This document shows positions 1 to 63,950 of a DNA stretch of 63,950 nucleotides, piece by piece. The notes beneath the pieces were generated by a model, which had not been told where the DNA came from, searched no databases, and was given only the letters and a program-made list of their open reading frames with translations. Numbering within the stretch: position 1 is the stretch's first letter; every line of letters begins with the position of its first letter. The stretch is taken from contig JAQCIJ010000002.1 of the NCBI GenBank assembly GCA_027592135.1, forward strand, positions 1-63,950. The letters run 5' to 3'. Made by a program: the position numbers and the translations under genes. Source of the stretch: a bacterium (GTDB taxonomy: Bacteria; Patescibacteriota; Gracilibacteria; Peribacterales; Peribacteraceae).

Positions 1-70
1 GAGAGGGGGATCAAGGGGGTGAGGGTAAGAGCAGGTAGTAATGAACACTACAGGGTCAGTGAGCAGTTAC
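1..70. repeat. 70-bp repeat R, copy 1
   Basis: Bases 1-70 (gagagggggatcaagggggtgagggtaag...gagcagttac) recur base for base at 871-940. The flanks diverge immediately after both copies. Copy 1 may extend left of the window edge. Confidence 0.95.
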
Positions 71-140
71 GATCGGGTTTGTGTTCTGCATCCGTAAATT
101 GCGTTTGAATATCTTCTGCACTAAACGTATTAGGTTCACC

Positions 141-193
141 GTGGATATATAGTGGACCAGCCGACGCCAACAGCAAAAAGAGGATAGTGGATA
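141..193 (-). repeat. Small TATCCAC-flanked element, copy A (reverse orientation)
   Basis: The reverse complement reads tatccactatcc...ttggcgtcggctggtccactat...atatccac. The 22-mer ttggcgtcggctggtccactat (149-170, reverse complement) is identical to 56817-56838, and both copies carry TATCCAC heptamers on their flanks. Confidence 0.8.
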
Positions 194-336
194 AAGGATA
201 TTGGGTAGAGGTTTAGGAAATGATCATAGATCAATATTTCCCTTCCTGAGTACATGTAGCACCCCTTCGGATACATCAATAACGGTAGACGCATCATTCT
301 CGGCAAGTGGACCATCATCGAGTAGTAGATCGGGTT

Positions 337-384
337 TAACTACTCACTGACCCCGCAGCGCCCTCACCCTGTCCCTCTCCCTCC
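337..384. repeat. Degenerate inverted copy of repeat R
   Basis: taactactcactgaccc...ccctcaccc...tccctctcc matches the reverse complement of R (taactgctcactgaccc...ccctcaccc...ccccctctc), with an internal deletion of about 20 bp. It is preceded by gatcgggttt (328-337), the same 10-mer that follows R copy 1 at 71-80. Confidence 0.75.
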
Positions 385-391
385 ATCCCGC

Positions 392-853
392 CTACCTACC
401 GGGAGAGGGAAAGATGCTCTTCTCTGTCTTATACGTGTGGACATACAGGGTGTTCGCGACTTCGGCTATGGAAGTACATACGTTTGATAGGTTGTTCATC
501 ACGTCTTTATTGCTAAAACGCAGTATTCTATATCCGCGTCGTTGGAGTTCTGATGCACGATCTTCATCGTACTCCTGTTGTGCATTATGGATATCTCCGT
601 CCAGCTCTATGATGAGTTTTGCTGAAACACACAGAAAATCCACGATGTATGGCCCGATGGGAACCTGACGCCTGAACTTTATCCCCTGACATTTTCTATT
701 ACGTAAACATCTCCAGAGAGCATCTTCTGCTTCTGTCATACCCTTACGCAAAGAACGTGCGTAAGATTTCTTTCTCTTGTGCATCTGCCATACGCGTTTA
801 TCTTCAGAGAACATAGGTTCATCATACTGCCTCGTTTCCCCCTCTCCCTGCAA
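392..853 (-). CDS. DUF559 (Vsr-like / restriction-endonuclease-fold) domain protein
   Basis: The translation has the family pattern LRKGMTEAEDALWRCLRNRK..GIKFRRQVPIGPYIVDFLC...IIELDGDIH....YDEDRASELQRRGYRILRFSN. The annotated start is a TTG, so the true start may be an internal ATG. Confidence 0.85.
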   Translation of the reverse strand: MQGEGETRQYDEPMFSEDKRVWQMHKRKKSYARSLRKGMTEAEDALWRCLRNRKCQGIKFRRQVPIGPYIVDFLCVSAKLIIELDGDIHNAQQEYDEDRASELQRRGYRILRFSNKDVMNNLSNVCTSIAEVANTLYVHTYKTEKSIFPSPGR

Positions 854-870
854 GGAGATTGGGCTGGCGG

Positions 871-940
871 GAGAGGGGGATCAAGGGGGTGAGGGTAAGA
901 GCAGGTAGTAATGAACACTACAGGGTCAGTGAGCAGTTAC
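871..940. repeat. 70-bp repeat R, copy 2
   Basis: Identical to bases 1-70. Confidence 0.95.
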
Positions 941-989
941 TTATAAGCATTACTTTTTATTTATTACCCATCACCAGTACACTAGTCTC

Positions 990-1790
990 ATGCGTTACCG
1001 ACTACTTCTCATAGGCTGGCTCCTTACAGACCTTGCTGTCTTTATAGGTTCCTATGCCGCAGCGTACTTCTTACGCGTAGGGTGGATCCTTTCTACAGAC
1101 TTTCCATTCGAGCCATACATCACTGTGGTAGCTATCACATCCCCTCTTTGGTTGATTGTACTCATCACCACACGAACATTTGCACTGACGAGATCTCAGA
1201 GTAGTTTCCGAAACCTCGCATACATCATCTATTCCTCTCTCGTCGGAACTGCGCTCTTCGCCCTGGGATACTACTTTCTCTTCGGGCTCTTCTTTAGTCG
1301 CATGCTTCTTTTGTATGCACTTGTCATCTCGACAATTGCAATCTGGATATGGCACCTGCTGTACTCGAAGTTTCAACGTATGCGTCTTCGGGCAGACCCT
1401 CCAGTGTTTCCAACGGTGATCGTTGGAGTCACCAGAGAGTCTCGAGAACTCATCAAGAAATTGAATAAAGGATCCAACCCCCTCAAACCTGTAGCAGTAC
1501 TCGATGGTAGAGGATGCAAAGATACCGAGATCGACGGTGTGCCAGTACGAGGCAAGCTGAACAAGCTCGAAGATGTCTTAAGCGAAGGAGTTACACACCT
1601 TATCCAGTGTAGTGACCTAGAACAGTCATTAAATCTTCTCAGTGCCTGCAGACAGAACAAGATCACCTACATGCTGCTTCCTTCCGTACTTGGAATCGTA
1701 GAACGCGATGAGAAAGTAGAGTCACTCGAAGGACAACCAGTTACCATGGTAGGACCAAAAGAAAACCCATTGATGTGGTTCTTTAAATAA
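990..1790 (+). CDS. WbaP-like polyprenyl-phosphate glycosylphosphotransferase, N-terminal membrane plus CoA-binding-like region only (catalytic domain absent)
   Basis: There are four to five N-terminal hydrophobic helices, followed by VIVGVTRESRELIKKL...PVAVLDGRG...IDGVPVRGKL, as in the WbaP/EpsB N-terminal half. The ORF stops where the bacterial sugar-transferase domain would normally begin, and the next gene starts 2 bp later. Confidence 0.55.
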   Translation: MRYRLLLIGWLLTDLAVFIGSYAAAYFLRVGWILSTDFPFEPYITVVAITSPLWLIVLITTRTFALTRSQSSFRNLAYIIYSSLVGTALFALGYYFLFGLFFSRMLLLYALVISTIAIWIWHLLYSKFQRMRLRADPPVFPTVIVGVTRESRELIKKLNKGSNPLKPVAVLDGRGCKDTEIDGVPVRGKLNKLEDVLSEGVTHLIQCSDLEQSLNLLSACRQNKITYMLLPSVLGIVERDEKVESLEGQPVTMVGPKENPLMWFFK

Positions 1791-1791
1791 T

Positions 1792-2739
1792 ATGCACGCT
1801 TTTATTCTCGCCGGCGGCTTTGCAACGAGACTTTGGCCTCTCACCGAAAAGCGAGCGAAACCCTTGCTTCCACTTGCTGGTATTCCACTGATTGAATACC
1901 TTGTTCGCGATATCCCCGAAGATGTTCCAGTAACCATTAGTACGAACGCGACGTTTAAAGAAGCATTCGAAGACTGGGCAGAAGGCTTTGGAAGATCCAA
2001 TGTAGAAATACTTATAGAAGATGTAAAGAGTGATGACCAAAAGCTGGGAGCACTAGGAGCTACTGCACAGTGGATTACCGATGCGCAGATAGATGATGAT
2101 GTGTTACTGCTTACAGGTGATAACTACTGTGGGTTCTCTTTTGATGCCTTCCTAAAAGCAGCAACACCGGATACCACACTGATTGCCGTACACGACATTG
2201 GGGATCTGGAGAAAGCAAAAGCATTCGGAACAGTAATAGTAGAAAACGCGCAACGCGTCTCCGCTTTTGAAGAAAAACCAAAATCTCCCAAAACAACTCT
2301 CGTAAACACCGGTTGTTCGTTGCTACCAAAATCTACACTTCCCTTCCTTGTTGAATACGCAAAAGAGCATCCTGATAATGTTGGCGGAATATTTGAAGAA
2401 CTTCTCCATAAAGGTAAACAGATCGAATGTTTTCGTTTCACAGAACCCTGGTTTGATATCGGTTCGTTTGATGCCTATATCGAAGCAACCAAAGAGCTTG
2501 TCGGCGGTGCGGTAATTACCGAAGAAGGAGCACGTTTTGAAAGGTCTAAGCACAATGGATCAGTCGTCATAGGGAGCCAATCACAGGTTATAGATTCAGA
2601 TCTTACAGATGTTGTCATCTTTGAAAATTGTGTCATAGAAGACTGTGTACTCAGTAATTGCGTCCTTGATAAAGGTTGCAAGCTGAAAGGGATCGATTTA
2701 ACAGGAAAAATGCTACGCGAAGGAACAATTCTCACCTAA
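1792..2739 (+). CDS. Sugar-1-phosphate nucleotidyltransferase (NTP_transferase plus C-terminal left-handed beta-helix)
   Basis: N-terminal signature MHAFILAGGFATRLWPLTEKRAKPLLPLAG, and C-terminal hexapeptide-like repeats (VIDSDLTDVVIFENCVIEDCVLSNCVL). Confidence 0.8.
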   Translation: MHAFILAGGFATRLWPLTEKRAKPLLPLAGIPLIEYLVRDIPEDVPVTISTNATFKEAFEDWAEGFGRSNVEILIEDVKSDDQKLGALGATAQWITDAQIDDDVLLLTGDNYCGFSFDAFLKAATPDTTLIAVHDIGDLEKAKAFGTVIVENAQRVSAFEEKPKSPKTTLVNTGCSLLPKSTLPFLVEYAKEHPDNVGGIFEELLHKGKQIECFRFTEPWFDIGSFDAYIEATKELVGGAVITEEGARFERSKHNGSVVIGSQSQVIDSDLTDVVIFENCVIEDCVLSNCVLDKGCKLKGIDLTGKMLREGTILT

Positions 2740-2750
2740 ACTGGCAGCCT

Positions 2751-3434
2751 ATGAAAAAATTATTCGCTCCAGCACTGTTTGCGCTACTCATCACTGCATG
2801 TGGAGGGGTTACTCCCACAACACTAAGTTATAACGTAACATTTACGACAGACAATACCGATCGCATGAATGATTTGTCTTTGGCTGCACGTCACGTCATT
2901 GAACGAAGACTTGGTCGCCTAGAAGGAAACCTCCTCGATTACGATGTGGCATATGACAAAGAGACAAAAGTAGCGACAATCGATATTGAAATCGATGATA
3001 ATAAAGTAGCATCAGTATTAAATGAAGAGATAATTACACCATTTACTTTCGAAGTACGATACCTCGTAAAAGAACCTACAGATGGTGATATCGAAGTAGA
3101 AGGAGTAGGACACTTTCGCACATCAGAGATAGGTAAAAGCGATGTGGATTGGGTTATCGGTGAAACAACCGAACCACCTCTCAATCGCGGAAGAGTCACT
3201 ATTGGGTTTGCAGATGAATCTATTGAAAATATGCAGGCACTGTTTGCAGCGCAAGCAGGAAACACTATCGGACTGTTTGTACGAAACCGACTAACAGCTG
3301 CAGTACAAATAACGGATGAGTTTGAAAAGATTCTCGTAATAGAAGGACTCCCATCAGGAGAAATTGCTAAAATCTTTGCCGACGACATGAACGTTGGTAT
3401 TCATATGACATTTACTAATCAAAAAACACCATGA
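2751..3434 (+). CDS. Lipoprotein resembling the SecD periplasmic (P1) domain
   Basis: Start chosen at MKKLFAPALFALLITACGG (lipobox). ARHVIERRLGRLEG parallels SecD IRTVLERRINALGV, and NTIGLFVRNRLTAAVQITDEF..VIEGL parallels SecD KRLAIFVGGQLVSAPTVQAEISGGTAVITG. The stop overlaps the secD start (ATGA). Confidence 0.5.
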   Translation: MKKLFAPALFALLITACGGVTPTTLSYNVTFTTDNTDRMNDLSLAARHVIERRLGRLEGNLLDYDVAYDKETKVATIDIEIDDNKVASVLNEEIITPFTFEVRYLVKEPTDGDIEVEGVGHFRTSEIGKSDVDWVIGETTEPPLNRGRVTIGFADESIENMQALFAAQAGNTIGLFVRNRLTAAVQITDEFEKILVIEGLPSGEIAKIFADDMNVGIHMTFTNQKTP

Positions 3435-5842
3435 CACGCAATAAAAAACTAACCTGGCCCACATTCACAATACTCATCGCTATCTGCATGGCTGTTATTG
3501 CATTGCCACAAAGTGCTAAGCAATGGGCACCAGGATTCCTGAAAAACCCCGAGCTACACTTTGGACTTGATCTTGCAGGAGGTACCCAACTGGACTTCCG
3601 TATTTCAGAAAAGGAAATCCTCGAACAGATCACTACATTAAAAAGGGAAATTGCACAGCTCGAAGCGCGTGGTTCTAGTAACGACAAGATCATTGCATTG
3701 CAAAATCAGCTCGCTAGTGTAGAGCAGCAAAACCTTAATGTTGTTGAAGCTATTCGTACTGTTCTCGAAAGACGTATCAACGCATTGGGTGTAAGTGAGG
3801 CCGTTATCACTCCTTCCTACTTCGGAAACGAAAAGCACCTGCTTGTAGAATGTCCTGGAGTTGTCGACACACAAGAGTGTATTAACACTGTCGGGAAAAC
3901 TATTCAGCTTGAATTTAAAGAGGAATTTACCGAGCCAACAGAAGAATATGAAGCTGAAGTACGTACACGCGTAAAAGAAATGCGTGACCAGCTAAAAGAC
4001 CCAGAAATCACCTTAGAGAAACTTGGTGAAGACCTTGGTTCTGATATTGGAGTCTCCTATAACTACGAACGTCGAATGTTCCGTGATCAACTTCCCGATG
4101 GACTTGCAGATGTTTGGTCTAAGGGACCGCGTAGTGGTGTCCTTCAGTACGATGCATCTATAGAAGTACGCTCTCAAGATAGTGCAGGACAGCCTACTAC
4201 AACAGAGGTTCCTGGTGTGTTCCTTGTTGAGGTCCTCCGCGCACGTACGCAAACTGGTCGCCTCGTTAACGAAGCATCAAAAGCATTCGGTATTCTCGAA
4301 GAGACCGATAGAAACATCTCCCACATCACCTGGGATGACCGCTTACTCGAAGACAAGATTCCACAGGTTGTACGGAATGCACTCAGTAGCATGCAGCCAG
4401 GGGAACTACGGGCTGTAAACTTTGAAGATGAGACTTCTGGAATTCTCTTCCTTCGCAAGTACCTTCCAGGTCAGACAGACATGGAAGCGAGTCACATCCT
4501 TATCTCCTATAAAGGAGCATCTTCCGCAGGTGACGACGTAAAACGTTCAAAAGAAGAAGCTCTCGTACTTGCACAGGAACTAAAGACAAAGCTTGATGGA
4601 GGCAATAGATTTGAAACCCTCGCAAAACAATACAGTGATGGTCCTTCTGGCAAAGACGGTGGAAGCCTAGGATCTTTTGGACTTGGAACAATGGTTCCTG
4701 TGTTCGAGCAGGTAGCATCAAGCCAAACAAAGGGTACTATTTCTGAGCCTACAGAGACACAGTTCGGGTACCACATTATCCGCACCGACAGAGTACCTAC
4801 GCTCAACAAAGACACAGCCAGCTACGAACTACTCTCAGTAACAGGAGAAGGTGCAGCAGATAAAACTACAGAACTGATTGGTAAACTTCAGCGTGGAGAG
4901 ATCGAGTCTCTTGAGGACATGGTGTTCTTACGCACGGTCTTCTTCTCTCTTCTTCCTACAGGCTGGAAAGATACATTCCTTGATGGAAAGCACTTCCGTT
5001 CTGCAACAGTTACGTTGGATCCAACAACAAACATTCCGATTGTGCAAATCGCCTTTGATGACGAAGGCGCAAAGCTCTTCCAAGAACTCACAAAAGAAAA
5101 TATCGGTAAGCGACTTGCGATCTTCGTTGGTGGACAACTCGTTTCTGCTCCTACTGTACAAGCAGAAATCTCTGGAGGAACTGCAGTGATTACTGGTAGC
5201 CAGAACTTTGATGAGGCAAATACACTCGCACAAGATCTCAACACTGGTGCTATCCCTGCTCCTATTTACCTCGCAGGACAGCGCACAGTAGAAGCAACAC
5301 TAGGGGCTGAGGCTCTCCGTACATCTATGAAAGCAGCTCTTATTGGAATGCTTATACTAATGGTGTATATGATTGTCATGTACCGTCTCTTAGGACTGAT
5401 TGCAGACCTTGCACTCAGTGTATACGCAATCCTCTTCTTTGCGATCTTAAAGATGCCACTCTTCCTCTTTAGTAGCAGCTACATTGTTCTTACCCTTGCA
5501 GGTATGGCCGGTATCATCCTGAGTATTGGTATGGCGGTAGATGCAAACGTACTGATCTTCGAGCGTATGAAAGAAGAACTCCGCAAAGGAAAGATGCTTA
5601 AGACTGCTACGGAAACAGGATTCACTCGTGCGTGGCCTAGTATCCGCGATGGAAACATCTCGACACTTATCACCTGTACGATTCTCTTTGTTATTGGAAC
5701 ATCCATCGTACGAGGATTCGCCATTACATTGGGCATGGGAGTCTTGATTTCTATGTTCTCCGCTATCGTTATCACCAGATGGTTAGTGCGAAAGGTTAGC
5801 AGAATGCCACTCTCAGAGAAGACGAAGTGGTTCTGTGGTTAG
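3431..5842 (+). CDS. secD: Protein translocase subunit SecD with an inserted PrsA/PpiD-like chaperone plus parvulin PPIase module
   Basis: There is an N-terminal TM helix, then GLDLAGGTQL and ERRINALGVSE. The C-terminal TM bundle carries GMAVDANVLIFERMKEE. Around 4481-4800 the ORF encodes EASHILISYKG...LAKQYSDGPSGKDGGSLGSFGLGTMVPVFE...FGYHIIRTD, a PpiC-type rotamase signature. Confidence 0.85.
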   Translation: MTRNKKLTWPTFTILIAICMAVIALPQSAKQWAPGFLKNPELHFGLDLAGGTQLDFRISEKEILEQITTLKREIAQLEARGSSNDKIIALQNQLASVEQQNLNVVEAIRTVLERRINALGVSEAVITPSYFGNEKHLLVECPGVVDTQECINTVGKTIQLEFKEEFTEPTEEYEAEVRTRVKEMRDQLKDPEITLEKLGEDLGSDIGVSYNYERRMFRDQLPDGLADVWSKGPRSGVLQYDASIEVRSQDSAGQPTTTEVPGVFLVEVLRARTQTGRLVNEASKAFGILEETDRNISHITWDDRLLEDKIPQVVRNALSSMQPGELRAVNFEDETSGILFLRKYLPGQTDMEASHILISYKGASSAGDDVKRSKEEALVLAQELKTKLDGGNRFETLAKQYSDGPSGKDGGSLGSFGLGTMVPVFEQVASSQTKGTISEPTETQFGYHIIRTDRVPTLNKDTASYELLSVTGEGAADKTTELIGKLQRGEIESLEDMVFLRTVFFSLLPTGWKDTFLDGKHFRSATVTLDPTTNIPIVQIAFDDEGAKLFQELTKENIGKRLAIFVGGQLVSAPTVQAEISGGTAVITGSQNFDEANTLAQDLNTGAIPAPIYLAGQRTVEATLGAEALRTSMKAALIGMLILMVYMIVMYRLLGLIADLALSVYAILFFAILKMPLFLFSSSYIVLTLAGMAGIILSIGMAVDANVLIFERMKEELRKGKMLKTATETGFTRAWPSIRDGNISTLITCTILFVIGTSIVRGFAITLGMGVLISMFSAIVITRWLVRKVSRMPLSEKTKWFCG

Positions 5843-5845
5843 ACT

Positions 5846-6187
5846 ATGGATACCATCCTCATTCAAGACCTCGAAGTCTCGACCCATATTGGTGTTCCCG
5901 ATGCCGAACGTGCAACTGCACAAATGTTAAAAGTATCTATATGGATGAAAACTGATACAAAAAAGGCAGCAGTTTCTGATGATGTCGCTGATACGATTGA
6001 TTACGCAGAAGTAGCGATGCACATACAGGAGCTTGGCAAGACCGAACGCAAAACTGTCGAACGATTTGCCGAAGACATTGCGCAAATGATCCTTAATGAC
6101 TTTAAGCCAGAGAGTGTATCGGTATCTATCGATAAATTTATATTGCCAGATGCGCAGCGTATTGCCATTACCATTAACCGACCATAG
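5846..6187 (+). CDS. folB: Dihydroneopterin aldolase
   Basis: 113 aa. The pattern ILIQDLEVSTHIGVPDAERA....DTIDYAEV is typical of FolB, and the gene sits in a folate context. Confidence 0.8.
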   Translation: MDTILIQDLEVSTHIGVPDAERATAQMLKVSIWMKTDTKKAAVSDDVADTIDYAEVAMHIQELGKTERKTVERFAEDIAQMILNDFKPESVSVSIDKFILPDAQRIAITINRP

Positions 6188-6651
6188 CCATTTGTTACAT
6201 TGGTATCGGCAGCAATATCAACGCTATAAAAAACATGCAGACGTGTGCGAGAGCTCTTCGTGATGATTTCCCCACTATCACCTTCTCCTCTGTGTATAAA
6301 ACTGCTGCACGTGACGAAATACATCAAGATGATTTTTTAAATGCGGTAGCAAAGATCGATACTAATGAATCACCAGAAGAAGTATATAAGAGACTCAAGT
6401 CTATCGAAGAAGATGGTAAGAAAGATCCTCCATACAAAAAAGGTCCTCGAACCATTGATCTCGATATCTTGCTCTATGAAGGAAATAACTATCCACTATC
6501 CACTATCCACTATCCACTCATTATTCCCCATCCAAGAATGCAAGAACGTAGGTTTGTTCTAGAACCGCTCTGCGAACTTGATGATAGCTGGAATGAGCAT
6601 CTGCAAAAAACTCTGGATCAGGCCTGTGACAAGGTAGATTTAGCTCTATAA
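6184..6651 (+). CDS. folK: 2-amino-4-hydroxy-6-hydroxymethyldihydropteridine diphosphokinase (HPPK), probable non-ATG start
   Basis: GPRTIDLDILLY...IPHPRMQERRFVLEPLCEL. The conserved N-terminus AICYIGIGSNIN lies upstream of the first ATG (6235) in the same frame, which is open from 6178. Candidate starts are ATA 6184 and ATT 6190. Confidence 0.8.
   Translation: MAICYIGIGSNINAIKNMQTCARALRDDFPTITFSSVYKTAARDEIHQDDFLNAVAKIDTNESPEEVYKRLKSIEEDGKKDPPYKKGPRTIDLDILLYEGNNYPLSTIHYPLIIPHPRMQERRFVLEPLCELDDSWNEHLQKTLDQACDKVDLAL
6489..6518. repeat. (CTATCCA)x4 heptamer array inside folK
   Basis: ctatcca occurs four times in tandem and encodes YPLSTIHYPL immediately before the conserved IPHPR motif. Confidence 0.9.
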
Positions 6652-6660
6652 TCTCCGCCC

Positions 6661-7200
6661 ATGGAAGATCTCATTGCTCAAATGCTCAAGGCTATCGGCG
6701 AAGACCCAAGCCGTGAAGGCCTGGTAAAGACCCCGAGACGCTTCGCAGAAGCTATGAAGGACCTGACAGTCGGCTACACCCAAGATCTCGATACCGTGAT
6801 CAACGGAGCGCTGTTTGAGGCAGAAACTGACGGTATGGTAATCGTAAAAGACATCGAGTGTTACAGCCTCTGTGAGCATCACCTTCTGCCTTTTACCGGC
6901 AAAGTACACGTCGCGTATGTACCGGATAAGCATATCTTAGGTCTTTCTAAAGTCGCCCGCGTTGTGGATATGTTTGCCCGCAGACTGCAAACACAAGAGC
7001 GTCTTACACAACAGATCTGTGATGCCCTAGAAGAGACACTCAAACCAAAAGGTATTGGAGTAATACTAGAAGCGCAGCATTTCTGCATGATGATGCGTGG
7101 AGTACAAAAACAACATAGCAGCTGTATTACTTCTGCAGTGAAGGGATTGATCAAGAAGGACCCCAAGACCCGTGAAGAGTTTTTACGCTTGGTAGGCTAA
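6661..7200 (+). CDS. folE: GTP cyclohydrolase I
   Basis: [15 protein letters not shown], and [18 protein letters not shown]. Confidence 0.9.
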
Positions 7201-7877
7201 GCGGCCATGGCAATGGTTCCACCGTTTTTCCTCTGTTCAAGTTCTACAAACTTTCCAGCACGTACAAGGTTTCTGTCTTCGTTATCCATCGGAAGTGATG
7301 CTGTGATCTTCTGATACTCTGCAGAGAGAAACTTTGTTTCATTCTGAACACTTATAGCAGCAGCCTCTCGAACTTCACGCGCATCGAACTGTTGTCCATT
7401 TATTGCAATTCCTTCCTGATCTGCAGATGCTGATTGTTTGGTATGTTCTTCTTCATGTACTGCGATGTCACTGGCAATACCAGTATCAATTAATCGGCCT
7501 CCATCTCTTGCTCGAATAGAGTCATGATCTATCCAAACATTATCTGTTCCAAGTTGTGCTTGTCCCGCTACGCCACCTGGCAACTCTTTCATCGTCACAT
7601 TCGCATCCATTGATGAACGAATATCTTTAGCAGCAGTATCCAGATGATCTGCTGTCTTCTTAATTTCGCTTTGTGCATCATCTACACTCTTGCCTTCCAA
7701 TGCAATGTTCAGCTCGTTACGTACTTCATCAGAGGTCTGCGAAGCTTTCTCTGCAGAAGCTGCATCCCGCACTTCTCTTGCGCGTTTTTCAAGCGCTGAT
7801 GCTAAAGCTACAGAGCTTTGCTCACTGCCTTTTACAGTATCTTCGTAGAGAGCCGATGCTGTATCGAGTGATGTCAT
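7197..7877 (-). CDS. Hypothetical protein with an HExxH motif
   Basis: 226 aa with no recognised family. It contains [10 protein letters not shown] (H-E-x-x-H) after a long helical, acidic N-terminal region. Confidence 0.5.
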
Positions 7878-7986
7878 TGCCCACAGTTAAAAGGTATATC
7901 TACCTTACCGCACCCTTGCAAGAAGGTGAAGTATTCAAATACTTACTTTTTGGCTTATTTAAGCCAAAATATCGATGCTACTGATC

Positions 7987-8508
7987 TTAGAAATGTAGTC
8001 GATTTTTGCGCTTATACGTTAGATAGGTGAACGAAAACTTATGCGCAGTGTCTGCTAGGTGATCCTCTCGTTCTACTTCTTCCCATACATTTGTATCTAC
8101 TGCTGGAAAGAAAATATCCCCCGCTATCCAAGCATGAATACGCGTGAGATAAATGTAATTACACAAGTCTAATGCCTGCCTATATATCTCTCCTCCACCA
8201 ATAATAAAAATTTCCTCTTTGTCGTTATCCTTATGCCCATACATGATTGCCTCTTGGAGAGAAGAGGATACTAGACAACCCACAGCTTCGTACGCACTGT
8301 CTCGTGTCACAATAATATTACTACGATTAGGAAGTGGGTTTCCGAGAGCTGCCACAATCGATTCGAAGTTCTTGCGACCCATAATAACCGGATGTCCTTC
8401 GGTCCTTTTTCTGAAATATTTTAAATCATCCGGCAAATGCCACGGGATACTATTATCACGACCAATAACATTATTTTCGGAAGCAGCAACAATAATTGAG
8501 ATACGCAT
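7987..8508 (-). CDS. folA: Dihydrofolate reductase
   Basis: MRISIIVAASENNVIGRDNSIPWHLPDDLKYFRKRTEGHPVIMGRKNFESI. Confidence 0.9.
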   Translation of the reverse strand: MRISIIVAASENNVIGRDNSIPWHLPDDLKYFRKRTEGHPVIMGRKNFESIVAALGNPLPNRSNIIVTRDSAYEAVGCLVSSSLQEAIMYGHKDNDKEEIFIIGGGEIYRQALDLCNYIYLTRIHAWIAGDIFFPAVDTNVWEEVEREDHLADTAHKFSFTYLTYKRKNRLHF

Positions 8509-8518
8509 ATATGTATAT

Positions 8519-8550
8519 GCTACAAGCTAGTAGCTACTAGCTACAAGCTA
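8519..8550. repeat. (GCTACAA)-type heptamer array, about 4.5 copies
   Basis: Reads gctacaa gctagta gctacta gctacaa gcta. It fills the folA-thyA spacer and overlaps the thyA stop codon. Confidence 0.85.
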
Positions 8551-9378
8551 AACTGCTATCGGAGCTTTAATCCCCGGGTGCGGATCGTAATTCACGACCT
8601 CGATATCATCAAACCTAAATGCAAACAGATCGGTGATATCAGGATTTAACTTGAGAGTAGGCAATGCTTTTGGTTCACGATCGAGTTGTGTCAACGCTTG
8701 CTGCATGTGGTTACTGTACAAATGTAAGTCGCCAAATGTATGGACAAAGTCTCCAACTTCTAAGCCACACACCTGTGCCATCATATGCGTAAGCAATGCA
8801 TACGATGCGATGTTAAACGGCACTCCTAAGAAGATGTCTGCAGATCGCTGATACAGTTGGCAGCTTAATTTTCCATCCAAAACATAGAACTGAAACAAGC
8901 AGTGGCATGGCGGTAGAGCCATCTTTCCAGCTGCGGCATTCGCATTAGGGCTCATGGAAATATCAGGTAATACGGATGGGTTCCATGCAGAAACAATAAG
9001 TCTGCGAGAAGTAGGATTGCGTTTGATCTCATCGATGACCCAACTCATCTGATCTACTCCAGAAAAATCTCTCCACTGCTTTCCGTATACAGGACCAAGG
9101 TCTCCTTCCTCCGTTGCCCATTCATCCCAAATCTTTACGCCGTTGTCTTGTAAATACTTGATGTTCGTATCCCCTTTAAGAAACCATAGTAGCTCATGCA
9201 CAATAGACCGCATATGCACCTTCTTCGTTGTAAGCAGCGGGAACCCTTCGGCAAGATTAAACCGCATCTGTGCACCAAAAATACTGACAGTACCCGTACC
9301 TGTACGGTCATCTTTAGAAGACCCGCTGTCCATAACGGACTTGAGGAGCTTTAGGTACTGAAAATCTGCTATGTTCAT
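8548..9378 (-). CDS. thyA: Thymidylate synthase (ThyA type)
   Basis: [23 protein letters not shown], and DLHLYSNH. Confidence 0.92.
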
Positions 9379-9390
9379 AGGATAGCTATC

Positions 9391-9421
9391 CTACAAGCTA
9401 CAAGCTACAAGCTACAAGCTA
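9391..9421. repeat. (CTACAAG)x4 heptamer array
   Basis: Four perfect copies lie between the thyA start and the ccdA stop. The unit and orientation are the same as at 8519-8550. Confidence 0.9.
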
Positions 9422-10270
9422 ATTACCTATCTCTTCTCCAAACAACTTCTCTTCAAGCTCTAGGCCAATGTTTCCAAACGATGTACTCGAAACAAGATAT
9501 GTCTCTATTGCACGGAGCCAGTGATAGTTCAGCGCAAGCGCTGTAACAATTAATATACCTCCAGAGATCTGCTTAATACGACCTGAGTACCTAGAGAGCG
9601 CACGAGAAGAATGGGCAGCAGCTTGTCCTCCATATCCGATAAGAAGCAGCGGAACGGACGTACCAAGGCCATACGTCGCAAGCAATGCTGCAGCCTCTAA
9701 GCCCGGCTGCTCCTGTACAAGCGTAAGAGCAAACCCAAGTGCAGGGCCTGCGCACGGCACCCAGACCAGTCCCATGGTAAGTCCAATGAGGAATGCAGTA
9801 ATGGGATTGTCTTGTCCTAGCTCGCCTCTCGCCTTTTGCTGAACATCGGTTCCAAACTGCTGAATACGCGTTGCAATCCATCCACCAACTTCCATAAGAG
9901 TAGCTCCTATAGTTTGTGCGATAGTCATCACAATCCATCCATATTCTAAGTAGAAAAATCCACCAAGAACAGCACCTGTTAGCTGCAATGTTTTATTATG
10001 TGTGAGGAACCCAAATCCAAAGAGCAGCAAAACATAGTACGTAGAAATACGAATATAATCTGCTAGTTCTACAAACTGATTTAAGACAAGTGTAAGTAAA
10101 AACGTAAATCCGACAAAACTCACCAGCATTCCTGCAATGGTAAAAAGCGGCCTCAGTTTGCTTTTTCCTGCAATGCTTACACCAAGAACAATAGGAACGA
10201 GAGGAAGGATGCACGGTAGTAAAATCGTGAGCATCCCCGCTGCAAACATGGTGATATAAAGACTATTCAT
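9419..10270 (-). CDS. ccdA: Cytochrome c biogenesis / thiol-disulfide electron transporter, CcdA (DsbD-core) family
   Basis: Polytopic membrane protein with LLPCILPLVPIVLG and a second motif VWVPCAGPALG. Confidence 0.7.
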   Translation of the reverse strand: MNSLYITMFAAGMLTILLPCILPLVPIVLGVSIAGKSKLRPLFTIAGMLVSFVGFTFLLTLVLNQFVELADYIRISTYYVLLLFGFGFLTHNKTLQLTGAVLGGFFYLEYGWIVMTIAQTIGATLMEVGGWIATRIQQFGTDVQQKARGELGQDNPITAFLIGLTMGLVWVPCAGPALGFALTLVQEQPGLEAAALLATYGLGTSVPLLLIGYGGQAAAHSSRALSRYSGRIKQISGGILIVTALALNYHWLRAIETYLVSSTSFGNIGLELEEKLFGEEIGN

Positions 10271-10288
10271 ACGTACAGAGTGTCAACT

Positions 10289-11107
10289 CTAACCCAAAAG
10301 GTCACGAAGTGCGTCGGAAGAAGGAAAACGGACTCTCTCAATTTCATTCCCGTTTCCGTCAATGAGTATGAATGTATCTTGACCGGTAATACCGAACTGA
10401 GATTTTAAGTCAGTTGCTGTATCGTAATCAATCTTATACACAGATCGAGGATAATCTGCAGATCCATAGAAATCGTTTAGGCGACTGTCATTTTCTTTGC
10501 ACTTAGGACACCACGTCGCATGAAAAAAGAGGACAGACTCTTTTCCGTTTCCAATAACACTAGGTGTGAACGCTGTATACGAACCAACAGATGCTACCTC
10601 TGCACCCTCTGCCATTTCTTCGGACTCTTCGGACTCTTCGGACTCTTCATTCATAGCCTGCACATCATCTATATTCATATACAACAATCGCTTTAATACA
10701 GAAAGAGACGGTGCGACCTCTTTCTTAATCACCTCTCCGGCTCCATCAACCAGAACAAACGTGTCTTGCATTGTGATGCCATATTTCTTTTTGAGTGCAT
10801 CTTCTGTGTCGTAATCTGCACGGTATGTTTTTACAGGAAACTCTGCAGAGCCGTACCACTCGCTAAGGTTCTTATCCTTGGATTGGCAAGCAGGACACCA
10901 AGAAGCATAAAAGAAGATGACAGATTTTTCTCCGTTTCCAACAGCACTGCTTTTAAATGGCAAGTAATCACCAACAAAAGAAGTAACAACTGCTTGTTCT
11001 ATATTTTTTACTTGTGGCTTTACAGCCTCTGTATCTTTAGTAGTTTTCTGATTACATGCGGTAAGTGTTACTGCGAGAACTGCTACAGCGAAGATGGATT
11101 TGCTCAT
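10289..11107 (-). CDS. Lipoprotein with two tandem thioredoxin-fold domains (TlpA/ResA-like)
   Basis: Start chosen at MSKSIFAVAVLAVTLTACN (lipobox). It has two paralogous halves with WCPACQ and WCPKCK, separated by an EESEESEESEE linker. Confidence 0.75.
   Translation of the reverse strand: MSKSIFAVAVLAVTLTACNQKTTKDTEAVKPQVKNIEQAVVTSFVGDYLPFKSSAVGNGEKSVIFFYASWCPACQSKDKNLSEWYGSAEFPVKTYRADYDTEDALKKKYGITMQDTFVLVDGAGEVIKKEVAPSLSVLKRLLYMNIDDVQAMNEESEESEESEEMAEGAEVASVGSYTAFTPSVIGNGKESVLFFHATWCPKCKENDSRLNDFYGSADYPRSVYKIDYDTATDLKSQFGITGQDTFILIDGNGNEIERVRFPSSDALRDLLG
10618..10648. repeat. (CTTCGGACT)x3.4 nonamer array, coding
   Basis: Encodes the EESEESEES linker between the two thioredoxin domains. 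Confidence 0.9.
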
Positions 11108-11168
11108 AAGATATTGGGAATAATGTAACTGCATTCTATGGAGATATTCGATCAACACAAGTGTTCTT

Positions 11169-11846
11169 TTACTTCGAATGTTTTTTCCCTTTCCATAGGT
11201 CTAATTTGCCTTGTGTTTGCGAAGAAGGGCAACTCTCCTGAAAGGGGCAATTTGGACAATCTCGGCTAAAAGCACTGCATACTGCCCTCCCATGAGCAAC
11301 CAACAAATGTGAGAGCTTTGGCCAATCATGCTTTGGGGTTTGTTCCATCATTTCTAGTTCGATCTTCGACTGATTCACAGAGCTCACAAGGCCTAAGCGA
11401 TTCAGCAATCGAATATTATGCGTATCAATCGGAATACCTTCTATAACACCGAATGCAGTATGTAAAACAACTGCGGCAGTTTTACGACCAACGCCTCTAA
11501 GGGTAAGCATCTGTTTCATTGTTTTTGGCACTTCCCCATTAAAGTCTCTAATGATTGTTTGGCAGGTCTCCCGAATAGCACGTGCCTTAATACGAAACGA
11601 TCCACATGAATGAATATCACCTTCTAACTCTTCCTGTGACACATCCAAAAAGTCTTGAGGACTTGTATATTTTTTATAGAGCGTCTTTCCTACTTGGTTT
11701 ACCCGCTTGTCCGTGCACTGTGCAGCAAGCATTGTAGAAATCAAAAGTTCTAACGGTGTATTCCAGTCCAGTGTGCACTCCGCTTCGGGGTATAATCTTT
11801 TAAGCTCCCGAACAACTATTACCGGAGTGAGTATTTTCTTAGACAT
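11169..11846 (-). CDS. nth: Endonuclease III
   Basis: HhH-GPD region LTLRGVGRKTAAVVL, and a C-terminal 4-Cys cluster CSAFSRDCPNCPFQESC. Confidence 0.88.
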   Translation of the reverse strand: MSKKILTPVIVVRELKRLYPEAECTLDWNTPLELLISTMLAAQCTDKRVNQVGKTLYKKYTSPQDFLDVSQEELEGDIHSCGSFRIKARAIRETCQTIIRDFNGEVPKTMKQMLTLRGVGRKTAAVVLHTAFGVIEGIPIDTHNIRLLNRLGLVSSVNQSKIELEMMEQTPKHDWPKLSHLLVAHGRAVCSAFSRDCPNCPFQESCPSSQTQGKLDLWKGKKHSK

Positions 11847-11952
11847 ATACAGAGATTAAACCACCAAACGCGCAAAGCATCCAATCATTCCATGCCCAAC
11901 GTCAATGAAAGTCACTAGCATCCTTATCACAATACGATATAGTCAATTCCCC

Positions 11953-12534
11953 ATGTCGCAACTTCCCTCGTTCACCGTTTTTGACACAGAGACTACAGGG
12001 CTCGACCCAAAAAGAGGCGATAAAATTATTGAAATTGCTGGAGTGCGAATAGAGGATGGAGTCATTCGTGAAGACTTGTCATTTACACAATTTGTTAATC
12101 CTGAACGCAGTATTCCTTGGGAAGCAAAGCGTGTAAATCATATTGAGGATAGTGATGTGGCAGGTGCTCCTACTATCGACCAAGTACTTCCAGAGTTCTT
12201 GGAATTTGCAAAAGGATCAATACTTATTGCTCACAACTGTGATTTTGACATGAACTTTCTACAGACCGAAAAAGAGCTCTGTTGGGGGTACATCGAAATG
12301 CCAGAGTGTCTCTGCACCATGAGATTAAGCAGGGCCTTGTACCCAAGTGAGTTCCGCCACAACTTAGATTCTCTTGCAGCAAGACTTGCTATCAAAATGC
12401 CTGTAGGTCGCCACCGAGCGATGCCAGATGTCCTCATGACTGCTCAAGCACTACTTGTAATGCTAAAAAACGGTGATATTTCTACAATGGATCACCTCCG
12501 CAAACTTGCTGGAAAAAAGAGTCTCGTGGCCTAA
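11953..12534 (+). CDS. DnaQ/epsilon-family 3'-5' exonuclease
   Basis: FTVFDTETTGLDP (ExoI), IAHNCDFDMNFL (ExoII), and HRAMPDVLMTAQ (ExoIII). Start chosen at the MSQLPS methionine. Confidence 0.8.
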   Translation: MSQLPSFTVFDTETTGLDPKRGDKIIEIAGVRIEDGVIREDLSFTQFVNPERSIPWEAKRVNHIEDSDVAGAPTIDQVLPEFLEFAKGSILIAHNCDFDMNFLQTEKELCWGYIEMPECLCTMRLSRALYPSEFRHNLDSLAARLAIKMPVGRHRAMPDVLMTAQALLVMLKNGDISTMDHLRKLAGKKSLVA

Positions 12535-12566
12535 AAAAAATTGAAAATAAATGCTAAAGTAGTGTT

Positions 12567-13007
12567 ATGACAGTTTTACCAATAATAAAAGGCAAGGATG
12601 AAGATATTCTTCGAGCTAAAGCTGCGAAAGTTCCCCAGGTGACAAAGGAGATAAAGAAGTTCATTAAAGATATGCACGAAACTGTAGAAAAAGCAGAAGG
12701 CCTTGGGCTTGCCGCTCCACAAATTGGACAGTCTCTTCGGCTCTGTCTTGCTAATTTCAATGGAAAAATGACCCCTTTGGTTAATCCAGAGGTCATATGG
12801 AGCAGCGAGGAGACAAGTACAATGGAGGAGGGTTGCCTGAGCCTTCCAAAGATCAACGTGGATGTAACGCGACCTGTTGAAATCATGGTTCGATACGAAG
12901 ATATCGATGGTAAAGAACAAGAGCGCCAACTCCATGATTTGGATGCTCGAGTAGTTCAGCATGAAATTGACCACCTTAATGGAATTTTAATTATAGACTA
13001 TAAGTAA
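12567..13007 (+). CDS. def: Peptide deformylase
   Basis: GLAAPQIG, EGCLSLP, and QHEIDHLNG. Confidence 0.9.
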   Translation: MTVLPIIKGKDEDILRAKAAKVPQVTKEIKKFIKDMHETVEKAEGLGLAAPQIGQSLRLCLANFNGKMTPLVNPEVIWSSEETSTMEEGCLSLPKINVDVTRPVEIMVRYEDIDGKEQERQLHDLDARVVQHEIDHLNGILIIDYK

Positions 13008-14446
13008 TGCCAGACTTAGAAGTCATCATCGGCCTAGAAGTTCACGCTCAAATGAGCACCAAGACCAAGATGTTCTGTGGGTGTGATAACGATGCATTTG
13101 GAAAAGCACCAAACACAACGGTATGTCCTATTTGTATGGGGCACCCAGGAACACTGCCAGCAGTGAATGCTACTGCTATAGAAAAGGCTATCAAAGCTTC
13201 TCTTGCTATTAATTGTTCGATAAACCTTAGCAACCACTTCGACAGAAAGCACTACTTTTACCCAGACCTGCCGATGGGATTTCAGATCTCTCAATACGAC
13301 TTCCCTCTCTCGAGCAACGGATCTGTAACGTATGATATCTTTGATGCATCTGGAAACATTGAAGAAAGTAAGGTATGTGGTATCACCAGACTCCATATGG
13401 AAAACGATGCAGGAAAGCTAACCCACAAAGGAAGTACTACACTATGCGACTACAACCGTGCAGGAACCCCACTGATGGAAATTGTAACCGAACCAGACCT
13501 GCGCAGTGCAGACGAAGCTGTAGCCTTCGCACAAGAGCTGCGGAGAATTCTGATTGCGGTCCAAGCATCTGAAGCGGACATGTTTAAAGGAATGATGCGC
13601 TTTGATGCATCTATTTCTTTGCGTGAAAAAGGGACAGAAAAATTAAACCCACGGAGTGAGATTAAAAACCTCAACTCCTTTAAGTCTCTCGAACGAGCAC
13701 TGCAGTACGAAGAGAAACGATTACGGAAACATTGGGATGAAGATGGCGGCCCTCTCAAGGGTGATATCACTGTAGGTTGGCTAGATGATGATGGTAGAAC
13801 CAAGATGCTCCGTGATAAAGAAACTGCCGATGACTATCGCTACTTCCCAGAACCAGATATTCCACCACTCGAGTTTGAGAAATCATATATCGAAGAATTG
13901 CGGGCAGGAATGCCCACGCTGCCTCGGGAATTAAAGGAGAAATACATTAATCTAGGGCTTGATGAAAAACAGGCTCTACAACTTATCGATCAATCAACAC
14001 TGCAAATAATGTTCGAAGCTATCCGTGCAAAGACCGATGCAAAACGCGCATCCAGCATGGTGCTTACACAGCTTCTTGGATTCCTCAATGCAGCAGAAAA
14101 AGAGGTAGCGGAGGGACCAGATGCAGATGCAATGCTTGAACTCGTCGATAAGATTGATGATGGAACCATTTCAAGTAATGCAGGAAAAGATGTACTACAG
14201 AAGATGGTAGAGACTGGAAAAAACGCTTCTACAATTATCAAAGAAGAGGGAATGCAGCAAATCTCTGATGACTCAGCTATAGAAAGCATGGTCGATGCTG
14301 CAATCGCAGCAAACCCTAAAGCAGTAGAAGACTATAAAGGTGGTAATGAAAAGGCTCTCGCTGCCATCGTTGGCTTCGTGATGAGAGAATCCAAAGGACA
14401 AGCAGATCCTGTTGTTGTAAACAAAATTCTACGATCAAAAATATAA
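13007..14446 (+). CDS. gatB: Asp/Glu-tRNA amidotransferase subunit B
   Basis: IGLEVHAQM, KMFCGC, CPICMGHPGTLP, and a C-terminal GatB/YqeY-like region. Confidence 0.9.
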   Translation: MPDLEVIIGLEVHAQMSTKTKMFCGCDNDAFGKAPNTTVCPICMGHPGTLPAVNATAIEKAIKASLAINCSINLSNHFDRKHYFYPDLPMGFQISQYDFPLSSNGSVTYDIFDASGNIEESKVCGITRLHMENDAGKLTHKGSTTLCDYNRAGTPLMEIVTEPDLRSADEAVAFAQELRRILIAVQASEADMFKGMMRFDASISLREKGTEKLNPRSEIKNLNSFKSLERALQYEEKRLRKHWDEDGGPLKGDITVGWLDDDGRTKMLRDKETADDYRYFPEPDIPPLEFEKSYIEELRAGMPTLPRELKEKYINLGLDEKQALQLIDQSTLQIMFEAIRAKTDAKRASSMVLTQLLGFLNAAEKEVAEGPDADAMLELVDKIDDGTISSNAGKDVLQKMVETGKNASTIIKEEGMQQISDDSAIESMVDAAIAANPKAVEDYKGGNEKALAAIVGFVMRESKGQADPVVVNKILRSKI

Positions 14447-14462
14447 TAATAGTCAGAATATA

Positions 14463-14516
14463 GAAATGCTGAAATCCTGAAATATTGAAAAGTGTTTTGC
14501 TTCAACATTTCAACAT
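14463..14516. repeat. Octamer arrays (GAAATNNT x4, then TTCAACAT x2)
   Basis: Reads gaaatgct gaaatcct gaaatatt gaaaagtg ... ttcaacat ttcaacat. It lies in the convergent gatB/efp spacer. Confidence 0.8.
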
Positions 14517-14520
14517 TAGA

Positions 14521-15081
14521 TTAGTCCACCCTACTCATATACTCCCCACTCTCAGTATTCACTTTAAGTATATCTCCTTCGTTAATAAAGAGAGGAACGT
14601 TTACGGTAATACCAGACTCGAGCGTTGCAGGCTTTGTACCCCCTGTTGCCGTATCTCCTTTTACACCAGGAACTGTATCGACAACTTTTACATCAATAGT
14701 TGGTGGAAGCTTGATACCAATAGGCAGGTCTTCGAACATCATTGCATCAAGCTCCTGTCCTTCTGAAAGAAACTTTGCAGCCTCGCCAATCATATCTTCT
14801 GTAAGTTCAAATTGATCATAGGAACTTAAATCCATGAACGTAAAGCTAGTTCCGTCTCCATACAAGTACTGCACTTTTTTATAGCCAACATCTGCAGGTG
14901 GTAGTCTCTCGCTTCCTTGGAACGTCTTCTGGATAACAGAACCTGTTTTAAGATTCTTCATCTTTGTCGCCATGACACCACCCTGACGAGCAGCCTTCGA
15001 AAACTGATTCCATGTTATAAGAAACGGATCACCTTCAAACACGATAGCGCGGCCTTTTTTGAGTTCAGCAATAGAGTACAT
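14521..15081 (-). CDS. efp: Elongation factor P
   Basis: 186 aa. It has the EF-P architecture, with the KAARQGG loop region and a C-terminal OB domain. Confidence 0.88.
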   Translation of the reverse strand: MYSIAELKKGRAIVFEGDPFLITWNQFSKAARQGGVMATKMKNLKTGSVIQKTFQGSERLPPADVGYKKVQYLYGDGTSFTFMDLSSYDQFELTEDMIGEAAKFLSEGQELDAMMFEDLPIGIKLPPTIDVKVVDTVPGVKGDTATGGTKPATLESGITVNVPLFINEGDILKVNTESGEYMSRVD

Positions 15082-15086
15082 ATTAC

Positions 15087-15114
15087 CAGTTAACAGTTAA
15101 CTGTTAACTGTTTC
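15087..15114. repeat. (CAGTTAA)-type heptamer array, about 4 copies, partly palindromic
   Basis: Reads cagttaa cagttaa ctgttaa ctgtttc, directly upstream of the efp start. Confidence 0.85.
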
Positions 15115-15129
15115 AAGCCATTTCACTAA

Positions 15130-17052
15130 TTAAATCACCTCACCCGCTACATTTTCCCATCGCAGCTTTACAATCTCCTTGTACACCCTCTGTGGAAAGC
15201 TTTCTGGTCCATCAGGTAGTGTAAAAGCGAGCCTGCGTAGGATACGCCCTTGGTCTGGATGACCATTAAGCGCCTTGATTTCGGCTATAAACTGATTGAT
15301 ACGAGACTGGGTCATATCGTAGATAAAGATCTTTTCCTTGATCGTCATCACTATGTGCATCACTGCTTCTTCGGACAGTGATACATCAGTAGTATCTCTC
15401 GGTGCAGGAAGATACATCGCTATATCATCCAAGAGTTCTGGATCTACTTGGGCACCACGATTACTTGCAATATGAAGAGAGGAAGCAAGGAATGTTAAAA
15501 GCATCTTTGCCTCTTTATAGATTGCAGGATCCAAAGCCAGTTCCTCATTTTCGAGAGTGAACAAGTATGGGTGAAGATCAGACCACACAGACTGTACCAA
15601 ATCTATACGTCCTTCATCAGCAGAGCGCATCATTACCGCAAGGCCATCAATCAGCAGTGTCCCTTGTGCATCCTCTTGGCTTGCTACTCCATCAGAAAGC
15701 TCTGCACTGGTTTCCAATACCATCTTTTTAATAGCATACGATTCATCACCTGGAAGTGCTGCAGCCATTTTCGCTGTACTCCCTGCAATAGCACGCTGTA
15801 CGAGGAACTCAGCTAAGCTTCCATGATGCTCTCCGCCAGCAATAGCCTGTAGTGTGTCACGATATTCCTCAAGAACAACATCTGCCTTGTCTCCGTTGTA
15901 AATAAGTGCAGCAGCTTCGTTTAACCTCGTTTCTGCTCCTTGTAGCTGCTTACTTACACGTGTCTCTTGGTCAAAAGTAAACCAAACATCCACCAGCTCT
16001 GCAAAACGCTTTACACCGTAAAACCTCGAAGTTGGTAAGATTCCTGCCTGTGCAATACGACGCTCGTGCTGCATTTGTGCAATATCATGGCGATGCACAG
16101 CATCACGCATCAGATTTTGATCTGCCCATGAATATTGATACCACTTTGCAGGAACTTTCTTTACGAGTAATACATTGTCTTCGTAAAGCCTTGTGCGCTC
16201 ACCAGATGCAAGGAATACCTGCGTTCCATTTTTTTGCACTGTTGCCATACGGTCATACACTTCGACATCAACGTAGTCGTCCTCTGTAATAGAAACACTT
16301 CCTTCGTTTACCGTGATATGACCATGGCTAGTAGCCACAGTAATTCCACGTAACTGTGGTGGAACAAGACCTTGTACCCACATTTTTCCTGTATATAAAG
16401 TCAGTGTTGGGAATATTTCTGACGCAGGCTCTAGTCTGTCAGAAAGATCTTGTAGCTCTACTGTCGTCATACTGTCCAAACGAATAACACCATCATCATG
16501 AAATACGATACTGGCCTCTCCATCATGTGTGCGTAACTTCATACCAGGCTCCAATGCAATCTCGCGCTCTACTGTCTGCCACATTCCACCAATAGATACA
16601 AAAACTTCTCCACGCGTAGGAATAAGAAGTGCTTCTGTTTCCGCTACGGTAGGAGAGGCAATAATAAGCATAGGACTCATGCGAACAAGAAGTCCGAAAA
16701 GCGCGAATGCCGCTGTCCACTTTGCAGTCAAAGGCCAGTACGCAATGTGTTGCACAGGTTCAAGACTCGCAAGAACGCGTGCTTTGATCTGCTCTTTAAG
16801 TTCAGCAGATGGTTGGAATGCAATCTTAATACGTGTAAAGGTACTCGCTTGTGGTAATTCAATCTGTGAAGAAATACGATTCCAGACTGTTTTCTGCAAT
16901 GATTTCTTTGGAGAGCTCGCTACCTTAAGGTCTGCAAAAAGAGAGCTATCCGCTATAATACGCGACTGAATAGATCGCTGTATCCTATCTTTCATATCCG
17001 TACTAGGGCGAATATCTTTCTGAAGGCCTTTGAGGAACTGTTCTGGGGTCAT
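15130..17052 (-). CDS. Membrane protein, putative anti-sigma factor (FecR-like beta domains plus a long helical C-terminal domain)
   Basis: It has a single TM helix (WTAAFALFGLLVRMSPMLIIA), FecR-like segments (GEASIVFHDDGVIRLDSMTTVEL; GHITVNEGSVSI), and sits directly downstream of a sigma factor. Confidence 0.5.
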   Translation of the reverse strand: MTPEQFLKGLQKDIRPSTDMKDRIQRSIQSRIIADSSLFADLKVASSPKKSLQKTVWNRISSQIELPQASTFTRIKIAFQPSAELKEQIKARVLASLEPVQHIAYWPLTAKWTAAFALFGLLVRMSPMLIIASPTVAETEALLIPTRGEVFVSIGGMWQTVEREIALEPGMKLRTHDGEASIVFHDDGVIRLDSMTTVELQDLSDRLEPASEIFPTLTLYTGKMWVQGLVPPQLRGITVATSHGHITVNEGSVSITEDDYVDVEVYDRMATVQKNGTQVFLASGERTRLYEDNVLLVKKVPAKWYQYSWADQNLMRDAVHRHDIAQMQHERRIAQAGILPTSRFYGVKRFAELVDVWFTFDQETRVSKQLQGAETRLNEAAALIYNGDKADVVLEEYRDTLQAIAGGEHHGSLAEFLVQRAIAGSTAKMAAALPGDESYAIKKMVLETSAELSDGVASQEDAQGTLLIDGLAVMMRSADEGRIDLVQSVWSDLHPYLFTLENEELALDPAIYKEAKMLLTFLASSLHIASNRGAQVDPELLDDIAMYLPAPRDTTDVSLSEEAVMHIVMTIKEKIFIYDMTQSRINQFIAEIKALNGHPDQGRILRRLAFTLPDGPESFPQRVYKEIVKLRWENVAGEVI

Positions 17053-17091
17053 TCGTAAGTTATAACGGAAATAATTGGCTGATGTTACACA

Positions 17092-17682
17092 TCAAATAGC
17101 ATAAACAGCACGATATTCTTTAATATTTTCGGGTAAAAGAAGTTCAAGTTTCTTGAGAGCTCTATGCTTTAAAATACGCACAGAACCTTCTGTTATATGC
17201 AATACACGGGCAATTTCGCTATGTGGCAGGTCTGCCATATAGGAAAGCAACAATACTTCTCGATATCGAGAAGGCAAATGCTCCATAGAGGAATTGACCA
17301 TTTTAAGCATCTCATCTCGTCCTACCTTTGTATCGGCATTATTGAACAAGTCACTATCTACAAGCTCTTCTGGCATTTCTTCAAATCCTCGGTGCGTCCT
17401 GTAGGAATCAATCACCTTGTGTCGTGCAATACGGAACAACCATGCCGCAAATGGCACATTCTTGCGTTCTTTGTACGTATGAAGCTTTTCCCATACTTTT
17501 ACGAAGATATCTGCTACCAAATCCTCAGCGACTTCATTCGGTACACGAAAAGCGGTATAGCGATACACCTGCAAAAAATACATGTCGTAGATCTTGCCAA
17601 AAGACTCCGTACAGCCATCCTGAGCACGTCGCACGTACTCTGGTAGAAGTGTCTGCTGAATGTCTACTTTCGGCGTATCCAT
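17092..17682 (-). CDS. Sigma-70 family (ECF-type) RNA polymerase sigma factor
   Basis: Region 2 (YRYTAFRVPNEVAEDLVADIFVKVWEKL) and region 4 (LPSRYREVLLLSYMADLPHSEIARVLHITEGSVRILKHRALKKL). Start chosen at MDTPKV, which avoids overlapping guaA. Confidence 0.8.
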   Translation of the reverse strand: MDTPKVDIQQTLLPEYVRRAQDGCTESFGKIYDMYFLQVYRYTAFRVPNEVAEDLVADIFVKVWEKLHTYKERKNVPFAAWLFRIARHKVIDSYRTHRGFEEMPEELVDSDLFNNADTKVGRDEMLKMVNSSMEHLPSRYREVLLLSYMADLPHSEIARVLHITEGSVRILKHRALKKLELLLPENIKEYRAVYAI

Positions 17683-17765
17683 CAATGAGAAGAAGTGAAG
17701 CCCTATTCTAGCATAGAAACGTTGGAAACAAGCCCCTGTTACACACTTAATCTTGACACCCCATC

Positions 17766-19553
17766 CTACTCCCACTCAATCGTCCCCGGTGGCTTATGCG
17801 TCAGATCTTGAAATACAACATCGACCCCCTCAAGAGCAAGTAGCCGTTGCGTCATTACAGCCACAACATCTTTTGGCAGATCAACCGCATTCGCTGTCAT
17901 CGCCTCTTGGCTTTCGACAGGGCGAAGAACAATAGACAATCCCCCTTCGGATGTCCCGAACGGAAGTAACACAACGGGGAATTGCCAGATAGATTCGTAG
18001 AGACCTGCGACTCCCATCTCATTATGAACAATGGCATCTGCTTGACGTAAAATCTCTGTTCGCTCTTTGGAAACATACCCTGGAGAGAACACAAACTCTG
18101 GTGGTGTGCTGTGCGACGTACACATCAACACACGATTGAAATCTTCTGATGCATTCGGAATAGATGTGGCAAGCTCCCAACACTTCTCGTCTGCAAATTG
18201 CTCATCACTAAACAGTGCAATGGCATGGCGGTAACTTCTTCCATCTCCTTGTACACCAACAGATTTAATAGGAAGAGCTGCGTACGCGATATGACGCAAC
18301 ACAGATTTAGGACAGCTCACACGAGAAGGTTCTTGTGCACACAGTATTCTTACGCCAAGACCAGGTCCTGGAAACGGGTGTCTCCAGACAAGATCGTGCG
18401 GGAGTCCAAGCTCTTCTCCGAGTGCGCGCACTTCATCTTTGTAGAGCTCTCGTAGAGGTTCGACAACCAAACCCTCCTTCATCATCTGCTGAATAGCATC
18501 AATCCGATTATGATGCGTCTTAATTGTATCCGCGTTCTTTGTTTCACCAGTTTCGATTGTATCGGGATAAATCGTTCCTTGTCCGAGCATCCAACCATCT
18601 TCCATTTTTAAGTTCATCTCTTCGCTCACACGTTTTTGTACAGACAAGAATGCATCGCCAATAATCCAACGTTTGTCTTCTGGCTCGTAGACCTCAGCAA
18701 GTTTTTTCAAAAAGTATGCTGATGCATCTTCGATACGAAGATTGGTAATCCCCAGTGCATCAAATGCTTTTTTTATTTGTATTGTTTCATCTTTGCGCAT
18801 CATTCCCGTATCTATGTACAAGCCCTGTACGCGATCTTCTCCGAGGACTTGGTTCAGTAAAACAAAAGCAACGGTAGAATCCACTCCACCCGATACCAAC
18901 ATAAAGACTTTGCGATCCCCTACTTCTTTTTTTAGAGCCTCTCCAATGTGGTCTTTATAACTTTCAATACTCCATTCCGCTGCATCACACGTCTTCACAA
19001 AGTTTTCTATCAGTGTCTGTCCGTGTTCTGTATGCACTACTTCTGGGTGAAACTGCACAGCAGTAAAGTTCCGATCTATATCCGCTATAAATGCATTACT
19101 GCAATTATTTGATGTACCTATTCGCTCAAAACCTTCGGGTAACAGAGTAACTTCATCCCCATGACTCATCCATACAATCATTTCCTTGGGTAATCCACTG
19201 CCAATTCCCAAATTCCTATTCCCTATGTGCAACTTTGCCTTCCCATATTCTTTTACCTCCCCCTGGCTCACTTCTCCCCCTAGCGTCTTTGCCATCCATT
19301 GTAATCCATAGCAAATACCCAGCACGGGAATACCGAGTTCAAATAGAGCAGGATCCCCTTGTGGACTCTTAGGATCGTACACACTTTGTGGGCCTCCAGA
19401 GAGGATGATTCCTGCAGCATTCTTCAGCTCCTGCGCAGATGTATCTGCATCCTTAATCTCCGAGTACACACCGCATTGGCGTACCCTACGGGCAATGAGA
19501 TGCGCGTACTGACCTCCAAAATCGAGAACAATTATTGATCGCTGATGATCCAT
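17766..19553 (-). CDS. guaA: GMP synthase (glutamine-hydrolysing)
   Basis: GATase domain (GICYGLQ), ATP-PPase P-loop (VSGGVDSTV), and a C-terminal dimerisation domain ending PPGTIEWE. Confidence 0.92.
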   Translation of the reverse strand: MDHQRSIIVLDFGGQYAHLIARRVRQCGVYSEIKDADTSAQELKNAAGIILSGGPQSVYDPKSPQGDPALFELGIPVLGICYGLQWMAKTLGGEVSQGEVKEYGKAKLHIGNRNLGIGSGLPKEMIVWMSHGDEVTLLPEGFERIGTSNNCSNAFIADIDRNFTAVQFHPEVVHTEHGQTLIENFVKTCDAAEWSIESYKDHIGEALKKEVGDRKVFMLVSGGVDSTVAFVLLNQVLGEDRVQGLYIDTGMMRKDETIQIKKAFDALGITNLRIEDASAYFLKKLAEVYEPEDKRWIIGDAFLSVQKRVSEEMNLKMEDGWMLGQGTIYPDTIETGETKNADTIKTHHNRIDAIQQMMKEGLVVEPLRELYKDEVRALGEELGLPHDLVWRHPFPGPGLGVRILCAQEPSRVSCPKSVLRHIAYAALPIKSVGVQGDGRSYRHAIALFSDEQFADEKCWELATSIPNASEDFNRVLMCTSHSTPPEFVFSPGYVSKERTEILRQADAIVHNEMGVAGLYESIWQFPVVLLPFGTSEGGLSIVLRPVESQEAMTANAVDLPKDVVAVMTQRLLALEGVDVVFQDLTHKPPGTIEWE

Positions 19554-19631
19554 GGGTGCAGTGTAATGGTTTGCCTTTGCGAAGGCGAGTGGTTGACAAG
19601 AAATATCCTAGAAGAGTAATAATAGAGAACT

Positions 19632-20231
19632 ATGATTACTGGAGTACTGGCGAACTTTCCTAGCACAGAAGATGATAATGCACTCATGACATGGTGCAAA
19701 AACGTACATGGGCAACACTCTGGGGATATTCCAACGATTGTAAAGCACGTCTTAGAACATCAAGACGCTGCAGAAGCACTTGGAGCAAAGATCAAAGATA
19801 TACGCGAAGCCCTACGAAAAATCTGTAATGCACGAAAAATTATGTCTGCTGCAATAGAGCAACGAAAAGCTCTCTTAACCACAACTAATAATGAATTACA
19901 AAAACAATTGAAACGTGCAACAGTGACTTTCAAAGCTGAAATACAAAAGTGCTTAATGCGGTATGTCGATACTCTCTCTCTCGCAATTGCAATTTCAAAT
20001 TCCAATACAGCAACACGTCCCGGCGAGCATTTGCATGTAGACACAAGTTCAGTGAACCTAACTGATGGAGAACCTGCAGTAGTAAATGAAAATGCAATTA
20101 ATGAATGGCTCACATCAGAAACTGGTACAGTTAATGATCCTAAATTGGATTTTGAAGTAGATGAGCGTCTTGTGACTGATGAAGAAGATGAAGGTGGCAG
20201 TGGACCTGATAGTGGCGAGTTACTTCTGTAA
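19632..20231 (+). CDS. Hypothetical protein (helical, acidic C-terminus)
   Basis: 199-aa ORF with no recognised motif. Its 3' end overlaps the convergent downstream gene by 12 bp. Confidence 0.4.
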   Translation: MITGVLANFPSTEDDNALMTWCKNVHGQHSGDIPTIVKHVLEHQDAAEALGAKIKDIREALRKICNARKIMSAAIEQRKALLTTTNNELQKQLKRATVTFKAEIQKCLMRYVDTLSLAIAISNSNTATRPGEHLHVDTSSVNLTDGEPAVVNENAINEWLTSETGTVNDPKLDFEVDERLVTDEEDEGGSGPDSGELLL

Positions 20232-21608
20232 CCGAGTCGCCAACAATATCCACACCGTATACGCTACTGCTGCATCTTCCCATGCATGCAAGAAGAGGGC
20301 TGCGATTGCAATACCAAAGAATGCTAATGCTACTGAGCAAGAAAAACGTTGGTTCGTTGATTCGTTGTTTCGAAGAAACGAACAAACCAATAAACGTTTT
20401 ACCAAGAGAAAGATTAAACTGAGATACAGCACAAAACCAAGAACACCGAGCTCTACCCCGATTTGCAGATACCAGTTTTCGGGCAAAAATGGACATGTGC
20501 ATTCAGCATCGACAGGCTGCACTTGCGTATCGCCTACAAACACACAAAGGTTTTCGTGTATCTGTGCCCACGAAGGATCATCCCCTTCTTCTAAATACAC
20601 ACACGTATCACTAACTCTGTTACTCGCAGGACCAGCCGTCCCTAGCCCCAAACCAAAAGGATTCTGTATCATTACCTGCAATGCCTGCAAAGGTCTACTA
20701 ATATGATCACGTGTAGAGGCTGCACGCGAAACAATAGATGGTGCTATTGCTTGTAATGCAAAAAGACATACAAATGATATACAAAATAGTGCTCCAGATA
20801 GTTGAAAGAACTTCTTTCGAGGAAGCTGCTTCCAAAGCATCACTCCAACCAATACAGCAGTGGCTAAGAGTGCAGAACGAGAAAGCGTAAACAGCATGGT
20901 AAATAATACAAACGTTCCAATGACTAATGACCAATGACTAATGACTTTTTTATGAGAAAGTACAACAGAGAACGGTATGATCAACCATAATCCTAATTGA
21001 TTCGGCCCACTCATCGTCGACTGAATACGACGAATAGCACTGCCACCAATCTGCTGGAATGCAGCCAAAGGAGCATCACTCTGGTACAAAGAATGTAAGT
21101 CACTGTACCCAAGCCACACAAAAAACTGCTGGTGCATATACATTCCTAAAATTCCATACACAGAAATTATGGCTGCAGCGATAAGGATCACTTTGAATAC
21201 GTGATTCATGAATTGATCCGACCACTCCACACGTCGTAAGATCATGAATGTAATAAGCGGGATGAAGTCATATTTAAAACCGTAGAGAAACTGGTTGATA
21301 CGTGATGAGTGATGCGTGATAAAAAGAACAATTGAAAGTAAGAGTAATAACAATATGCAAACATCAAGTACATCAATACGTATTACTCTTAACCCATTTC
21401 TCTTCACTTTCTTAAGAATTTCAACTACAGCAATCAACAAAATAACTCCCAATACTGCCTCTTTCCAGAGGGCTAGATACGTAAGTGGAGCATTCCCCGG
21501 ACCTGCAATAAGCTTTGTACCAACCGTTACGATAAACGCATGGAACGGAAGGAGTCCCAAAAGTACTATCGTAAGATGTTGGCGAACATTCTGAAGAGTC
21601 ATATACAC
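20220..21608 (-). CDS. O-antigen ligase / polymerase family (Wzy_C-like) membrane protein
   Basis: Polytopic, with FTLSRSALLATAVLVGVML typical of the family. It has a Cys-rich predicted external loop (DTCVYLEEGDD...CVFVGDTQVQPVDAECTCPF). Confidence 0.65.
   Translation of the reverse strand: MYMTLQNVRQHLTIVLLGLLPFHAFIVTVGTKLIAGPGNAPLTYLALWKEAVLGVILLIAVVEILKKVKRNGLRVIRIDVLDVCILLLLLLSIVLFITHHSSRINQFLYGFKYDFIPLITFMILRRVEWSDQFMNHVFKVILIAAAIISVYGILGMYMHQQFFVWLGYSDLHSLYQSDAPLAAFQQIGGSAIRRIQSTMSGPNQLGLWLIIPFSVVLSHKKVISHWSLVIGTFVLFTMLFTLSRSALLATAVLVGVMLWKQLPRKKFFQLSGALFCISFVCLFALQAIAPSIVSRAASTRDHISRPLQALQVMIQNPFGLGLGTAGPASNRVSDTCVYLEEGDDPSWAQIHENLCVFVGDTQVQPVDAECTCPFLPENWYLQIGVELGVLGFVLYLSLIFLLVKRLLVCSFLRNNESTNQRFSCSVALAFFGIAIAALFLHAWEDAAVAYTVWILLATRLQK
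20919..20946. repeat. (AATGACT)x4 heptamer array, coding
   Basis: Reads aatgact aatgacc aatgact aatgact inside the O-antigen-ligase-family ORF (VISHWSLVIG). A related degenerate block lies at 30552-30579. Confidence 0.9.
21301..21321. repeat. CATCACG-family heptamer array (x3, reverse orientation), coding ITHHSS
   Basis: On the plus strand it reads cgtgatg agtgatg cgtgata. The reverse complement, atcacgcatcactcatcac, is identical over 19 nt to 38481-38499. Confidence 0.9.
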
Positions 21609-21634
21609 CTATCGTACTTTATCCACTATCCTCT

Positions 21635-22963
21635 TTACAGTCCAATTCTCTCCTCCTCTCCCCGAAATACTTCACCAGTTGCCAGCACTTCTTCTACAGC
21701 ATCTATACATTTACTACTCACATTCTCTCCATAGATCTTTGGTGCATTACGCATTTCTTTGTTGTCCCACGCGTATTCAACAATGCTCTTAATAAGATGA
21801 GCATCGATTGGAGGGGCAATCAGGTTTCCTCCATTAATCGCAGACTCAGATCTATCGGATCCAAAGCGAAGTGTCACACACGGCACACCCATCACATTCA
21901 TCTCTTCTTGCATACTTCCAGAGTCGGTAGCTACCACCGCAGCCTTGCTCATCGCCGCAATAACATCCACGTACTCCGCCCAAACAGGTGAGTAGATAAA
22001 GTTATCGTATTCCTTGTCCATATTCTCTACCTCTGCCTTCAGACCAAAGTTCTCGAGGGCAGATTCTGTTTTAAACAAAGAGATGAGTAATACTTTGCGT
22101 CCTTCTTCGATCAGCATCTTCATTGCATCATAAATAGCACGAAATCGTTTTTCGTTTGTGCAGTTTTCTCCGCGATGAATACAAAATCGTACGAAGTCTC
22201 CATCAGCGAGTTCCGGATGACGTTCAAATACTGTAGAGCTGTCTGCACGACTCATCGCTTCGTGCGTAGCATCGGCAACAGAGTTTCCAACAACAAAAAT
22301 ACGATCGTCACAGTACCCTTCTCCTAGCATAAATTCACGATCAAGCTCTACAGGAGCTAGGTGAATTCCAGTTGCTGCTTCTGCGCATCGTGTATTGAAT
22401 TGTTCTGGGAACGGTTCTTGTGATCCTCTCTCCCAATTGTTGCGATCCATTTGAAATGCACGCCATGCAGCACAATCAAATCCATCATCACTCAAACTAA
22501 ACTCTGCAAACTTTGGTGTAAGTGTTCGGATCCCCGCTTCGACATGCACAGCAGCAAACTTATGACAGTATCCTGCATTAGCAGCGGCCATACACGTTGT
22601 TGTGTCTCCATGAACATACGGAATCACGGTCTTTCCTTTTTCTTTTAGCTCTCCAATAACGTATCCCAAACGACCAATAATCTGGCTTACTACTTCGTGG
22701 GCAGGTCCGCGTACATTCAAATTAAAATCAGGCTCTACCCCAAACTCTTTCAGCATTCCTCCTGATAAGTTTTCATCATAGTGCTGACCCGTGTGACCAA
22801 GAAGCACCAAGTGCCCTCTATTTTGTAACTCTTTGTACAAAGGAATCTGCTTGATGATATCGGGCTTTGTCGCGATCAAAATGAGATGCACATTGGTCTG
22901 GCTGTTTGCAGCCACCTCGTCATAAAAGCCTTCAGAGCGGTACGTTATCTCTTGCATGCGCAA
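21635..22963 (-). CDS. UDP-N-acetylglucosamine 2-epimerase family protein
   Basis: Epimerase_2 pattern: HLILIATKPDIIK, LLGHTGQHYD, VHGDTTT, and AVHVEAGIRT. Confidence 0.8.
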   Translation of the reverse strand: MRMQEITYRSEGFYDEVAANSQTNVHLILIATKPDIIKQIPLYKELQNRGHLVLLGHTGQHYDENLSGGMLKEFGVEPDFNLNVRGPAHEVVSQIIGRLGYVIGELKEKGKTVIPYVHGDTTTCMAAANAGYCHKFAAVHVEAGIRTLTPKFAEFSLSDDGFDCAAWRAFQMDRNNWERGSQEPFPEQFNTRCAEAATGIHLAPVELDREFMLGEGYCDDRIFVVGNSVADATHEAMSRADSSTVFERHPELADGDFVRFCIHRGENCTNEKRFRAIYDAMKMLIEEGRKVLLISLFKTESALENFGLKAEVENMDKEYDNFIYSPVWAEYVDVIAAMSKAAVVATDSGSMQEEMNVMGVPCVTLRFGSDRSESAINGGNLIAPPIDAHLIKSIVEYAWDNKEMRNAPKIYGENVSSKCIDAVEEVLATGEVFRGEEERIGL

Positions 22964-22990
22964 AGCATAGCCGAACTTGTGTGTAAAGAT

Positions 22991-23656
22991 CTACACTCTT
23001 CCCTCTTTTACACTCTTATCTGTTGTAGAAGCACCCTTAGTTACAATGCCCTCAACGTGTAAAATTTCGTGCTCTACCATGTTTTCTCCTTTGAATTTGT
23101 AAATATACGGGGTGCAAAGACCAATTTCTAATGCAGCTGTAGCCTCTGGAGTCAGCCCTTCAAGGTTTTTAATAATCGGCCTCAGGCTGTTTCCATGGGC
23201 AACAACCAGTACTGTTTTACCTTCTTTGAGAAGTGGAAGAATATGCTCTACGAAATACGGCCATGTGCGCTTCTCACAATCTTCCATACTCTCTCCATTG
23301 GGAGGACGCGTATGAAAGCTACGCCGCCACAGTTGAACTTGTTCCTCTCCGTATTTCTCAACAGTCTCTGCCTTATTCAATCCTTGTAGATCTCCATAAC
23401 TACGTTCATTGAGAGCTTCGTCTTTCGTAATAGGCAGATTCTGCCCCAATGTTTCCAAAATAACATCCAACGTTCCTGTTGCCCTCTCGAGTACCGAAGT
23501 AAATGCACTATCGAAAATAAAACCTTTAAGAGCATTCCCACACAAGGCAGCATCCTGCTTTCCTCGTTCTGTAAGTGGCACATCTGTCCAACCCGTAAAT
23601 CTATTTTCTAAATTCCACTGAGATTGACCGTGTCGAATAGCGATAAGAGTTCCCAT
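22991..23656 (-). CDS. gpmA: 2,3-bisphosphoglycerate-dependent phosphoglycerate mutase
   Basis: LIAIRHGQSQWNLENRFTGWTDVPLTERG, and VVAHGNSLR. Confidence 0.88.
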   Translation of the reverse strand: MGTLIAIRHGQSQWNLENRFTGWTDVPLTERGKQDAALCGNALKGFIFDSAFTSVLERATGTLDVILETLGQNLPITKDEALNERSYGDLQGLNKAETVEKYGEEQVQLWRRSFHTRPPNGESMEDCEKRTWPYFVEHILPLLKEGKTVLVVAHGNSLRPIIKNLEGLTPEATAALEIGLCTPYIYKFKGENMVEHEILHVEGIVTKGASTTDKSVKEGRV

Positions 23657-23713
23657 GCACCAAAAATACCACAGCTTCCCTCGAGAATCCATGTTTGCTA
23701 CACTTCACTCCTG

Positions 23714-24067
23714 ATGGAAATACATCACCTATCCAGAGGCCGTTTTCTCCACACTGTTGGATGGGGCCTTATGGCGAGCCTTGTCGTAGTAGGAATCGCC
23801 GCAGGACTCGGAAGAGCAACGGTAAACCTCGGAGCTGCCCTCACCGATAAGCCTGATATTGCTATCTATCTTCTTCTCCCAGATGAAGGACTCCATTCAA
23901 TAGAAGTACTAAAAGAAGAAGAGAACGAACGACACTACATGGCAGAAAGCAAAGACGGTCCAAAGTTTATTATCCTCAAAAAAGGAGAGGAAGAATGGTA
24001 CATCTCTCACGTCGAAAGGCTACACGCAGATGCTAACTCCGAAGAACCAGAAGCGGAAACCGAATAA
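23714..24067 (+). CDS. Hypothetical single-pass membrane protein
   Basis: Start chosen at MEIHHLS. It has one TM helix (GLMASLVVVGIAAGL) and an acidic C-terminus. Its 3' end overlaps the convergent TagA-family gene. Confidence 0.4.
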   Translation: MEIHHLSRGRFLHTVGWGLMASLVVVGIAAGLGRATVNLGAALTDKPDIAIYLLLPDEGLHSIEVLKEEENERHYMAESKDGPKFIILKKGEEEWYISHVERLHADANSEEPEAETE

Positions 24068-24749
24068 CCGCGGTATAGATTCTACCAATACGAGAGGGCT
24101 GAATCAGTAAGCGCCACAACCACTCGAGTCCTGTTTTTTGCATAAACTTCGGAGCTCGTTTTATAGAACCCGAAAGAAAATCAAACGTTCCTCCTACACC
24201 AATTGCCACTTTGATAGAGGTAAGGCTAAGTAAATGCTGATTGATCCACAAGTCCTGAGCTGGTGCGCCGTAGGCAACCAGCAGAAGCTGTGCACCACTA
24301 TCATTTATTTGCCTTATGATCTCAGCTGCATCTTCTTCTTTTGGGGAGCCTTCATAAGAAAACGTTACGAGTTGCGCGTTGCGCGTTGCGAGTTTCTTTG
24401 CAGCTCGAGAACCTACCCCGCCTTTTCCACCTAAAAAAAACACAGGACATTCGGCACCTGCAGAGAGTAATAACCGCTCTACCGTATCCACACCTGTCAC
24501 TCTCTCGGGAAGATGTTGACCTGATCGCGCGGCAGCCCATAAAAGCCCCGTCGAATCGGGAAGATTAAGTTCTGAGGTTTGTAGTAGTGACTTAAACGTC
24601 GAATGCTTTTGTGCAAGGACGAGCATCTCATTATTCGGAGTCATAACATGGTGTTTGCTACCATCTGAAAGCATTTGCGATATACGTGCAATGGCTTCGT
24701 CCTGAGTTAAGGGATCGATTGGTACGCCGAGAATTCGTACACGCTGCAT
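24033..24749 (-). CDS. WecB/TagA/CpsF family glycosyltransferase
   Basis: ILGVPIDPLTQDEAI, FFLGGKGGV, YGAPAQDLWI, and GVGGTFDFLSG..KRAP...GLEW.WRL..P.R. Confidence 0.85.
   Translation of the reverse strand: MQRVRILGVPIDPLTQDEAIARISQMLSDGSKHHVMTPNNEMLVLAQKHSTFKSLLQTSELNLPDSTGLLWAAARSGQHLPERVTGVDTVERLLLSAGAECPVFFLGGKGGVGSRAAKKLATRNAQLVTFSYEGSPKEEDAAEIIRQINDSGAQLLLVAYGAPAQDLWINQHLLSLTSIKVAIGVGGTFDFLSGSIKRAPKFMQKTGLEWLWRLLIQPSRIGRIYTAVIRFPLLVLRS
24368..24395. repeat. (CGNGTTG)x4 heptamer array, coding
   Basis: Reads cgagttg cgcgttg cgcgttg cgagttt inside the TagA-family ORF (ATRNAQLV). Confidence 0.85.
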
Positions 24750-24778
24750 AGATCAATAGTATACGATATACTGCGTCC

Positions 24779-25147
24779 ATGCTCGAACAATCCACCATCA
24801 GAGTTTTGCTCCCAATTGGGTTCTTTAGCGGGCTTGTTGCCATGCTCATGCTTGGGGAATCGTTTAAGCATATTCAGGCGACAACAGTAATAATTAATGG
24901 AGAGACCCCACAAGTACAACAGGTTCCTACTCCTGCGCAGGCATTACCTCGTTGTAAACAAAATAGTGATTGCCCTCTTCCTACAACGTATTGCAGTCAA
25001 AGTGGAAAATGCACGCAACTCACAAATCCTATCTGTGATTGTAGTCAGCCACAGGTATTGCGATGCTACGAAGAGTCAGGAAAAGCACGATTCTTGTTTT
25101 GTCCGAGTGCATGTGTAGAAACCAGAAACGGTGCTATCTGCCAATAA
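24779..25147 (+). CDS. Small membrane-anchored Cys-rich protein
   Basis: It has an N-terminal hydrophobic helix and 10 Cys in the C-terminal 70 aa (CKQNSDCPLPTTYCSQSGKCTQLTNPICDCSQP..). It lies immediately upstream of a DsbA-like gene. Confidence 0.5.
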   Translation: MLEQSTIRVLLPIGFFSGLVAMLMLGESFKHIQATTVIINGETPQVQQVPTPAQALPRCKQNSDCPLPTTYCSQSGKCTQLTNPICDCSQPQVLRCYEESGKARFLFCPSACVETRNGAICQ

Positions 25148-25169
25148 AAAAATCCGCTACAGTAAATCT

Positions 25170-25844
25170 ATGAGACGCTATGTTTTTCTTTTGAGCTTGC
25201 TAATCCTGCTTACTGCGTGCGTGCCTCTCGAAGCACCCCAAAAAGCACCTGCACAACAGGATCAAGTAGAAGCATTAGACAGTGACCAGCTAGAATCAGA
25301 AGATGGGCAACTGCAGATTGTCGAACGACTTCTACCATCTGGACTCATAGAAATTGGTGACCGCGATGCACCAGTAGTTCTTCTAATATTTACCGAGCAC
25401 CACTGTCGTTACTGTAAAGACTTTTATCACGAGCACTTCCCCCTTCTGATCGAAGACTTTGTAACCCAAGGAAAACTAAAACTGCAAATTAGCATCTTGC
25501 CACTACGTAAATACATTCACAGCCAAAATGCAGCACTGGGACTTTTATGTGGGGCAACGCAAGGTAAGGGAATCCCCATGCATGAGCTCCTCTTCGCTCT
25601 TGGGGCTAAAGATCGAGAAGCTCTCCTTAGTGAAGCTGCCACATTAGAACTCGATCAAGATCTTTTTGTACAATGCCTCGATAGCCCAGATACACTCAAG
25701 ACTGTGGAGAGGCAAAAGTCCATCGCACGGTCTCTCGATGTCACCCTTGTTCCAACATTCTTCCTCAACGGGGAAAAGTCTGTAGGCCTTCCGCAGTATG
25801 CAGACTTACGAGGAATGATTGAAGTAGTAACTACGGACGAATAA
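25170..25844 (+). CDS. DsbA-like thioredoxin-fold lipoprotein
   Basis: The start MRRYVFLLSLLILLTACV carries a lipobox. The CxxC motif is in FTEHHCRYCKDF, followed by a DsbA-like helical insertion and VPTFFLNG. Confidence 0.7.
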   Translation: MRRYVFLLSLLILLTACVPLEAPQKAPAQQDQVEALDSDQLESEDGQLQIVERLLPSGLIEIGDRDAPVVLLIFTEHHCRYCKDFYHEHFPLLIEDFVTQGKLKLQISILPLRKYIHSQNAALGLLCGATQGKGIPMHELLFALGAKDREALLSEAATLELDQDLFVQCLDSPDTLKTVERQKSIARSLDVTLVPTFFLNGEKSVGLPQYADLRGMIEVVTTDE

Positions 25845-26100
25845 TCCGTATCAACTTAACGCGAGTTGTTGCTCCCGAAAGCATCTTCACCTGCTCTTTT
25901 GCTACACCAAACTCCTGCGCCAAGTACCGCTTGAGTTCTGCGTTTGCTTTTCCATTTTCGGCAATCGCCGCTACGTGAATCTTTACACTTTCATCATCCA
26001 TAATACTCTGCACTTCGGTTTTCGCCATACCAGACCGCACACGCACATAAAACTGCACCGTATCTTTTTCGGCCAATTCGCTGATGAGGCTTTCGAGCAT
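25831..26100 (-). CDS. DUF167 (YggU) family protein
   Basis: 89 aa. The pattern VRVRSG..KTEV......IHVAA.AENGKAN.EL.RYLA..FGV.K..V....G.T.R.K is typical of the family. Confidence 0.7.
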   Translation of the reverse strand: MLESLISELAEKDTVQFYVRVRSGMAKTEVQSIMDDESVKIHVAAIAENGKANAELKRYLAQEFGVAKEQVKMLSGATTRVKLIRIIRP

Positions 26101-26101
26101 A

Positions 26102-26806
26102 TTAGCTTAGCTGATTTTTCCTCCACTTCTCTATCTCTGCATGATGACCAGAGAGAAGAACATCTGGTACTTTGATTCCTGCGTACTCATCTGGCCTCGT
26201 GTAGTGGGGATATTCTTTTTTACGATCTAAAGCAGGGGAAAAGCTTTCCTCTTGCGCCGACTCTTCTTTGCCAAGTACTCCAGGGATATGTCGAGCTATA
26301 GCATCGACGAGCACCATTGCTGGGAGCTCTCCTCCAGTAAGAACGTACTCTCCGATACTGATCTCTTCGTCGATCCAGCCTCCTTCTACGATACGCTGAT
26401 CGATCCCCTCGTAATGGCCGCACAGGAGAATAATCCACTCATACTGCTTGGCAATTTTTTCTACTTTTTCCTGCGTCAATCGCTCTCCGCGAGCAGAAAG
26501 ATAGATGCGATAAGGAACATACTTTGCACCAAAAACATCTTTAATTTTACGCATTCCATTAATAGATGTTCGTCCAGCTTTGGTGACTTCTTCAATAGCA
26601 GGAATAATAACATCTGCACGCATCACCATTCCGGCTCCACCACCATACGGTTCATCATCCACTTGTCTGTGTGTACCAATACCCCACCGTCTCAAATCGT
26701 GATAATGAATATCTATCCGCTTTTCCTTCTGTGCACGACCAATAATACTCTCGCCCAAAGGTCCGCGAAACATGCCAGGGAATAATGTAAGGATATCAAT
26801 ACGCAT
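26102..26806 (-). CDS. trmD: tRNA (guanine37-N1)-methyltransferase
   Basis: MRIDILTLFPGMF, YGGGAGMVM, CGHYEGIDQR, SIGEYVLTGGELPAMV, and YTRP. Confidence 0.92.
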   Translation of the reverse strand: MRIDILTLFPGMFRGPLGESIIGRAQKEKRIDIHYHDLRRWGIGTHRQVDDEPYGGGAGMVMRADVIIPAIEEVTKAGRTSINGMRKIKDVFGAKYVPYRIYLSARGERLTQEKVEKIAKQYEWIILLCGHYEGIDQRIVEGGWIDEEISIGEYVLTGGELPAMVLVDAIARHIPGVLGKEESAQEESFSPALDRKKEYPHYTRPDEYAGIKVPDVLLSGHHAEIEKWRKNQLS

Positions 26807-26807
26807 A

Positions 26808-26845
26808 TTAAGGGATAAGGGATTAGTATTATGGGGTAAGGGAAG
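26808..26845. repeat. (TAAGGGA)-type heptamer array in the trmD/GT2 divergent spacer
   Basis: Reads ttaaggga taaggga ttagtat tatgggg taaggga. An inverse-sense C-rich array, (CCCTACC)x3-4, follows at 26882-26909 inside the GT2 ORF (PPTPYSLP). Confidence 0.8.
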
Positions 26846-26850
26846 CATCT

Positions 26851-27870
26851 ATGAAATCATTTCCCTTAGTACTTAACAGTGCCCTACCCCCTACCCCCTA
26901 CTCCTTGCCCCGCATTTCCGTCCTCATCCCCACCTACAAGCCAAATCCTCTGCATCTTTCCGAAGCCGTAGAGAGTGTACGTGCACAATCGGAGCAAGAC
27001 TGGGAGTGCATTATCTGTGATGAGCCTACAGAAGTAGACACGCATGCAATGGTGATGGATTATCTCATTGATGATCGATTTCAATTTCACACAAACGAGA
27101 AATGCCTAGGGATAGGAGGAAACTGGAACGAATGCTACCGCAAAGCATCAGGCAACGTTATCGCGTATCTCTTCCAAGATGATCTTTGGGAACCGAACTA
27201 CTTAGAGACTGCTCTGAAGATCTTTTCTGAGAATCATGACGTCGGCATTATTTCGATGCATCACAAGTATCAATACGACGAAACCCTTTGGACCATCGAT
27301 GGATATGAACTGGTTAAAGAAGTACAAAAGCAACTATTGCCTGGTAAGCAGGCAGGGAGCGAAATCTTAGAGTGGTGGCTAAAGCGCAATATGCATCCGA
27401 ACATCATCGGTGAGCCTCCATTTGTAGTCCTTAGAAAAGAACTGATGGAAGAAGTAGGGCCATTTAACGAGAACATGCTACAGTTTCTCGATGTAGAGTA
27501 CTGGCTGCGCTGCTTGCAACATACCAACTGGTACTACGAGAATACATCACACGGTGCGTTCCGTGTGCATAGTGATGCTGCCTCTGCAAAAAATAATGAG
27601 TCTGGTAGAGGGCTCTACGATCGCCTAACGGTCTTTGAGCAGCTGATAAAATCCCTGCACGGTCCACTTAAGAAAGTGGCGATCACATCTCGCAACAGAT
27701 CTGTGCAAGATATGATCGAAAAGTTTTTACACCGCACAAAACAGGGGAAAGGGGTTAGTGGTACAGGGAGTGGGCAAGTGTTTTGGTTTGTCCTTCGTCA
27801 TCCGATTATCGTTACTTTTGGGCTTTTGAAAGCCATATTTAGGAAGAGCCGGATAAAAAACCTGCTGTAA
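26851..27870 (+). CDS. Glycosyltransferase family 2
   Basis: ISVLIPTYKPNP, and a GT-A core with ICDEPTE and YLFQDDLWEPNY (a DxD-like motif). Confidence 0.8.
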   Translation: MKSFPLVLNSALPPTPYSLPRISVLIPTYKPNPLHLSEAVESVRAQSEQDWECIICDEPTEVDTHAMVMDYLIDDRFQFHTNEKCLGIGGNWNECYRKASGNVIAYLFQDDLWEPNYLETALKIFSENHDVGIISMHHKYQYDETLWTIDGYELVKEVQKQLLPGKQAGSEILEWWLKRNMHPNIIGEPPFVVLRKELMEEVGPFNENMLQFLDVEYWLRCLQHTNWYYENTSHGAFRVHSDAASAKNNESGRGLYDRLTVFEQLIKSLHGPLKKVAITSRNRSVQDMIEKFLHRTKQGKGVSGTGSGQVFWFVLRHPIIVTFGLLKAIFRKSRIKNLL

Positions 27871-27906
27871 CAGAAACAATGGGCGAAGTGGAGTGGGTAG
27901 CGTAAG

Positions 27907-28797
27907 CTACACAAACTCCTTCATCAACTCCGATACATCCGTAATCGCTACTTCATCCACTACAGTAGTTTTTATTCCTTGCCTCGGTACAAGCTTCTCG
28001 TAGAAGTGCGGATGGTCTTCTGTCTGGTATAAAATCCCACAGGAAACTTTCTTGGATGTATCACAGGCGATCTTTTTGGCAGCTTCGAAGTCCGATGCAT
28101 CATGTCCATCTGCATTCGCATCGTAGCAATGCTCCAACAGCCACTCGTGTGTAGCGAACTTGTTATACGTTGGACACGCTTGGAGGATATCAACAAAGGC
28201 AAAGCCTCTGTGCTTAATTGCTGCCTTAAGAACTTTTGTCATCTGCGGGATATCTCCACTCCAAGTCCTCGCGACAAATGTAGGCTGCAGAGAGAAGATG
28301 AAATCCATCGGATTAATCGTATCTTCTGGGATTCCATTTGGTGATGTGTTCATCGGTTGATTTTGCCATGTCAGTGAACTCGCCTGCCCTTGTGTTAATC
28401 CAAAGTTTGCGTTGTTATGCAAAACGAACGTAATCGGATAGTGGCTACGAACGCTGTGCACCAAGTGATTCACACCTTCGGAGAAACTCGCACCATCTCC
28501 TCCAAAGGCAAGTACAGGCATATTCGGATTGGCAAGCTTCGCACCAGACGCAAACGGAAGCACGCGGCCATGTAGTCCATGCACTCTGTACCCAAGCATC
28601 TTGTCTGATGCATTTCCGTGACAACCAATATCAAAACACATCAACACTTCGTGCGGTGCAATTTCAAGTTCTACAAGTGCACGTTTTGCAGCAGCCATGA
28701 TTCCATAATCTCCACAACCGTCGCACCATGTACATTCCGTCTTACAGAAGTAATCATGAACGCTTGGCTTGCCTGTGCTTTCGAGTGAAATAGACAT
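27907..28797 (-). CDS. 2-oxoacid:acceptor oxidoreductase, beta (TPP-binding) subunit
   Basis: WCDGCGDYGI, GGDGASFSEGVNHL, and DILQACPTYNK. Confidence 0.85.
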   Translation of the reverse strand: MSISLESTGKPSVHDYFCKTECTWCDGCGDYGIMAAAKRALVELEIAPHEVLMCFDIGCHGNASDKMLGYRVHGLHGRVLPFASGAKLANPNMPVLAFGGDGASFSEGVNHLVHSVRSHYPITFVLHNNANFGLTQGQASSLTWQNQPMNTSPNGIPEDTINPMDFIFSLQPTFVARTWSGDIPQMTKVLKAAIKHRGFAFVDILQACPTYNKFATHEWLLEHCYDANADGHDASDFEAAKKIACDTSKKVSCGILYQTEDHPHFYEKLVPRQGIKTTVVDEVAITDVSELMKEFV

Positions 28798-28800
28798 AAT

Positions 28801-28828
28801 TAATTGTTAATTGTTCATTGTTAATAGT
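28801..28828. repeat. (TAATTGT)-type heptamer array
   Basis: Reads taattgt taattgt tcattgt taatagt. It spans the alpha-beta spacer and supplies the last codons (LLTMNN) and the stop of the alpha subunit. Confidence 0.85.
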
Positions 28829-30549
28829 TTCCCTTGAAGTTCATCAAAGAAAAACGGACGTCCGTCGTACTTTAAGATCTGATGATCAAATGTAAGACCA
28901 GATTCCATACGAATCAGCTTTGAAAGATGTCCTTGATACGTTGCTTCGATGAAAATAATTTTCTTTGCTTTCGCCGCAAGTGCTTCGAGCTTCTCTATAC
29001 GAAGAGGCCAGAGGTAACTGTAGTGCAAGTATCCGATTCCTTTTTGATCTTTTATTGCATCCAAAATACATCCCTTGTTACTCCCCCAACTGACAATAAG
29101 TGTCTCTGGATTTTGATCTCCAAACAATTCTGGATCCGGAAGAGCAGCCTTCATCACTGCCATCTTCTTCATACGCTTATCCATCTGTTCTATGGCATTT
29201 TGTCCGCCCTCTTCTACATTCCCTTCGCTATCATGTTCATCTCCCTGAGCGCAGTACGTAGCGGCTTTCGCTCCTGGTAACCACCGTGGAGAGATGCCAT
29301 CTTTTGCAGCAGGATTATAACGGTCTGCACTTACGAGCTTGTCGAGCTCAGCCTGCTTCGTAACCAGGTTTCCACGACTGATCTTTGCTTTTTTGAGATC
29401 ATATTGTGGCTGCATATATAAACCCTCTGCGATATGCTTATCCGTAAGAATAGTCACAGGCAACTGATACTCCTCTGCGTAGTTAAACGCATCTGGCATC
29501 AAGTCGAAACAATCTTGGCTATCGCTTACAGCCATCACCAGCCGTGGATATTCTCCATGAGACCCAAAGATCGAAAGCAACATATCACCCTGCCCACTCC
29601 ATGTCGGAAGTCCTGTAGAAGGGCCTTGCCGCATAGCAAGAACCATCACAGATGGATTCTCGATGATTCCATTAAGCGACAGTGTCTCGGACATTAAATC
29701 ATATCCACCACCCGAGGTAGCAGTCGCAGCCCTCGTCCCCATATGCATCGCACCCGATACCATTTGTATAGCGGTGATCTCATCTTCCGCCTGCTTTACC
29801 ACCATGTTCGTCTTATTCTGATTATCTGCAATATATTTAAGAAGTGGAGAAGCTGGTGTCATCGGATATCCACAATACATACGGCACCCCGCATGCACCA
29901 TTCCCATACCCATTGCTTCACTTCCTGTTACCAGTAAGTCATCTGTTCGAGCAGCATCTGGAGATGGTACATCTATCACTATCGCACCTGCACTCTCTTC
30001 TTTAAACTTTTTCCCTTCGTCAATAAACGTGTGATTCAGTGCGATGACCTTTTCTCCTTTGTGTGCAAACTGTTCAGCCGCCATGTCTTTAAGTGTGTCG
30101 TAATTTCTTCCTAGTAGTCCCCACACAACTGCCGTCACACACATGTTTCCAACAATCGGGCGACTGTTGTGTTCTTTTAAGATTTTCTCCATCGGTAGAT
30201 AGAGAATCTGAATTTTTTTGTCATCGAGCATTTTCTGATCCTCCGCAGAAAACTTCCAATCGGGAATCAAATGCAGCAGCACTCCTCCTTCTTTTACTGA
30301 TCCAAGATCGCGCTGAAGTCCGATGTAGTTTAAGCACACCAAGATATCGACATGAGTCTCAGAAGACTCGATATGAGAGTCGCAGATATCTAGCTGATAA
30401 CTACTGTGTCCTCCTTTAATTACCGACATATATTCACGATATCCAAACACATGGTGCCCCGCACGCTTAAGACCCTTCGCCACCATCTCACCTACAGAGT
30501 TAATACCCTGTCCTTGTGCGCCAGTGACTTTAAAGGAAATTCTGCTCAT
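28807..30549 (-). CDS. 2-oxoacid:acceptor oxidoreductase, alpha subunit with an N-terminal gamma-like domain
   Basis: VTGAQGQGINSVGEMVAKGL (gamma-type domain), then GYPMTPASP and the transketolase-like C-terminal region. No delta/ferredoxin subunit lies adjacent. Confidence 0.85.
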   Translation of the reverse strand: MSRISFKVTGAQGQGINSVGEMVAKGLKRAGHHVFGYREYMSVIKGGHSSYQLDICDSHIESSETHVDILVCLNYIGLQRDLGSVKEGGVLLHLIPDWKFSAEDQKMLDDKKIQILYLPMEKILKEHNSRPIVGNMCVTAVVWGLLGRNYDTLKDMAAEQFAHKGEKVIALNHTFIDEGKKFKEESAGAIVIDVPSPDAARTDDLLVTGSEAMGMGMVHAGCRMYCGYPMTPASPLLKYIADNQNKTNMVVKQAEDEITAIQMVSGAMHMGTRAATATSGGGYDLMSETLSLNGIIENPSVMVLAMRQGPSTGLPTWSGQGDMLLSIFGSHGEYPRLVMAVSDSQDCFDLMPDAFNYAEEYQLPVTILTDKHIAEGLYMQPQYDLKKAKISRGNLVTKQAELDKLVSADRYNPAAKDGISPRWLPGAKAATYCAQGDEHDSEGNVEEGGQNAIEQMDKRMKKMAVMKAALPDPELFGDQNPETLIVSWGSNKGCILDAIKDQKGIGYLHYSYLWPLRIEKLEALAAKAKKIIFIEATYQGHLSKLIRMESGLTFDHQILKYDGRPFFFDELQGKLLTMNN

Positions 30550-30573
30550 ACTAATGACTCATAACGAATGACG

Positions 30574-31044
30574 TTATTCGGAAGAAGTAAAACACCCCAT
30601 CAATGTATCACACCAACGAACAACTTTCTCCTCTTGTCCATACGGGTCATTAATAATGATCAGCGGCATCGTACAAGATTTTCCATTGTGACTCAGTAGA
30701 TACTGCATAAATCTCTCTGTTCCGCGGCCCGTGTAGTAGTACCGATCATCTCCTAAAATAATAAGGCCCACAGGCTTCCCAGAAAGATCTGCATCTTTAG
30801 CACGCTTCTCCAAAAACTCCCGCATATGCATATTGAGATACCCCTCAACCGCATCGTAATTCCATGTTGATGACGCCAAGAGCAGGACATCTCCCTTATT
30901 GATATCCTCTGCCTGAGCCTCTTCTGCCCGCTGAACAGAAACCGTAAGATCCTTCTGAGTACTAGAAAGGTGCTCTTTGAGAGTTTCTACCACGTGCTCT
31001 GTGTTTCCACTGGTAGAAGCGTAGATGATATGGAGAGTAGGCAT
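30574..31044 (-). CDS. Flavodoxin
   Basis: Start chosen at MPTLHIIYASTSGNTEHV (FMN phosphate-binding loop). About 156 aa, long-chain type. Confidence 0.75.
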   Translation of the reverse strand: MPTLHIIYASTSGNTEHVVETLKEHLSSTQKDLTVSVQRAEEAQAEDINKGDVLLLASSTWNYDAVEGYLNMHMREFLEKRAKDADLSGKPVGLIILGDDRYYYTGRGTERFMQYLLSHNGKSCTMPLIIINDPYGQEEKVVRWCDTLMGCFTSSE

Positions 31045-31113
31045 AGTCGAGAAGCATTGTACTCTGAATTCCCTCATTGAGAAAACCGCTATTTTCGTGT
31101 AAAATATTAGGAA

Positions 31114-33195
31114 ATGAGCCTATTTGAACCAACATCCATAGCAGTTATTGGTGCCAGCTCGGTGGAGGGGAAGGTGGGGCACGATATCCTCAAGAATTTG
31201 ATCGAAGAAGGATTCATAGGACCCATCTACCCTATCAATCCAAAGCACGACGAGATCCTCGGGAAACCAGCCTTTGCATCGGTAAAAGATGTGCCGGGAG
31301 ATATTGATCTTGCAGTGATTGTCATCCCAGCAAAACGTGTACCAAGTGTATTGCAAGAATGTATAGATGCATCGATCTCAAACGTTGTCATCATCAGTGC
31401 AGGATTTTCTGAAGTCGGTACAGAAGAAGGAAAACAGCTCGAAGAACAGATAAAAGACATGGCACGAACCAACGAACCAACGAACCAACAAATAAATATC
31501 GTCGGCCCTAACTGTTTAGGAATACTAAATCCGAGTCATAACATGAACGCATCGTTTGCTGTACATCTTCCACCAGAAGGTTCTGTCGCACTTATCTCAC
31601 AATCTGGTGCGATGGCTGTTGCCGTTATGGATGCATCAGAAGAACTCGGAATTGGATACTCTCTTGTCGCAAGCATCGGAAACAAAACCGTAATGAATGA
31701 ATCAGATTTTTTACGCATTGCAGGTAATGATGAAAAAACATCAGTGATAGGATTCTATTTAGAAAGTATTACTGACGGAAAAAAGTTTTTACAGACCCTT
31801 ATAGAAGTTGGAGCAACAAAAAAAATCGTGATCTTAAAATCTGGCGTGTCACAGCACGGCTCCGAAGCTGCGGCTTCGCATACCGGAGCACTTGCCGGAA
31901 CCGATGCCTCTATTGATGCACTCTGTGCGCAAAGTGGTGCTGTACGTGCACACGACATGCAAGAGTTTGTGGATCTTCTCGAGATACTCAGTTCACAACC
32001 ACAACTCCCTACTCCACGCATTGCCATTATTACCAATGCAGGAGGTCCGGGAATCTTAGCAACAGACGCTGCGCAAAAAGCAAAGCTCGAAATGCCAGCC
32101 TTAAGTGAAGCAACAGAAAAAATTCTGCAGGCTGCCTTACCTTCATCTGCCAGTACCAAAAATCCTATAGATGTCATTGGTGATGCAGACTTGCTGCGAT
32201 ACGAAGCTGCGCTTAGCGCAGTAGGAGAAGACCCAAACATCGATGGAGTCGCAATACTACTGACACCGCAGGTAATGACACCTGTAGAAGACATAGCCAA
32301 TGCCATTATTAACTGGCAGAAGACACATACCACCATGCCCGTTGTCACCAGTTTTATGGGAAACGAGCACGTGCATGATGCAAAGCTCACGATGCAAAAA
32401 GCAGGTATCCCCTGCATCGAGACACCAGAACGAGCAATCGCCGCACTCGGCGCCTTACGTATCACTCATCATTCATCATTCATCACGCATCACCAACAAA
32501 ATACCACGCGTGCCAAAGAGGCTAATACCCTCCTCGGTGAATACTCCGGCCTTATTCCAGAGGATGCAGTCACTAAACTTTTCGCCCTCTACGACATTCC
32601 ACTTCCTGCCCAAGAGATCGCAACAACAGAAGAAGAGGCAGTAAGTATAGCCAATAAAATCGGCTACCCCGTTATCGCCAAGATTTCCTCTCCGCATATT
32701 CTGCACAAAACAGATATAGGTGCTGTACGCACACACTTACTTACAGAAGATGATGTACGCACGGCGTGGAAAGAGATTATGAAAAACGTAGCCAAACATA
32801 GTCCGAAGGCAGAGATCAGAGGAATATTAATCCAGAAGCATTTGGAAGCTGGAAAAGAATTTATTATCGGCTCTACCAGAGACGCTTCTTTCGGCCATCT
32901 TGTTATGGCAGGACTCGGAGGAATTTATACAGAGCTTCTCAACGACACTGCATTTCGCATTGCACCGATCGACCAAGAAGAATCCTATCGTCTGTTGCAA
33001 GATCTTATCTCTTGGAAGCTCTTGCTCGGTATACGCGGAGATGTACAACTGGATATCGACAGTGTCGCAAAACTCCTCGTCACTATCTCACAACTGGTTA
33101 CAGAGTGTCCGCTTATTAAGGACATCGACTTAAACCCTGTCTTTGTGCATGAAGACCACGTCATCGTTGCCGATGCAAAAGTGGTAATTGGATAG
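31114..33195 (+). CDS. ADP-forming acetyl-CoA synthetase (acetate--CoA ligase, fused alpha/beta)
   Basis: CoA-binding N-terminus (SIAVIGAS...GKVGH), the ligase-CoA domain (SQSGAM...), a phosphohistidine-loop-like segment ASHTGALAG, and a C-terminal ATP-grasp. Confidence 0.85.
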   Translation: MSLFEPTSIAVIGASSVEGKVGHDILKNLIEEGFIGPIYPINPKHDEILGKPAFASVKDVPGDIDLAVIVIPAKRVPSVLQECIDASISNVVIISAGFSEVGTEEGKQLEEQIKDMARTNEPTNQQINIVGPNCLGILNPSHNMNASFAVHLPPEGSVALISQSGAMAVAVMDASEELGIGYSLVASIGNKTVMNESDFLRIAGNDEKTSVIGFYLESITDGKKFLQTLIEVGATKKIVILKSGVSQHGSEAAASHTGALAGTDASIDALCAQSGAVRAHDMQEFVDLLEILSSQPQLPTPRIAIITNAGGPGILATDAAQKAKLEMPALSEATEKILQAALPSSASTKNPIDVIGDADLLRYEAALSAVGEDPNIDGVAILLTPQVMTPVEDIANAIINWQKTHTTMPVVTSFMGNEHVHDAKLTMQKAGIPCIETPERAIAALGALRITHHSSFITHHQQNTTRAKEANTLLGEYSGLIPEDAVTKLFALYDIPLPAQEIATTEEEAVSIANKIGYPVIAKISSPHILHKTDIGAVRTHLLTEDDVRTAWKEIMKNVAKHSPKAEIRGILIQKHLEAGKEFIIGSTRDASFGHLVMAGLGGIYTELLNDTAFRIAPIDQEESYRLLQDLISWKLLLGIRGDVQLDIDSVAKLLVTISQLVTECPLIKDIDLNPVFVHEDHVIVADAKVVIG
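31465..31488. repeat. (CGAACCAA)x3 octamer array, coding
   Basis: Three copies, 24 bp, in frame (TNEPTNQQ). It is related to the 39751-39777 array and to cgaaccaacgaa in the spacer near 45750. Confidence 0.85.
32461..32495. repeat. CATCACG-family heptamer array (x5), coding ITHHSSFITHH
   Basis: Reads atcactc atcattc atcattc atcacgc atcacca inside the acetyl-CoA synthetase ORF. Confidence 0.9.
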
Positions 33196-33198
33196 AAG

Positions 33199-33234
33199 GT
33201 TTGGAAAGTTTGAAATGTTTGATATGTTTGATAA
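33199..33234. repeat. (GTTTGAWAN)x4 nonamer array
   Basis: Reads gtttggaaa gtttgaaat gtttgatat gtttgataa. The last unit forms the small palindrome gtttgataagattcaaac. It fills the spacer before the Nif3-like gene. Confidence 0.85.
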
Positions 33235-33246
33235 GATTCAAACATT

Positions 33247-34209
33247 ATGAAACTCGAAAAAATGTTTAAGCGCGCAGTAGAAATTGGAATGCAAGCCGAC
33301 GTGCGTGAAAAAAAATACTTCGATCGCTATTTTAAAAAGCAAAAAGAGGCTCAGAAAAATGCAAAAGGATGGAAAAAGGATATTTTTGATGACGAACGCA
33401 CATGGAACCCCTACTCCGATTGCCGCATCATAAATGGTAATGGTAAAGAAGAAATAAAAGTCCTGATGGTCGGTATTGATATCGAAACACCAGAAGTCCT
33501 TCTTGCAGACCGCTTAAGAGAAAAGGGGCAAAAAATCGACTGCCTCTTTATTCACCACCCAGAAGGTCGCGCACTTGCCGACCTCGAAAAAGTTATGCCA
33601 CTACAGATTGATATTCTTGCGAAGGCAGGAGTACCTGTTAATCACAGCGAAGCACATCTAAAACCTCGGATGGATAAAATCTGGAGGTCTATTCATGCTG
33701 ATAACCTCTTTCGCACAGAGCGCGCTGCAGAGCTTCTCGATATCCCTGCATTTTGCTGCCACACCATCACCGATAACCTTGTATGGGCTTATATGGAAAA
33801 AAACATCTGTGCTAAACCTTTTGAAGATCTTAGTGAAATCATCGATGCACTGATGAAAATCCCAGAGTTCGAATACTACGCCAAAAAAGGAAATCCACCG
33901 ATTATAGCCAATGGAAGCCCGAGCAACAGCCCTGGAAAGATCGTAGCGACCGAATTTACTGGTGGAACCAATGGCCCAGAAGACCAGCTTATCGCCCAAA
34001 GCAAAGCAGGAGTCGGTACTATCCTTTCTATGCATGTCACCGAAAAAACCCTTGATGCTGCCAAGGAGCATCATGTTAATATGATCCAATGTTCCCATAT
34101 GGCAAGTGATGCCATTGGTATAAACTTGCTTATCGATATCCTCCAGAAAGAGGATAAAGGTATTAAAACCATAGATACCTCTGGCTTTATTCGGGTGAAG
34201 AGGAAGTAG
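33247..34209 (+). CDS. Nif3-like (DUF34) dinuclear-metal-centre family protein (tentative)
   Basis: A FIHHPEG motif and the C-terminal CSHMASDAIG resemble the Nif3 metal ligands. The assignment is by pattern only. Confidence 0.45.
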   Translation: MKLEKMFKRAVEIGMQADVREKKYFDRYFKKQKEAQKNAKGWKKDIFDDERTWNPYSDCRIINGNGKEEIKVLMVGIDIETPEVLLADRLREKGQKIDCLFIHHPEGRALADLEKVMPLQIDILAKAGVPVNHSEAHLKPRMDKIWRSIHADNLFRTERAAELLDIPAFCCHTITDNLVWAYMEKNICAKPFEDLSEIIDALMKIPEFEYYAKKGNPPIIANGSPSNSPGKIVATEFTGGTNGPEDQLIAQSKAGVGTILSMHVTEKTLDAAKEHHVNMIQCSHMASDAIGINLLIDILQKEDKGIKTIDTSGFIRVKRK

Positions 34210-34306
34210 TCCTCCCTCCAGTAACTTTCCTTGGCAATTACAGCTCTTAGGGGCTTGATTTTTCCGTGTTCTATCAGTAGAGTCCGCAAGATTTACCAGA
34301 TCTTCT

Positions 34307-34666
34307 ATGAACCCTACTCAAACAGACCAAGACCCTCAAAATTCTTCAACAGGGACTTCTCCGTTTACCCAGATCCAACTGCTTGAAAAACGCGAAAAGG
34401 AACGCGTCGAAAAAGAACTCGTTGCGATGCAAAAAGAAAAAGAAGAAGTATCGCAAGCTGTAGCCAGAAAAGAGGCTTCTACAACAGAGGAATATAAGAA
34501 GAATGCCAAGAAAGAACTCAAAGAATACAGTGAAAAAGAGCTCACCATTATTTTAAGTACGGCAACAACTGATGCAGAATTAGAAGTTGAACGCATTGAA
34601 TCTGCGGCAAAAAAGAATGAATCTTCTGCAGTACAAGAACTTGTTTCTATTGCAAAAAATCTCTAA
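34307..34666 (+). CDS. Coiled-coil protein, probable V/A-ATPase peripheral-stalk subunit (G/H-like)
   Basis: 119 aa, Lys/Glu-rich and helical. It is the first gene of the operon, immediately before subunit I, as in Thermus and Enterococcus operons. Confidence 0.45.
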   Translation: MNPTQTDQDPQNSSTGTSPFTQIQLLEKREKERVEKELVAMQKEKEEVSQAVARKEASTTEEYKKNAKKELKEYSEKELTIILSTATTDAELEVERIESAAKKNESSAVQELVSIAKNL

Positions 34667-36592
34667 ATGACACTCGTACAGATGCAAAAAGTCGGCATTA
34701 TTGCTCACTCCTCTCTCCGAGAAGACCTCATTGCCATGTTGCATGACGAAGGAGTACTTGATGTACGCGCTGCAGGAGAAAAAGTACAAATCGATCACAT
34801 AAAAGTAGAATATAAAGCTGCGGAAGTCTCATTTGCCGTTACGACACTCAAGGATTTTGCTGATAAGCAAACTCTTGCTGTTTGTGATAAAAAAGTATCA
34901 ATAGAAGACACTGTACATGCTGCTAAGCACACAGATGTGCATGGAATAATAGGTCAACTACATCTACTAGAAAAAGAAGACACCGAAGCAAATCGTGCAA
35001 TGGTGGAGCTTAAAGACTTACGTGCGGAACTTAGTCTTTGGAAAAACCTTCATGCAAATCTTAGTGAGAGTAATACATCAGAACATACCATTCGGATTTA
35101 CGGAACATTACCATTGCTCAAAGAGCACATACTGCATGAGTCTATGATTCAATCTATAAAACGCAGTGTTCTAGAGAAGGTATCGAATACACAAGAAAAA
35201 GAGGAGGCATACGTTGCTATCATTTGGAAAGACGACCTTCGAAAATTCGAAGAGATTGCCACAAGTCTCGGCTGGACACATACGTCTCTACCTAGAGTAG
35301 ATGCAACCCCTAGCCAAAGTTACGAGGAAGCAATTATGGAAGAAAAAAAGCTAAAAGAATTACTTGAACGCAATGTCTTGAAACGAAAAAAGTTATCAGT
35401 AGAACTCCCTAATCTTCTCAAGGTACAATTGTTCTTGCGTTGGTTAGACCAAAAACAAGAAGTACGCGAGTCTATGGCTGCAACAGTTTCTACCATCACA
35501 CTACTAGGATGGATGGCAGCAAACCGTATGAAAGAATTAGAACAGAAACTCGAAAAGCTCAATCCTGCAATCGCTCTTGTAAAAGTAAAGCCAGATGAGA
35601 ACGAAGAGACTCCAGTGCTCCTAAAGAATAAAAAGATTATTGCACCATTCGAAAGTGTAACGGGGCTCTACGGATTGCCTCTCAGCAGAGAGATGGATCC
35701 AACTGCTGCCTTGTCTCCATTCTTTATTCTGTACTTTTCACTCTGTCTTACCGATGCGGGATACGGAGCAATCATTGCATTGCTCTTTGGTGGATACCTT
35801 CTAAAGACTCGAAAGACTATAGAGGAAGCAAAACTTCCATGGCTCCTATTCTTTGGTGGTGTCATGACATTCTTTGTCTCCATTCCTTTTGGAGGATGGT
35901 TTGGATTTACTCCAGAGCAAGTACCAGCAATCCTTACAAAGCAAACAGCACAGGGGCTTCTGTTTAAGGGTCAGATCTGGAACTTAAGCGCTCAGTCTGG
36001 AATCGACTTCCTTCAAAATCTCTCACTAAGCCTTGGAATTACACATTTATTCTTTGGAATGTTCTTGGCAGGTCAACACAAGTGGATCCATGGAAAAAAG
36101 GCAGAAGCACTCTGGGTCGACTTTACTGCTCACCTTCTCCTAGGATCGATTATCGTCTACGCCCTTCGCCCTTCGCCCTTCGCCCTTTATCTCCTCTACG
36201 CATCTATTGCGATAATGATATGGGGTAAAGGATACGGAACTGTATGGTATGCACGTCCTTTGATGGGACTCCTTGGAACAATGAACTTCGTCATTGGAAT
36301 GATTAGCAATGGCTTAAGTTACCTACGTATTTTAGCGCTGGGACTTGTCACTGGTGCGATTGCTGCAGCGATTAACCAGGTAGCAGTCGAGATGGGGAAA
36401 CTCTTCCCTGTTTGGCTCGCGATCCCTGTGATCGTTATTATTTTCCTCGGTGGTCACACCGTTTCTATTGCCCTTAATACTCTCGGAAGCTTTATCCATT
36501 CTGGTCGTCTCCAGTTTATTGAGTTCTTCTCTCAATTCTTTGAGGGAGGCGGAAAGGAGTTTTCTCCATTCCGCCGAACAACTTCGTCTTAA
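34667..36592 (+). CDS. ntpI: V/A-type ATPase subunit I (a)
   Basis: 641 aa, with a soluble N-terminal half and a polytopic C-terminal half containing LSYLRILALGL and GSFIHSGRLQFIEFF. Confidence 0.88.
   Translation: MTLVQMQKVGIIAHSSLREDLIAMLHDEGVLDVRAAGEKVQIDHIKVEYKAAEVSFAVTTLKDFADKQTLAVCDKKVSIEDTVHAAKHTDVHGIIGQLHLLEKEDTEANRAMVELKDLRAELSLWKNLHANLSESNTSEHTIRIYGTLPLLKEHILHESMIQSIKRSVLEKVSNTQEKEEAYVAIIWKDDLRKFEEIATSLGWTHTSLPRVDATPSQSYEEAIMEEKKLKELLERNVLKRKKLSVELPNLLKVQLFLRWLDQKQEVRESMAATVSTITLLGWMAANRMKELEQKLEKLNPAIALVKVKPDENEETPVLLKNKKIIAPFESVTGLYGLPLSREMDPTAALSPFFILYFSLCLTDAGYGAIIALLFGGYLLKTRKTIEEAKLPWLLFFGGVMTFFVSIPFGGWFGFTPEQVPAILTKQTAQGLLFKGQIWNLSAQSGIDFLQNLSLSLGITHLFFGMFLAGQHKWIHGKKAEALWVDFTAHLLLGSIIVYALRPSPFALYLLYASIAIMIWGKGYGTVWYARPLMGLLGTMNFVIGMISNGLSYLRILALGLVTGAIAAAINQVAVEMGKLFPVWLAIPVIVIIFLGGHTVSIALNTLGSFIHSGRLQFIEFFSQFFEGGGKEFSPFRRTTSS
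36161..36188. repeat. (GCCCTTC)x4 heptamer array, coding
   Basis: Reads gcccttc x3 plus gcccttt inside subunit I (ALRPSPFAL). Confidence 0.9.
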
Positions 36593-36619
36593 TTTTCCTA
36601 CTTTCTCCCACGTTTTCCC

Positions 36620-37213
36620 ATGAAAACATCGTACAAACTACTCGCAGCTGCAGGCGCTCTCGCTCCAGTCGCTGTACTCGCTCAGGATCCAGCAGCAGTT
36701 GCCGCAACAAACGCCGGAGCAATTCAATGGGGTCTTGCACTTGCCTTCCTTGGTGCTGCAATGGCTACATTCCTTTCTTGCATTGGTTCTATCCTTGGTG
36801 TTTCTATGACTGGTCAAGCTGGTGCAGGTCTTCTTACCGAAAAGCCAGAGCTTGCCGGTAAAGTAATAACCCTCATGGTGCTACCTGGATCTCAGGGGCT
36901 CTATGGAATGGTTATCTCCCTTCTATTCATCTTTAACTACGGACCAGTAATAGACGGCTCTGTCGCAATTTCTGTTTCTCAGGGAGTTATCCTTCTCGCA
37001 GCTACATTGCCTGTAGCCATCACATGCCTTACTTCTTCTCCATACCAGGCGAAGGTATGTAGCGCTGGTATGCACATGCTTGCAAAAGACGATAAGCTTA
37101 CAGGTCGTGTTATTACTATGGCTGCCCTTGTTGAGACATACGCTCTTCTTGGATTCCTTATTTCATTCTTTATGCTCAATAGCTTCAGAGTTGGAATCAT
37201 CGTCGCTAGCTAA
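36620..37213 (+). CDS. ntpK: V/A-type ATPase proteolipid subunit K (c), 4-TM type with a signal-peptide-like N-terminal extension
   Basis: PGSQGLYG in the first hairpin and a single carboxylate in ALVETYALLGF in the last helix. The N-terminus MKTSYKLLAAAGALAPVAVLAQDP looks like a signal peptide. Confidence 0.85.
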   Translation: MKTSYKLLAAAGALAPVAVLAQDPAAVAATNAGAIQWGLALAFLGAAMATFLSCIGSILGVSMTGQAGAGLLTEKPELAGKVITLMVLPGSQGLYGMVISLLFIFNYGPVIDGSVAISVSQGVILLAATLPVAITCLTSSPYQAKVCSAGMHMLAKDDKLTGRVITMAALVETYALLGFLISFFMLNSFRVGIIVAS

Positions 37214-37253
37214 TCCTATTTCCCAAGTTCCCAAGCTCCCTATTTCCCAAGTT
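37214..37253. repeat. (CCCAAGTT)-type octamer array, 5 units
   Basis: Reads tcctattt cccaagtt cccaagct ccctattt cccaagtt. It fills the K-E spacer up to the start codon. Confidence 0.85.
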
Positions 37254-37257
37254 TTCC

Positions 37258-37812
37258 ATGGCTATACAAGATATTCTCGCTGCCATCACCGCCGAAGCTG
37301 ATAAGCACATTACAGACACACGTGCACTTCACCTTCGTTCACTTACACAAGTACGTGAAGAAAGTGAACGTAACCTTGCAAAGAAGAAGCAAGAAATTGC
37401 TATCGCCAAGCAGCAAAAGATGGACCAGCTCTCTGCCAAAGCACACACGCACGCACATGCGCAACAACGCAATGCAGTGTTGTCTAAGAAGAAAGAAATT
37501 CTAGACAGCGTATTTGCAAATGCAGCAGCAGAACTTGCAAAGCTCAGTGATAAGGAAATAGAACCTCTCTTACGGAAATGTCTAAAGAGCATAAAGGCAA
37601 AAGGTGTAATCCACCCTAGTGCAAAGCATGCAGACTTACTCAAGAAAATCTGTCCATCAGAGCAGTTTCGTATTGATAAACCTACAAATGCAAAAGGAGG
37701 ATTCTTGTTTATTTCCGAAAGCCAAGAACAAGACTTCACCTTCGAGCACCTTATAGAAAAAACTGTTCGTCCAGAGCAAGAATTAGAAATTTCCAAAATG
37801 TTATTTACATGA
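37258..37812 (+). CDS. ntpE: V/A-type ATPase subunit E
   Basis: N-terminal long helix plus C-terminal globular part (KGGFLFISESQEQDFTFEHLI). Operon position also fits. Confidence 0.8.
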   Translation: MAIQDILAAITAEADKHITDTRALHLRSLTQVREESERNLAKKKQEIAIAKQQKMDQLSAKAHTHAHAQQRNAVLSKKKEILDSVFANAAAELAKLSDKEIEPLLRKCLKSIKAKGVIHPSAKHADLLKKICPSEQFRIDKPTNAKGGFLFISESQEQDFTFEHLIEKTVRPEQELEISKMLFT

Positions 37813-38852
37813 TCCCCTCCTTCTCCACCATCGTGCAACAAGATTTCGCGTATGCCTCTGGGCGCACTGGTGTCCTGCAGCAGTTATTGCTGACAGCAAG
37901 TGATAGAGATCGTTTGCTCGGAGCAACGAGCCTAAAAGAAGCAGAAGCTATTCTTACAGAACTAAGACTTACCAACCCGATAGATCAAGGACTCGAAAAG
38001 AGTGACGAGATTTTACGTGCTATCGGAGCTTGGGTACGAGAGGAGGTAGATACAATGGCTCCAGCCAACAAGCGTCCTACGTTTCATATTCTCTGGCTAG
38101 AAGAAGATGCTCCTGTACTTTCGTATCTTCTAAAAAAGCATCACGGTCTGACATCAGCCATCAGCTCTCAACCACAAAGTAGAATGACTGCCTATAGTAC
38201 AAAAGCTCTCCAATCGCTTGTCGAAGAAGATATAGCAGGATCCATCCCCTCACACCTTACTGCGTTTGTAAAAACCATAAAAAACCAGCGCGGAGGGATA
38301 CATCGCAGTGATCAGTGGAAACCAGAAGAGATTGATAATGCAGTATCGAAATACGTTGCATCGTTGCAGCTCTCTCTTGCTCGTGCAAGTGGATCGAAAG
38401 CACTACGCACATACGTAGAGCATAAAATTGACCTCACAAATATTCGGACTGCATTACGAGTAAAAAGTGATGAGTCACGCATCACGCATCACTCATCACT
38501 TCTTCAAGGTGGGACTATAGATCTACAGAAAAAACTTGGAAACCCCGAAGCAATTGCAAAAGCTATAGATAGATCCGATCTTCCAAACACCATTGCCGAA
38601 GTAATCCGAAATACAAATGATGATTCAACAGTACTGGAACATGCACTCAGCAAAGTTATCGCAAATGACATCGCACACATGTGGAACATTCCTCTGAGCA
38701 TCGAACCCGTATTTGCATTTGCCGCTCTTGCCCAAAGCCAAATAAGACTCCTCAGAGTATTACTGATTGGTAAACGTGCGAATATGAGCCCTCAAGAAAT
38801 TAAACATATGCTTCCGCCATTTTTGTCCGCTTCGCATTACGTTCTCTCATGA
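37809..38852 (+). CDS. ntpC: V/A-type ATPase subunit C (d)
   Basis: 347 aa. DFAYASGRTGVLQQLLL, with helical repeats. Operon position also fits. Confidence 0.8.
   Translation: MIPSFSTIVQQDFAYASGRTGVLQQLLLTASDRDRLLGATSLKEAEAILTELRLTNPIDQGLEKSDEILRAIGAWVREEVDTMAPANKRPTFHILWLEEDAPVLSYLLKKHHGLTSAISSQPQSRMTAYSTKALQSLVEEDIAGSIPSHLTAFVKTIKNQRGGIHRSDQWKPEEIDNAVSKYVASLQLSLARASGSKALRTYVEHKIDLTNIRTALRVKSDESRITHHSSLLQGGTIDLQKKLGNPEAIAKAIDRSDLPNTIAEVIRNTNDDSTVLEHALSKVIANDIAHMWNIPLSIEPVFAFAALAQSQIRLLRVLLIGKRANMSPQEIKHMLPPFLSASHYVLS
38474..38501. repeat. CATCACG-family heptamer array (x4), coding RITHHSSL
   Basis: Reads gtcacgc atcacgc atcactc atcactt inside subunit C. Confidence 0.9.
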
Positions 38853-39199
38853 AATACAAGACCGCAATCGTCGGCTCACGCGATGCAGTAGCAGGATTCT
38901 CTCTGCTCGGTGTAGACATCGTTCCTGTAGACACACCAAAGGAAGCAATAGAACAATTGTTAAGACTTAAAAAAGAACGACGTGAAGACGAACGCGGTAT
39001 CGAAGTAAACACCTACGCAATTGTCTTTATAACAGAAGACCTCGCTGGCGGCATTTCTCCAGATGACGAAAAGAAACTCGCCAAAGGGGCCCTCCCCGCT
39101 ATTATCCCTCTCCCTTCTCACCAAGGAGCTACTGGTTACGGTTTACAGCGCCTTAGGCGCATAGTCGAACGTGCAGTAGGTTCTGATATTTTGCAATAA
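38849..39199 (+). CDS. ntpG: V/A-type ATPase subunit F
   Basis: 116 aa. [23 protein letters not shown] is typical of subunit F. Confidence 0.8.
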
Positions 39200-39215
39200 T
39201 TTTCCCACTCCTATC

Positions 39216-40979
39216 ATGTCGAAAGACGCCACCATTACCAAAGTCGCAGGACCTCTCGTTGTTGCCAACGGAATGAGCAATGCAAAAATGTACGAGGTTG
39301 TAAAAGTTAGCAAAGAACGTCTCATCGGTGAGGTTATCGAACTGCACGGTGAAGAGGCATCTATTCAGGTATACGAAGAGACCTCTGGAATCGGTCCAGG
39401 TGAACCTGTCGAACTTACCGGACTTACACTCTCTGTAGAACTTGCCCCTGGTCTTCTCACTTCTATTTACGATGGTATTCAGCGACCACTAGAGCTCATC
39501 GAAAAAAAAACACAAAGCCCATTTATTACGCGTGGTATCGAAGTTCCAGCTCTTAGTAGAACTGCTAAGTGGGACTTTACTGCAACTGTGGCTGTCGGTG
39601 ACGAGGTGTCAGGTGGCGACATTCTTGGAACTGTTCCAGAAACTGTGCTGATCGAACACAAAGTGATGGTTCCTCCAAATGTAAGTGGAACAATCGTCGA
39701 AATTCATTCTGGAAACTTCACAATTGAAGAAACTATTGCAGTGATCGAAGACGAAACAACGAAACAACGAACAAACGTATCCATGTTACAAAAATGGCCA
39801 ATTCGTATTCCACGCCCTGTAAAAGGAAAACTGATTCCAAACGAACCACTTATTACAGGAATGCGCGTATTGGATATGCTCTTCCCTATTGCTCGTGGAG
39901 GGTCTGGAGCTATTCCTGGTCCATTCGGAGCTGGTAAAACTGTGACTCAGCAATCTCTTGCGAAGTACTGTAACGCGCAGGTGATTGTGTACATCGGTTG
40001 TGGAGAGCGAGGAAACGAGATGACAGAAGTGCTTACGGAGTTTCCACACCTTAAAGATCCAAACTCTGGAGAGCCACTGATGAAACGCACAATCATGATC
40101 GCCAACACTTCAAACATGCCAGTGGCAGCACGTGAAGCATCTGTGTACACCGGTATTACCATCGCAGAATACTACCGCGATATGGGATACGATGTTGCGC
40201 TGATGGCCGACTCTACTTCTCGTTGGGCAGAGGCTATGCGTGAGATGTCTGGTCGTCTGGAAGAAATGCCAGGAGAAGAAGGATACCCTGCGTATCTTGG
40301 ATCTCGCACAGCAGGATTCTACGAGCGTGCGGGTATTGTGGAGTGTGCAGGAAGCGACAACCGAAGAGGATCACTCTCCGTAATTGGTGCAGTGTCCCCT
40401 CCTGGTGGAGACTTCTCCGAGCCTGTGACACAAAACACTCTGCGTGTGACAAAAGTATTCTGGGCTCTTGATGCAAAACTTGCGTACAAGCGTCACTTCC
40501 CAGCAATCAACTGGCTACAGAGCTACTCACTCTACACAGATAACCTCGAAGGATGGTACGGAAAAGAAGTTGCAGAAGACTTCCCTACTAATCGCAGACG
40601 AGCACAGAAAATACTACAAGATGAAAGTACATTAGAAGAAATCGTGCGCCTTGTTGGTATGGATGCACTCTCTCCAAAAGAGCAGCTGACTATGGAAACT
40701 GCACGCATGATTCGTGAAGACTTCTTATACCAAAATGGATTCGACCCAGTAGACGCCTACTCTTCTCTCCAAAAGCAATACCGTCTTCTCAAATCTATTC
40801 TTACCTTTGCAGATATTGCAGAACCTATCATTACACAGGAAGACTTCGACTTTAAGCGTTTACAAGAACTTCCGGTAAAAGAAGAGATTGCTCAAGCGAG
40901 TTTTATTCCAGAAGAAGAAGTAGAAAGCCACTTCGACAAACTTGATGAAACTATCCGCTCCCAGATTTCCTCTCTTTAA
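39216..40979 (+). CDS. ntpA: V/A-type ATPase catalytic subunit A
   Basis: P-loop [46 protein letters not shown]-type motifs, and the characteristic non-homologous region. Confidence 0.95.
39751..39777. repeat. (ACGAAACA)x3 octamer array, coding
   Basis: Reads acgaaaca acgaaaca acgaacaa acg inside subunit A (DETTKQRTN), just before the conserved WPIR segment. Confidence 0.85.
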
Positions 40980-40980
40980 C

Positions 40981-41013
40981 CCTAATTCCTAACTACTAGT
41001 CCCTAACCCCTAA
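40981..41013. repeat. CCTAA-rich degenerate heptamer block in the A-B spacer
   Basis: Reads cctaatt cctaact actagt ccctaac ccctaat. It runs up to the subunit B start. Confidence 0.6.
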
Positions 41014-41017
41014 TACA

Positions 41018-42442
41018 ATGTCTACCGCTTACAAAACTGTTCACGACATCGCCGGTCCACTCCTTATGGTAAGGGACGTGGAAGGTGTGACATATGATGA
41101 ACTCTGCGAGATCGAACTTACCGATGGCTCTAAGCGTCTTGGTAAAGTTCTTGAGTCCAAGGAAGGTCTTGCTGTTGTTCAGCTCTTTGAGTCCGCCCAG
41201 GGTGCTACCACAGAAGGAACCAAAGTCCGCTTTCTTGGCCGATCATTCGAACTCGGCGTCTCTGAGGATATGCTTGGGCGTATCTTTAATGGATCCGGAA
41301 AACCAATGGACAATGGCCCAGAGCTGGTTCCAGAAAAAAAGCTCGATATTAACGGTGCACCAATTAACCCAGCATCGCGTGAGTTCCCTGATGACTTTAT
41401 CCAGACAGGTATCTCTACGATCGATGTACTCAACACACTTGTCCGAGGACAGAAACTTCCGATCTTCTCTGGAGCTGGTCTCCCTCACGCGCAACTTGCA
41501 GCGCAAATTGCTCGTCAGGCACGTGTACTCACAGAAAGCGAGGTGGCAGACGGAAAAGGAGCAGCAACAGTAGAGACTGATGATAAGTTTGCTGTGGTAT
41601 TTGCCGCGATGGGAGTGACATTCGAAGAAGCACAGTTCTTTAAAAACGAGTTTGAAAAGACAGGAGCACTCAGCCGCGCGGTTCTCTTCCTTAATACTGC
41701 AGATAACCCAGTAGCAGAACGTATCGCTACTCCTCGCTTAGCCCTTACTGCAGCCGAGTACCTTGCATACGAAAAAGACTACCACGTAACGGTGATCATT
41801 ACGGATATGACCAACTACTGTGAAGCGCTTCGAGAAATCTCTGCTGCACGAAAAGAAGTTCCCGGTCGACGTGGTTACCCAGGTTACCTCTATACAGACC
41901 TTGCAACGTTATACGAGCGAGCTGGACGCATTAAAGGAAAGAAAGGTTCCATTACACAGATTCCTATTCTAACAATGCCGGAAGATGATGTAACGCACCC
42001 AATCCCAGACCTAACAGGATACATCACCGAAGGACAGATCCGTCTCGATCGCTCCCTCCACCAAAAAGCAATCTACCCACCGGTTATCCCTATGGGATCT
42101 CTCTCACGTCTTAAGGGTAAGGCACAAGGAGAAGGTGTGACGCGAGAAGATCACTCCGGAATGGATGCGCAGCTTACAGCAGCGTACGCCCGTGGAGTAG
42201 AAGTCCGTGAGCTTGCTGTGATCTTAGGAGAGTCTTCTCTCTCAGATACTGACAAGGCGTACCTCAAGTTTGCAGATCGATTTGAAAAAGAATTCATCAC
42301 ACAGTCAGAAGGTGAAAACCGTTCGATCTTCCAGTCTCTCGACATTGGTTGGGATCTTCTCAAAGAACTTCCACGGTCAGAGCTCAAGCGTGTGAAGCCT
42401 GCACAGATTGATACGTACATGAAATCTACAGTAGCTGCGTAA
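41018..42442 (+). CDS. ntpB: V/A-type ATPase subunit B
   Basis: [18 protein letters not shown], and [21 protein letters not shown]. Confidence 0.95.
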
Positions 42443-43210
42443 ATGACTACCTCTCCATTTTTACTCATCGGCACCGCATGGAGCTTTTACAAGAAGCAAC
42501 CAGTACTCAACGAAATCGCCTTCTGGATGATCTTTGTTCCTATGGGTTTCATGGATGCAATTAGTGGAATGGTTGGAATAGTAGAAAAGCAAGAAATAGA
42601 AGGTGGTCTTCCTCTCGCTTCATACACTGCAATGGAAATAGCGCTTATTATCCCACTACTCGTCGCACTGTTCTTTTTTCTCTTCTGGGGACAGGCATGC
42701 GTGCTTACGGTCGCTAAGCGCCTTGTAAGCAGCCCTGCTGGACGTAACCGCACATCCTTTAAAGCGGTACGCAAAGAGGCGTACAAGTTTATAGGGCCTC
42801 TTGCCTTACTCGAGATCCTTCGCGGTATTCTTACATTACTATGGGCAATACTTTTGATTATCCCTGGTATTACCTACTCTGTACGAACGATCTTCTACGA
42901 CATCATGTTGATCGAAGACGGCAAAGTTGCCTACGGTCGACCAGTGCTCAATAAGAGTATCGACTTTGTTAAAGGACGAACATGGACAGTCCTCGGGACT
43001 CTTCTCCTCGTCTCTCTCTGTATCTTCATTCCTGTTGGAATAATTGATGCAACCATTAAGGAAGTCGCTACAACTATCGACCCAAGACTCGACACACTTG
43101 CCGCAGTCCTTGCAGACTTTGTAGATGCCTTTGCCGGTGTCTTCTTTATGATTTGTACGGTAGCGTTCTATAGTGAATTGAAAAAGACCCCTAACCCATC
43201 CAATACGTAA
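42443..43210 (+). CDS. Polytopic membrane protein of unknown function embedded in the V-ATPase operon
   Basis: 255 aa with about 5-6 hydrophobic helices. Its start abuts the subunit B stop (taaATG), and its stop lies 1 nt before the subunit D ATG. Confidence 0.6.
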   Translation: MTTSPFLLIGTAWSFYKKQPVLNEIAFWMIFVPMGFMDAISGMVGIVEKQEIEGGLPLASYTAMEIALIIPLLVALFFFLFWGQACVLTVAKRLVSSPAGRNRTSFKAVRKEAYKFIGPLALLEILRGILTLLWAILLIIPGITYSVRTIFYDIMLIEDGKVAYGRPVLNKSIDFVKGRTWTVLGTLLLVSLCIFIPVGIIDATIKEVATTIDPRLDTLAAVLADFVDAFAGVFFMICTVAFYSELKKTPNPSNT

Positions 43211-43211
43211 T

Positions 43212-43832
43212 ATGGCATTAATTAATGTAAATCCTACTAGAATGGCACTCATGGATCTCAAACGCAGACACAAGTCTGCGAAGCGTGGTCACAAGCTGCT
43301 TAAGGACAAGCAAGACGGTCTGATGCAGCAGTTTATGGGTATCATTAAGCAGGCAAAAGCTTTGCGTGAAGAAGTAGAGGAAGAACTCGGAAACGTGTTT
43401 AAGAAATTCCTCGCAGCATCTGCATGGATGACTGATGCACAATTGCAAAATGCACTCAGTAGCCCACAAGCAAAAATCGAACTCGAAGTAGAAACCAAGA
43501 GTGTGATGAGTGTAAAGATTCCAAGCTTTACCATCTCAAAAGAAGGAACCATTACGTCCTACGGATACGCCGGAACCAACGCCATGTTCGATGAAGCTGT
43601 CGAAGCTCTAGAACAAGTATTCGAAGTACTGATCAACCTCGCACAGATCGAGAAGCAAGCGGAGGCAATGGCTATTGAACTTGAAACGACACGTCGTCGT
43701 GTAAACGCTCTAGAGCACAAGATGATCCCCGATCTTGAACAGACCGTGAAGTACATCAAAATGAAACTTGATGAATCGGAACGTGCAGGAATCATTGCGA
43801 CCATGCGTATCAAAGCTTCTTTACAGGAATAG
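43212..43832 (+). CDS. ntpD: V/A-type ATPase subunit D
   Basis: NVNPTRMALMDLKRRHKSAKRGHKLLKDKQD, and a C-terminal helix with RRRVNALE. Confidence 0.9.
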   Translation: MALINVNPTRMALMDLKRRHKSAKRGHKLLKDKQDGLMQQFMGIIKQAKALREEVEEELGNVFKKFLAASAWMTDAQLQNALSSPQAKIELEVETKSVMSVKIPSFTISKEGTITSYGYAGTNAMFDEAVEALEQVFEVLINLAQIEKQAEAMAIELETTRRRVNALEHKMIPDLEQTVKYIKMKLDESERAGIIATMRIKASLQE

Positions 43833-44430
43833 GCTTTCCATACCAAATAATCAATGCAGCGATGATAGATCCTGCAAGATTTGAGACAAGATCCCATGAA
43901 GTATTCATGTATCCACCAACATTAGTGTGTGGAATAATAAGTACTGCAAAGAATTCGATAATTTCATTAAAAGCACCAAGACCATTTGCAGCAAGAACTG
44001 CAACAACGATCTCCGATGGATGCTCTTTGTTGCCATGTATAAGTGGGCAAAGCACCTGCCAAATTACCCACGTACAAATCGCAAACCCGTACATGTGTAC
44101 GAGTTGATCGTACTTAAAGAGGTGAGGAATCAACCAGAGGCTATACAACACTGTGCTGTCACCATTGTGTGGCCAACTCTCAGGAATAGACACGAGCCCT
44201 CCTAACATATGTATGAGTCCCCACGCAGCAAGCGTCCACAGAACACCTGTAGAAAACTGCACTCTTCGATGCACAGCTTTTACAAACAGAGCGAGCAGTA
44301 ACACAACAACCACATAAAATACAAACTCCCAGTTGCCCCTGTTCCAAGAAAGCACCGATGCTATAGCAAGATAACTAAAGACAAATAGTGATACCGCACG
44401 TTCCGCAGATGTAGAAGCGTGATTAGACAT
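43810..44430 (-). CDS. Membrane protein, possibly DUF2238 (YjdF-like)
   Basis: 206 aa, polytopic. FKYDQLVHMYGF and GAFNEIIEFF...TSWDLVSNLAG resemble the family by pattern. Confidence 0.4.
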   Translation of the reverse strand: MSNHASTSAERAVSLFVFSYLAIASVLSWNRGNWEFVFYVVVVLLLALFVKAVHRRVQFSTGVLWTLAAWGLIHMLGGLVSIPESWPHNGDSTVLYSLWLIPHLFKYDQLVHMYGFAICTWVIWQVLCPLIHGNKEHPSEIVVAVLAANGLGAFNEIIEFFAVLIIPHTNVGGYMNTSWDLVSNLAGSIIAALIIWYGKPIPVKKL

Positions 44431-44470
44431 TACAAATACGATATACCTCTCTAGTAGAGATAATCAATAA

Positions 44471-44812
44471 TTAGGCCACTGCCTTCACGACAGCTGCAAA
44501 CACCTTAGGGTCGTTTACGGCAAGCTCGGAGAGTGCCTTGCGGTCGAGTCCTACGTTCTTATCTTTAAGGGCTTTGATAAAGCGTGAGTAGTTTAAACCA
44601 TGCTCTGCAACAGCTGCGTTAATACGCGTAATCCAAAGAGCGCGGAATGTGCGCTTCTTCTTTTTTCGGTCGATGTATGAGTGCTGACCTGCCTTCATGA
44701 TAGCCTGGTTAGCCATCTTAAAGGTTGAGTTACGCATCCCACGAAACCCCTTCGCAAGCTTGCGAATCTTCTTGTGGCGCCGACTGCGAACGAAACCTGT
44801 TTTTACGCGCAT
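44471..44812 (-). CDS. rplT: 50S ribosomal protein L20
   Basis: MRVKTGFVRSRRHKKIRKLAKGFRG. Confidence 0.95.
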   Translation of the reverse strand: MRVKTGFVRSRRHKKIRKLAKGFRGMRNSTFKMANQAIMKAGQHSYIDRKKKKRTFRALWITRINAAVAEHGLNYSRFIKALKDKNVGLDRKALSELAVNDPKVFAAVVKAVA

Positions 44813-45007
44813 CTAGAGGTAGGGTAGGAGGGATTTAATCTTCTTCGTATCGCCTTTCTCGGTAACAAGAGTGCGGCTGAGGCTTTTTTGACGGGTACTC
44901 TTCTGTTGCAAAAGGTGATTTCGGCTGTTGCGTTTTACCGCTACTTTGCCAGAACCGGTCTTTTTAACCCGTTTCTTAGCGCCGCTGTGACTCTTCTGTT
45001 TAGGCAT
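44813..45007 (-). CDS. rpmI: 50S ribosomal protein L35
   Basis: MPKQKSHSGAKKRVKKTGSGK. Confidence 0.92.
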   Translation of the reverse strand: MPKQKSHSGAKKRVKKTGSGKVAVKRNSRNHLLQQKSTRQKSLSRTLVTEKGDTKKIKSLLPYL

Positions 45008-45094
45008 TTATGCTGAGTGATTAAAGTATCGGACGCAGTTTATAGGTAAAATCACCTTATTCAAGCAATTTAAGAGGAAAATATTGCTTTATTC

Positions 45095-45625
45095 CTACCC
45101 CTTCTCCCCTCTCTTTGGGCGAACGATGGCAGAAAACTGATTCCCTTGTACCCTCACCTCCTGTTCGACCTCAGAAACGTCCATCAGCTCTTTAACAAGT
45201 CCTGCAAGCTTCTGACGAGCATAGTCCTTGTTGGTCATCTCACGACCTCGCAAACGTACGACAAGCTTTACCAAGTGACGCTCGGAAAGGAACTCACGTG
45301 CTCTATCAAGGATACGGTCAAGGTCATGCTTTTCTGTACGGAAACTAAATCTCAGCATCTTTACCTCAGTCTGCTTATTATGAGCCTTTTGCTTCTGCTC
45401 CTTCTTCTGAAGCTGGTACATATATCGTCCAAAGTCTGTGATTTTAACTACAGGTGGATTTGCCTTCGGAGAGATCTCGATAAGGTCAGACTCTTCTTCC
45501 TGAGCACGAACAAGAGCTGCTGCTATGGTCATTATTTCGGATTTTTCATCATCAATAAGTAATACCTCTGGTGCACGGATTTCCTCGTTTATGCGTGGTC
45601 TCTTCTCCTTCTTCTTTACAGCGAT
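45095..45625 (-). CDS. infC: Translation initiation factor IF-3, probable non-AUG start
   Basis: The listed ORF starts at an internal Met. The same frame stays open upstream to the in-frame stop (TGA) at 45701-45703 and encodes the conserved N-terminal segment KRPRINEEIRAPEVLLIDDE with no ATG. Candidate starts are ATC 45623-45625 (giving about 176 aa) and CTG 45644-45646. Confidence 0.8.
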   Translation of the reverse strand: MAVKKKEKRPRINEEIRAPEVLLIDDEKSEIMTIAAALVRAQEEESDLIEISPKANPPVVKITDFGRYMYQLQKKEQKQKAHNKQTEVKMLRFSFRTEKHDLDRILDRAREFLSERHLVKLVVRLRGREMTNKDYARQKLAGLVKELMDVSEVEQEVRVQGNQFSAIVRPKRGEKG

Positions 45626-45772
45626 ATGTGTACGACGTTTCTGCAGAGTAGGTTTGGGGTAAAGGTAACAAAGGAAATTTGGCTCAAGAAAGGTATTCTG
45701 TCAAGAATGTTTGTTCGTTGCTTTGTTTTTTCACTGATTCGAACCAACGAAAAAACGATGCTTTCTATATAA

Positions 45773-46648
45773 TTATTTCGGGTCACTGAAGACTAAAAGT
45801 GTAAGTCGTAGACGCTGCCATTTCGGTGCATCTCCAGATTTCATTGATACCTCTTCGACAACCATAAGCTGTAGAGGCCAAAGTTTATACCCACTGAGTA
45901 TTTCTCCAAGATCACTGTGCAGAAGATTTTTTACCTCACGGAGTAATGATGTTCGTAGTACATTTTCAAACAAGTTCAAAAATGTTGCTGAGCTAAACGA
46001 ACGTCTCAGCTGCTCTTCATATGTCTTCGGGTTCTCTGCATAGCGCAGTAAGTCTGCTGAGAGAAATTGTTCGAGTGCGACAATACCGGATGGGTTTTCT
46101 TGTTCAATCCTATCAACCAACAGATCGATTTCTTGTGCGGTAAGCACGTCACCAATAGTAAGAAGTCCCGATAACTGAACAAGTAACATAATAGTTTTTA
46201 ATCCATCTTCGTGAGCAGCAAACTCTACAGATACGGTCCTCGACATAGAACCATCTTCACTCTTTAGAGGCTCAGAGATACTAAGATCAGACATTTCTGC
46301 AAGTAATCCATCACGAGTCAATACATCACGAATCACTTCGAATGTTGCAACAATACGACTCACGTTTGTCTCCTCTGGAAGTGCATACACTTCAATCTTC
46401 TCCTGCTGAGAACCCATGCGAGTAACTGAGTAAAGCTCTGTAAGTTCCATCTGTTGTGTAAGGGCTGCAAGCCTTCGTTCCATTTGTGGAAGCTGCCCAA
46501 CAATCGGGACAGAGATATCACGTACCTGAATAATCGTATGAATATGTGCATACAAAAGCGCACCAGTAATGACCATCATGCAAGACCCCACTCCAAAAAG
46601 TAGTATTGGGTGAAGGTTTGCCAATCGACGGAATGTAGTGCTTATCAT
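45773..46648 (-). CDS. Hypothetical bitopic membrane protein (TM plus coiled coil plus globular domain)
   Basis: 291 aa. N-terminal TM helix (ILLFGVGSCMMVITGALLYA), then a coiled coil. It is translationally coupled (ATGA) to the upstream ORF. Confidence 0.5.
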   Translation of the reverse strand: MISTTFRRLANLHPILLFGVGSCMMVITGALLYAHIHTIIQVRDISVPIVGQLPQMERRLAALTQQMELTELYSVTRMGSQQEKIEVYALPEETNVSRIVATFEVIRDVLTRDGLLAEMSDLSISEPLKSEDGSMSRTVSVEFAAHEDGLKTIMLLVQLSGLLTIGDVLTAQEIDLLVDRIEQENPSGIVALEQFLSADLLRYAENPKTYEEQLRRSFSSATFLNLFENVLRTSLLREVKNLLHSDLGEILSGYKLWPLQLMVVEEVSMKSGDAPKWQRLRLTLLVFSDPK

Positions 46649-47229
46649 CGAACGCGAATACGTAAAGTAAATGGAGAATAGAACGCACCATTTTCAGACT
46701 CTTGCCTGGTATAGCGAGAGGTCTCTACATTCAACACCATTGGGATCTGGCTAATATCTTCTACAAATTGTGCAAGCACTGTCATCGACCGTGGTCCTAC
46801 ATTCTGCACTCTTCCAAAGACTTCACCAGTCTTTGTCGCCGCATTAAATTCAAAACCAGAAATAGAGACAACATCTGTTCGACCTGGAAGTAGGTCAATC
46901 ATGACCTGTCGGATATCTTTACGTAATTCCTGAAACTCTAAGCGATCATTCTTTAACCCTTTTAGTCTCTCGTAAAGATCGTGATTTACCGGAAGTAGAA
47001 ATGATCCACGTTGATCTTCCAACGTAAGAATCTGCCCTTCGAGATTTGTCTTATAAGCCTTAAGTTCCTGAAGACCACGAACGGTCCCTCCAACGTCTAC
47101 CTGTGTGAGCTCTGGAACAAGAATGTACCAAGAGAGAGTGAGTAGTGCTGTGAGAACAATCGAAAACAAAAAGAATGAGAACGCTGTACGCTGAGCAATG
47201 TCGCCGAAACTATGTCGTTGTGTATTCAA
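46645..47229 (-). CDS. Hypothetical bitopic membrane protein, PilN/PilO-like architecture
   Basis: 194 aa. TM helix (FSFFLFSIVLTALLTLSWYIL), a coiled coil, then a small alpha/beta-looking C-terminal domain. Confidence 0.45.
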   Translation of the reverse strand: MNTQRHSFGDIAQRTAFSFFLFSIVLTALLTLSWYILVPELTQVDVGGTVRGLQELKAYKTNLEGQILTLEDQRGSFLLPVNHDLYERLKGLKNDRLEFQELRKDIRQVMIDLLPGRTDVVSISGFEFNAATKTGEVFGRVQNVGPRSMTVLAQFVEDISQIPMVLNVETSRYTRQESENGAFYSPFTLRIRVR

Positions 47230-47394
47230 GGTTTTTATATTGGTTTCCTCTCATTATAGCGCAAAAGTGTTATTTTTTCCATGGAGACAATTTGCAGAAT
47301 ATAGAAAATGTGTTGTAAAAAATTACAACAGACATAGCTGCTAGAGCCATAAACCGCTATAATAACTATGAAATCGCTTAGTGAGCCTTATGCA

Positions 47395-47422
47395 CTTTCC
47401 GCTTTCCGCTTTTCACTTCACT
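47395..47422. repeat. (CTTTCCG)-type heptamer array upstream of prfB
   Basis: Reads ctttccg ctttccg cttttca cttcact. The block cactttccg...ttttc(c)acttc.tcccc recurs at 51932-51959. Confidence 0.85.
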
Positions 47423-47435
47423 CCCCCCTTCCGCC

Positions 47436-48528
47436 GTGGAAGAACTACTCAGTAAAATCACAGCACTACAAACTGCCTTGAACACGGGGAAGGACAGTCT
47501 TTGAGGAAAGAGGTATCCCAACACTCATAGCCGAACTTGAAACACAGTCCCAAGATCCTAATCTCTGGGACAATCAATCTTCTGCTAATGCGTTATTTGC
47601 AAAACTGAAAAGCCTCAAAAAACAATGGGAACCTATAAGTACATTACTTTCAGAGATTGATGGATTACTGGAAATGGTAGAAGCATCTACGGCAGAAGAT
47701 CTTCCCGCACTCGAAGAAGAACTTACAGCACTTGAAGAGAAGTGGAATACGGCAGAGATCAATCTGTATCTCAGTGGAGAGTTTGATGTGAACAATGCAT
47801 ATCTCACACTCAGTGGGGGTGCAGGAGGAGTAGACGCACAAGACTGGGCAGCGATGCTACTACGTATGTATCTGCGCTACTGCGAACGCCAAGGATGGAC
47901 AGCTGAGCTTGTCGAAAAGACTGATGGGCAAGAAGCTGGCATTAAATCTGCAACCATTCATATTCAGGGAGAATTCGCCTTTGGCTTTCTACAATGTGAA
48001 CGCGGCACACATCGGCTTGTACGCCTCTCCCCTTTTAACGCAAAAAATTTGCGGCAAACAAGCTTCGCACTTGTAGAGGTATTACCAGAGATTACCGAAA
48101 CCACCGAAATAGAGCTGGAAGAGAAAGATCTGCGTATCGATACTTTTCGCGCTTCGGGGGCTGGAGGACAACATGTAAACAAGACCGATAGCGCAGTACG
48201 TGTAACACACGAGCCAACAGGGCTTGCGGTTGCCTGTCAAAGTGAACGGAGTCAGCAGCAAAATAAAATACGTGCCATGAATATGTTACGTGCCAAGCTC
48301 TTGGCAAAAAAACGAGCAGAAGATGCCGATCAAAAAGATGGCTTAAAAGGAGCAAATAAAAGTGCAGACTTTGGTCAACAGATTCGTTCGTATGTTTTGC
48401 ATCCCTATCAAATGGTAAAAGACCTTCGTACGAATATCGAGACTGGAAATACTGAAGGAGTGCTTGATGGTGATATACAAATGTTTATAGATGCAGAGCT
48501 TAAGCGAGAAGTAAAAAGTAATGAGTAA
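47436..48528 (+). CDS. prfB: Peptide chain release factor 2, requires a programmed +1 frameshift
   Basis: The frame-0 leader from GTG 47436 (VEELLSKITALQTALNTGKDSL) ends at TGA 47502-47504. The +1 frame continues EERGIPTLIAELETQSQDPNLWDN..., joining the listed ORF at 47674, which carries SGAGGQHVNKTDSAVR. Confidence 0.9.
47487..47505 (+). promoter_or_regulatory. RF2 autoregulatory +1 frameshift site (CTT TGA G with an upstream G-rich SD-like stimulator)
   Basis: The sequence is ggggaaggacagtCTTTGAg. This is the same logic as the E. coli site AGGGGGUAUCUUUGAC. Confidence 0.85.
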
Positions 48529-48588
48529 TGATTCAAAAAAGACCCTGCCTTTTACAGCGGGCCCAATTTGATTTCAATTTCAGAAGAC

Positions 48589-48759
48589 CTAGAGGTCCTC
48601 AGAGCGAACAGTCTTACGACCGTTAGCTTTTGCGCGGTCACATGCCTTCTTAACAGAAACCTCAAGATTTGCAGATACTGCATCTGAGAGGTCACCAGAA
48701 GACATCATACCGTGCTTCTTAACGAGCTCTTTGAGCTTAGAAGCTACTACGTAACTCAT
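48589..48759 (-). CDS. 56-aa histone-fold protein (bacterial singlet histone / DUF1931-like), not in the supplied ORF track
   Basis: Manual translation gives MSYVVASKLKELVKKHGMMSSGDLSDAVSANLEVSVKKACDRAKANGRKTVRSEDL. The C-terminal A.ANGRKTVRSEDL mirrors the archaeal histone ARHAGRKTIKAEDI (alpha2-L2-alpha3). Confidence 0.65.
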   Translation of the reverse strand: MSYVVASKLKELVKKHGMMSSGDLSDAVSANLEVSVKKACDRAKANGRKTVRSEDL

Positions 48760-48792
48760 AAATAGGAGTGGTAGGAAGTAATAACGAACCGA

Positions 48793-48822
48793 ATTCTACG
48801 GATAATCCCGTCAAGCCCGCAA
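48793..48822 (-). promoter_or_regulatory. Candidate sigma70-type promoter for the histone-fold gene
   Basis: On the minus strand: TTGCGG (48817-48822), an 18-nt spacer, then TAGAAT (48793-48798), about 35 nt upstream of the ATG. Confidence 0.25.
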
Positions 48823-49278
48823 GTCTAAATTGGCAAATTTGTGCAGTATTTTTGTACGGAAAGCCGATTGACAGAATTGAGTGTTTCGGCAAGGGGTAGA
48901 AAAATACAGTACTCTTAACTAAGGTTTTTTGCTTATGCTTAGCCCAGAACTATGATTTTATAGACGTGGACCTAATGGATGTGGCCTTGGCTCAAATCCC
49001 CCTCTTCTTTGCGGTGCAAATGGCTTGCCTAATGGTCGTTTTTGGGGCAATTCTCTTCTTGGAGGACCAGTTTGGTTGTCTCTGCGAGGTAGTTTTTGCT
49101 CTTTTTTCCTGCCCCACTTCTCATGAGCTTTTTCACGCATACCTCCGTGCAGAGCTACGTGCTTGTCTAGAAATTGATGACAATGAAGAGCTCCGCGAGT
49201 GTGTCTTCGGTGGTGGAAATGGTAATAGTAGGTCCGCACGAGCTGACCTGCCTTTTGCTGATCTGCTACTATAGTGAT

Positions 49279-49683
49279 ATGGAATTCCCCATAGAGATCG
49301 GCCACAAGTTTCAACTGATCGCAAAAGCAATCGCATTTAAGCCAGAAGATGTCGATGAACACTTTGCACGTGGTAGCGGACACGGCGGACAGAGCGTTAA
49401 TAAATCTACAAACTGTGTAGAACTACATCACAATCCAACTGGTATCGATGTGCGCTATCATCACCACAAGGGGTTACTGCGTAACCGTAAAGAAGCATGG
49501 GAACTCATGATCATTAAAGTAGAAGAGCATATCAAAGGTAAAGAGTCTGTAATCAGGCAAAAGCAGCACAAAGTTCAAAAACAAAAACAGAGACGCTCTC
49601 GTAAAGCAAAAGAGAAGATGCTTGAAGAAAAGAAAAAGAGATCAGATATTAAAGAATTCCGTAGAGCAATAGATACCGACTAA
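49279..49683 (+). CDS. arfB: ArfB-like GGQ-domain peptidyl-tRNA hydrolase (RF-1 domain protein)
   Basis: Start chosen at MEFPIE. It has the GGQ motif in GSGHGGQSVNKSTNCVELHH and a long basic C-terminal tail (KQKQRRSRKAKEKMLEEKKKR). Confidence 0.75.
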   Translation: MEFPIEIGHKFQLIAKAIAFKPEDVDEHFARGSGHGGQSVNKSTNCVELHHNPTGIDVRYHHHKGLLRNRKEAWELMIIKVEEHIKGKESVIRQKQHKVQKQKQRRSRKAKEKMLEEKKKRSDIKEFRRAIDTD

Positions 49684-49762
49684 AACTGTAAAATGCTTCA
49701 TGAAGTCAAATACTTTTTACATACAAGAGGAGTATAATACACGCCACCTTCCTCTGCTCTCC

Positions 49763-50452
49763 ATGAAACTCTTTCGATCTATTGTTGCGATTACATCTGT
49801 ATTTGCACTGTGCATCAGTGTCATTCCACCAGCCTATGCCAGTGGCGTAACTGGAGATTCATATCGTAGTAGTTCACCGAGAGGCTTTAAGCGGAGTATT
49901 TCTCGATCACGTGATTTATTAAATACAGAATGTATGCACATAGAAGATGCGAATGCAAAACGTGCATGTATCAAAAAATATCGCAAAACCATTAGAGAAA
50001 AAGCTACGCCAGTACGACAAAACTATGTTGAGCATGATACAAAACAACATGGGCAACGATGTGGTTTTCTTTCTACAGTACAAGAAAGAAGGACATGTAT
50101 GCGCGACGCTCGAGTAAACATTCCCCAGGGAAATCAGCGAGAATTGAACAGGAATACTCGATCGAGAGCAGCGAGAAATCGACGCGATGAGTGCCGTGGA
50201 AAAGAAACAACAACAGAGAGGCTCCAATGTTTACGAGGCTCCAGTAGTACACAAAGAACAATGGTAACAAAGCCTAAACACAGAAACCGCTTAAGAGAGA
50301 ACACTCCAGTAAACTTTATTTCTCCTCAGGGCTTGCGTCGAAACCTCAGTAGGTCTCGCGATCTGATTAAAGAGAAATGTGGTGATATTCTTGATGGTAA
50401 CGACAAAAGAACCTGTATTAAGAATGTCCGAAGCGAGCACCAGGGATACTAA
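49763..50452 (+). CDS. Secreted basic protein with repeated Cys-pair modules
   Basis: Signal peptide MKLFRSIVAITSVFALCISVIPPAYA. The repeated module is RGFKRSISRSRDLLNTECMHIEDANAKRACIK and QGLRRNLSRSRDLIKEKCGDILDGNDKRTCIK, plus two further C...C units. Confidence 0.6.
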   Translation: MKLFRSIVAITSVFALCISVIPPAYASGVTGDSYRSSSPRGFKRSISRSRDLLNTECMHIEDANAKRACIKKYRKTIREKATPVRQNYVEHDTKQHGQRCGFLSTVQERRTCMRDARVNIPQGNQRELNRNTRSRAARNRRDECRGKETTTERLQCLRGSSSTQRTMVTKPKHRNRLRENTPVNFISPQGLRRNLSRSRDLIKEKCGDILDGNDKRTCIKNVRSEHQGY

Positions 50453-50658
50453 ACCTTCTTCCCTTGCTGAAGGCGCTTCGCAAGAGTGCGAATGAACGAT
50501 GCAGCTACCTTTACCTTTTTGTATTCTCCTGTTTCTGGGTCGAATATACGTGTTTTCTGAATATTAGGCCTAAACGTACGCTTTGTAGAACGTAGGGACT
50601 TACTCCGAGTTTGACCGGATGAAGTCTTTGTGCCTGTCTTGATACATTTGCGTGCCAT
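50449..50658 (-). CDS. rpmB: 50S ribosomal protein L28
   Basis: MARKCIKTGTKTSSGQTRSKSLRSTKRTFRPNIQK. Confidence 0.9.
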   Translation of the reverse strand: MARKCIKTGTKTSSGQTRSKSLRSTKRTFRPNIQKTRIFDPETGEYKKVKVAASFIRTLAKRLQQGKKV

Positions 50659-50765
50659 TTCGAAGAAATCCTACGGATTAGAGCGATACAGGTCAAATAG
50701 ATTAAGAGGAAATACGGTATTCCTGTATTCCCCTCATCGGCACTTTACCCTATCCTGCCCTTTAC

Positions 50766-51434
50766 ATGGTCCCATTTCTCTCCCCTACCTTCATTATTGC
50801 GATTCTCATCGCAGTAGCTGTTCACGAATGGGCGCACGGATATGCAGCCTGGAAATTGGGTGATCCAACAGCAAAATACGACGGCAGACTGACACTCAAC
50901 CCCATTGCGCACTTAGACCCCGTAGGAACTGTCCTCTTTGTACTCGTAGGATTTGGATGGGGAAAGCCCGTTCCTGTAGACCCTCGCTACTTTAAACACG
51001 CCACCAAAGACAGTGCCATCGTGGCATTTGCAGGCCCCTTAAGTAATATTATCCTCGCCTTCGGTGCATTCTTCCTCGCTCTCCTCTTCGGGATGAAGGC
51101 AGAAGTACTCGCCGTAACAGGGGCATTGATAGCACCAAACAATCAACCAGTAATTATTACCTTTGTCGCAGAGCTTCTCGGTGACATTATTCATATCAAT
51201 CTTGTACTGATGGCATTCAACCTTCTGCCAATTGCGCCACTGGATGGAAGTAAGATCATTAAAATATTCTTACCCGTTGGATATGACTATCAGTATGAGC
51301 AGTTTATGCAAAAAGGTCCGTTCATTTTATTGGGACTGATTGTTGCAGGTCATGCCTTTAGACTTCCAATACTCAGTATGTGGATCTCGATTATCATGTC
51401 GCCTTTCTTAGGTCTTATGTACGCACTGATATGA
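50766..51434 (+). CDS. Site-2 protease family (peptidase M50) membrane metalloprotease
   Basis: AVHEWAHGYAAWKLGD (HExxH), and LPIAPLDGSK (the LDG motif). Confidence 0.85.
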   Translation: MVPFLSPTFIIAILIAVAVHEWAHGYAAWKLGDPTAKYDGRLTLNPIAHLDPVGTVLFVLVGFGWGKPVPVDPRYFKHATKDSAIVAFAGPLSNIILAFGAFFLALLFGMKAEVLAVTGALIAPNNQPVIITFVAELLGDIIHINLVLMAFNLLPIAPLDGSKIIKIFLPVGYDYQYEQFMQKGPFILLGLIVAGHAFRLPILSMWISIIMSPFLGLMYALI

Positions 51435-51589
51435 GCAAAATCGCAATTTTCTCTGAACTCTGGCAATTCCTCAAGATTCGTAAGAAGTGGTGGTTGCTCC
51501 CTATCCTAATGATGATTGTATTACTTGGATTAATCCTCGTTTTCGCTCAAGGGTCTGCACTTGCACCCTTCATATACACCGTTTTTTAG
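51431..51589 (+). CDS. DUF5989-like small membrane protein
   Basis: MSKIAIFSELWQFLKIRKKWWLLPILMMIVLLGLILVFAQGSALAPFIYTVF. The start overlaps the protease stop (ATGA). This family typically accompanies SxtJ and a carbamoyltransferase. Confidence 0.65.
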   Translation: MSKIAIFSELWQFLKIRKKWWLLPILMMIVLLGLILVFAQGSALAPFIYTVF

Positions 51590-51618
51590 TGGATAGTGGA
51601 TAGTGGATAGTGGATAGT
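51588..51618. repeat. (AGTGGAT)x4 heptamer array (reverse complement of the TATCCAC family)
   Basis: Four perfect copies. They overlap the DUF5989 stop codon and fill the spacer. Confidence 0.9.
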
Positions 51619-51626
51619 ATGTAGTA

Positions 51627-51923
51627 ATGAAGTTCCTCGTCATCATAGTCGTGCTGATCGCAGGAGTTCTTGTCTGTGACAAATATGAAGAGAAACTATT
51701 TCCACCTATAAGCTGGATCTACGCACTCTGGAAAAAGTTCTCTCACGTTCTCGGAATAGTTATGAGTTTTCTTATTCTGACTGCTCTGTGGATCGTTGGC
51801 TTTGGAACCTATGCAATCGTCATAAGAATAATCACATTGCCAAAAAGATTCGCACCGAAGCCCGACACCTATTGGATCAACGTCGAACCTACGACTGTTG
51901 AATCTATGAAACGCCAATTTTAA
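51627..51923 (+). CDS. SxtJ-like small membrane protein
   Basis: 98 aa with two to three TM helices. It lies between DUF5989 and the carbamoyltransferase. Confidence 0.55.
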   Translation: MKFLVIIVVLIAGVLVCDKYEEKLFPPISWIYALWKKFSHVLGIVMSFLILTALWIVGFGTYAIVIRIITLPKRFAPKPDTYWINVEPTTVESMKRQF

Positions 51924-51931
51924 TTCCTTTA

Positions 51932-51959
51932 TCCACTTTCCGTTTTCCACTTCTCCCCA
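51932..51959. repeat. (TCCACTT)-type heptamer array upstream of the carbamoyltransferase
   Basis: Reads tccactt tccgttt tccactt ctcccca. It is related to the array at 47395-47422. Confidence 0.8.
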
Positions 51960-51974
51960 TTTAGCTCCTGAGTC

Positions 51975-53759
51975 ATGCACAAACCTGTCTACATATTAGG
52001 CCTCTCCTGCTACTACCACGATGCAGGTGCTGTGCTCCTTAAAGATGGAAAGGTAGTGTTTGCTGCCCAAGAAGAGCGCTACACACGCAAGAAACAGGAT
52101 GATGATTTACCCGTAAGCGCCATTAACAAAGCATTCGAACATGAAGGAATAACTATCGATGATATTGATGCTATCGGGTTTTACGAAAAGCCGATGCTCA
52201 AGTTCTTCGATCGTATACTCTCGACATACTTTAAGACGTGGCCGCTGGGATTGCGTCAGTACCAAATGGCGATGCAAGAATGGATGCACACAAAGCTCTG
52301 GATACCACAACACATCGAAAAGGATTTAGGATACAAAGGCGAAGTATTTTATATTCCTCATCACGAGTCTCACGCAGCATCCAGCTTTTACTGCAGCGGC
52401 TTTGCAGATTCCGCAGTGGTAACAGTTGATGGTGTTGGTGAATGGGCAACCACGACAATTGGCTATGGAAACGGTAGGAATCTTGATCTAAAAAAAGAGA
52501 TCCACTTCCCAAGTAGCTTAGGTCTGCTCTATAGCGCAGTGACCTACTACATTGGATTTAAAGTAAACAGTGCAGAGTATAAAGTCATGGGACTAGCACC
52601 GTATGGAGAGCCAAAATACGTAGAGCAGTTCCGTGAATTGATCGAGATCAAAAATGATGGATCATTTGAACTGAATATGAAGTACTTCTCGTACGAGCAT
52701 GGACTGAAGATGACGGGTAAAAAGATCGAAAAACTCTTTGGGCAGCCAACAAGAAAGCCGGAGTCTGACCTGACACAGTTTCATAAAGACATCGCAGCAT
52801 CTGTGCAAAAGATTACAGAAGAAGCGATGCTGAAAATCTGTAAACACGCCAAAGAGATCTGCCCTTCAGATAACCTCTGTCTTGCAGGAGGTGTCGCTCT
52901 GAACTGTGTAGCTAACGGAGAAATTTTACGATCAGGATTGTTTAAAGAGATCTTTATTCAACCGGCATCCGGTGACGCTGGTGGTGCACTTGGTGTAGCG
53001 CTTACCATTTGGAATAAAATCTACCTCCCGCAGCGCGGGGATTCTTTCCCGCATTGTACAGTGGCCCCTCAGATTAATGATGTGTACTGGGGTACGGAAT
53101 ATTCTGATGATCAGATTGAAGAATTTCTCAAGAAAGAAGATCTTCCCTATACCAAATTTGATGATGACGCATCACTTATTACTCATGTCTCTTCTCTTCT
53201 CGAAGGTGAAAACGTCATAGGGTGGTTCCAAGGTCGTATGGAATTTGGCCCAAGGGCACTCGGAAACAGATCGATCATTGCGGATGCTCGCAACAAAGAA
53301 AACTGGCAAAAAGTTAATCTGAAAATAAAGTTCCGCGAGAGCTTCCGTCCATTTGCACCGACTGTATTAGAAGAAGATGTGAGTGAATATTTCGATCTTG
53401 ATAGAGAGAGCCCCTACATGTTGCTCGTCGCAGACGTACTACCCGATAAGCGTGACCTGATTCCTGCAGTGACGCATGTCGATGGCAGTGCACGTATTCA
53501 AACCATCAGCGAAAAGCAGAACCCGAAGTACTACAACTTGATCAAAGCATTCAAAGAAAAAACAGGATGTGCCGTCATCATTAATACATCATTTAATGTA
53601 CGCGGAGAGCCAATAGTCGAGAGTCCTCAAGATGCGCTCAACTGTTTCTTAAACACGCACATGGATTATTTGGTGATGGGGAATATCCTCCTAGCAAAGA
53701 GCGCGGGTATTCCTACCCGCATTGATAAGAATTACCTCGATACGTTTGAACTTGATTGA
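51975..53759 (+). CDS. Carbamoyltransferase (NodU/CmcH family)
   Basis: ILGLSCYYHDAGAVLLKDGKVVFAAQEERYTRKK, HHESHAASSF, LAGGVALNCVANG, and the C-terminal domain with TSFNVRGEPIV. Confidence 0.9.
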   Translation: MHKPVYILGLSCYYHDAGAVLLKDGKVVFAAQEERYTRKKQDDDLPVSAINKAFEHEGITIDDIDAIGFYEKPMLKFFDRILSTYFKTWPLGLRQYQMAMQEWMHTKLWIPQHIEKDLGYKGEVFYIPHHESHAASSFYCSGFADSAVVTVDGVGEWATTTIGYGNGRNLDLKKEIHFPSSLGLLYSAVTYYIGFKVNSAEYKVMGLAPYGEPKYVEQFRELIEIKNDGSFELNMKYFSYEHGLKMTGKKIEKLFGQPTRKPESDLTQFHKDIAASVQKITEEAMLKICKHAKEICPSDNLCLAGGVALNCVANGEILRSGLFKEIFIQPASGDAGGALGVALTIWNKIYLPQRGDSFPHCTVAPQINDVYWGTEYSDDQIEEFLKKEDLPYTKFDDDASLITHVSSLLEGENVIGWFQGRMEFGPRALGNRSIIADARNKENWQKVNLKIKFRESFRPFAPTVLEEDVSEYFDLDRESPYMLLVADVLPDKRDLIPAVTHVDGSARIQTISEKQNPKYYNLIKAFKEKTGCAVIINTSFNVRGEPIVESPQDALNCFLNTHMDYLVMGNILLAKSAGIPTRIDKNYLDTFELD

Positions 53760-54751
53760 TGCAAAAAAACGTACTCATCAACATAGGCCTCCTCTGTGGA
53801 TCCCTTATCGGTTTCTTTTTGGTAGCGGAATGTGGCCTACGTGTAACAGGACTCCAAACCACAAAGCCTAATCCCCCAAAAATCTATCAACGATCGCAAA
53901 GCCCAGAGATTAGTTACGAGCTTCTCCCAAACTTAAGAAACGAACCTGCATACAAAGCAACTGTCAGTACAGACCAACGTGGGTTTCGCTTGAATACAAA
54001 CACACCACAACCCTCTGGCAGAAAAACTATCGCTGTTCTTGGGGATTCTATTACCTTTGGACATGGTGTAGAAAATCATCAAACTCTTCCTGCACAACTT
54101 GCAGCAAAAAACATCAATGCACATTACCTCAATGCAGCAGTGCCAGGGTATCAGCTTGGTCAGCAAACCGCTCTGTATAGAGAAAAGATTCAAGGCTTAG
54201 ATCCTGACGGAGTGATGCTTGTCTTCTATTGGAACGACCTGAACGCAGGCCCTCCAGGAATACTTGATGCCCAAGGAATATTGCGCGGACACGACTGGGT
54301 GCCAACTGCACGAGTGTGTGACCCTATAGAAACTGGGATACTGGGATACATTCCTGGTAAATGTTGGCTCGATACACACAGTGCATTCTATAAAGCGGTT
54401 AAAAAGCTGATAAACTTGAAGGCAAGTAAGAGAGGTCAGCATGAGGAACGTGAAATTACTGAGGATCCAGATGTGTCTCAGTTCCTCGTTGAATATGAAC
54501 GTGATCTCAGTGCACTTGCTCTAGACCTTCCAGCAAAACGTACGTTCGTTATTTGGCCTGATAACTTTCTACACAACGATGCAAAGCCAGAACTAATACG
54601 TATGGCAAAGCGTAATGGTTTTACGGTTATAGATCTGTATGAACTCTTTGGAAACCACGTAGAAACACTTGGCTGGGACACTGTGCATCCAAGTCCAAAA
54701 TCTATCGAAGAAGCTGCGGAGTATATTACTTCACAGCTATACTCCCTGTGA
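53756..54751 (+). CDS. SGNH/GDSL-family hydrolase
   Basis: N-terminal TM helix, block I IAVLGDSITFGHGV, and the block V-like WDTVHPS. Confidence 0.75.
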   Translation: MMQKNVLINIGLLCGSLIGFFLVAECGLRVTGLQTTKPNPPKIYQRSQSPEISYELLPNLRNEPAYKATVSTDQRGFRLNTNTPQPSGRKTIAVLGDSITFGHGVENHQTLPAQLAAKNINAHYLNAAVPGYQLGQQTALYREKIQGLDPDGVMLVFYWNDLNAGPPGILDAQGILRGHDWVPTARVCDPIETGILGYIPGKCWLDTHSAFYKAVKKLINLKASKRGQHEEREITEDPDVSQFLVEYERDLSALALDLPAKRTFVIWPDNFLHNDAKPELIRMAKRNGFTVIDLYELFGNHVETLGWDTVHPSPKSIEEAAEYITSQLYSL

Positions 54752-55419
54752 TGAAAGAATATCTCCCTTGGCATCGGCACCCATTTGACCATGCAATTAT
54801 CACAAAAATGGAAGGGTGGTTATCAGATAAAGAAGCAGATGTTCTCTATAGGCTAGCAGCAAATTGTACAGGAAAAGGTGCCATCATAGAAATTGGCTCA
54901 TGGAAAGGAAAATCCACTACCTGTCTCTCGCTCGGGTCACGAGCTGGAGCGGGTACACATATCACTGCTATAGATCCTCATACAGGTTCTTCTGAACATG
55001 GAGATGTCGATACCTATGCAGAATTTTTAGAGAATATTGAAAAAAACGACATTAAAGATATGGTTAAACCTATTAGAGACTACTCACATAATGTCGGCAA
55101 AGAATGGAACAAACCCGTGGAACTGTTATGGATCGATGGTGCTCATGAGTATGAATTCGTGTTGCAAGACTTAGACATCTGGGAACCACATCTAATAGTT
55201 GGTGGAGTAATAGCCTTTCATGATTCCACAATGCCAGGTCCTTGGAAGGTAATAGAAGACCGTTTATACAAAGGAAGAAATTTTAAAAAGATTGGATTCG
55301 CACACGGCATAACCTATGCCACAAAAGGAAAAGCTACTCCATTACGTAATAGAGGGGCAATGCTTCTTCGCGATGCAGCATATGGACTATGGAAGATAAA
55401 AAAGCGTATCAGCAAATAA
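54748..55419 (+). CDS. Class I SAM-dependent methyltransferase (CmcI/Methyltransf_24-like)
   Basis: IIEIGSWKGKST, LWIDGAHEYEFV, and the gene context. Confidence 0.7.
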   Translation: MMKEYLPWHRHPFDHAIITKMEGWLSDKEADVLYRLAANCTGKGAIIEIGSWKGKSTTCLSLGSRAGAGTHITAIDPHTGSSEHGDVDTYAEFLENIEKNDIKDMVKPIRDYSHNVGKEWNKPVELLWIDGAHEYEFVLQDLDIWEPHLIVGGVIAFHDSTMPGPWKVIEDRLYKGRNFKKIGFAHGITYATKGKATPLRNRGAMLLRDAAYGLWKIKKRISK

Positions 55420-55437
55420 ACCGTTGCCAAGGCTCGC

Positions 55438-56601
55438 TTACCTCGGTGGTTCTAATATTCTCTTCATCCTCTTCTTCCAGCTATGATTTTTTACCATTGC
55501 AAGTCCTGCACTCGCACGCTCTTTGGCTTTTTTTGGATGATCAATAACATCACGAATACCACCTGCAAGGGAAGACACACTCCCCGCATGCACAAAACGA
55601 ACAACGTCCTTTGTCATCACATCGCGAACAGGTGGAATATCTGCACACACCACAGGAGTTCCAGAGGCTAAATACTCAAAGAGTTTTAACGGCGAAGTAT
55701 CACGCTTAAAATACTGATGCTTTGGCACAGGCGATGGATATATACAGATATCGCACGCAGCCATTGCATCAGGGACAAGCTTTGGTCGCACCGGTCCATG
55801 AAACAAGAAGTCATGATCGGTCAGCTGGTTTTCTAAAGCAAGCTTACGATAACGCTGTATCCAATGATCTGGTCCTCCTACAACAAATAAAAACACCTTT
55901 GGATAGTGTTGCTTTAAAGACGGCATCGCTTTGATAAGTATATCTACCCCCTTCTCTACTTTATCCATCGTTACCAACGAACCGACATATCCAATAATCA
56001 ATCGATCTTCTGGGAGTCCAAAGTGGTGCTTTGCTTTTTTTGTAGTGGGAAGTTTTGCAAAACGCTCAAGGTCTACAGCGTCCCCTTCTACAATAATTTT
56101 CTTCTGAGAGACACCCCACGATACAAGCTCATCTCGCATAGGAGTCGTAAGACACACGATATGTTTGCATTGTTTGCAATAGGCTACAAATGCTCTCCGT
56201 CCTCGCTTTGGCAAAGTATGCAGCTCAAGTACTACAGGAATCTTTGTAGAGAGCAAAGCAGGCAACACCTGAGGGCTACGCGCATACAGAAGATCAAACC
56301 GATTATCGAAAAAATATTTCTTAAGAGATCCACGATACGATTTCATCGTAAATAAAAACGCAAAACGACCTGGGATAATCTTTGACTGGAACGCATCAAA
56401 TGTTTCTAACTTTTCTGCAGTGAATTCTTTCTTTAAGTGATAATACTTCACATGGTGATGATCAATTACATTCAAAATATCTGGAGAGACCATGGTAACA
56501 TCATGCCCAAGAGTTACCATTGCTTCAGCGACACGCGCAATCTGATGTCCGTGGGCTTTCTCTGTTGGAAACCGTGTATGGGTAACGTAGGCTATCTTCA
56601 T
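55438..56601 (-). CDS. Glycosyltransferase family 4 (GT-B)
   Basis: MKIAYVTHTRFPTEKAHGHQI, and a C-terminal E-x7-E-like region (PLKLFEYLASGTPVV). Confidence 0.85.
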   Translation of the reverse strand: MKIAYVTHTRFPTEKAHGHQIARVAEAMVTLGHDVTMVSPDILNVIDHHHVKYYHLKKEFTAEKLETFDAFQSKIIPGRFAFLFTMKSYRGSLKKYFFDNRFDLLYARSPQVLPALLSTKIPVVLELHTLPKRGRRAFVAYCKQCKHIVCLTTPMRDELVSWGVSQKKIIVEGDAVDLERFAKLPTTKKAKHHFGLPEDRLIIGYVGSLVTMDKVEKGVDILIKAMPSLKQHYPKVFLFVVGGPDHWIQRYRKLALENQLTDHDFLFHGPVRPKLVPDAMAACDICIYPSPVPKHQYFKRDTSPLKLFEYLASGTPVVCADIPPVRDVMTKDVVRFVHAGSVSSLAGGIRDVIDHPKKAKERASAGLAMVKNHSWKKRMKRILEPPR

Positions 56602-56615
56602 AGCAGCATAGTATC

Positions 56616-57620
56616 ATGAAAAAACCCGTTCTCCTCACCTTCGGCTTTCCTAACCCTAAATCACCCAGATATCGCAATCTAGTAGCTTTATATGAATCTG
56701 AAGGCTACGAGATCGTAGAATGCCTAACGACAAAGAAAGGTTTTATAAAAAAGAATATCGACCTCTATAAGCAATATAAGCATGTATCCACTATCCACTA
56801 CTTGCCGGCCATAGCCTTGGCGTCGGCTGGTCCACTATCCACTCTGTTAGTAAACTTCCCCGGCTACTACCTTATGCCATTGGCATGGATACTAACGAGA
56901 CATCCAAGGAAGCAACTGATCTTTGATGCATTTATCTCTATTTCCGACACACTGGTTTCGGATCGTAAACTCATCAGCTGGTTAAACCCGCTTGCATGGT
57001 TTTACTACGCCGCTGATGTCATCTCGACACATCTTGCAGACGAAGTACTTATAGACACGCAGGCGCACAAGAAATTCTTTCTCAAGAGATTTTTCTTAAG
57101 AAGTAAAAATGTCCGCGTGGTCTATGTCGGAACACTCGACGACCTGTTTCACCCAGGCCCAAAAGAAGACAGGCTCCCCGCAGGTAAATTCAATGCACTG
57201 TTTATTGGAAGTTACATTCCTCTACAAGGGATCGAGTATATTTTAGGTGCTGCAAAGATCTTGCACGACCAACCAGATATTCATTTTACACTGATAGGAA
57301 ACGGGCAAACGTATGACGAAATGACGATACTCGCAGAGAAACTTGAACTGATAAATGTCACGTTCCTCGACTGTATGCCCCTAGAGGAACTACCACACTA
57401 TCTTCGTTCGAGTGACGTCGCTCTGGGTATCTTTGGAACATCAGACAAGGCAAACCGTGTTATTCCACACAAAGTGTATGACGCCATTGGCTGTGGAGTT
57501 CCTGTAATCACAGCACAAAATCTCGCCATCGGTGAAAAGTTCACGAACGGCAAAGAAGTATTTCTCTGTGAGACTGGCAACGCGCAATCGCTTGCGGATG
57601 CAATACTCAATATGCAATGA
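56616..57620 (+). CDS. Glycosyltransferase (GT-B, family 1/4-like) carrying an in-frame repeat-element insertion
   Basis: C-terminal GT1 motif (IPHKVYDAIGCGVPVI). The N-terminal part contains STIHYLPAIALASAGPLSTLL, encoded by the TATCCAC-flanked element. Confidence 0.75.
   Translation: MKKPVLLTFGFPNPKSPRYRNLVALYESEGYEIVECLTTKKGFIKKNIDLYKQYKHVSTIHYLPAIALASAGPLSTLLVNFPGYYLMPLAWILTRHPRKQLIFDAFISISDTLVSDRKLISWLNPLAWFYYAADVISTHLADEVLIDTQAHKKFFLKRFFLRSKNVRVVYVGTLDDLFHPGPKEDRLPAGKFNALFIGSYIPLQGIEYILGAAKILHDQPDIHFTLIGNGQTYDEMTILAEKLELINVTFLDCMPLEELPHYLRSSDVALGIFGTSDKANRVIPHKVYDAIGCGVPVITAQNLAIGEKFTNGKEVFLCETGNAQSLADAILNMQ
56785..56845 (+). repeat. Small TATCCAC-flanked element, copy B (inside a GT ORF)
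   Basis: Reads tatccactatccacta...ttggcgtcggctggtccactat ccactc. The 22-mer at 56817-56838 is identical to the reverse complement of 149-170. Confidence 0.85.
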
Positions 57621-57691
57621 AAGATTGCTTGATGCCTTAAGGGTATCTCATGCAAAACTAACTAGACTAACGTTGCTATTAGCAGCCTATG

Positions 57692-58720
57692 CTAAAGAAC
57701 ATTTTCAACCATATGCCCAAAAAAACTATCCACCCGTAAATACTTCTCAAAAGCCTCTCGTCCTCTCTTTTGCATGGCAACAAATTCTTCATCAGATATA
57801 GAAGCGTAATGATCTTCCACAATACGGTCGAGATGATAGATATCCCAATACGGCACACGAACAATAAACCTGCTGTAATCGATAACATCTTCTAGTGGCA
57901 GCACACACTCGGTATCCAGAAGTACTGGGATACGGCCAAGACTGAGTGCTTCGTAAAACCGGTAGCTGTAGTTTCCATCGCCTTTAATAATCAGTGCGTA
58001 ATCAGACCCCAGTAAGTTATCGATATACTCGCGACGTGTTTGCTCTGGATCTGTTTTAATCGTAGAAGTATGTCCACTATAACTACTACGGATAATAAAG
58101 TTCGGATCTATAGCAGTAGATTGCTGTAGATGCTTTATCGCCTTCATCCGGTAGGTGATTCCTTTGATGCGAGCCTCTCTGCGAATACCCACAATGCTTG
58201 ATGCTTCAATCAGGCTATTTTTAATAACAGTGCCGATGTGATTCTTTAGATTTTTATAATCTGCCCATCCGCAAAATCCAATAACAGGCTTACCTGCGTG
58301 CTTATTACGCAACTGCAATTCTCCTTCTAAGAGATCTTCTGCGTATGCTGGCATCATCACTTCGTTCTTCTGAAGAGCAGATCTGTATTGGCTAGTTCTA
58401 AAGACTATGGCATTCTCGTCAGCTACAGGGGCATCACCATCACCATGCCAGAAGATTATCAGTTGCTTACCGTGTTTTTTGGCTAGTTCTCCTTGCGCAA
58501 TACTGTACGATTTTTGTGATGTAAGAGAACTGTAGTTATGTGGCAGCAAAATATAATCCGCTTCCTCAGGAGTATCCACGATATTCACCATTGGCTCCTT
58601 AAGATTCTCAAATGCCTTATTCAGAAACATAATCGTACTACTCTTCTGCACTCCTAAATTGGGGTACAACAGAGGTATATACGGCATGTCCGGTAATAAC
58701 TCGTAATAGACAGAAATCAT
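57692..58720 (-). CDS. Exostosin (GT47)-like glycosyltransferase family protein
   Basis: ADYILLPHN, CGWA, and KGDGNYSYRFYEALSLGRIPVLLDTECVLPLEDVIDYSRFIV. The start is uncertain: the longest ORF reaches 58753 but would overlap the divergent gene start. Confidence 0.65.
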   Translation of the reverse strand: MISVYYELLPDMPYIPLLYPNLGVQKSSTIMFLNKAFENLKEPMVNIVDTPEEADYILLPHNYSSLTSQKSYSIAQGELAKKHGKQLIIFWHGDGDAPVADENAIVFRTSQYRSALQKNEVMMPAYAEDLLEGELQLRNKHAGKPVIGFCGWADYKNLKNHIGTVIKNSLIEASSIVGIRREARIKGITYRMKAIKHLQQSTAIDPNFIIRSSYSGHTSTIKTDPEQTRREYIDNLLGSDYALIIKGDGNYSYRFYEALSLGRIPVLLDTECVLPLEDVIDYSRFIVRVPYWDIYHLDRIVEDHYASISDEEFVAMQKRGREAFEKYLRVDSFFGHMVENVL

Positions 58721-58745
58721 TACAAGATAGTGTACACTAGCAGCC

Positions 58746-59387
58746 ATGCTCAAAAGCTTTATTGACCAGCATTATCGACACATCCGAAAGTTCCGATTCT
58801 TGTACGGATGGGCAAAAGACCGTCATTCTCGCAGCCAGTGTTCTGCACGGGTTGAGCAGTGGAAAGCAAAAAACTTTGTCGGTGCCAAGCTGGATGTCTG
58901 TGGAGGACGCAATCCTCTTAATCCAAAAGAGTTCCTCAATGTCGATGCCGTCGCGCTTCCACAAGTGGATCTAGTGTTTGATATTACCGAGAAGTTTCCG
59001 ATGAGCGACGGTGTGATTGCAGAGGTCTTCTCTGCGGCAACACTCGAACACTTACGAGAAGTGCATAACGTGCATGTGCTCAAAGAGTTCTATCGCATAA
59101 TGCAGCCAGGAGCCAGAGTGCGCATTTGCACACCAGACATCGAAGCAATTGCCAAAGGAATACTGGATGGAGAAGACCTGCAGTACATCAATCAACACCT
59201 ATTTGGTAAATACAAATCAAACCAAACAGAAGACTACGACTTGCATAAATGGATGTACCCAGTAGACAAGCTAATGGAAGTGCTTCGCGAAATCGGTTTT
59301 ACCGATACCAAGCGTATACCCCTAGAAGAAGTAGGATTGCATGATCCTAAATATAATTTTCTCGTCAGCGCTATAAAGCCTCGTTAA
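58746..59387 (+). CDS. Class I SAM-dependent methyltransferase
   Basis: GAKLDVCGGRNP (motif I-like), VFSAATLEHL, and PGARVRICTPD. Confidence 0.65.
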   Translation: MLKSFIDQHYRHIRKFRFLYGWAKDRHSRSQCSARVEQWKAKNFVGAKLDVCGGRNPLNPKEFLNVDAVALPQVDLVFDITEKFPMSDGVIAEVFSAATLEHLREVHNVHVLKEFYRIMQPGARVRICTPDIEAIAKGILDGEDLQYINQHLFGKYKSNQTEDYDLHKWMYPVDKLMEVLREIGFTDTKRIPLEEVGLHDPKYNFLVSAIKPR

Positions 59388-61092
59388 TCTTATAGAGCAC
59401 CCACGTATCTCCGGATGCAACTTCTGTAAGATCCATATGCAATCGATCGATATTCCAATTGGGCTCGTTCGTCTTATTCCAAAAAATATGACTAATCTCA
59501 TAAGTACGTATTGATATATTTGGATCAAGATCCAGCTCTCTACAAGCAGCAAATACCATAGCCTCCTCTTTCTGCCTCAAATCACCACCAAAAGCAGAAA
59601 CAGCATCAGGATAAACCAAATGTCCCCTCTCGGAGATCAGGCGATTATCCGGCCGTAACGGGAGTTGCGTAAGACAAAAACGACTAGCAAGCTCTTGATG
59701 CGACATCAAAACATTCTTTAAATATATGGAATACACAATATCGTGATGGGTGTTTGATGCTAATAATGCCTCTGTTGCTGGGTCCGAAAGGATACGCCCA
59801 CGAGGAAGTGCATCAAGCACTGGCAGTGCACTTGCTAGATGTTGATCTCTAAATCTACTATCCGATACCGTCCATTGCTTTAAAACAAACCTGCCATCAA
59901 ACCCTATTGCAGCCAGATACACACAGGCAGCAATTGCGCCAAGACTCAGCCAACGACTCCGCAATGTAAGGTATAAAAGCACCATACCCACTGCTGCAGT
60001 TGCGATCGAAAGAATACCATGCGACACAAAGTTAAATGTAATACCATGCACCGACTGCTGGTTCATGTAGACAAACGCAGTAAGAATCATTACACAAATA
60101 GAGCGATAGGGTCGCAAGCGTTCATACTCTTTGAAGTTCGTCATCAGCACCGAAATAATCATCGTAAAAAATATAATAGAATACGGCCAAGACTCTGGAG
60201 TTCTTCCCTCATGCATTCCACTACGAAACGATCCATATTCATAGAGAGGGTGCAATGTCAGATTCACTAAATGTGCAATTGCAGGTAATCCACATGCAAG
60301 ACCAAACAACCCGACGATAGCAATTACATGCCAACGCTGTGGTTTCCATGATGGCCTGCGCGGACGTACATGCCAAACTACTGCACCAATTGTATGAAGC
60401 AAACGTCGTACCTTTGAATGCGCAAGCTTCTGATGCTCTTGCCACTTGCCATACGCCCATTCAAAAAACTCCCAAGCAAAAAATATTGCCCAATACGCCC
60501 ACGCAAACGTAAAACTCCAAAGATAAACGCCAATCAAAAGCCCAAGAAGCCAACCACCGAGCACAGCTCCCCACCAACGTCCTCGCAAAGCATAGAGAAT
60601 ACCGATAAGTGACCATAGCATAATAAAGAAACTCGCACGCATATGAATAGGCCGTCCTAAGCTGTAGAGCTCTATAAGACAGAAAGCTATAGCACCACCA
60701 AGTGCTGCACGCCGAGAAAATCCTGAAAGATGAAAAAATAACACCAACGAAAGGAATATAAGAACAGGAACAACACCATCCATAACATCCAACACCGTAC
60801 CCGCTCGCCATCCTGTCCATCGAAATAGTCTTCCATACCAAGACTCAATAAATGCTACCTGTGTCCCTACTAAATTTGGATGACCAGTAAAGGCTTCTGC
60901 TGCAAGCTCTGGTCTACCAGAAAGAGACTCTTGCACACGAGCTAAGTAGATAGGTTCATCAGAATTTAACTGTATAGAAATGCCCTGGTATAGCGGACTG
61001 CTCTTGTGAAGAATTTGTGGCATCAGCATGAGAACAGCAAGGACTATGCAGCATGCTGCCAGTGTCAGCCTCCATTTGAGCGTATCAGACAT
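59371..61092 (-). CDS. Large polytopic membrane protein, possible GT-C-type glycosyltransferase/polymerase
   Basis: 573 aa with at least 10 hydrophobic helices, followed by a soluble C-terminal domain of about 170 aa. It lies in a glycan-cluster context. Confidence 0.5.
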   Translation of the reverse strand: MSDTLKWRLTLAACCIVLAVLMLMPQILHKSSPLYQGISIQLNSDEPIYLARVQESLSGRPELAAEAFTGHPNLVGTQVAFIESWYGRLFRWTGWRAGTVLDVMDGVVPVLIFLSLVLFFHLSGFSRRAALGGAIAFCLIELYSLGRPIHMRASFFIMLWSLIGILYALRGRWWGAVLGGWLLGLLIGVYLWSFTFAWAYWAIFFAWEFFEWAYGKWQEHQKLAHSKVRRLLHTIGAVVWHVRPRRPSWKPQRWHVIAIVGLFGLACGLPAIAHLVNLTLHPLYEYGSFRSGMHEGRTPESWPYSIIFFTMIISVLMTNFKEYERLRPYRSICVMILTAFVYMNQQSVHGITFNFVSHGILSIATAAVGMVLLYLTLRSRWLSLGAIAACVYLAAIGFDGRFVLKQWTVSDSRFRDQHLASALPVLDALPRGRILSDPATEALLASNTHHDIVYSIYLKNVLMSHQELASRFCLTQLPLRPDNRLISERGHLVYPDAVSAFGGDLRQKEEAMVFAACRELDLDPNISIRTYEISHIFWNKTNEPNWNIDRLHMDLTEVASGDTWVLYKINEAL

Positions 61093-61109
61093 AACCCTAT
61101 TGTATACGG

Positions 61110-61158
61110 GAAATCAAGGAAATCGAAGAAATCAAGGATCCTTGATTTCCTTGATTGC
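61110..61158. repeat. Nonamer array forming a long palindrome centred on GGATCC
   Basis: Reads gaaatcaag gaaatcgaa gaaatcaag gatc cttgatttc cttgattgc. The core at 61128-61149 is a perfect 22-bp palindrome. It lies in a divergent spacer. Confidence 0.9.
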
Positions 61159-61191
61159 ATAGATTTCCTCATCCACTATGATTCATGAGTC

Positions 61192-62223
61192 ATGAAACGA
61201 ACATATTACGAACTCCTCCCCTACGTCTTCAAGAGGTTCTCTCTCCTCAGAACTCTACGCACAGGCGCGCCTACTCTTGCGTATTGGGCAACCAGAAAGC
61301 CACTTCCAGCTAGCGAGAAGCCTGCCCTGTTTACCATGAATATCATGCCGCCGATGATGACGGTGTGGTATCACCTTGTACAAAAAAATCTTGGAGATAC
61401 GGTAGATGTCACCATTTTTGATTGCTCAGGAACACTAAAGAAGTCTGATTTTCCAAAAGCGCGTGTACAGAAATATATTAACGTCTATGCCGCGACCAAG
61501 TCTGATGAATTTCTCTACCACATTGCAAAGCAAAGAAAAATTGGATGGGTGTGTGATGACGACATGTTTATTCTCAGTAATACATGTCTCGATGTTATTA
61601 ATGATACTTTCAAAGATCCCAATACAGCATCACTAAGCTTTCGCCCACGCAACTGGTGGCACTTCGCTATCGACGGTAAAGAGTATGAGCCAAGTAGTAG
61701 CTACAGCATTGTGATCAACCGAGATATCTACTGTGACAAAGAAAAACTCTCACTATCTCCATGCAATGGAAACAACCATGCAGTCTCGCATATCGGTAAA
61801 GAGGTAAAACGTTACGACACGTTCGACCACGCTAACGAGCAACTCATTCGTAAAGGGTATACCTGTGCAATAGTCCCAGAAGATAAACGTAACAAACTTG
61901 TAACGGGATTCTCTGGAGTATCGAGTGCTGTCATGCTGCTGTGGTACTTCCGTAACGTCAAACAGACAATGGAATACCTCGAAGGGCCAGAAGACAGATC
62001 ATGGGCAGGAAACACCATGTTCACCATTCTCTCTGGGCTTCGTGCAGTAAGCTACATGCAACAAATGCACGAGCAGATTACCGGAGAACCCTACGTCATT
62101 CGATCTATGCCGAGCTGGGATACATTAGAAGCATTGAAAGAAAAAAAGATGCCGCTGATTCGCAGTGATCAGTCGTTTGAGAAGGTAGATGAGGTGGCTA
62201 AAGTTATTAGAAATGCCTTGTAG
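61192..62223 (+). CDS. Hypothetical protein, possible GT-A-like glycosyltransferase
   Basis: 343 aa. VTIFDCSG...WVCDDDMFIL (a DxD-like motif), and the gene context. Confidence 0.4.
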   Translation: MKRTYYELLPYVFKRFSLLRTLRTGAPTLAYWATRKPLPASEKPALFTMNIMPPMMTVWYHLVQKNLGDTVDVTIFDCSGTLKKSDFPKARVQKYINVYAATKSDEFLYHIAKQRKIGWVCDDDMFILSNTCLDVINDTFKDPNTASLSFRPRNWWHFAIDGKEYEPSSSYSIVINRDIYCDKEKLSLSPCNGNNHAVSHIGKEVKRYDTFDHANEQLIRKGYTCAIVPEDKRNKLVTGFSGVSSAVMLLWYFRNVKQTMEYLEGPEDRSWAGNTMFTILSGLRAVSYMQQMHEQITGEPYVIRSMPSWDTLEALKEKKMPLIRSDQSFEKVDEVAKVIRNAL

Positions 62224-62240
62224 GTTGCATATTTAGGTAT

Positions 62241-62268
62241 TTGCTGATATAAATTTTAGTGTTATAAT
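62241..62268 (+). promoter_or_regulatory. Candidate promoter with an extended -10, predicting a near-leaderless transcript
   Basis: TTGCTG (62241-62246), a 16-nt spacer, then TGtTATAAT (62260-62268). The ATG at 62275 lies 7 nt after the -10 element. Confidence 0.4.
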
Positions 62269-62274
62269 ATACTA

Positions 62275-63950
62275 ATGACTACTAGAGGAGGCTTTGATAG
62301 GGCAAACGTAGAAAGGCGAATTGCTCGCCTAACAGAAGAAGGAATAGGACAGGAAGACATCCAAGCACTGCTCCATAATAAAGAAGGGCCAAATCTTCTT
62401 GATCGTATCGTAGAGATTACAGAGGAATACAAAGATGCCTATCGAATAGGTATCGAAAGTGCTGACACAGAAAAACTCGGTGCTGATGCAGAAGATGCTG
62501 CCGCTAAAGCACTTCATCTGCCCACAGTTGATGAACTGATTGATATTGCAGAACGCATAGAAAATTTTCGTCAGGAAATAGTGCAACGCCTGTATATTTC
62601 TACAGAAACACTACTGAATATGCAGAGCAATAAAGTTATAGAACGAATAGGAAACATAACTATAGTTGATGATGTGCATACCCCGCCGGATGATTGGCGA
62701 AGACCAGATGGAGATGGAAGCGGTACAGAGTGGAACACCGAATTCTCTGAGCGTCTTGCAGCACTGCGATACATTCTCTACAGACTGAATATTGATCCAA
62801 ATTCGCAGAAGGAAGTTGTGATGCAAATTGGAAGAGTGCATGATGAAATGATGCGGAGGGTAAGCTATGTGAGCGTCTTTATTCGCCCGCTCAATCTTCT
62901 AGTGGAGCTTTGCAACCAAATAGGAAACAAAACCTTTGTATGGCGTAGTGATACAGTAGATGATATCGGTAAATATGCCGATATGGGAAAAGACGAAAAG
63001 AAAGCACTGCTAGATGAACGAGACGACATTGGGTGGCAAGTAGTGATGTCGGAAGGGTGGATGGAAAGACTAGAGGCAATACTGACTCAAAAAGACGGTA
63101 CGGAGAGACTCGCAGCACCTAAACCAAACAACCCACCTCATGAGCCTCGAATTCTAAGAGATATGTGGGAAAAAGAAGTTACAATACTATCATTCACTGA
63201 ACGAGTAGCAGAACTCAAAAAATTTCGAGAGGACTATCCAAATAAGTGGCCCCGTGCAGGAGGAAAAACTAAAAAGGAGAAGAGTTTGAGGCAATGGCTT
63301 AACAGAATGCGTATAAAATTACGTGATAATAATGAGTTTGCAAAAGGAGAAGGAAGGGTGTTGCTGGATATGGGTGTGGAAGCAGCAGAGGAAACAATAT
63401 CATTCACTGAACGAGTAGCAGAACTTAAAGAGTTTCGAGTGCAAAATCCGGATAGGTGGCCCAATCAAAAGGCAAAAAATAAAGAGGAGAAGAGTTTGGG
63501 GCAATGGCTTAACAATAAGCGTATAAAATTACGTGATAATAAAGAGTTTGCAAAAGGAGAAGAAAAGGTGTTGCTGGATATGGGTGTGGAAGCAGCAGAG
63601 AAACACCTATCATTCGATGAACGTGTAACAGAACTTAAAGAGTTTCGAGTGCAAAATCCGGATAGGTGGCCCCATGCAGGAGGAAAAAATAAAGAGGAGA
63701 AGAGTTTGGGGCAATGGCTTAAGAATAAGCGTATAAAATTACGTGATAATAAAGAGTTTGCAAAAGGAAAAGGACAGGTGTTGCTGGATATGGATGTGGA
63801 AGCAGCAGAGAAAACAATATCATTCACTGAACGTGTAACAGAACTTAAAGAGTTTCTAGGAGAAAATCCAAATAAGTGGCCCAATCAAATGGCAAAAAAT
63901 AAAGAGGAGAAGAATTTGGGGCAATGGCTTAACAGTATGCGTATAAAATT
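62275..63950 (+). CDS. Partial ORF (runs off the window): unknown N-terminal region plus tandem helicase-associated (HA)-like 70-aa repeats
   Basis: Manual translation from ATG 62275 is open to the window end. The repeat unit is SFTERVAELKEFRVQNPDRWPNQKAKNKEEKSLGQWLNNKRIKLRDNKEFAKGEEKVLLDMGV, which matches the HA-domain pattern (W..f.eL..F......P.......LG.W...qR........L.....L...G). Confidence 0.7.
   Translation, partial: MTTRGGFDRANVERRIARLTEEGIGQEDIQALLHNKEGPNLLDRIVEITEEYKDAYRIGIESADTEKLGADAEDAAAKALHLPTVDELIDIAERIENFRQEIVQRLYISTETLLNMQSNKVIERIGNITIVDDVHTPPDDWRRPDGDGSGTEWNTEFSERLAALRYILYRLNIDPNSQKEVVMQIGRVHDEMMRRVSYVSVFIRPLNLLVELCNQIGNKTFVWRSDTVDDIGKYADMGKDEKKALLDERDDIGWQVVMSEGWMERLEAILTQKDGTERLAAPKPNNPPHEPRILRDMWEKEVTILSFTERVAELKKFREDYPNKWPRAGGKTKKEKSLRQWLNRMRIKLRDNNEFAKGEGRVLLDMGVEAAEETISFTERVAELKEFRVQNPDRWPNQKAKNKEEKSLGQWLNNKRIKLRDNKEFAKGEEKVLLDMGVEAAEKHLSFDERVTELKEFRVQNPDRWPHAGGKNKEEKSLGQWLKNKRIKLRDNKEFAKGKGQVLLDMDVEAAEKTISFTERVTELKEFLGENPNKWPNQMAKNKEEKNLGQWLNSMRIK
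63190..63950 (+). repeat. 210-bp tandem repeat, at least 3.6 copies, coding
   Basis: The units start at 63190, 63400, 63610 and 63820 (each tcattcRMtgaacgWgtaRcagaact...). By eye, roughly nine-tenths of positions are identical between neighbouring units. Confidence 0.95.

What the first reader, a model, noticed from the sequence alone, without database searches (positions are those of the whole stretch)
48589..48759. Unannotated 56-aa bacterial histone-fold gene
A minus-strand ORF below the 60-aa cutoff of the supplied track encodes MSYVVASKLKELVKKHGMMSSGDLSDAVSANLEVSVKKACDRAKANGRKTVRSEDL. The helix-loop-long helix-GRKTV-short helix layout, and the match of A.ANGRKTVRSEDL to archaeal HMf-type ARHAGRKTIKAEDI, fit the short singlet bacterial histones (the DUF1931/Bdellovibrio HBb-like class). 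It stands alone between prfB and a 0.5-kb spacer, with a plausible promoter (TTGCGG, 18 nt, TAGAAT). Histone-fold nucleoid proteins are rare in bacteria and only recently studied.
Basis: partly seen in the sequence, partly recalled or inferred. Interest (0 to 1): 0.7.

Follow-up and report, generated by a model that had tools for sequence, protein, structure and literature searches.

The report
Peribacteria (CPR) face-to-face-type histone gene
The 56-codon ORF is a real, strongly conserved histone-fold gene of a candidate-phyla-radiation bacterium (Peribacteraceae), most like the tetramer-forming, DNA-wrapping "face-to-face" histones (Leptospira HLp type) rather than the Bdellovibrio dimer type; the family was already listed in a published survey, so this adds a member and is not a discovery.

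Summary
ORF 48589..48759(-) encodes exactly the quoted 56-aa protein. It is kept as a 56-codon, indel-free gene in 43 other Peribacteria loci (dN/dS about 0.1-0.2). A family profile hits solved bacterial and archaeal alpha3-truncated histones (HLp 3e-17, HBb 1e-14, HTkC 2e-14). An AlphaFold model (pLDDT 95) superposes on HLp at TM 0.96 / 0.7 A.

One refinement. The protein carries the invariant R42/N46/R48 residues that build the HLp tetramer interface. HBb-type "bacterial dimers" lack them (RNRTD versus SDRTD). Nearly all HLp DNA-contact residues are also kept. It is therefore best read as a face-to-face (FtF) histone that wraps DNA around a tetramer, not an HBb-like dimer and not DUF1931.

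A hairpin/T-run terminator follows the stop codon.

On novelty, Hocher et al. 2023 Table S1 already lists Peribacter and Peregrinibacteria 56-aa histones; one looks about 90% identical by eye (not computed). A complete Ca. Peribacter riflensis genome also encodes HU, so the histone coexists with HU.

Not tested: tetramer formation, DNA binding, expression level.

Verdict: correct, ordinary for specialists, a new member of a known kind.

The parts
48589..48759 (-). Histone-fold CDS, 56 aa plus stop. Alpha1 is residues 6-15, L1 is 16-23, alpha2 is 24-45, L2 is 46-52, and the truncated alpha3 is 53-55.
   Evidence: ORF; PDB homology; structure; purifying selection.
48817..48822 (-). -35-like hexamer TTGCGG.
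   Evidence: Read. TTG[CA]NN with a 16-19 nt spacer (18 nt in 36 loci) before TANAAT is present in 43 of 51 Peribacteria loci at the same place. The pattern is not enriched within the window itself.
48793..48798 (-). -10 hexamer TAGAAT, ending 33 nt before the ATG.
   Evidence: The hexamer is TAGAAT in 31 loci, TAAAAT in 7 and TACAAT in 5. The distance to the ATG is 30-36 nt in 42 of 43 loci.
48760..48786 (-). Inferred short 5' leader. It is pyrimidine-rich and has no Shine-Dalgarno. The 5' end is inferred, not mapped.
   Evidence: mean pyrimidine fraction 0.80 over the last 30 nt, and an SD-like 4-mer in only 1 of 51 leaders. The genome is SD-poor overall (3 of 57 ORFs).
48865..48872 (-). Conserved upstream box GTCAATCG (family consensus TCAATTG), about 111 nt before the ATG. 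Function unknown: an operator, or the -35 of a divergent promoter.
   Evidence: exact CAATTG in 41 of 51 loci, variants in 46 of 51, at -106 to -113.
48533..48571 (-). Intrinsic terminator: A-tract, GC hairpin (48564..48540) and T6 (48540..48535). It lies between the convergent histone and prfB genes and is probably bidirectional.
   Evidence: dG -17.2 kcal/mol, z = -3.6. A hairpin (dG <= -7) plus a T-run of at least 5 within 80 nt of the stop occurs in 43 of 52 loci, with different stem sequences.

Best explanation
The ORF is a monocistronic gene for an alpha3-truncated histone of the face-to-face (FtF) sub-family, in a Peribacteraceae (Peregrinibacteria, candidate phyla radiation) genome. 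The shown steps are these. It is a real gene under purifying selection. It is homologous to solved histones, and its model is a truncated histone fold. It keeps the RD clamp (R48-D55), the residues that form the dimer-dimer interface in Leptospira HLp (R42, N46, R48 and the C-terminal hydrophobic L56), and the HLp DNA-backbone contact residues (A6-S7-K8, K10, K14, G22, T50). It also has its own conserved promoter and terminator. The inferred mechanism, by analogy to HLp, is as follows. Two chains pair head-to-tail through antiparallel alpha2 helices. Two dimers then close into a torus-shaped tetramer through the R42/N46/R48 hydrogen-bond network. About 60 bp of DNA is wrapped, without sequence specificity, around the basic perimeter of the tetramer (pI 9.5, net charge +4 per chain). 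The protein would then act as an abundant nucleoid-associated protein alongside HU, which a complete Peribacter genome also encodes.
For: Gene reality. Homology: full-length phmmer hits to 8fvx/8cmp (HBb) and 9qt0 (HLp) at E~2e-6 and 9f2c (HTkC) at 7e-5. The family profile gives HLp 3.2e-17, HBb 1.3e-14, HTkC 2.4e-14, then HmvA, M. kandleri, HMfA and NF-YB. Fold: pLDDT 95.4, H6-15, H24-45, one-turn alpha3; Foldseek 9qt0_A TM 0.96 / rmsd 0.7 A. FtF assignment: Schwab 2024 states that bacterial dimers lack FtF R48 and N52. Hu 2025 shows R49/S52/N53 contacting F63/T61/R55 in the HLp tetramer, with R49, N53 and R55 conserved in bacterial FtF histones. The window signature is RNRTD, the same as HLp, against SDRTD in HBb. 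R42, N46, R48, T50 and D55 are 72/72 invariant in the family. Mean identity of Peribacteria singlets is 0.50 to archaeal FtF, 0.46 to bacterial FtF and 0.37 to HBb-type dimers. DNA contacts: HLp A13, S14, K15, K17, K21, G29 and T57 are identical in the window and 90-100% conserved in the family; T27 becomes S and T56 becomes K. Natural fused doublets from sister Peribacteria model as a histone pseudodimer (pLDDT 96.8, pTM 0.87) with L1-L2 beta-bridges, each half matching HLp at TM 0.95. This supports the head-to-tail dimer geometry. Own transcription unit. HU coexistence: Ca. Peribacter riflensis gene _1045 is hupB (E 4.6e-34), in the same genome as histone orthologue _828 next to prfB _827.
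Against: The FtF call therefore rests on signature residues and similarity ranking. Two of the six HLp interface positions differ (S52 to A45, T61 to E54). HTkC itself has E at the N46 position, so the signature is not absolute. The single sequence is below the Pfam and NCBIfam curated cut-offs. A neighbour-joining tree of these short sequences is unresolved. The outgroup set was biased by its search pattern towards RAKANGRKT-containing sequences. No expression, abundance or DNA-binding data exist for any Peribacteria histone. HU presence is shown only for a relative, not for this genome. No HU or IHF gene lies in the 64-kb window, but that says nothing about the rest of the genome.
Confidence: 0.7

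Rival explanations
1. It is an HBb-like 'bacterial dimer' histone. It would stay a dimer and bend DNA, or coat it end-on, rather than wrapping it around a tetramer.
For: HBb is a full-length hit of about the same strength as HLp for the single sequence (E~2e-6). Pairwise identity to HBb (43%) is no lower than to HLp (40%). Foldseek TM to HBb chains is 0.86-0.91. Like Bdellovibrio, the lineage also encodes HU.
Against: The window protein and all 72 family members carry R42 and N46. The literature gives these as the residues bacterial dimers lack and FtF tetramers use. The profile score is higher for HLp (66 bits) than for HBb (57.7). The structural match is best to HLp (TM 0.96). Mean identity to dimer-class sequences is 0.37, against 0.46-0.50 to FtF.
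Confidence: 0.2
2. It has a histone fold but is not a general chromatin protein. It could be a specific regulator, or a protein-protein partner linked to the translation-termination genes it always sits beside (prfB and the small RF-1-domain protein).
For: Linkage to prfB is kept in 45 of the 48 Peribacteria loci examined, even after an inversion. A conserved CAATTG box upstream suggests regulated rather than purely constitutive expression. Histone folds such as NF-Y and the TAFs can act as specific factors.
Against: The genes are convergent or separately transcribed, with a terminator between them, so they are not an operon. All DNA-backbone contact residues of HLp are conserved. The protein has no extra domain. 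Its closest characterised relatives (HLp, HBb, and the L. interrogans histone) are abundant, non-specific DNA binders.
Confidence: 0.08
3. It is a chance ORF or non-coding sequence.
For: It is only 56 codons. It falls below the ORF-track cut-off and below the Pfam thresholds as a single sequence.
Against: dN/dS is about 0.1-0.2 with saturated synonymous sites, and the frame is indel-free in 43 other loci. There are about 90 homologous clusters, a pLDDT 95 model and PDB homologues.
Confidence: 0.01

Closest known systems
HLp, the face-to-face (FtF) histone of Leptospira perolatii (PDB 9QT0/9QT1/9QT2; Hu et al. 2025, PMC12701072), and its L. interrogans homologue
   Same: It is the same length class, with a truncated alpha3 and a short alpha2. 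The model superposes at TM 0.96 / 0.7 A, and HLp is the best profile hit at E 3e-17. The RD clamp and tetramer residues R49/N53/R55 are identical (window R42/N46/R48). DNA contacts A-S-K, K17, K21, G29 and T57 are also identical.
   Different: Identity is only ~40%. S52 becomes A and T61 becomes E at the interface. L2 reads RKT rather than RTT. There is no N-terminal extension. Leptospira lacks HU, whereas a Peribacter genome has HU. The genomic context differs: SMC/MAP in Leptospira, prfB here. No experimental data exist for the Peribacteria protein.
Archaeal FtF histones (HTkC of Thermococcus kodakarensis, PDB 9F2C; DPANN homologues)
   Same: These are the highest-identity relatives outside Peribacteria, at up to 57-60% (Micrarchaeota, Woesearchaeota), with the identical ERAKANGRKTVR..DL/F C-terminal half. 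TM to HTkC is 0.89.
   Different: They belong to a different domain of life. HTkC has E at the N46 position. The relationship (vertical descent or horizontal transfer) is unresolved. The outgroup sample was biased by the search pattern.
HBb / Bd0055, the 'bacterial dimer' histone of Bdellovibrio bacteriovorus (PDB 8FVX, 8CMP, 9EZZ, 9F0E)
   Same: It is also an alpha3-truncated singlet. It shares the S-K motif in alpha1 and the GRKTV L2 loop, at 43% identity and TM ~0.9. It also coexists with HU.
   Different: HBb has S and D where the window protein has R42 and N46. HBb carries a C-terminal VIDHL extension. HBb is strictly dimeric.
Previously catalogued Peribacter/Peregrinibacteria singlets (Hocher et al. 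2023 Table S1: ALM10226.1, UBA1555, UBA6535, PJA68061.1, PIP64944.1)
   Same: This is the same orthologous family. UBA6535 differs from the window protein at only a few positions by eye (about 90% identity, not computed). Ca. Peribacter riflensis gene _828 sits in the same position next to prfB.
   Different: They appear only as table rows. They have no sub-family assignment, no discussion and no experiments. The window comes from a different species; its closest genome, L007 Ca. Peribacter sp. SI048_bin16, is ~75-83% identical in DNA and 95% identical in the histone protein.
DUF1931 pseudodimeric histones (Aquifex AQ328, Thermus 1WWI)
   Same: They share the histone-fold superfamily, and there is a weak DUF1931 hit (E 0.15). 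NCBI labels one homologue 'DUF1931 family protein'.
   Different: DUF1931 proteins are ~140-150-aa doublets that form a separate sequence cluster. The window protein is a singlet. Even the Peribacteria 119-aa doublets hit CBFD_NFYB_HMF and not DUF1931.

Membership tests
Histone fold, alpha3-truncated ('alpha3') histones (Schwab et al. 2024) | Helix-loop-long helix-loop-helix fold, with alpha3 cut to 3-4 residues and alpha2 shorter than in nucleosomal histones. | tested here: met
   The AF2 model has pLDDT 95.4, with H6-15, H24-45 (22 residues) and a 3-residue alpha3 at 53-55. The top Foldseek hits are all alpha3 histones at TM 0.86-0.96, while nucleosomal histones score 0.56-0.73.
Histone fold, alpha3-truncated ('alpha3') histones (Schwab et al. 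2024) | Significant sequence homology to established members. | tested here: met
   The single sequence gives E~2e-6 over its full length to HBb and HLp. The family profile gives 3e-17 to 2e-14.
Histone fold, alpha3-truncated ('alpha3') histones (Schwab et al. 2024) | R-x-T-x4-D motif (RD clamp) in L2/alpha3. | tested here: met
   R48, T50 and D55 are invariant in 72/72 sequences.
Pfam CBFD_NFYB_HMF (PF00808) | Score at or above the gathering threshold (21.4 bits). | tested here: not met
   The window protein scores 15.1 bits, E 0.028. 45 of 72 relatives match at E<0.01, the best at 4e-5. This is a sensitivity limit of the model for truncated histones and does not count against homology.
Face-to-face (FtF) histones | Conserved dimer-dimer interface residues: FtF-logo R48 and N52, which are HLp R49 and N53, plus R55. 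| tested here: met
   R42, N46 and R48 align to them and are 72/72 invariant. The signature is RNRTD, as in HLp.
Face-to-face (FtF) histones | Torus-shaped homotetramer, predicted or observed. | not testable with these tools
This needs AF-Multimer or SEC-MALS.
Face-to-face (FtF) histones | Sequence clusters with FtF rather than with other alpha3 categories. | tested here: inconclusive
   Mean identity is 0.50 to archaeal FtF and 0.46 to bacterial FtF, against 0.37 to dimers. HLp is the best profile hit. However, the NJ tree is unresolved, the reference sets are small or biased, and no CLANS analysis was run on the published dataset.
Bacterial dimer histones (HBb type) | Absence of the FtF residues R48 and N52, and strictly dimeric behaviour. 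| tested here: not met
   Both residues are present and invariant in the window family, whereas HBb has S and D. Oligomeric state could not be tested.
DUF1931 pseudodimeric histones (PF09123) | Two fused histone folds (~140 aa) and a profile match above 21.8 bits. | tested here: not met
   It is a 56-aa singlet scoring 12.7 bits, E 0.15.
Archaeal nucleosomal histones (HMf type) | Full ~10-residue alpha3, a longer alpha2, and a four-helix-bundle dimer-dimer contact. | tested here: not met
   The protein ends one turn into alpha3. NCBIfam archaea_histone scores 17.4 bits against a cut-off of 50. Only the C-terminal half aligns to HMfA/B.
Nucleoid-associated protein (functional class) | Abundant, sequence-independent DNA binding in vivo. 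| not testable with these tools
   The evidence is indirect only: conserved HLp DNA-contact residues, pI 9.5, and its own conserved promoter.

The most novel reading that the evidence does not exclude
In the class Peribacteria the FtF histone is a lineage-wide, prfB-linked core gene that works alongside HU. It shares recent ancestry with the histones of co-occurring DPANN archaea, through horizontal transfer between ultra-small episymbionts. In one sub-clade it has been duplicated and fused into a 119-aa doublet whose first repeat lost the tetramer arginine. That would make a naturally asymmetric FtF particle with only one competent dimer-dimer face, and hence a different chromatin architecture (open or polymerising instead of a closed torus).
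Probability: 0.2. Interest if true: 0.55.

Novelty: new member of a known kind. Interest (0 to 1): 0.3.

Why it matters
Bacterial histones are rare. Hocher et al. 2023 found them in about 2% of genomes, and only two have been characterised (HBb and HLp). This window shows a clean FtF-type histone as a conserved, separately transcribed gene throughout a candidate-phyla-radiation class. These organisms have tiny genomes and tiny cells, where DNA packaging by a histone plus HU would be an unusual combination. For annotation, it is a reminder that ORF cut-offs of 60 aa and Pfam thresholds miss these genes: the 2016 Peribacter genome table labels the orthologue only 'hypothetical protein'. It does not change what is known about histone biology, because the family was already catalogued in 2023 and the proposed mechanism is inferred from HLp.

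Tried and rejected
(1) Rfam and tRNA scans of the window found nothing.

(2) The generic promoter/terminator scanner found nothing at the locus. Its thresholds exclude TTGCGG (3/6 match to TTGACA) and bulged stems. Conservation analysis and folding replaced it.

(3) I built a linker-concatenated 4x alignment to model the tetramer.

(4) The 141-aa minus-strand ORF in the spacer (48958..49383) was rejected as a gene. It has no Pfam hit. Its only matches in relatives lie where it runs antisense to the RF-1-domain gene.

(5) tblastn of HU/IHF against the window and about 760 kb of Peribacteria flanks found nothing. This is uninformative about whole genomes. The published Ca. Peribacter riflensis gene table answered the question for a relative instead.

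(6) The first tree script timed out. The faster NJ with bootstrap ran, but left Peribacteria monophyly and its sister group unresolved, so I make no claim about horizontal transfer.

(7) The promoter pattern is not enriched within the window (3 hits against 3.0 expected), so the match on its own is not evidence.

(8) The missing Shine-Dalgarno is not special to this gene, because the genome is SD-poor overall (3 of 57 ORFs).

(9) Schwab et al. 2024 supplements held no 'Patescibacteria' or 'Peribacter' strings, so their category for these proteins could not be read off.

Full report
OBSERVATION. The minus-strand ORF 48589..48759 exists and translates exactly to the quoted 56-aa protein. It is convergent with prfB (47674..48528 for the post-frameshift part; PCRF + RF-1 domains). 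On its 5' side lies about 0.5 kb (48760..49278) before a divergent 134-aa RF-1-domain (GGQ) gene. After that come an unknown 250-aa ORF, L28, a peptidase M50 gene and a carbamoyltransferase. The window has 44% G+C, no tRNA and no Rfam match.

WHICH ORGANISM. Homologues of the protein carry the source names Candidatus Peribacteraceae, Peribacter and Peregrinibacteria. The closest reference contig is L007 (Ca. Peribacter sp. SI048_bin16). It is about 75-83% identical in DNA across the syntenic region, and 95% identical in the histone protein. The window therefore comes from a Peribacter-like member of the candidate phyla radiation.

IS IT A GENE? A search of 5.8 billion proteins returned 90 clusters, most of them exactly 56 aa, at 45-91% identity in the alignment. 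Seven positions are invariant and 17 more are at least 90% conserved. I compared codons between the window gene and 43 other Peribacteria loci. The frame never shows an indel. dN is 0.04-0.44 while dS runs from 0.19 to saturation, giving dN/dS of 0.05-0.29, mostly 0.1-0.2. This is a protein-coding gene under purifying selection.

IS IT A HISTONE FOLD? As a single sequence it falls below the curated thresholds. CBFD_NFYB_HMF scores 15.1 bits against 21.4, DUF1931 gives E 0.15, and NCBIfam archaea_histone scores 17.4 bits against 50. Against PDB sequences, however, it matches over its full length. It hits Bdellovibrio HBb (8fvx/8cmp) and Leptospira HLp (9qt0) at E~2e-6, and Thermococcus HTkC (9f2c) at 7e-5. 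A profile of 72 family members gives HLp 3.2e-17, HBb 1.3e-14 and HTkC 2.4e-14. Below these come HmvA, the M. kandleri histone, HMfA, Asgard HHoB and NF-YB. 45 of the 72 members individually hit CBFD_NFYB_HMF at E<0.01. AlphaFold2 with this alignment gives pLDDT 95.4. The model has alpha1 at 6-15, alpha2 at 24-45 and a single-turn alpha3 at 53-55. Foldseek against the PDB ranks HLp first (TM 0.96, rmsd 0.7 A), then HBb and HTkC (0.86-0.91), then archaeal and eukaryotic histones (0.56-0.73).

WHICH KIND OF HISTONE? Schwab et al. 2024 (PMC11390915) divide alpha3-truncated histones into face-to-face (FtF) histones and 'bacterial dimers', plus minor classes. FtF histones are defined by a torus-shaped tetramer. 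[quoted passage not shown] Hu et al. 2025 (PMC12701072) solved HLp. Its tetramer is held by R49, S52 and N53 of one chain against F63, T61 and R55 of another, and R49, N53 and R55 are conserved in bacterial FtF histones.

In the alignment, HLp numbering equals window numbering plus 7. The window has R42, A45 and N46 against L56, E54 and R48. The five-position signature (R42, N46, R48, T50, D55) reads RNRTD in the window, in HLp, in all 47 Peribacteria repeats of singlet type, and in all the archaeal and bacterial FtF relatives recovered. HBb reads SDRTD. R42, N46, R48, T50 and D55 are 72/72 invariant. Mean identity of Peribacteria singlets is 0.50 to archaeal FtF, 0.46 to bacterial FtF, 0.37 to dimer-class sequences and 0.25 to HMfB.

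HOW IT PROBABLY WORKS. The HLp-DNA crystal structures show backbone contacts from A13, S14, K15, K17 and K21 (alpha1), T27 and G29 (L1), and T56 and T57 (L2). The window has A6, S7, K8, K10, K14, S20, G22, K49 and T50. Seven of these are identical, one is conservative, and one is a gain of charge. In the family they are 90-100% conserved, except S20. The protein has pI 9.5, with 11 K+R against 7 D+E.

By inference, chains pair head-to-tail and dimers close into a tetramer through R42/N46/R48. About 60 bp of DNA then wraps around the basic rim, as proposed for HLp from MD, MNase and TPM data. Natural 119-aa doublets in sister Peribacteria give independent support for the dimer geometry. They model as a histone pseudodimer (pLDDT 96.8, pTM 0.87) with L1-L2 beta-bridges. 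They match the M. kandleri and Melbournevirus doublets, and each half matches HLp at TM 0.95.

TRANSCRIPTION UNIT. It is no better than chance inside the window, where the pattern gives 3 hits against 3.0 expected, and the generic scanner missed it. Phylogenetic footprinting is what makes it convincing. TTG[CA]NN-N16-19-TANAAT occurs in the last 110 nt of 43 of 51 Peribacteria loci. The spacer is 18 nt in 36 of them, and the -10 ends 30-36 nt before the ATG in 42 of 43, while the flanking sequence has diverged. Three of the eight exceptions (L035, L051, L075) look like doublet loci where I mis-picked the start codon. The other five (L029, L033, L042, L066, L080) show variant -10 hexamers.

The leader is pyrimidine-rich (0.80) and lacks a Shine-Dalgarno, but so do most genes here (3 of 57 ORFs). 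A (G)TCAATTG box sits about 110 nt upstream of the ATG in 41-46 of 51 loci, and its role is unexplained.

After the stop codon there is an A-tract, a GC hairpin and T6 (48571..48533; dG -17.2, z -3.6). A hairpin plus T-run recurs in 43 of 52 loci with different stem sequences. It lies between the convergent histone and prfB genes and looks bidirectional. The gene is thus monocistronic with its own signals. That fits constitutive, possibly high, expression, but expression was not measured.

THE 0.5-KB SPACER. Only the first ~205 nt upstream of the ATG are conserved with L007. The 141-aa ORF in the spacer is not conserved. In relatives the same position holds different insertions: a sigma-70 gene plus a 261-aa gene (L001), DUF2238 (L006), an SQS_PSY-like gene on the other side (L004), and about 2.2 kb extra in L007. 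It is a variable region, not a hidden element.

SYNTENY. The order carbamoyltransferase, DUF5989, peptidase M50, (L28), small RF-1 protein, [variable], histone, then convergent prfB, two unknown genes, IF3, (L35), L20 is kept across the family. prfB lies 60-390 nt downstream and convergent in 33 of the 39 singlet loci. In the doublet clade it lies upstream and co-directional.

HU/IHF. None lies in the window or in about 760 kb of flanks, which says little about the rest of the genome. The published gene table of the complete Ca. Peribacter riflensis genome lists hupB (gene _1045, 92 aa, E 4.6e-34). It also shows the histone orthologue (_828, convergent with prfB _827) labelled only 'hypothetical protein' with a weak rpoF hit. 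So in this lineage the histone coexists with HU, as in Bdellovibrio and unlike Leptospira.

WHAT IS KNOWN. Hocher et al. 2023 (PMC10627809) Table S1 already lists several entries: Ca. Peribacter riflensis ALM10226.1; Peribacter sp. UBA1555 and UBA6535 (the latter differs from the window protein at only a few positions by eye, about 90% identity, not computed); and Peregrinibacteria PJA68061.1 and PIP64944.1. It also lists other CPR entries such as Andersenbacteria. JGI labels many homologues 'histone H3/H4', and NCBI labels one 'DUF1931 family protein'. Neither that paper's main text, nor Schwab 2024 (main text and held supplements), nor the section of Hu 2025 on FtF distribution mentions Patescibacteria or Peribacteria. 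No experiment exists on these proteins.

NOVELTY AND SCORE. This is a correct call and a useful annotation fix, with a sharper sub-family assignment (FtF, HLp-like). It is nevertheless a new member of a known, already catalogued kind. A specialist would not be surprised. The mildly new points are the class-wide conservation with its own promoter and terminator, the coexistence with HU, the closeness to DPANN archaeal FtF sequences (relationship unresolved), and the Peribacteria doublet variant. Interest 0.3.

Noticed in passing
L050:10001-10360; also L052, L054, L066, L080, L057 (cut by contig end), and probably L035, L051, L075: About 9 of the 48 Peribacteria genomes sampled encode a 119-aa doublet of two fused alpha3-truncated histone folds instead of the 56-aa singlet. 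The first repeat has A (once S) in place of the tetramer arginine, and the second repeat keeps it. There are at least 40 protein clusters of 119-125 aa. The doublet passes Pfam CBFD_NFYB_HMF (28.7 bits) and does not hit DUF1931. The AF2 model (pLDDT 96.8) is a pseudodimer resembling the M. kandleri and Melbournevirus doublets.
   Followed up: partly
window 48865-48872 (- strand); same position in 41-46 of 51 related loci: There is a conserved (G)TCAATTG box about 110 nt upstream of the histone ATG, roughly 45 nt upstream of the -35. Its reverse complement reads TTGACA. It could be an operator or the -35 of a divergent promoter, and this is unresolved.
   Followed up: partly
window 47499-47504: prfB carries the classic programmed +1 frameshift site CTT TGA, preceded by a G-rich, SD-like stretch (GGGGAAGG). 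The N-terminal ~25 codons are in another frame, so the listed 284-aa ORF is only the post-shift part (the PCRF match starts at profile position 64).
   Followed up: partly
whole window: The genome is Shine-Dalgarno-poor. Only 3 of 57 ORFs of at least 150 aa have GGAG, GAGG or AGGA at -20..-4 of their first ATG.
   Followed up: no
window 48910-49278, compared with L001, L004, L006, L007: The region upstream of the histone promoter is an insertion hot spot. Different relatives carry a sigma-70 gene plus a 261-aa gene, DUF2238, or about 2.2 kb of extra DNA there. The window has none, and its 141-aa ORF (48958..49383, - strand) is not conserved.
   Followed up: partly
window 49279-49683 (+): There is a small 134-aa RF-1-domain (GGQ) protein that looks ArfB/ICT1-like. 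It is a conserved neighbour of the histone/prfB pair across Peribacteria.
   Followed up: no
window 49700-50452 (+): A 250-aa ORF has an N-terminal hydrophobic segment and repeated basic Cys-containing motifs (KRACIKKYRK, RRTCMRDARV, RLQCLRG, KRTCIKNVR). It has no Pfam match.
   Followed up: no
L018 (NYYK01000002.1, 'Methanobacteriota archaeon ARS80'): This contig is labelled archaeal, yet it carries a histone identical to Ca. Peribacter sp. UBA2144 (L017), with bacterial prfB 173 nt downstream. It is most likely a mis-binned Peribacteria contig.
   Followed up: partly
Ca. Peribacter riflensis gene table (PMC4736985, supplementary file 2): The histone orthologue (_828) is annotated 'hypothetical protein' with a spurious weak KEGG hit to archaeal rpoF (K03051, E 4.5e-4). 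The same genome has hupB (_1045) next to topA.
   Followed up: yes

Follow-up and report, generated by a model that had tools for sequence, protein, structure and literature searches.

A candidate REP-like mini insertion element of 30 nucleotides with heptamer arrays as landing sites in Peribacteraceae

How did the same 22 nucleotides, flanked in both places by TATCCAC heptamers, come to lie in frame inside a glycosyltransferase gene and once more between genes of an uncultured Peribacteria (CPR) bacterium? The 22-mer TTGGCGTCGGCTGGTCCACTAT occurs at 56817-56838 on the plus strand and at 149-170 on the minus strand of the window, as the whole stretch of 63,950 nucleotides analysed here is called; these are its only two matches at up to three mismatches, and none is expected from shuffled sequences. 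An earlier note on this DNA had reported both the identity of the two copies and their heptamer flanks, which are confirmed, and had seen in them a miniature mobile family with heptamer arrays as arms. Related loci (L001, L002, L024, L025, L026 and those of the species represented by L007) were compared, and a part of this picture stands: the family is dispersed, makes copies and has more than two members, but its supposed arms are older target arrays that are also present at orthologous sites. In our opinion, it is somewhat probable that a 30-nt core inside the arrays is a REP-like non-coding mini insertion element of Peribacteraceae, which uses heptamer arrays as landing sites.

The 22-mer was taken at first for the whole shared unit, and this view had to be given up. 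It consists of the last 14 nt of the 30-nt core and 8 nt of array; in the glycosyltransferase gene the unit is longer and occupies 56801-56830 (copy B), and the intergenic copy (copy A) has lost 9 nt of the core (Table 1). The filled site in the gene has the layout TATCCAC TATCCAC TA[CTTGCCGGCCATAGCCTTGGCGTCGGCTGG]TCCAC TATCCAC T. After deletion of 56801-56830 in silico, what remains is a (TATCCAC)x4.1 array, perfect and of normal size, and a protein of orthologous length, 10 codons shorter; the orthologs have 323-328 aa and are named Candidatus Peribacteraceae or Peregrinibacteria. In a protein alignment, the glycosyltransferase of the window has exactly 10 extra residues in comparison with its closest orthologs. 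Copy B encodes residues 63-71 (LPAIALASA) together with parts of codons 62 and 72. About 20 codons had been described as added in frame; the insert is in frame indeed, but only these 10 codons are new, and about 10 others belong to the array, which the orthologs have too.

At the same place and in the same phase, the orthologous genes contain arrays without the 30 nt: (TCTCAAC)x4.6-4.9 in L001 and L002, (TATCCRT)x4.7 in L025 and four TNTCCAY units in L026. More distant orthologs are without an array, and so the history of the site is read as a series from no array to array and then to array with core.

The structure of the glycosyltransferase was predicted by AlphaFold2 with an alignment of orthologs as input. 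In the model obtained (mean pLDDT 91.7), residues 63-71 are the sole segment with values <50 and fall in the loop that connects helix 43-60 with strand 74-79, which answers the earlier question about the shape of the insert in favour of a surface loop. According to this model, the core-encoded insert sits in a disordered surface loop of the enzyme and would be a harmless addition of 10 residues. As read from its sequence, the core is open in five of its six reading frames.

Table 1. Positions of core copies, their flanks, empty sites and unoccupied arrays (window coordinates unless a locus is named)
Feature	Position	Strand	Setting and remarks
Copy A, decayed core TTTGCTG/TTGGCGTCGGCTGG	157..177	-	intergenic
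Degenerate heptamers 5' of copy A, TATCCTT TATCCAC TATCCTC TT	178..200	-	
Heptamer remnant 3' of copy A, TCCAC TATA TATCCAC	141..156	-	
Unoccupied (TATCCAC)x4.4 array	6488..6518	+	in frame in folK (HPPK)
Two-unit block TATCCAC TATCCTC, unoccupied	21620..21633	+	in 26-nt spacer between two minus-strand genes
Empty orthologous prfB 5'UTR site, CTTTCCG CTTTCCG CTTT^TCAC TTCAC... (^, junction)	47395..47425	+	heptamers present, 30 nt absent
Unoccupied (TATCCAC)x4.6 array	51587..51618	-	directly upstream of 98-aa ORF
Mixed heptamers TATCCAC TTTCCGT TTTCCAC TT, unoccupied	51924..51952	+	upstream of carbamoyltransferase gene
Host gene, GT-B glycosyltransferase (Glycos_transf_1), 334 aa	56616..57620	+	Pfam match E 1e-17
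Left part of host array, TATCCAC TATCCAC TA	56785..56800	+	target DNA, not element DNA
Copy B of 30-nt core, CTTGCCRGCCATAGCCTTGGCGTCGGCTGG = CTTGCCGGCCATAGCCTTGGCGTCGGCTGG	56801..56830	+	imperfect palindrome, GC-rich, in frame in glycosyltransferase gene
Right part of host array, TCCAC TATCCAC T	56831..56843	+	target DNA
Copy C	L003 19477-19506		~2 kb past right end of window, same genome; 28/30 identical
Copy D	L007 436-465		prfB 5'UTR of another Peribacteraceae species; 29/30 identical; locus also in L015-L018 and L020

Four copies of the core have been sequenced (A, B, C and D), each of them with an empty counterpart. Copy A carries a 9-nt deletion of GCCATAGCC and two substitutions and follows a Sua5/YrdC gene at a distance of 45 nt in the alternative assembly L021. 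Its counterpart is a paralogous locus at a loose contig end before position 177, with the sequence ...TATCCTC TT^TCCAC TATCCTC..., as predicted. Copy C, in the setting TTTCCAC TTTCCAC TT[..]TCCAC, belongs to a GT4 glycosyltransferase gene of the other coding strand, to whose product it contributes the residues SADAKAMADK, all 10 of which are absent from the aligned GT4 orthologs (19 of 19); its empty site is an intact (TTTCCAC)x4.4 array in the sister species L024. Copy D, which precedes the prfB start of L007 by about 20 nt, is flanked by TTTCCGT TTTCCAC TT and TCCAC TTATTTC, and the orthologous site of the window is empty also in strains X1 and X4 (two other runs). The earlier note had admitted that the segment would be ancestral if only two copies existed and orthologous glycosyltransferases carried it as well; since there are more than two copies and the orthologs are without the segment, this is not the case.

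A scan of genome and metagenome contig collections for 19/20-mer matches, carried out on collections that do not contain the window's own copies, revealed a single further locus, in the 5'UTR of prfB of a Saanich-type Peregrinibacteria MAG; the remaining matches were at chance level and in GC-rich genomes. Viral contigs scanned for the core gave only chance matches, in contigs of 60% GC.

Some neighbours of the core copies deserve mention in their own right. Inverted copies of a 70-nt repeat stand on both sides of a DUF559 cassette (337-940), which occurs in two genomic contexts (window 1-940; L021 5540-6480); contigs cover it at a depth of about 1.6-2x and each of the two junctions at position 337 at 1x, and the segment 177-337 is also present twice. 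As a mobiliser of the core the cassette was rejected, just one copy being nearby. A reverse transcriptase (RVT_1; L017 999-2165) with the IGNLTSQ motif typical of diversity-generating retroelements lies 89 nt upstream of copy D. No core copy of the window genome is near a reverse transcriptase, and therefore the retroelement is treated as a coincidence and the core is not regarded as a part of it. The prfB gene of the window has a classical programmed +1 frameshift site, CTT TGA, at 47499-47505, which is kept in the L007 species.

The insertion point is the same in all four copies, T(A/T)^TCCAC, i.e. between nucleotides 2 and 3 of the unit nearest to the array centre, and the orientation relative to the heptamer is identical in all of them. 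Not one base of the target is duplicated at any of the four copies, and there are no inverted termini outside the core, the flanks being direct heptamers. The flanking units are the local ones, common to sister species: the GT4 gene has TTTCCAC, and the glycosyltransferase gene of the window has units of the TATCC type. The search for target duplications and empty sites that the earlier note had proposed was thus successful in its second part only, with an empty counterpart for each copy and no duplication.

Copy number was estimated from the depth of Logan unitigs in two metagenome runs. In X1, an exact 43-nt unitig (56788-56830) has a depth of 199.6 against 34-38 for single-copy flanks and, in X2, a 40-nt unitig has a depth of 361 against 62-67. 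The census of copies, proposed earlier too, adds to the four sequenced copies an estimate of about 5-6 identical ones (~5.5), besides diverged ones; at least six different flanking contexts are joined to the composite in the unitigs, and further copies with 4-8 mismatches were found on contigs of equal depth. The summed core depth of about 30x is an upper bound, which overcounts overlapping unitigs. No insertion polymorphism was observed among the sampled strains in the contigs of the runs, in which rare variants are invisible; this is a point against the mobile element, whose current activity is conjectural.

The L007 species is syntenic with the window, with about 72% nucleotide identity in coding DNA, and its RF2 is 79.6% identical at the protein level. 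The core is identical at 29 of 30 and 27 of 30 positions between species. At 72% identity, at least 29 matches in 30 have a probability of 7e-4, and judging by these sequences such a similarity at non-orthologous sites would be improbable for neutral DNA. A 7-bp stem is kept by substitutions, C5:G30 being replaced by T5:A30 in copy C and G7.T28 by A7-T28 in copy D; in this register all cells are paired, while the rival register breaks two. In a covariation analysis of the four sequences, 120 of 500 shuffles reached the observed value, which is not significant, so that the pairing-preserving changes are only suggestive. The predicted hairpin of copy B is no more stable than shuffled sequence (z 0.04), and the fold energies are unremarkable. 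Rfam 15 gave no match at the gathering threshold for the window, none at E<=10 for 56700-56920 and none at E<=1 for L017. With no Rfam or ARAGORN match, the core was rejected as a fragment of 5S rRNA, tRNA, SRP RNA or a group II intron, and unfit spacing and the lack of a T-run do not allow it to be considered a promoter or terminator.

Separate from the core, and older, are the heptamer arrays, which are heptanucleotide simple-sequence repeats with a length kept near 4.1-4.9 units. The window has 10 perfect arrays of period 7, and 50 dinucleotide shuffles have none; other periods are represented in the window by two perfect arrays each at most. In all the related DNA compared, perfect heptamer arrays cluster at 28-34 nt, or 4.0-4.9 units, and none longer than 4.9 units was found in about 150 kb of the window and related DNA. 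Pure TATCCAC arrays in folK (6488-6518) and, in reverse orientation, at 51587-51618 had been noticed before and are confirmed; the second of them has kept its unit and copy number in L001 (5047-5079) and L002 (2854-2886). The heptamers reported as a single unit at 21620-21632 do exist, but as a two-unit block ending at 21633, which has a 17-mer in common with the left flank of copy A. On the contrary, the unit reported at 61171-61178 is only partial, ATCCACTA, and at chance level. The mixed heptamers at 51924-51952 match the left flank of copy D over 21 identical nt.

At the glycosyltransferase site, the arrays have kept their position, phase and length of about four units in five species, and the unit sequence shifts in concert: TATCCAC, TATCCRT, TNTCCAY or TCTCAAC (window 56785-56843; L001 10167-10200; L002 8534-8565; L025; L026). 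A (CTCAACT) array is located downstream of the GT4 gene in the orthologous place of two species, with 3 units in L003 (18496-18516) and 4.6 in L024 (5642-5673). Its unit is that of the L001 and L002 glycosyltransferase arrays, and so favoured units recur at unrelated loci. Another split array was found in L025 (7452-7508; GCA_964348745.1, contig CAYGDT010000033.1), where an (AATTTTC) array in a GDSL-like lipase gene is divided centrally by an unrelated GC-rich 24-nt twin hairpin, CCCAAAGGGACTGCCTTCGGTAGC, of 8 codons; the ortholog in L002 has the array alone, which is missing from the window and from L001.

Repeats of other kinds are also present in this DNA. Back-to-back inverted arrays of a 9-nt unit (GGAAATCAA xN, then TCCTTGATT xN), predicted to fold into hairpins of about 30 bp, are found repeatedly between genes in several species (window 61108-61169; L001 2639-2690 and 4059-4116; L002 1849-1909, 2592-2672 and 12646-12715). 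At 63188-63950 of the window, 3.6 tandem copies of a 210-nt unit (88% matches) lie in an ORF that continues past the window end.

Heptanucleotide repeats are the commonest class of long simple-sequence repeats in prokaryotes (Mrazek 2007, as summarised in PMC4679880), and the TAACTGA repeats of Beggiatoaceae, with 2-6 copies, are mostly located just upstream of start codons (PMC4679880). The host arrays, whose 7-nt tandem unit is far above chance, belong among such LSSR/STRR-like repeats: like the LSSRs of Mrazek et al. (2007), the cyanobacterial STRRs and the TAACTGA repeats, they have a period of 7 and 2-6 copies (PMC4679880) and often stand directly upstream of start codons or fill intergenic spacers. 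Unlike LSSRs and STRRs, they show many different units in one small CPR genome, have a sharp length limit at 4.1-4.9 units, are kept at orthologous sites and also in frame inside genes, and serve as targets of a second element. Phase variation was looked for, and no indels were found at the glycosyltransferase or prfB array in contigs of four runs, which can hide rare variants. The idea of a phase-variable contingency locus was rejected on these grounds, no length variants being present in the sampled runs and 4.1-4.9 units being kept across five species.

The core itself is discrete, present in several copies and far better conserved between species than the surrounding genome. As it behaves as an orientation-specific and duplication-free unit with a defined target, it is likened most to REP/RAYT or IS200/IS605-type single-strand mobility. 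It may be selfish DNA moved in trans by a putative enzyme that would recognise its sequence or structure and, by likeness to these systems, the likeliest route would be a single-strand, hairpin-dependent one. The heptamer arrays would act as safe landing pads because the places they already occupy, for instance intergenic spacers and surface loops, are tolerant ones. The survival of the core within genes would be explained by its length of 10 codons (30 nt), by its five open frames out of six and by the loop that the array encodes. The search for a GIY-YIG motif gave nothing in the approximately 150 kb of DNA examined, which is a point against this reading.

The pattern of arrays and core could also arise without any enzyme, by copying between arrays via heptamer microhomology, and this alternative seems to us possible, albeit rather doubtful. 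Template switching or gene conversion would carry the core from one array to another: arrays would stall or slip in replication, and the nascent strand would pair with another array over a 6-7-nt unit of microhomology (TCCACTW on the left, TCCACT on the right), copy the core and return. Identical microhomology brackets every copy, the insertions are in phase with the array and leave no target duplication, and the orientation relative to the heptamer would necessarily be kept. Moreover, the array units evolve in concert and TATCCAC and CTCAACT recur at many loci, which suggests exchange between arrays. However, such copying would place no constraint on the core sequence, and yet this is identical at 27-29 of 30 positions in species whose coding DNA agrees at about 72%, and the substitutions in it maintain the pairing. 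Each copy is flanked by units of its recipient (the GT4 gene has TTTCCAC in both species), without any sign of flanking co-conversion, and the 24-nt insert of L025 has other array units, for which this mechanism would again require a donor with the right flanks.

The same insert from L025 repeats the series from no array to array and then to array with a central hairpin, and array architecture may therefore matter more than the TCCAC sequence. A bolder reading, to which we would give only a small chance, is that of a hitherto undescribed system with two parts, heptamer arrays and small GC-rich hairpins, in which it would be the structure of an array of about four units, such as a slipped-strand loop-out or a protein-bound tetrameric site, that is recognised before the array is opened at its central unit. 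Short hairpin cassettes, such as the 30-nt core and the unrelated twin hairpin of L025, would be installed there. This would be transposase-free or structure-guided DNA mobility in CPR bacteria, and it would explain the sharp limit on array length. No paper on tandem repeats of Peregrinibacteria or on hairpin elements targeting heptamer arrays was found in a literature search that is still incomplete.

It is improbable that the core is a selected cis-acting motif, i.e. a protein-binding site or an RNA hairpin for mRNA stability or translation that was recruited repeatedly and is not selfish. Its strong cross-species conservation, the substitutions that preserve pairing and the position of one copy close to the prfB start in L007 would agree with such a role, but two of the four lie within genes, on opposite coding strands, one copy is decaying, close relatives are without the core at every site, Rfam gave no match and the fold z-scores are unremarkable. 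Least probable of all, and largely refuted by the orthologous core-less arrays, is a MITE-like mobile composite of heptamer arm, 22-mer and heptamer arm that would have brought the heptamers into the glycosyltransferase gene: several metagenome copies do have the common boundaries 56785/8 to 56843 (2.3 units, core and 1.7 units), but these are the boundaries of a standard four-unit array, arrays without the core exist at the exact position and phase in four related species and, for the GT4 gene, in the sister species, the flanks vary from copy to copy in agreement with the ancestral unit of each site, the arms are direct and not inverted repeats, and there is no target duplication.

Returning to the core as a REP-like insertion element, its place among known systems may be considered. 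Like REP/RAYT elements (PMC2817692, PMC3116915, PMC3733652), whose superfamilies are described in PMC3733652 and PMC2817692, it is a dispersed non-coding imperfect palindrome within the 20-40-nt range, has no target duplication and is presumed to be mobilised as a hairpin in trans; the 7-bp stem is present in all intact copies, with a stability in copy B not above that of shuffled controls. REPs are extragenic and usually have >100 copies, whereas this family has about 5.5 identical copies, a few tens at most, and half of those sequenced (two of four) are in coding sequences. The terminal GTAG or CGTC of REPs (PMC3733652) is absent, as the core ends are CTTG... and ...CTGG, and CGTC is only internal (positions 21-24, in the loop next to the 3' arm). 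Unlike that of REPs, its target is the centre of a heptamer tandem array. MITEs differ from the core by terminal inverted repeats, target-site duplication and a length of about 50-500 bp; here, 30 nt are flanked by direct heptamers and their removal restores an exact array.

Single-strand transposition of the IS200/IS605 type is orientation-specific, takes place next to a short conserved flank without target duplication and involves two subterminal hairpins. The core resembles these elements in its orientation-specific insertion next to a short conserved flank (…CCACTW^), the absence of target duplication and a hairpin as a plausible recognition feature; it differs in having 30 nt, a single hairpin and no transposase gene inside. 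IS1397 and ISKpn1, which insert in REPs, are full IS elements with transposases and target duplications, and the core is similar to them in the use of a harmless genomic repeat as a landing site. Rickettsia palindromic elements, described by Ogata et al. in 2000, reportedly have 100-150 bp and belong to Alphaproteobacteria; they are not known to prefer tandem repeats. The core, with its 30 nt and 10 added residues, is smaller and would be, like them, a selfish palindromic DNA in frame in protein genes, tolerated as an extra surface peptide (these elements are mentioned in PMC1779305).

If the proposed explanation is true, the core would be among the smallest insertion elements known, with an unusual target in the centre of heptanucleotide tandem arrays, and would link two poorly understood classes of bacterial repeats, heptamer simple-sequence repeats and REP-like hairpins, in organisms with tiny genomes. 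The junction TW^TCCAC, the fixed orientation and the matched empty and filled sites would provide a handle for the search for the enzyme. Ten-residue inserts such as 'LPAIALASAG' and 'SADAKAMADK' in Peribacteria proteins would have to be annotated as element-derived and not as functional motifs, and selfish DNA would have in these bacteria a route to add peptide loops to enzymes harmlessly.
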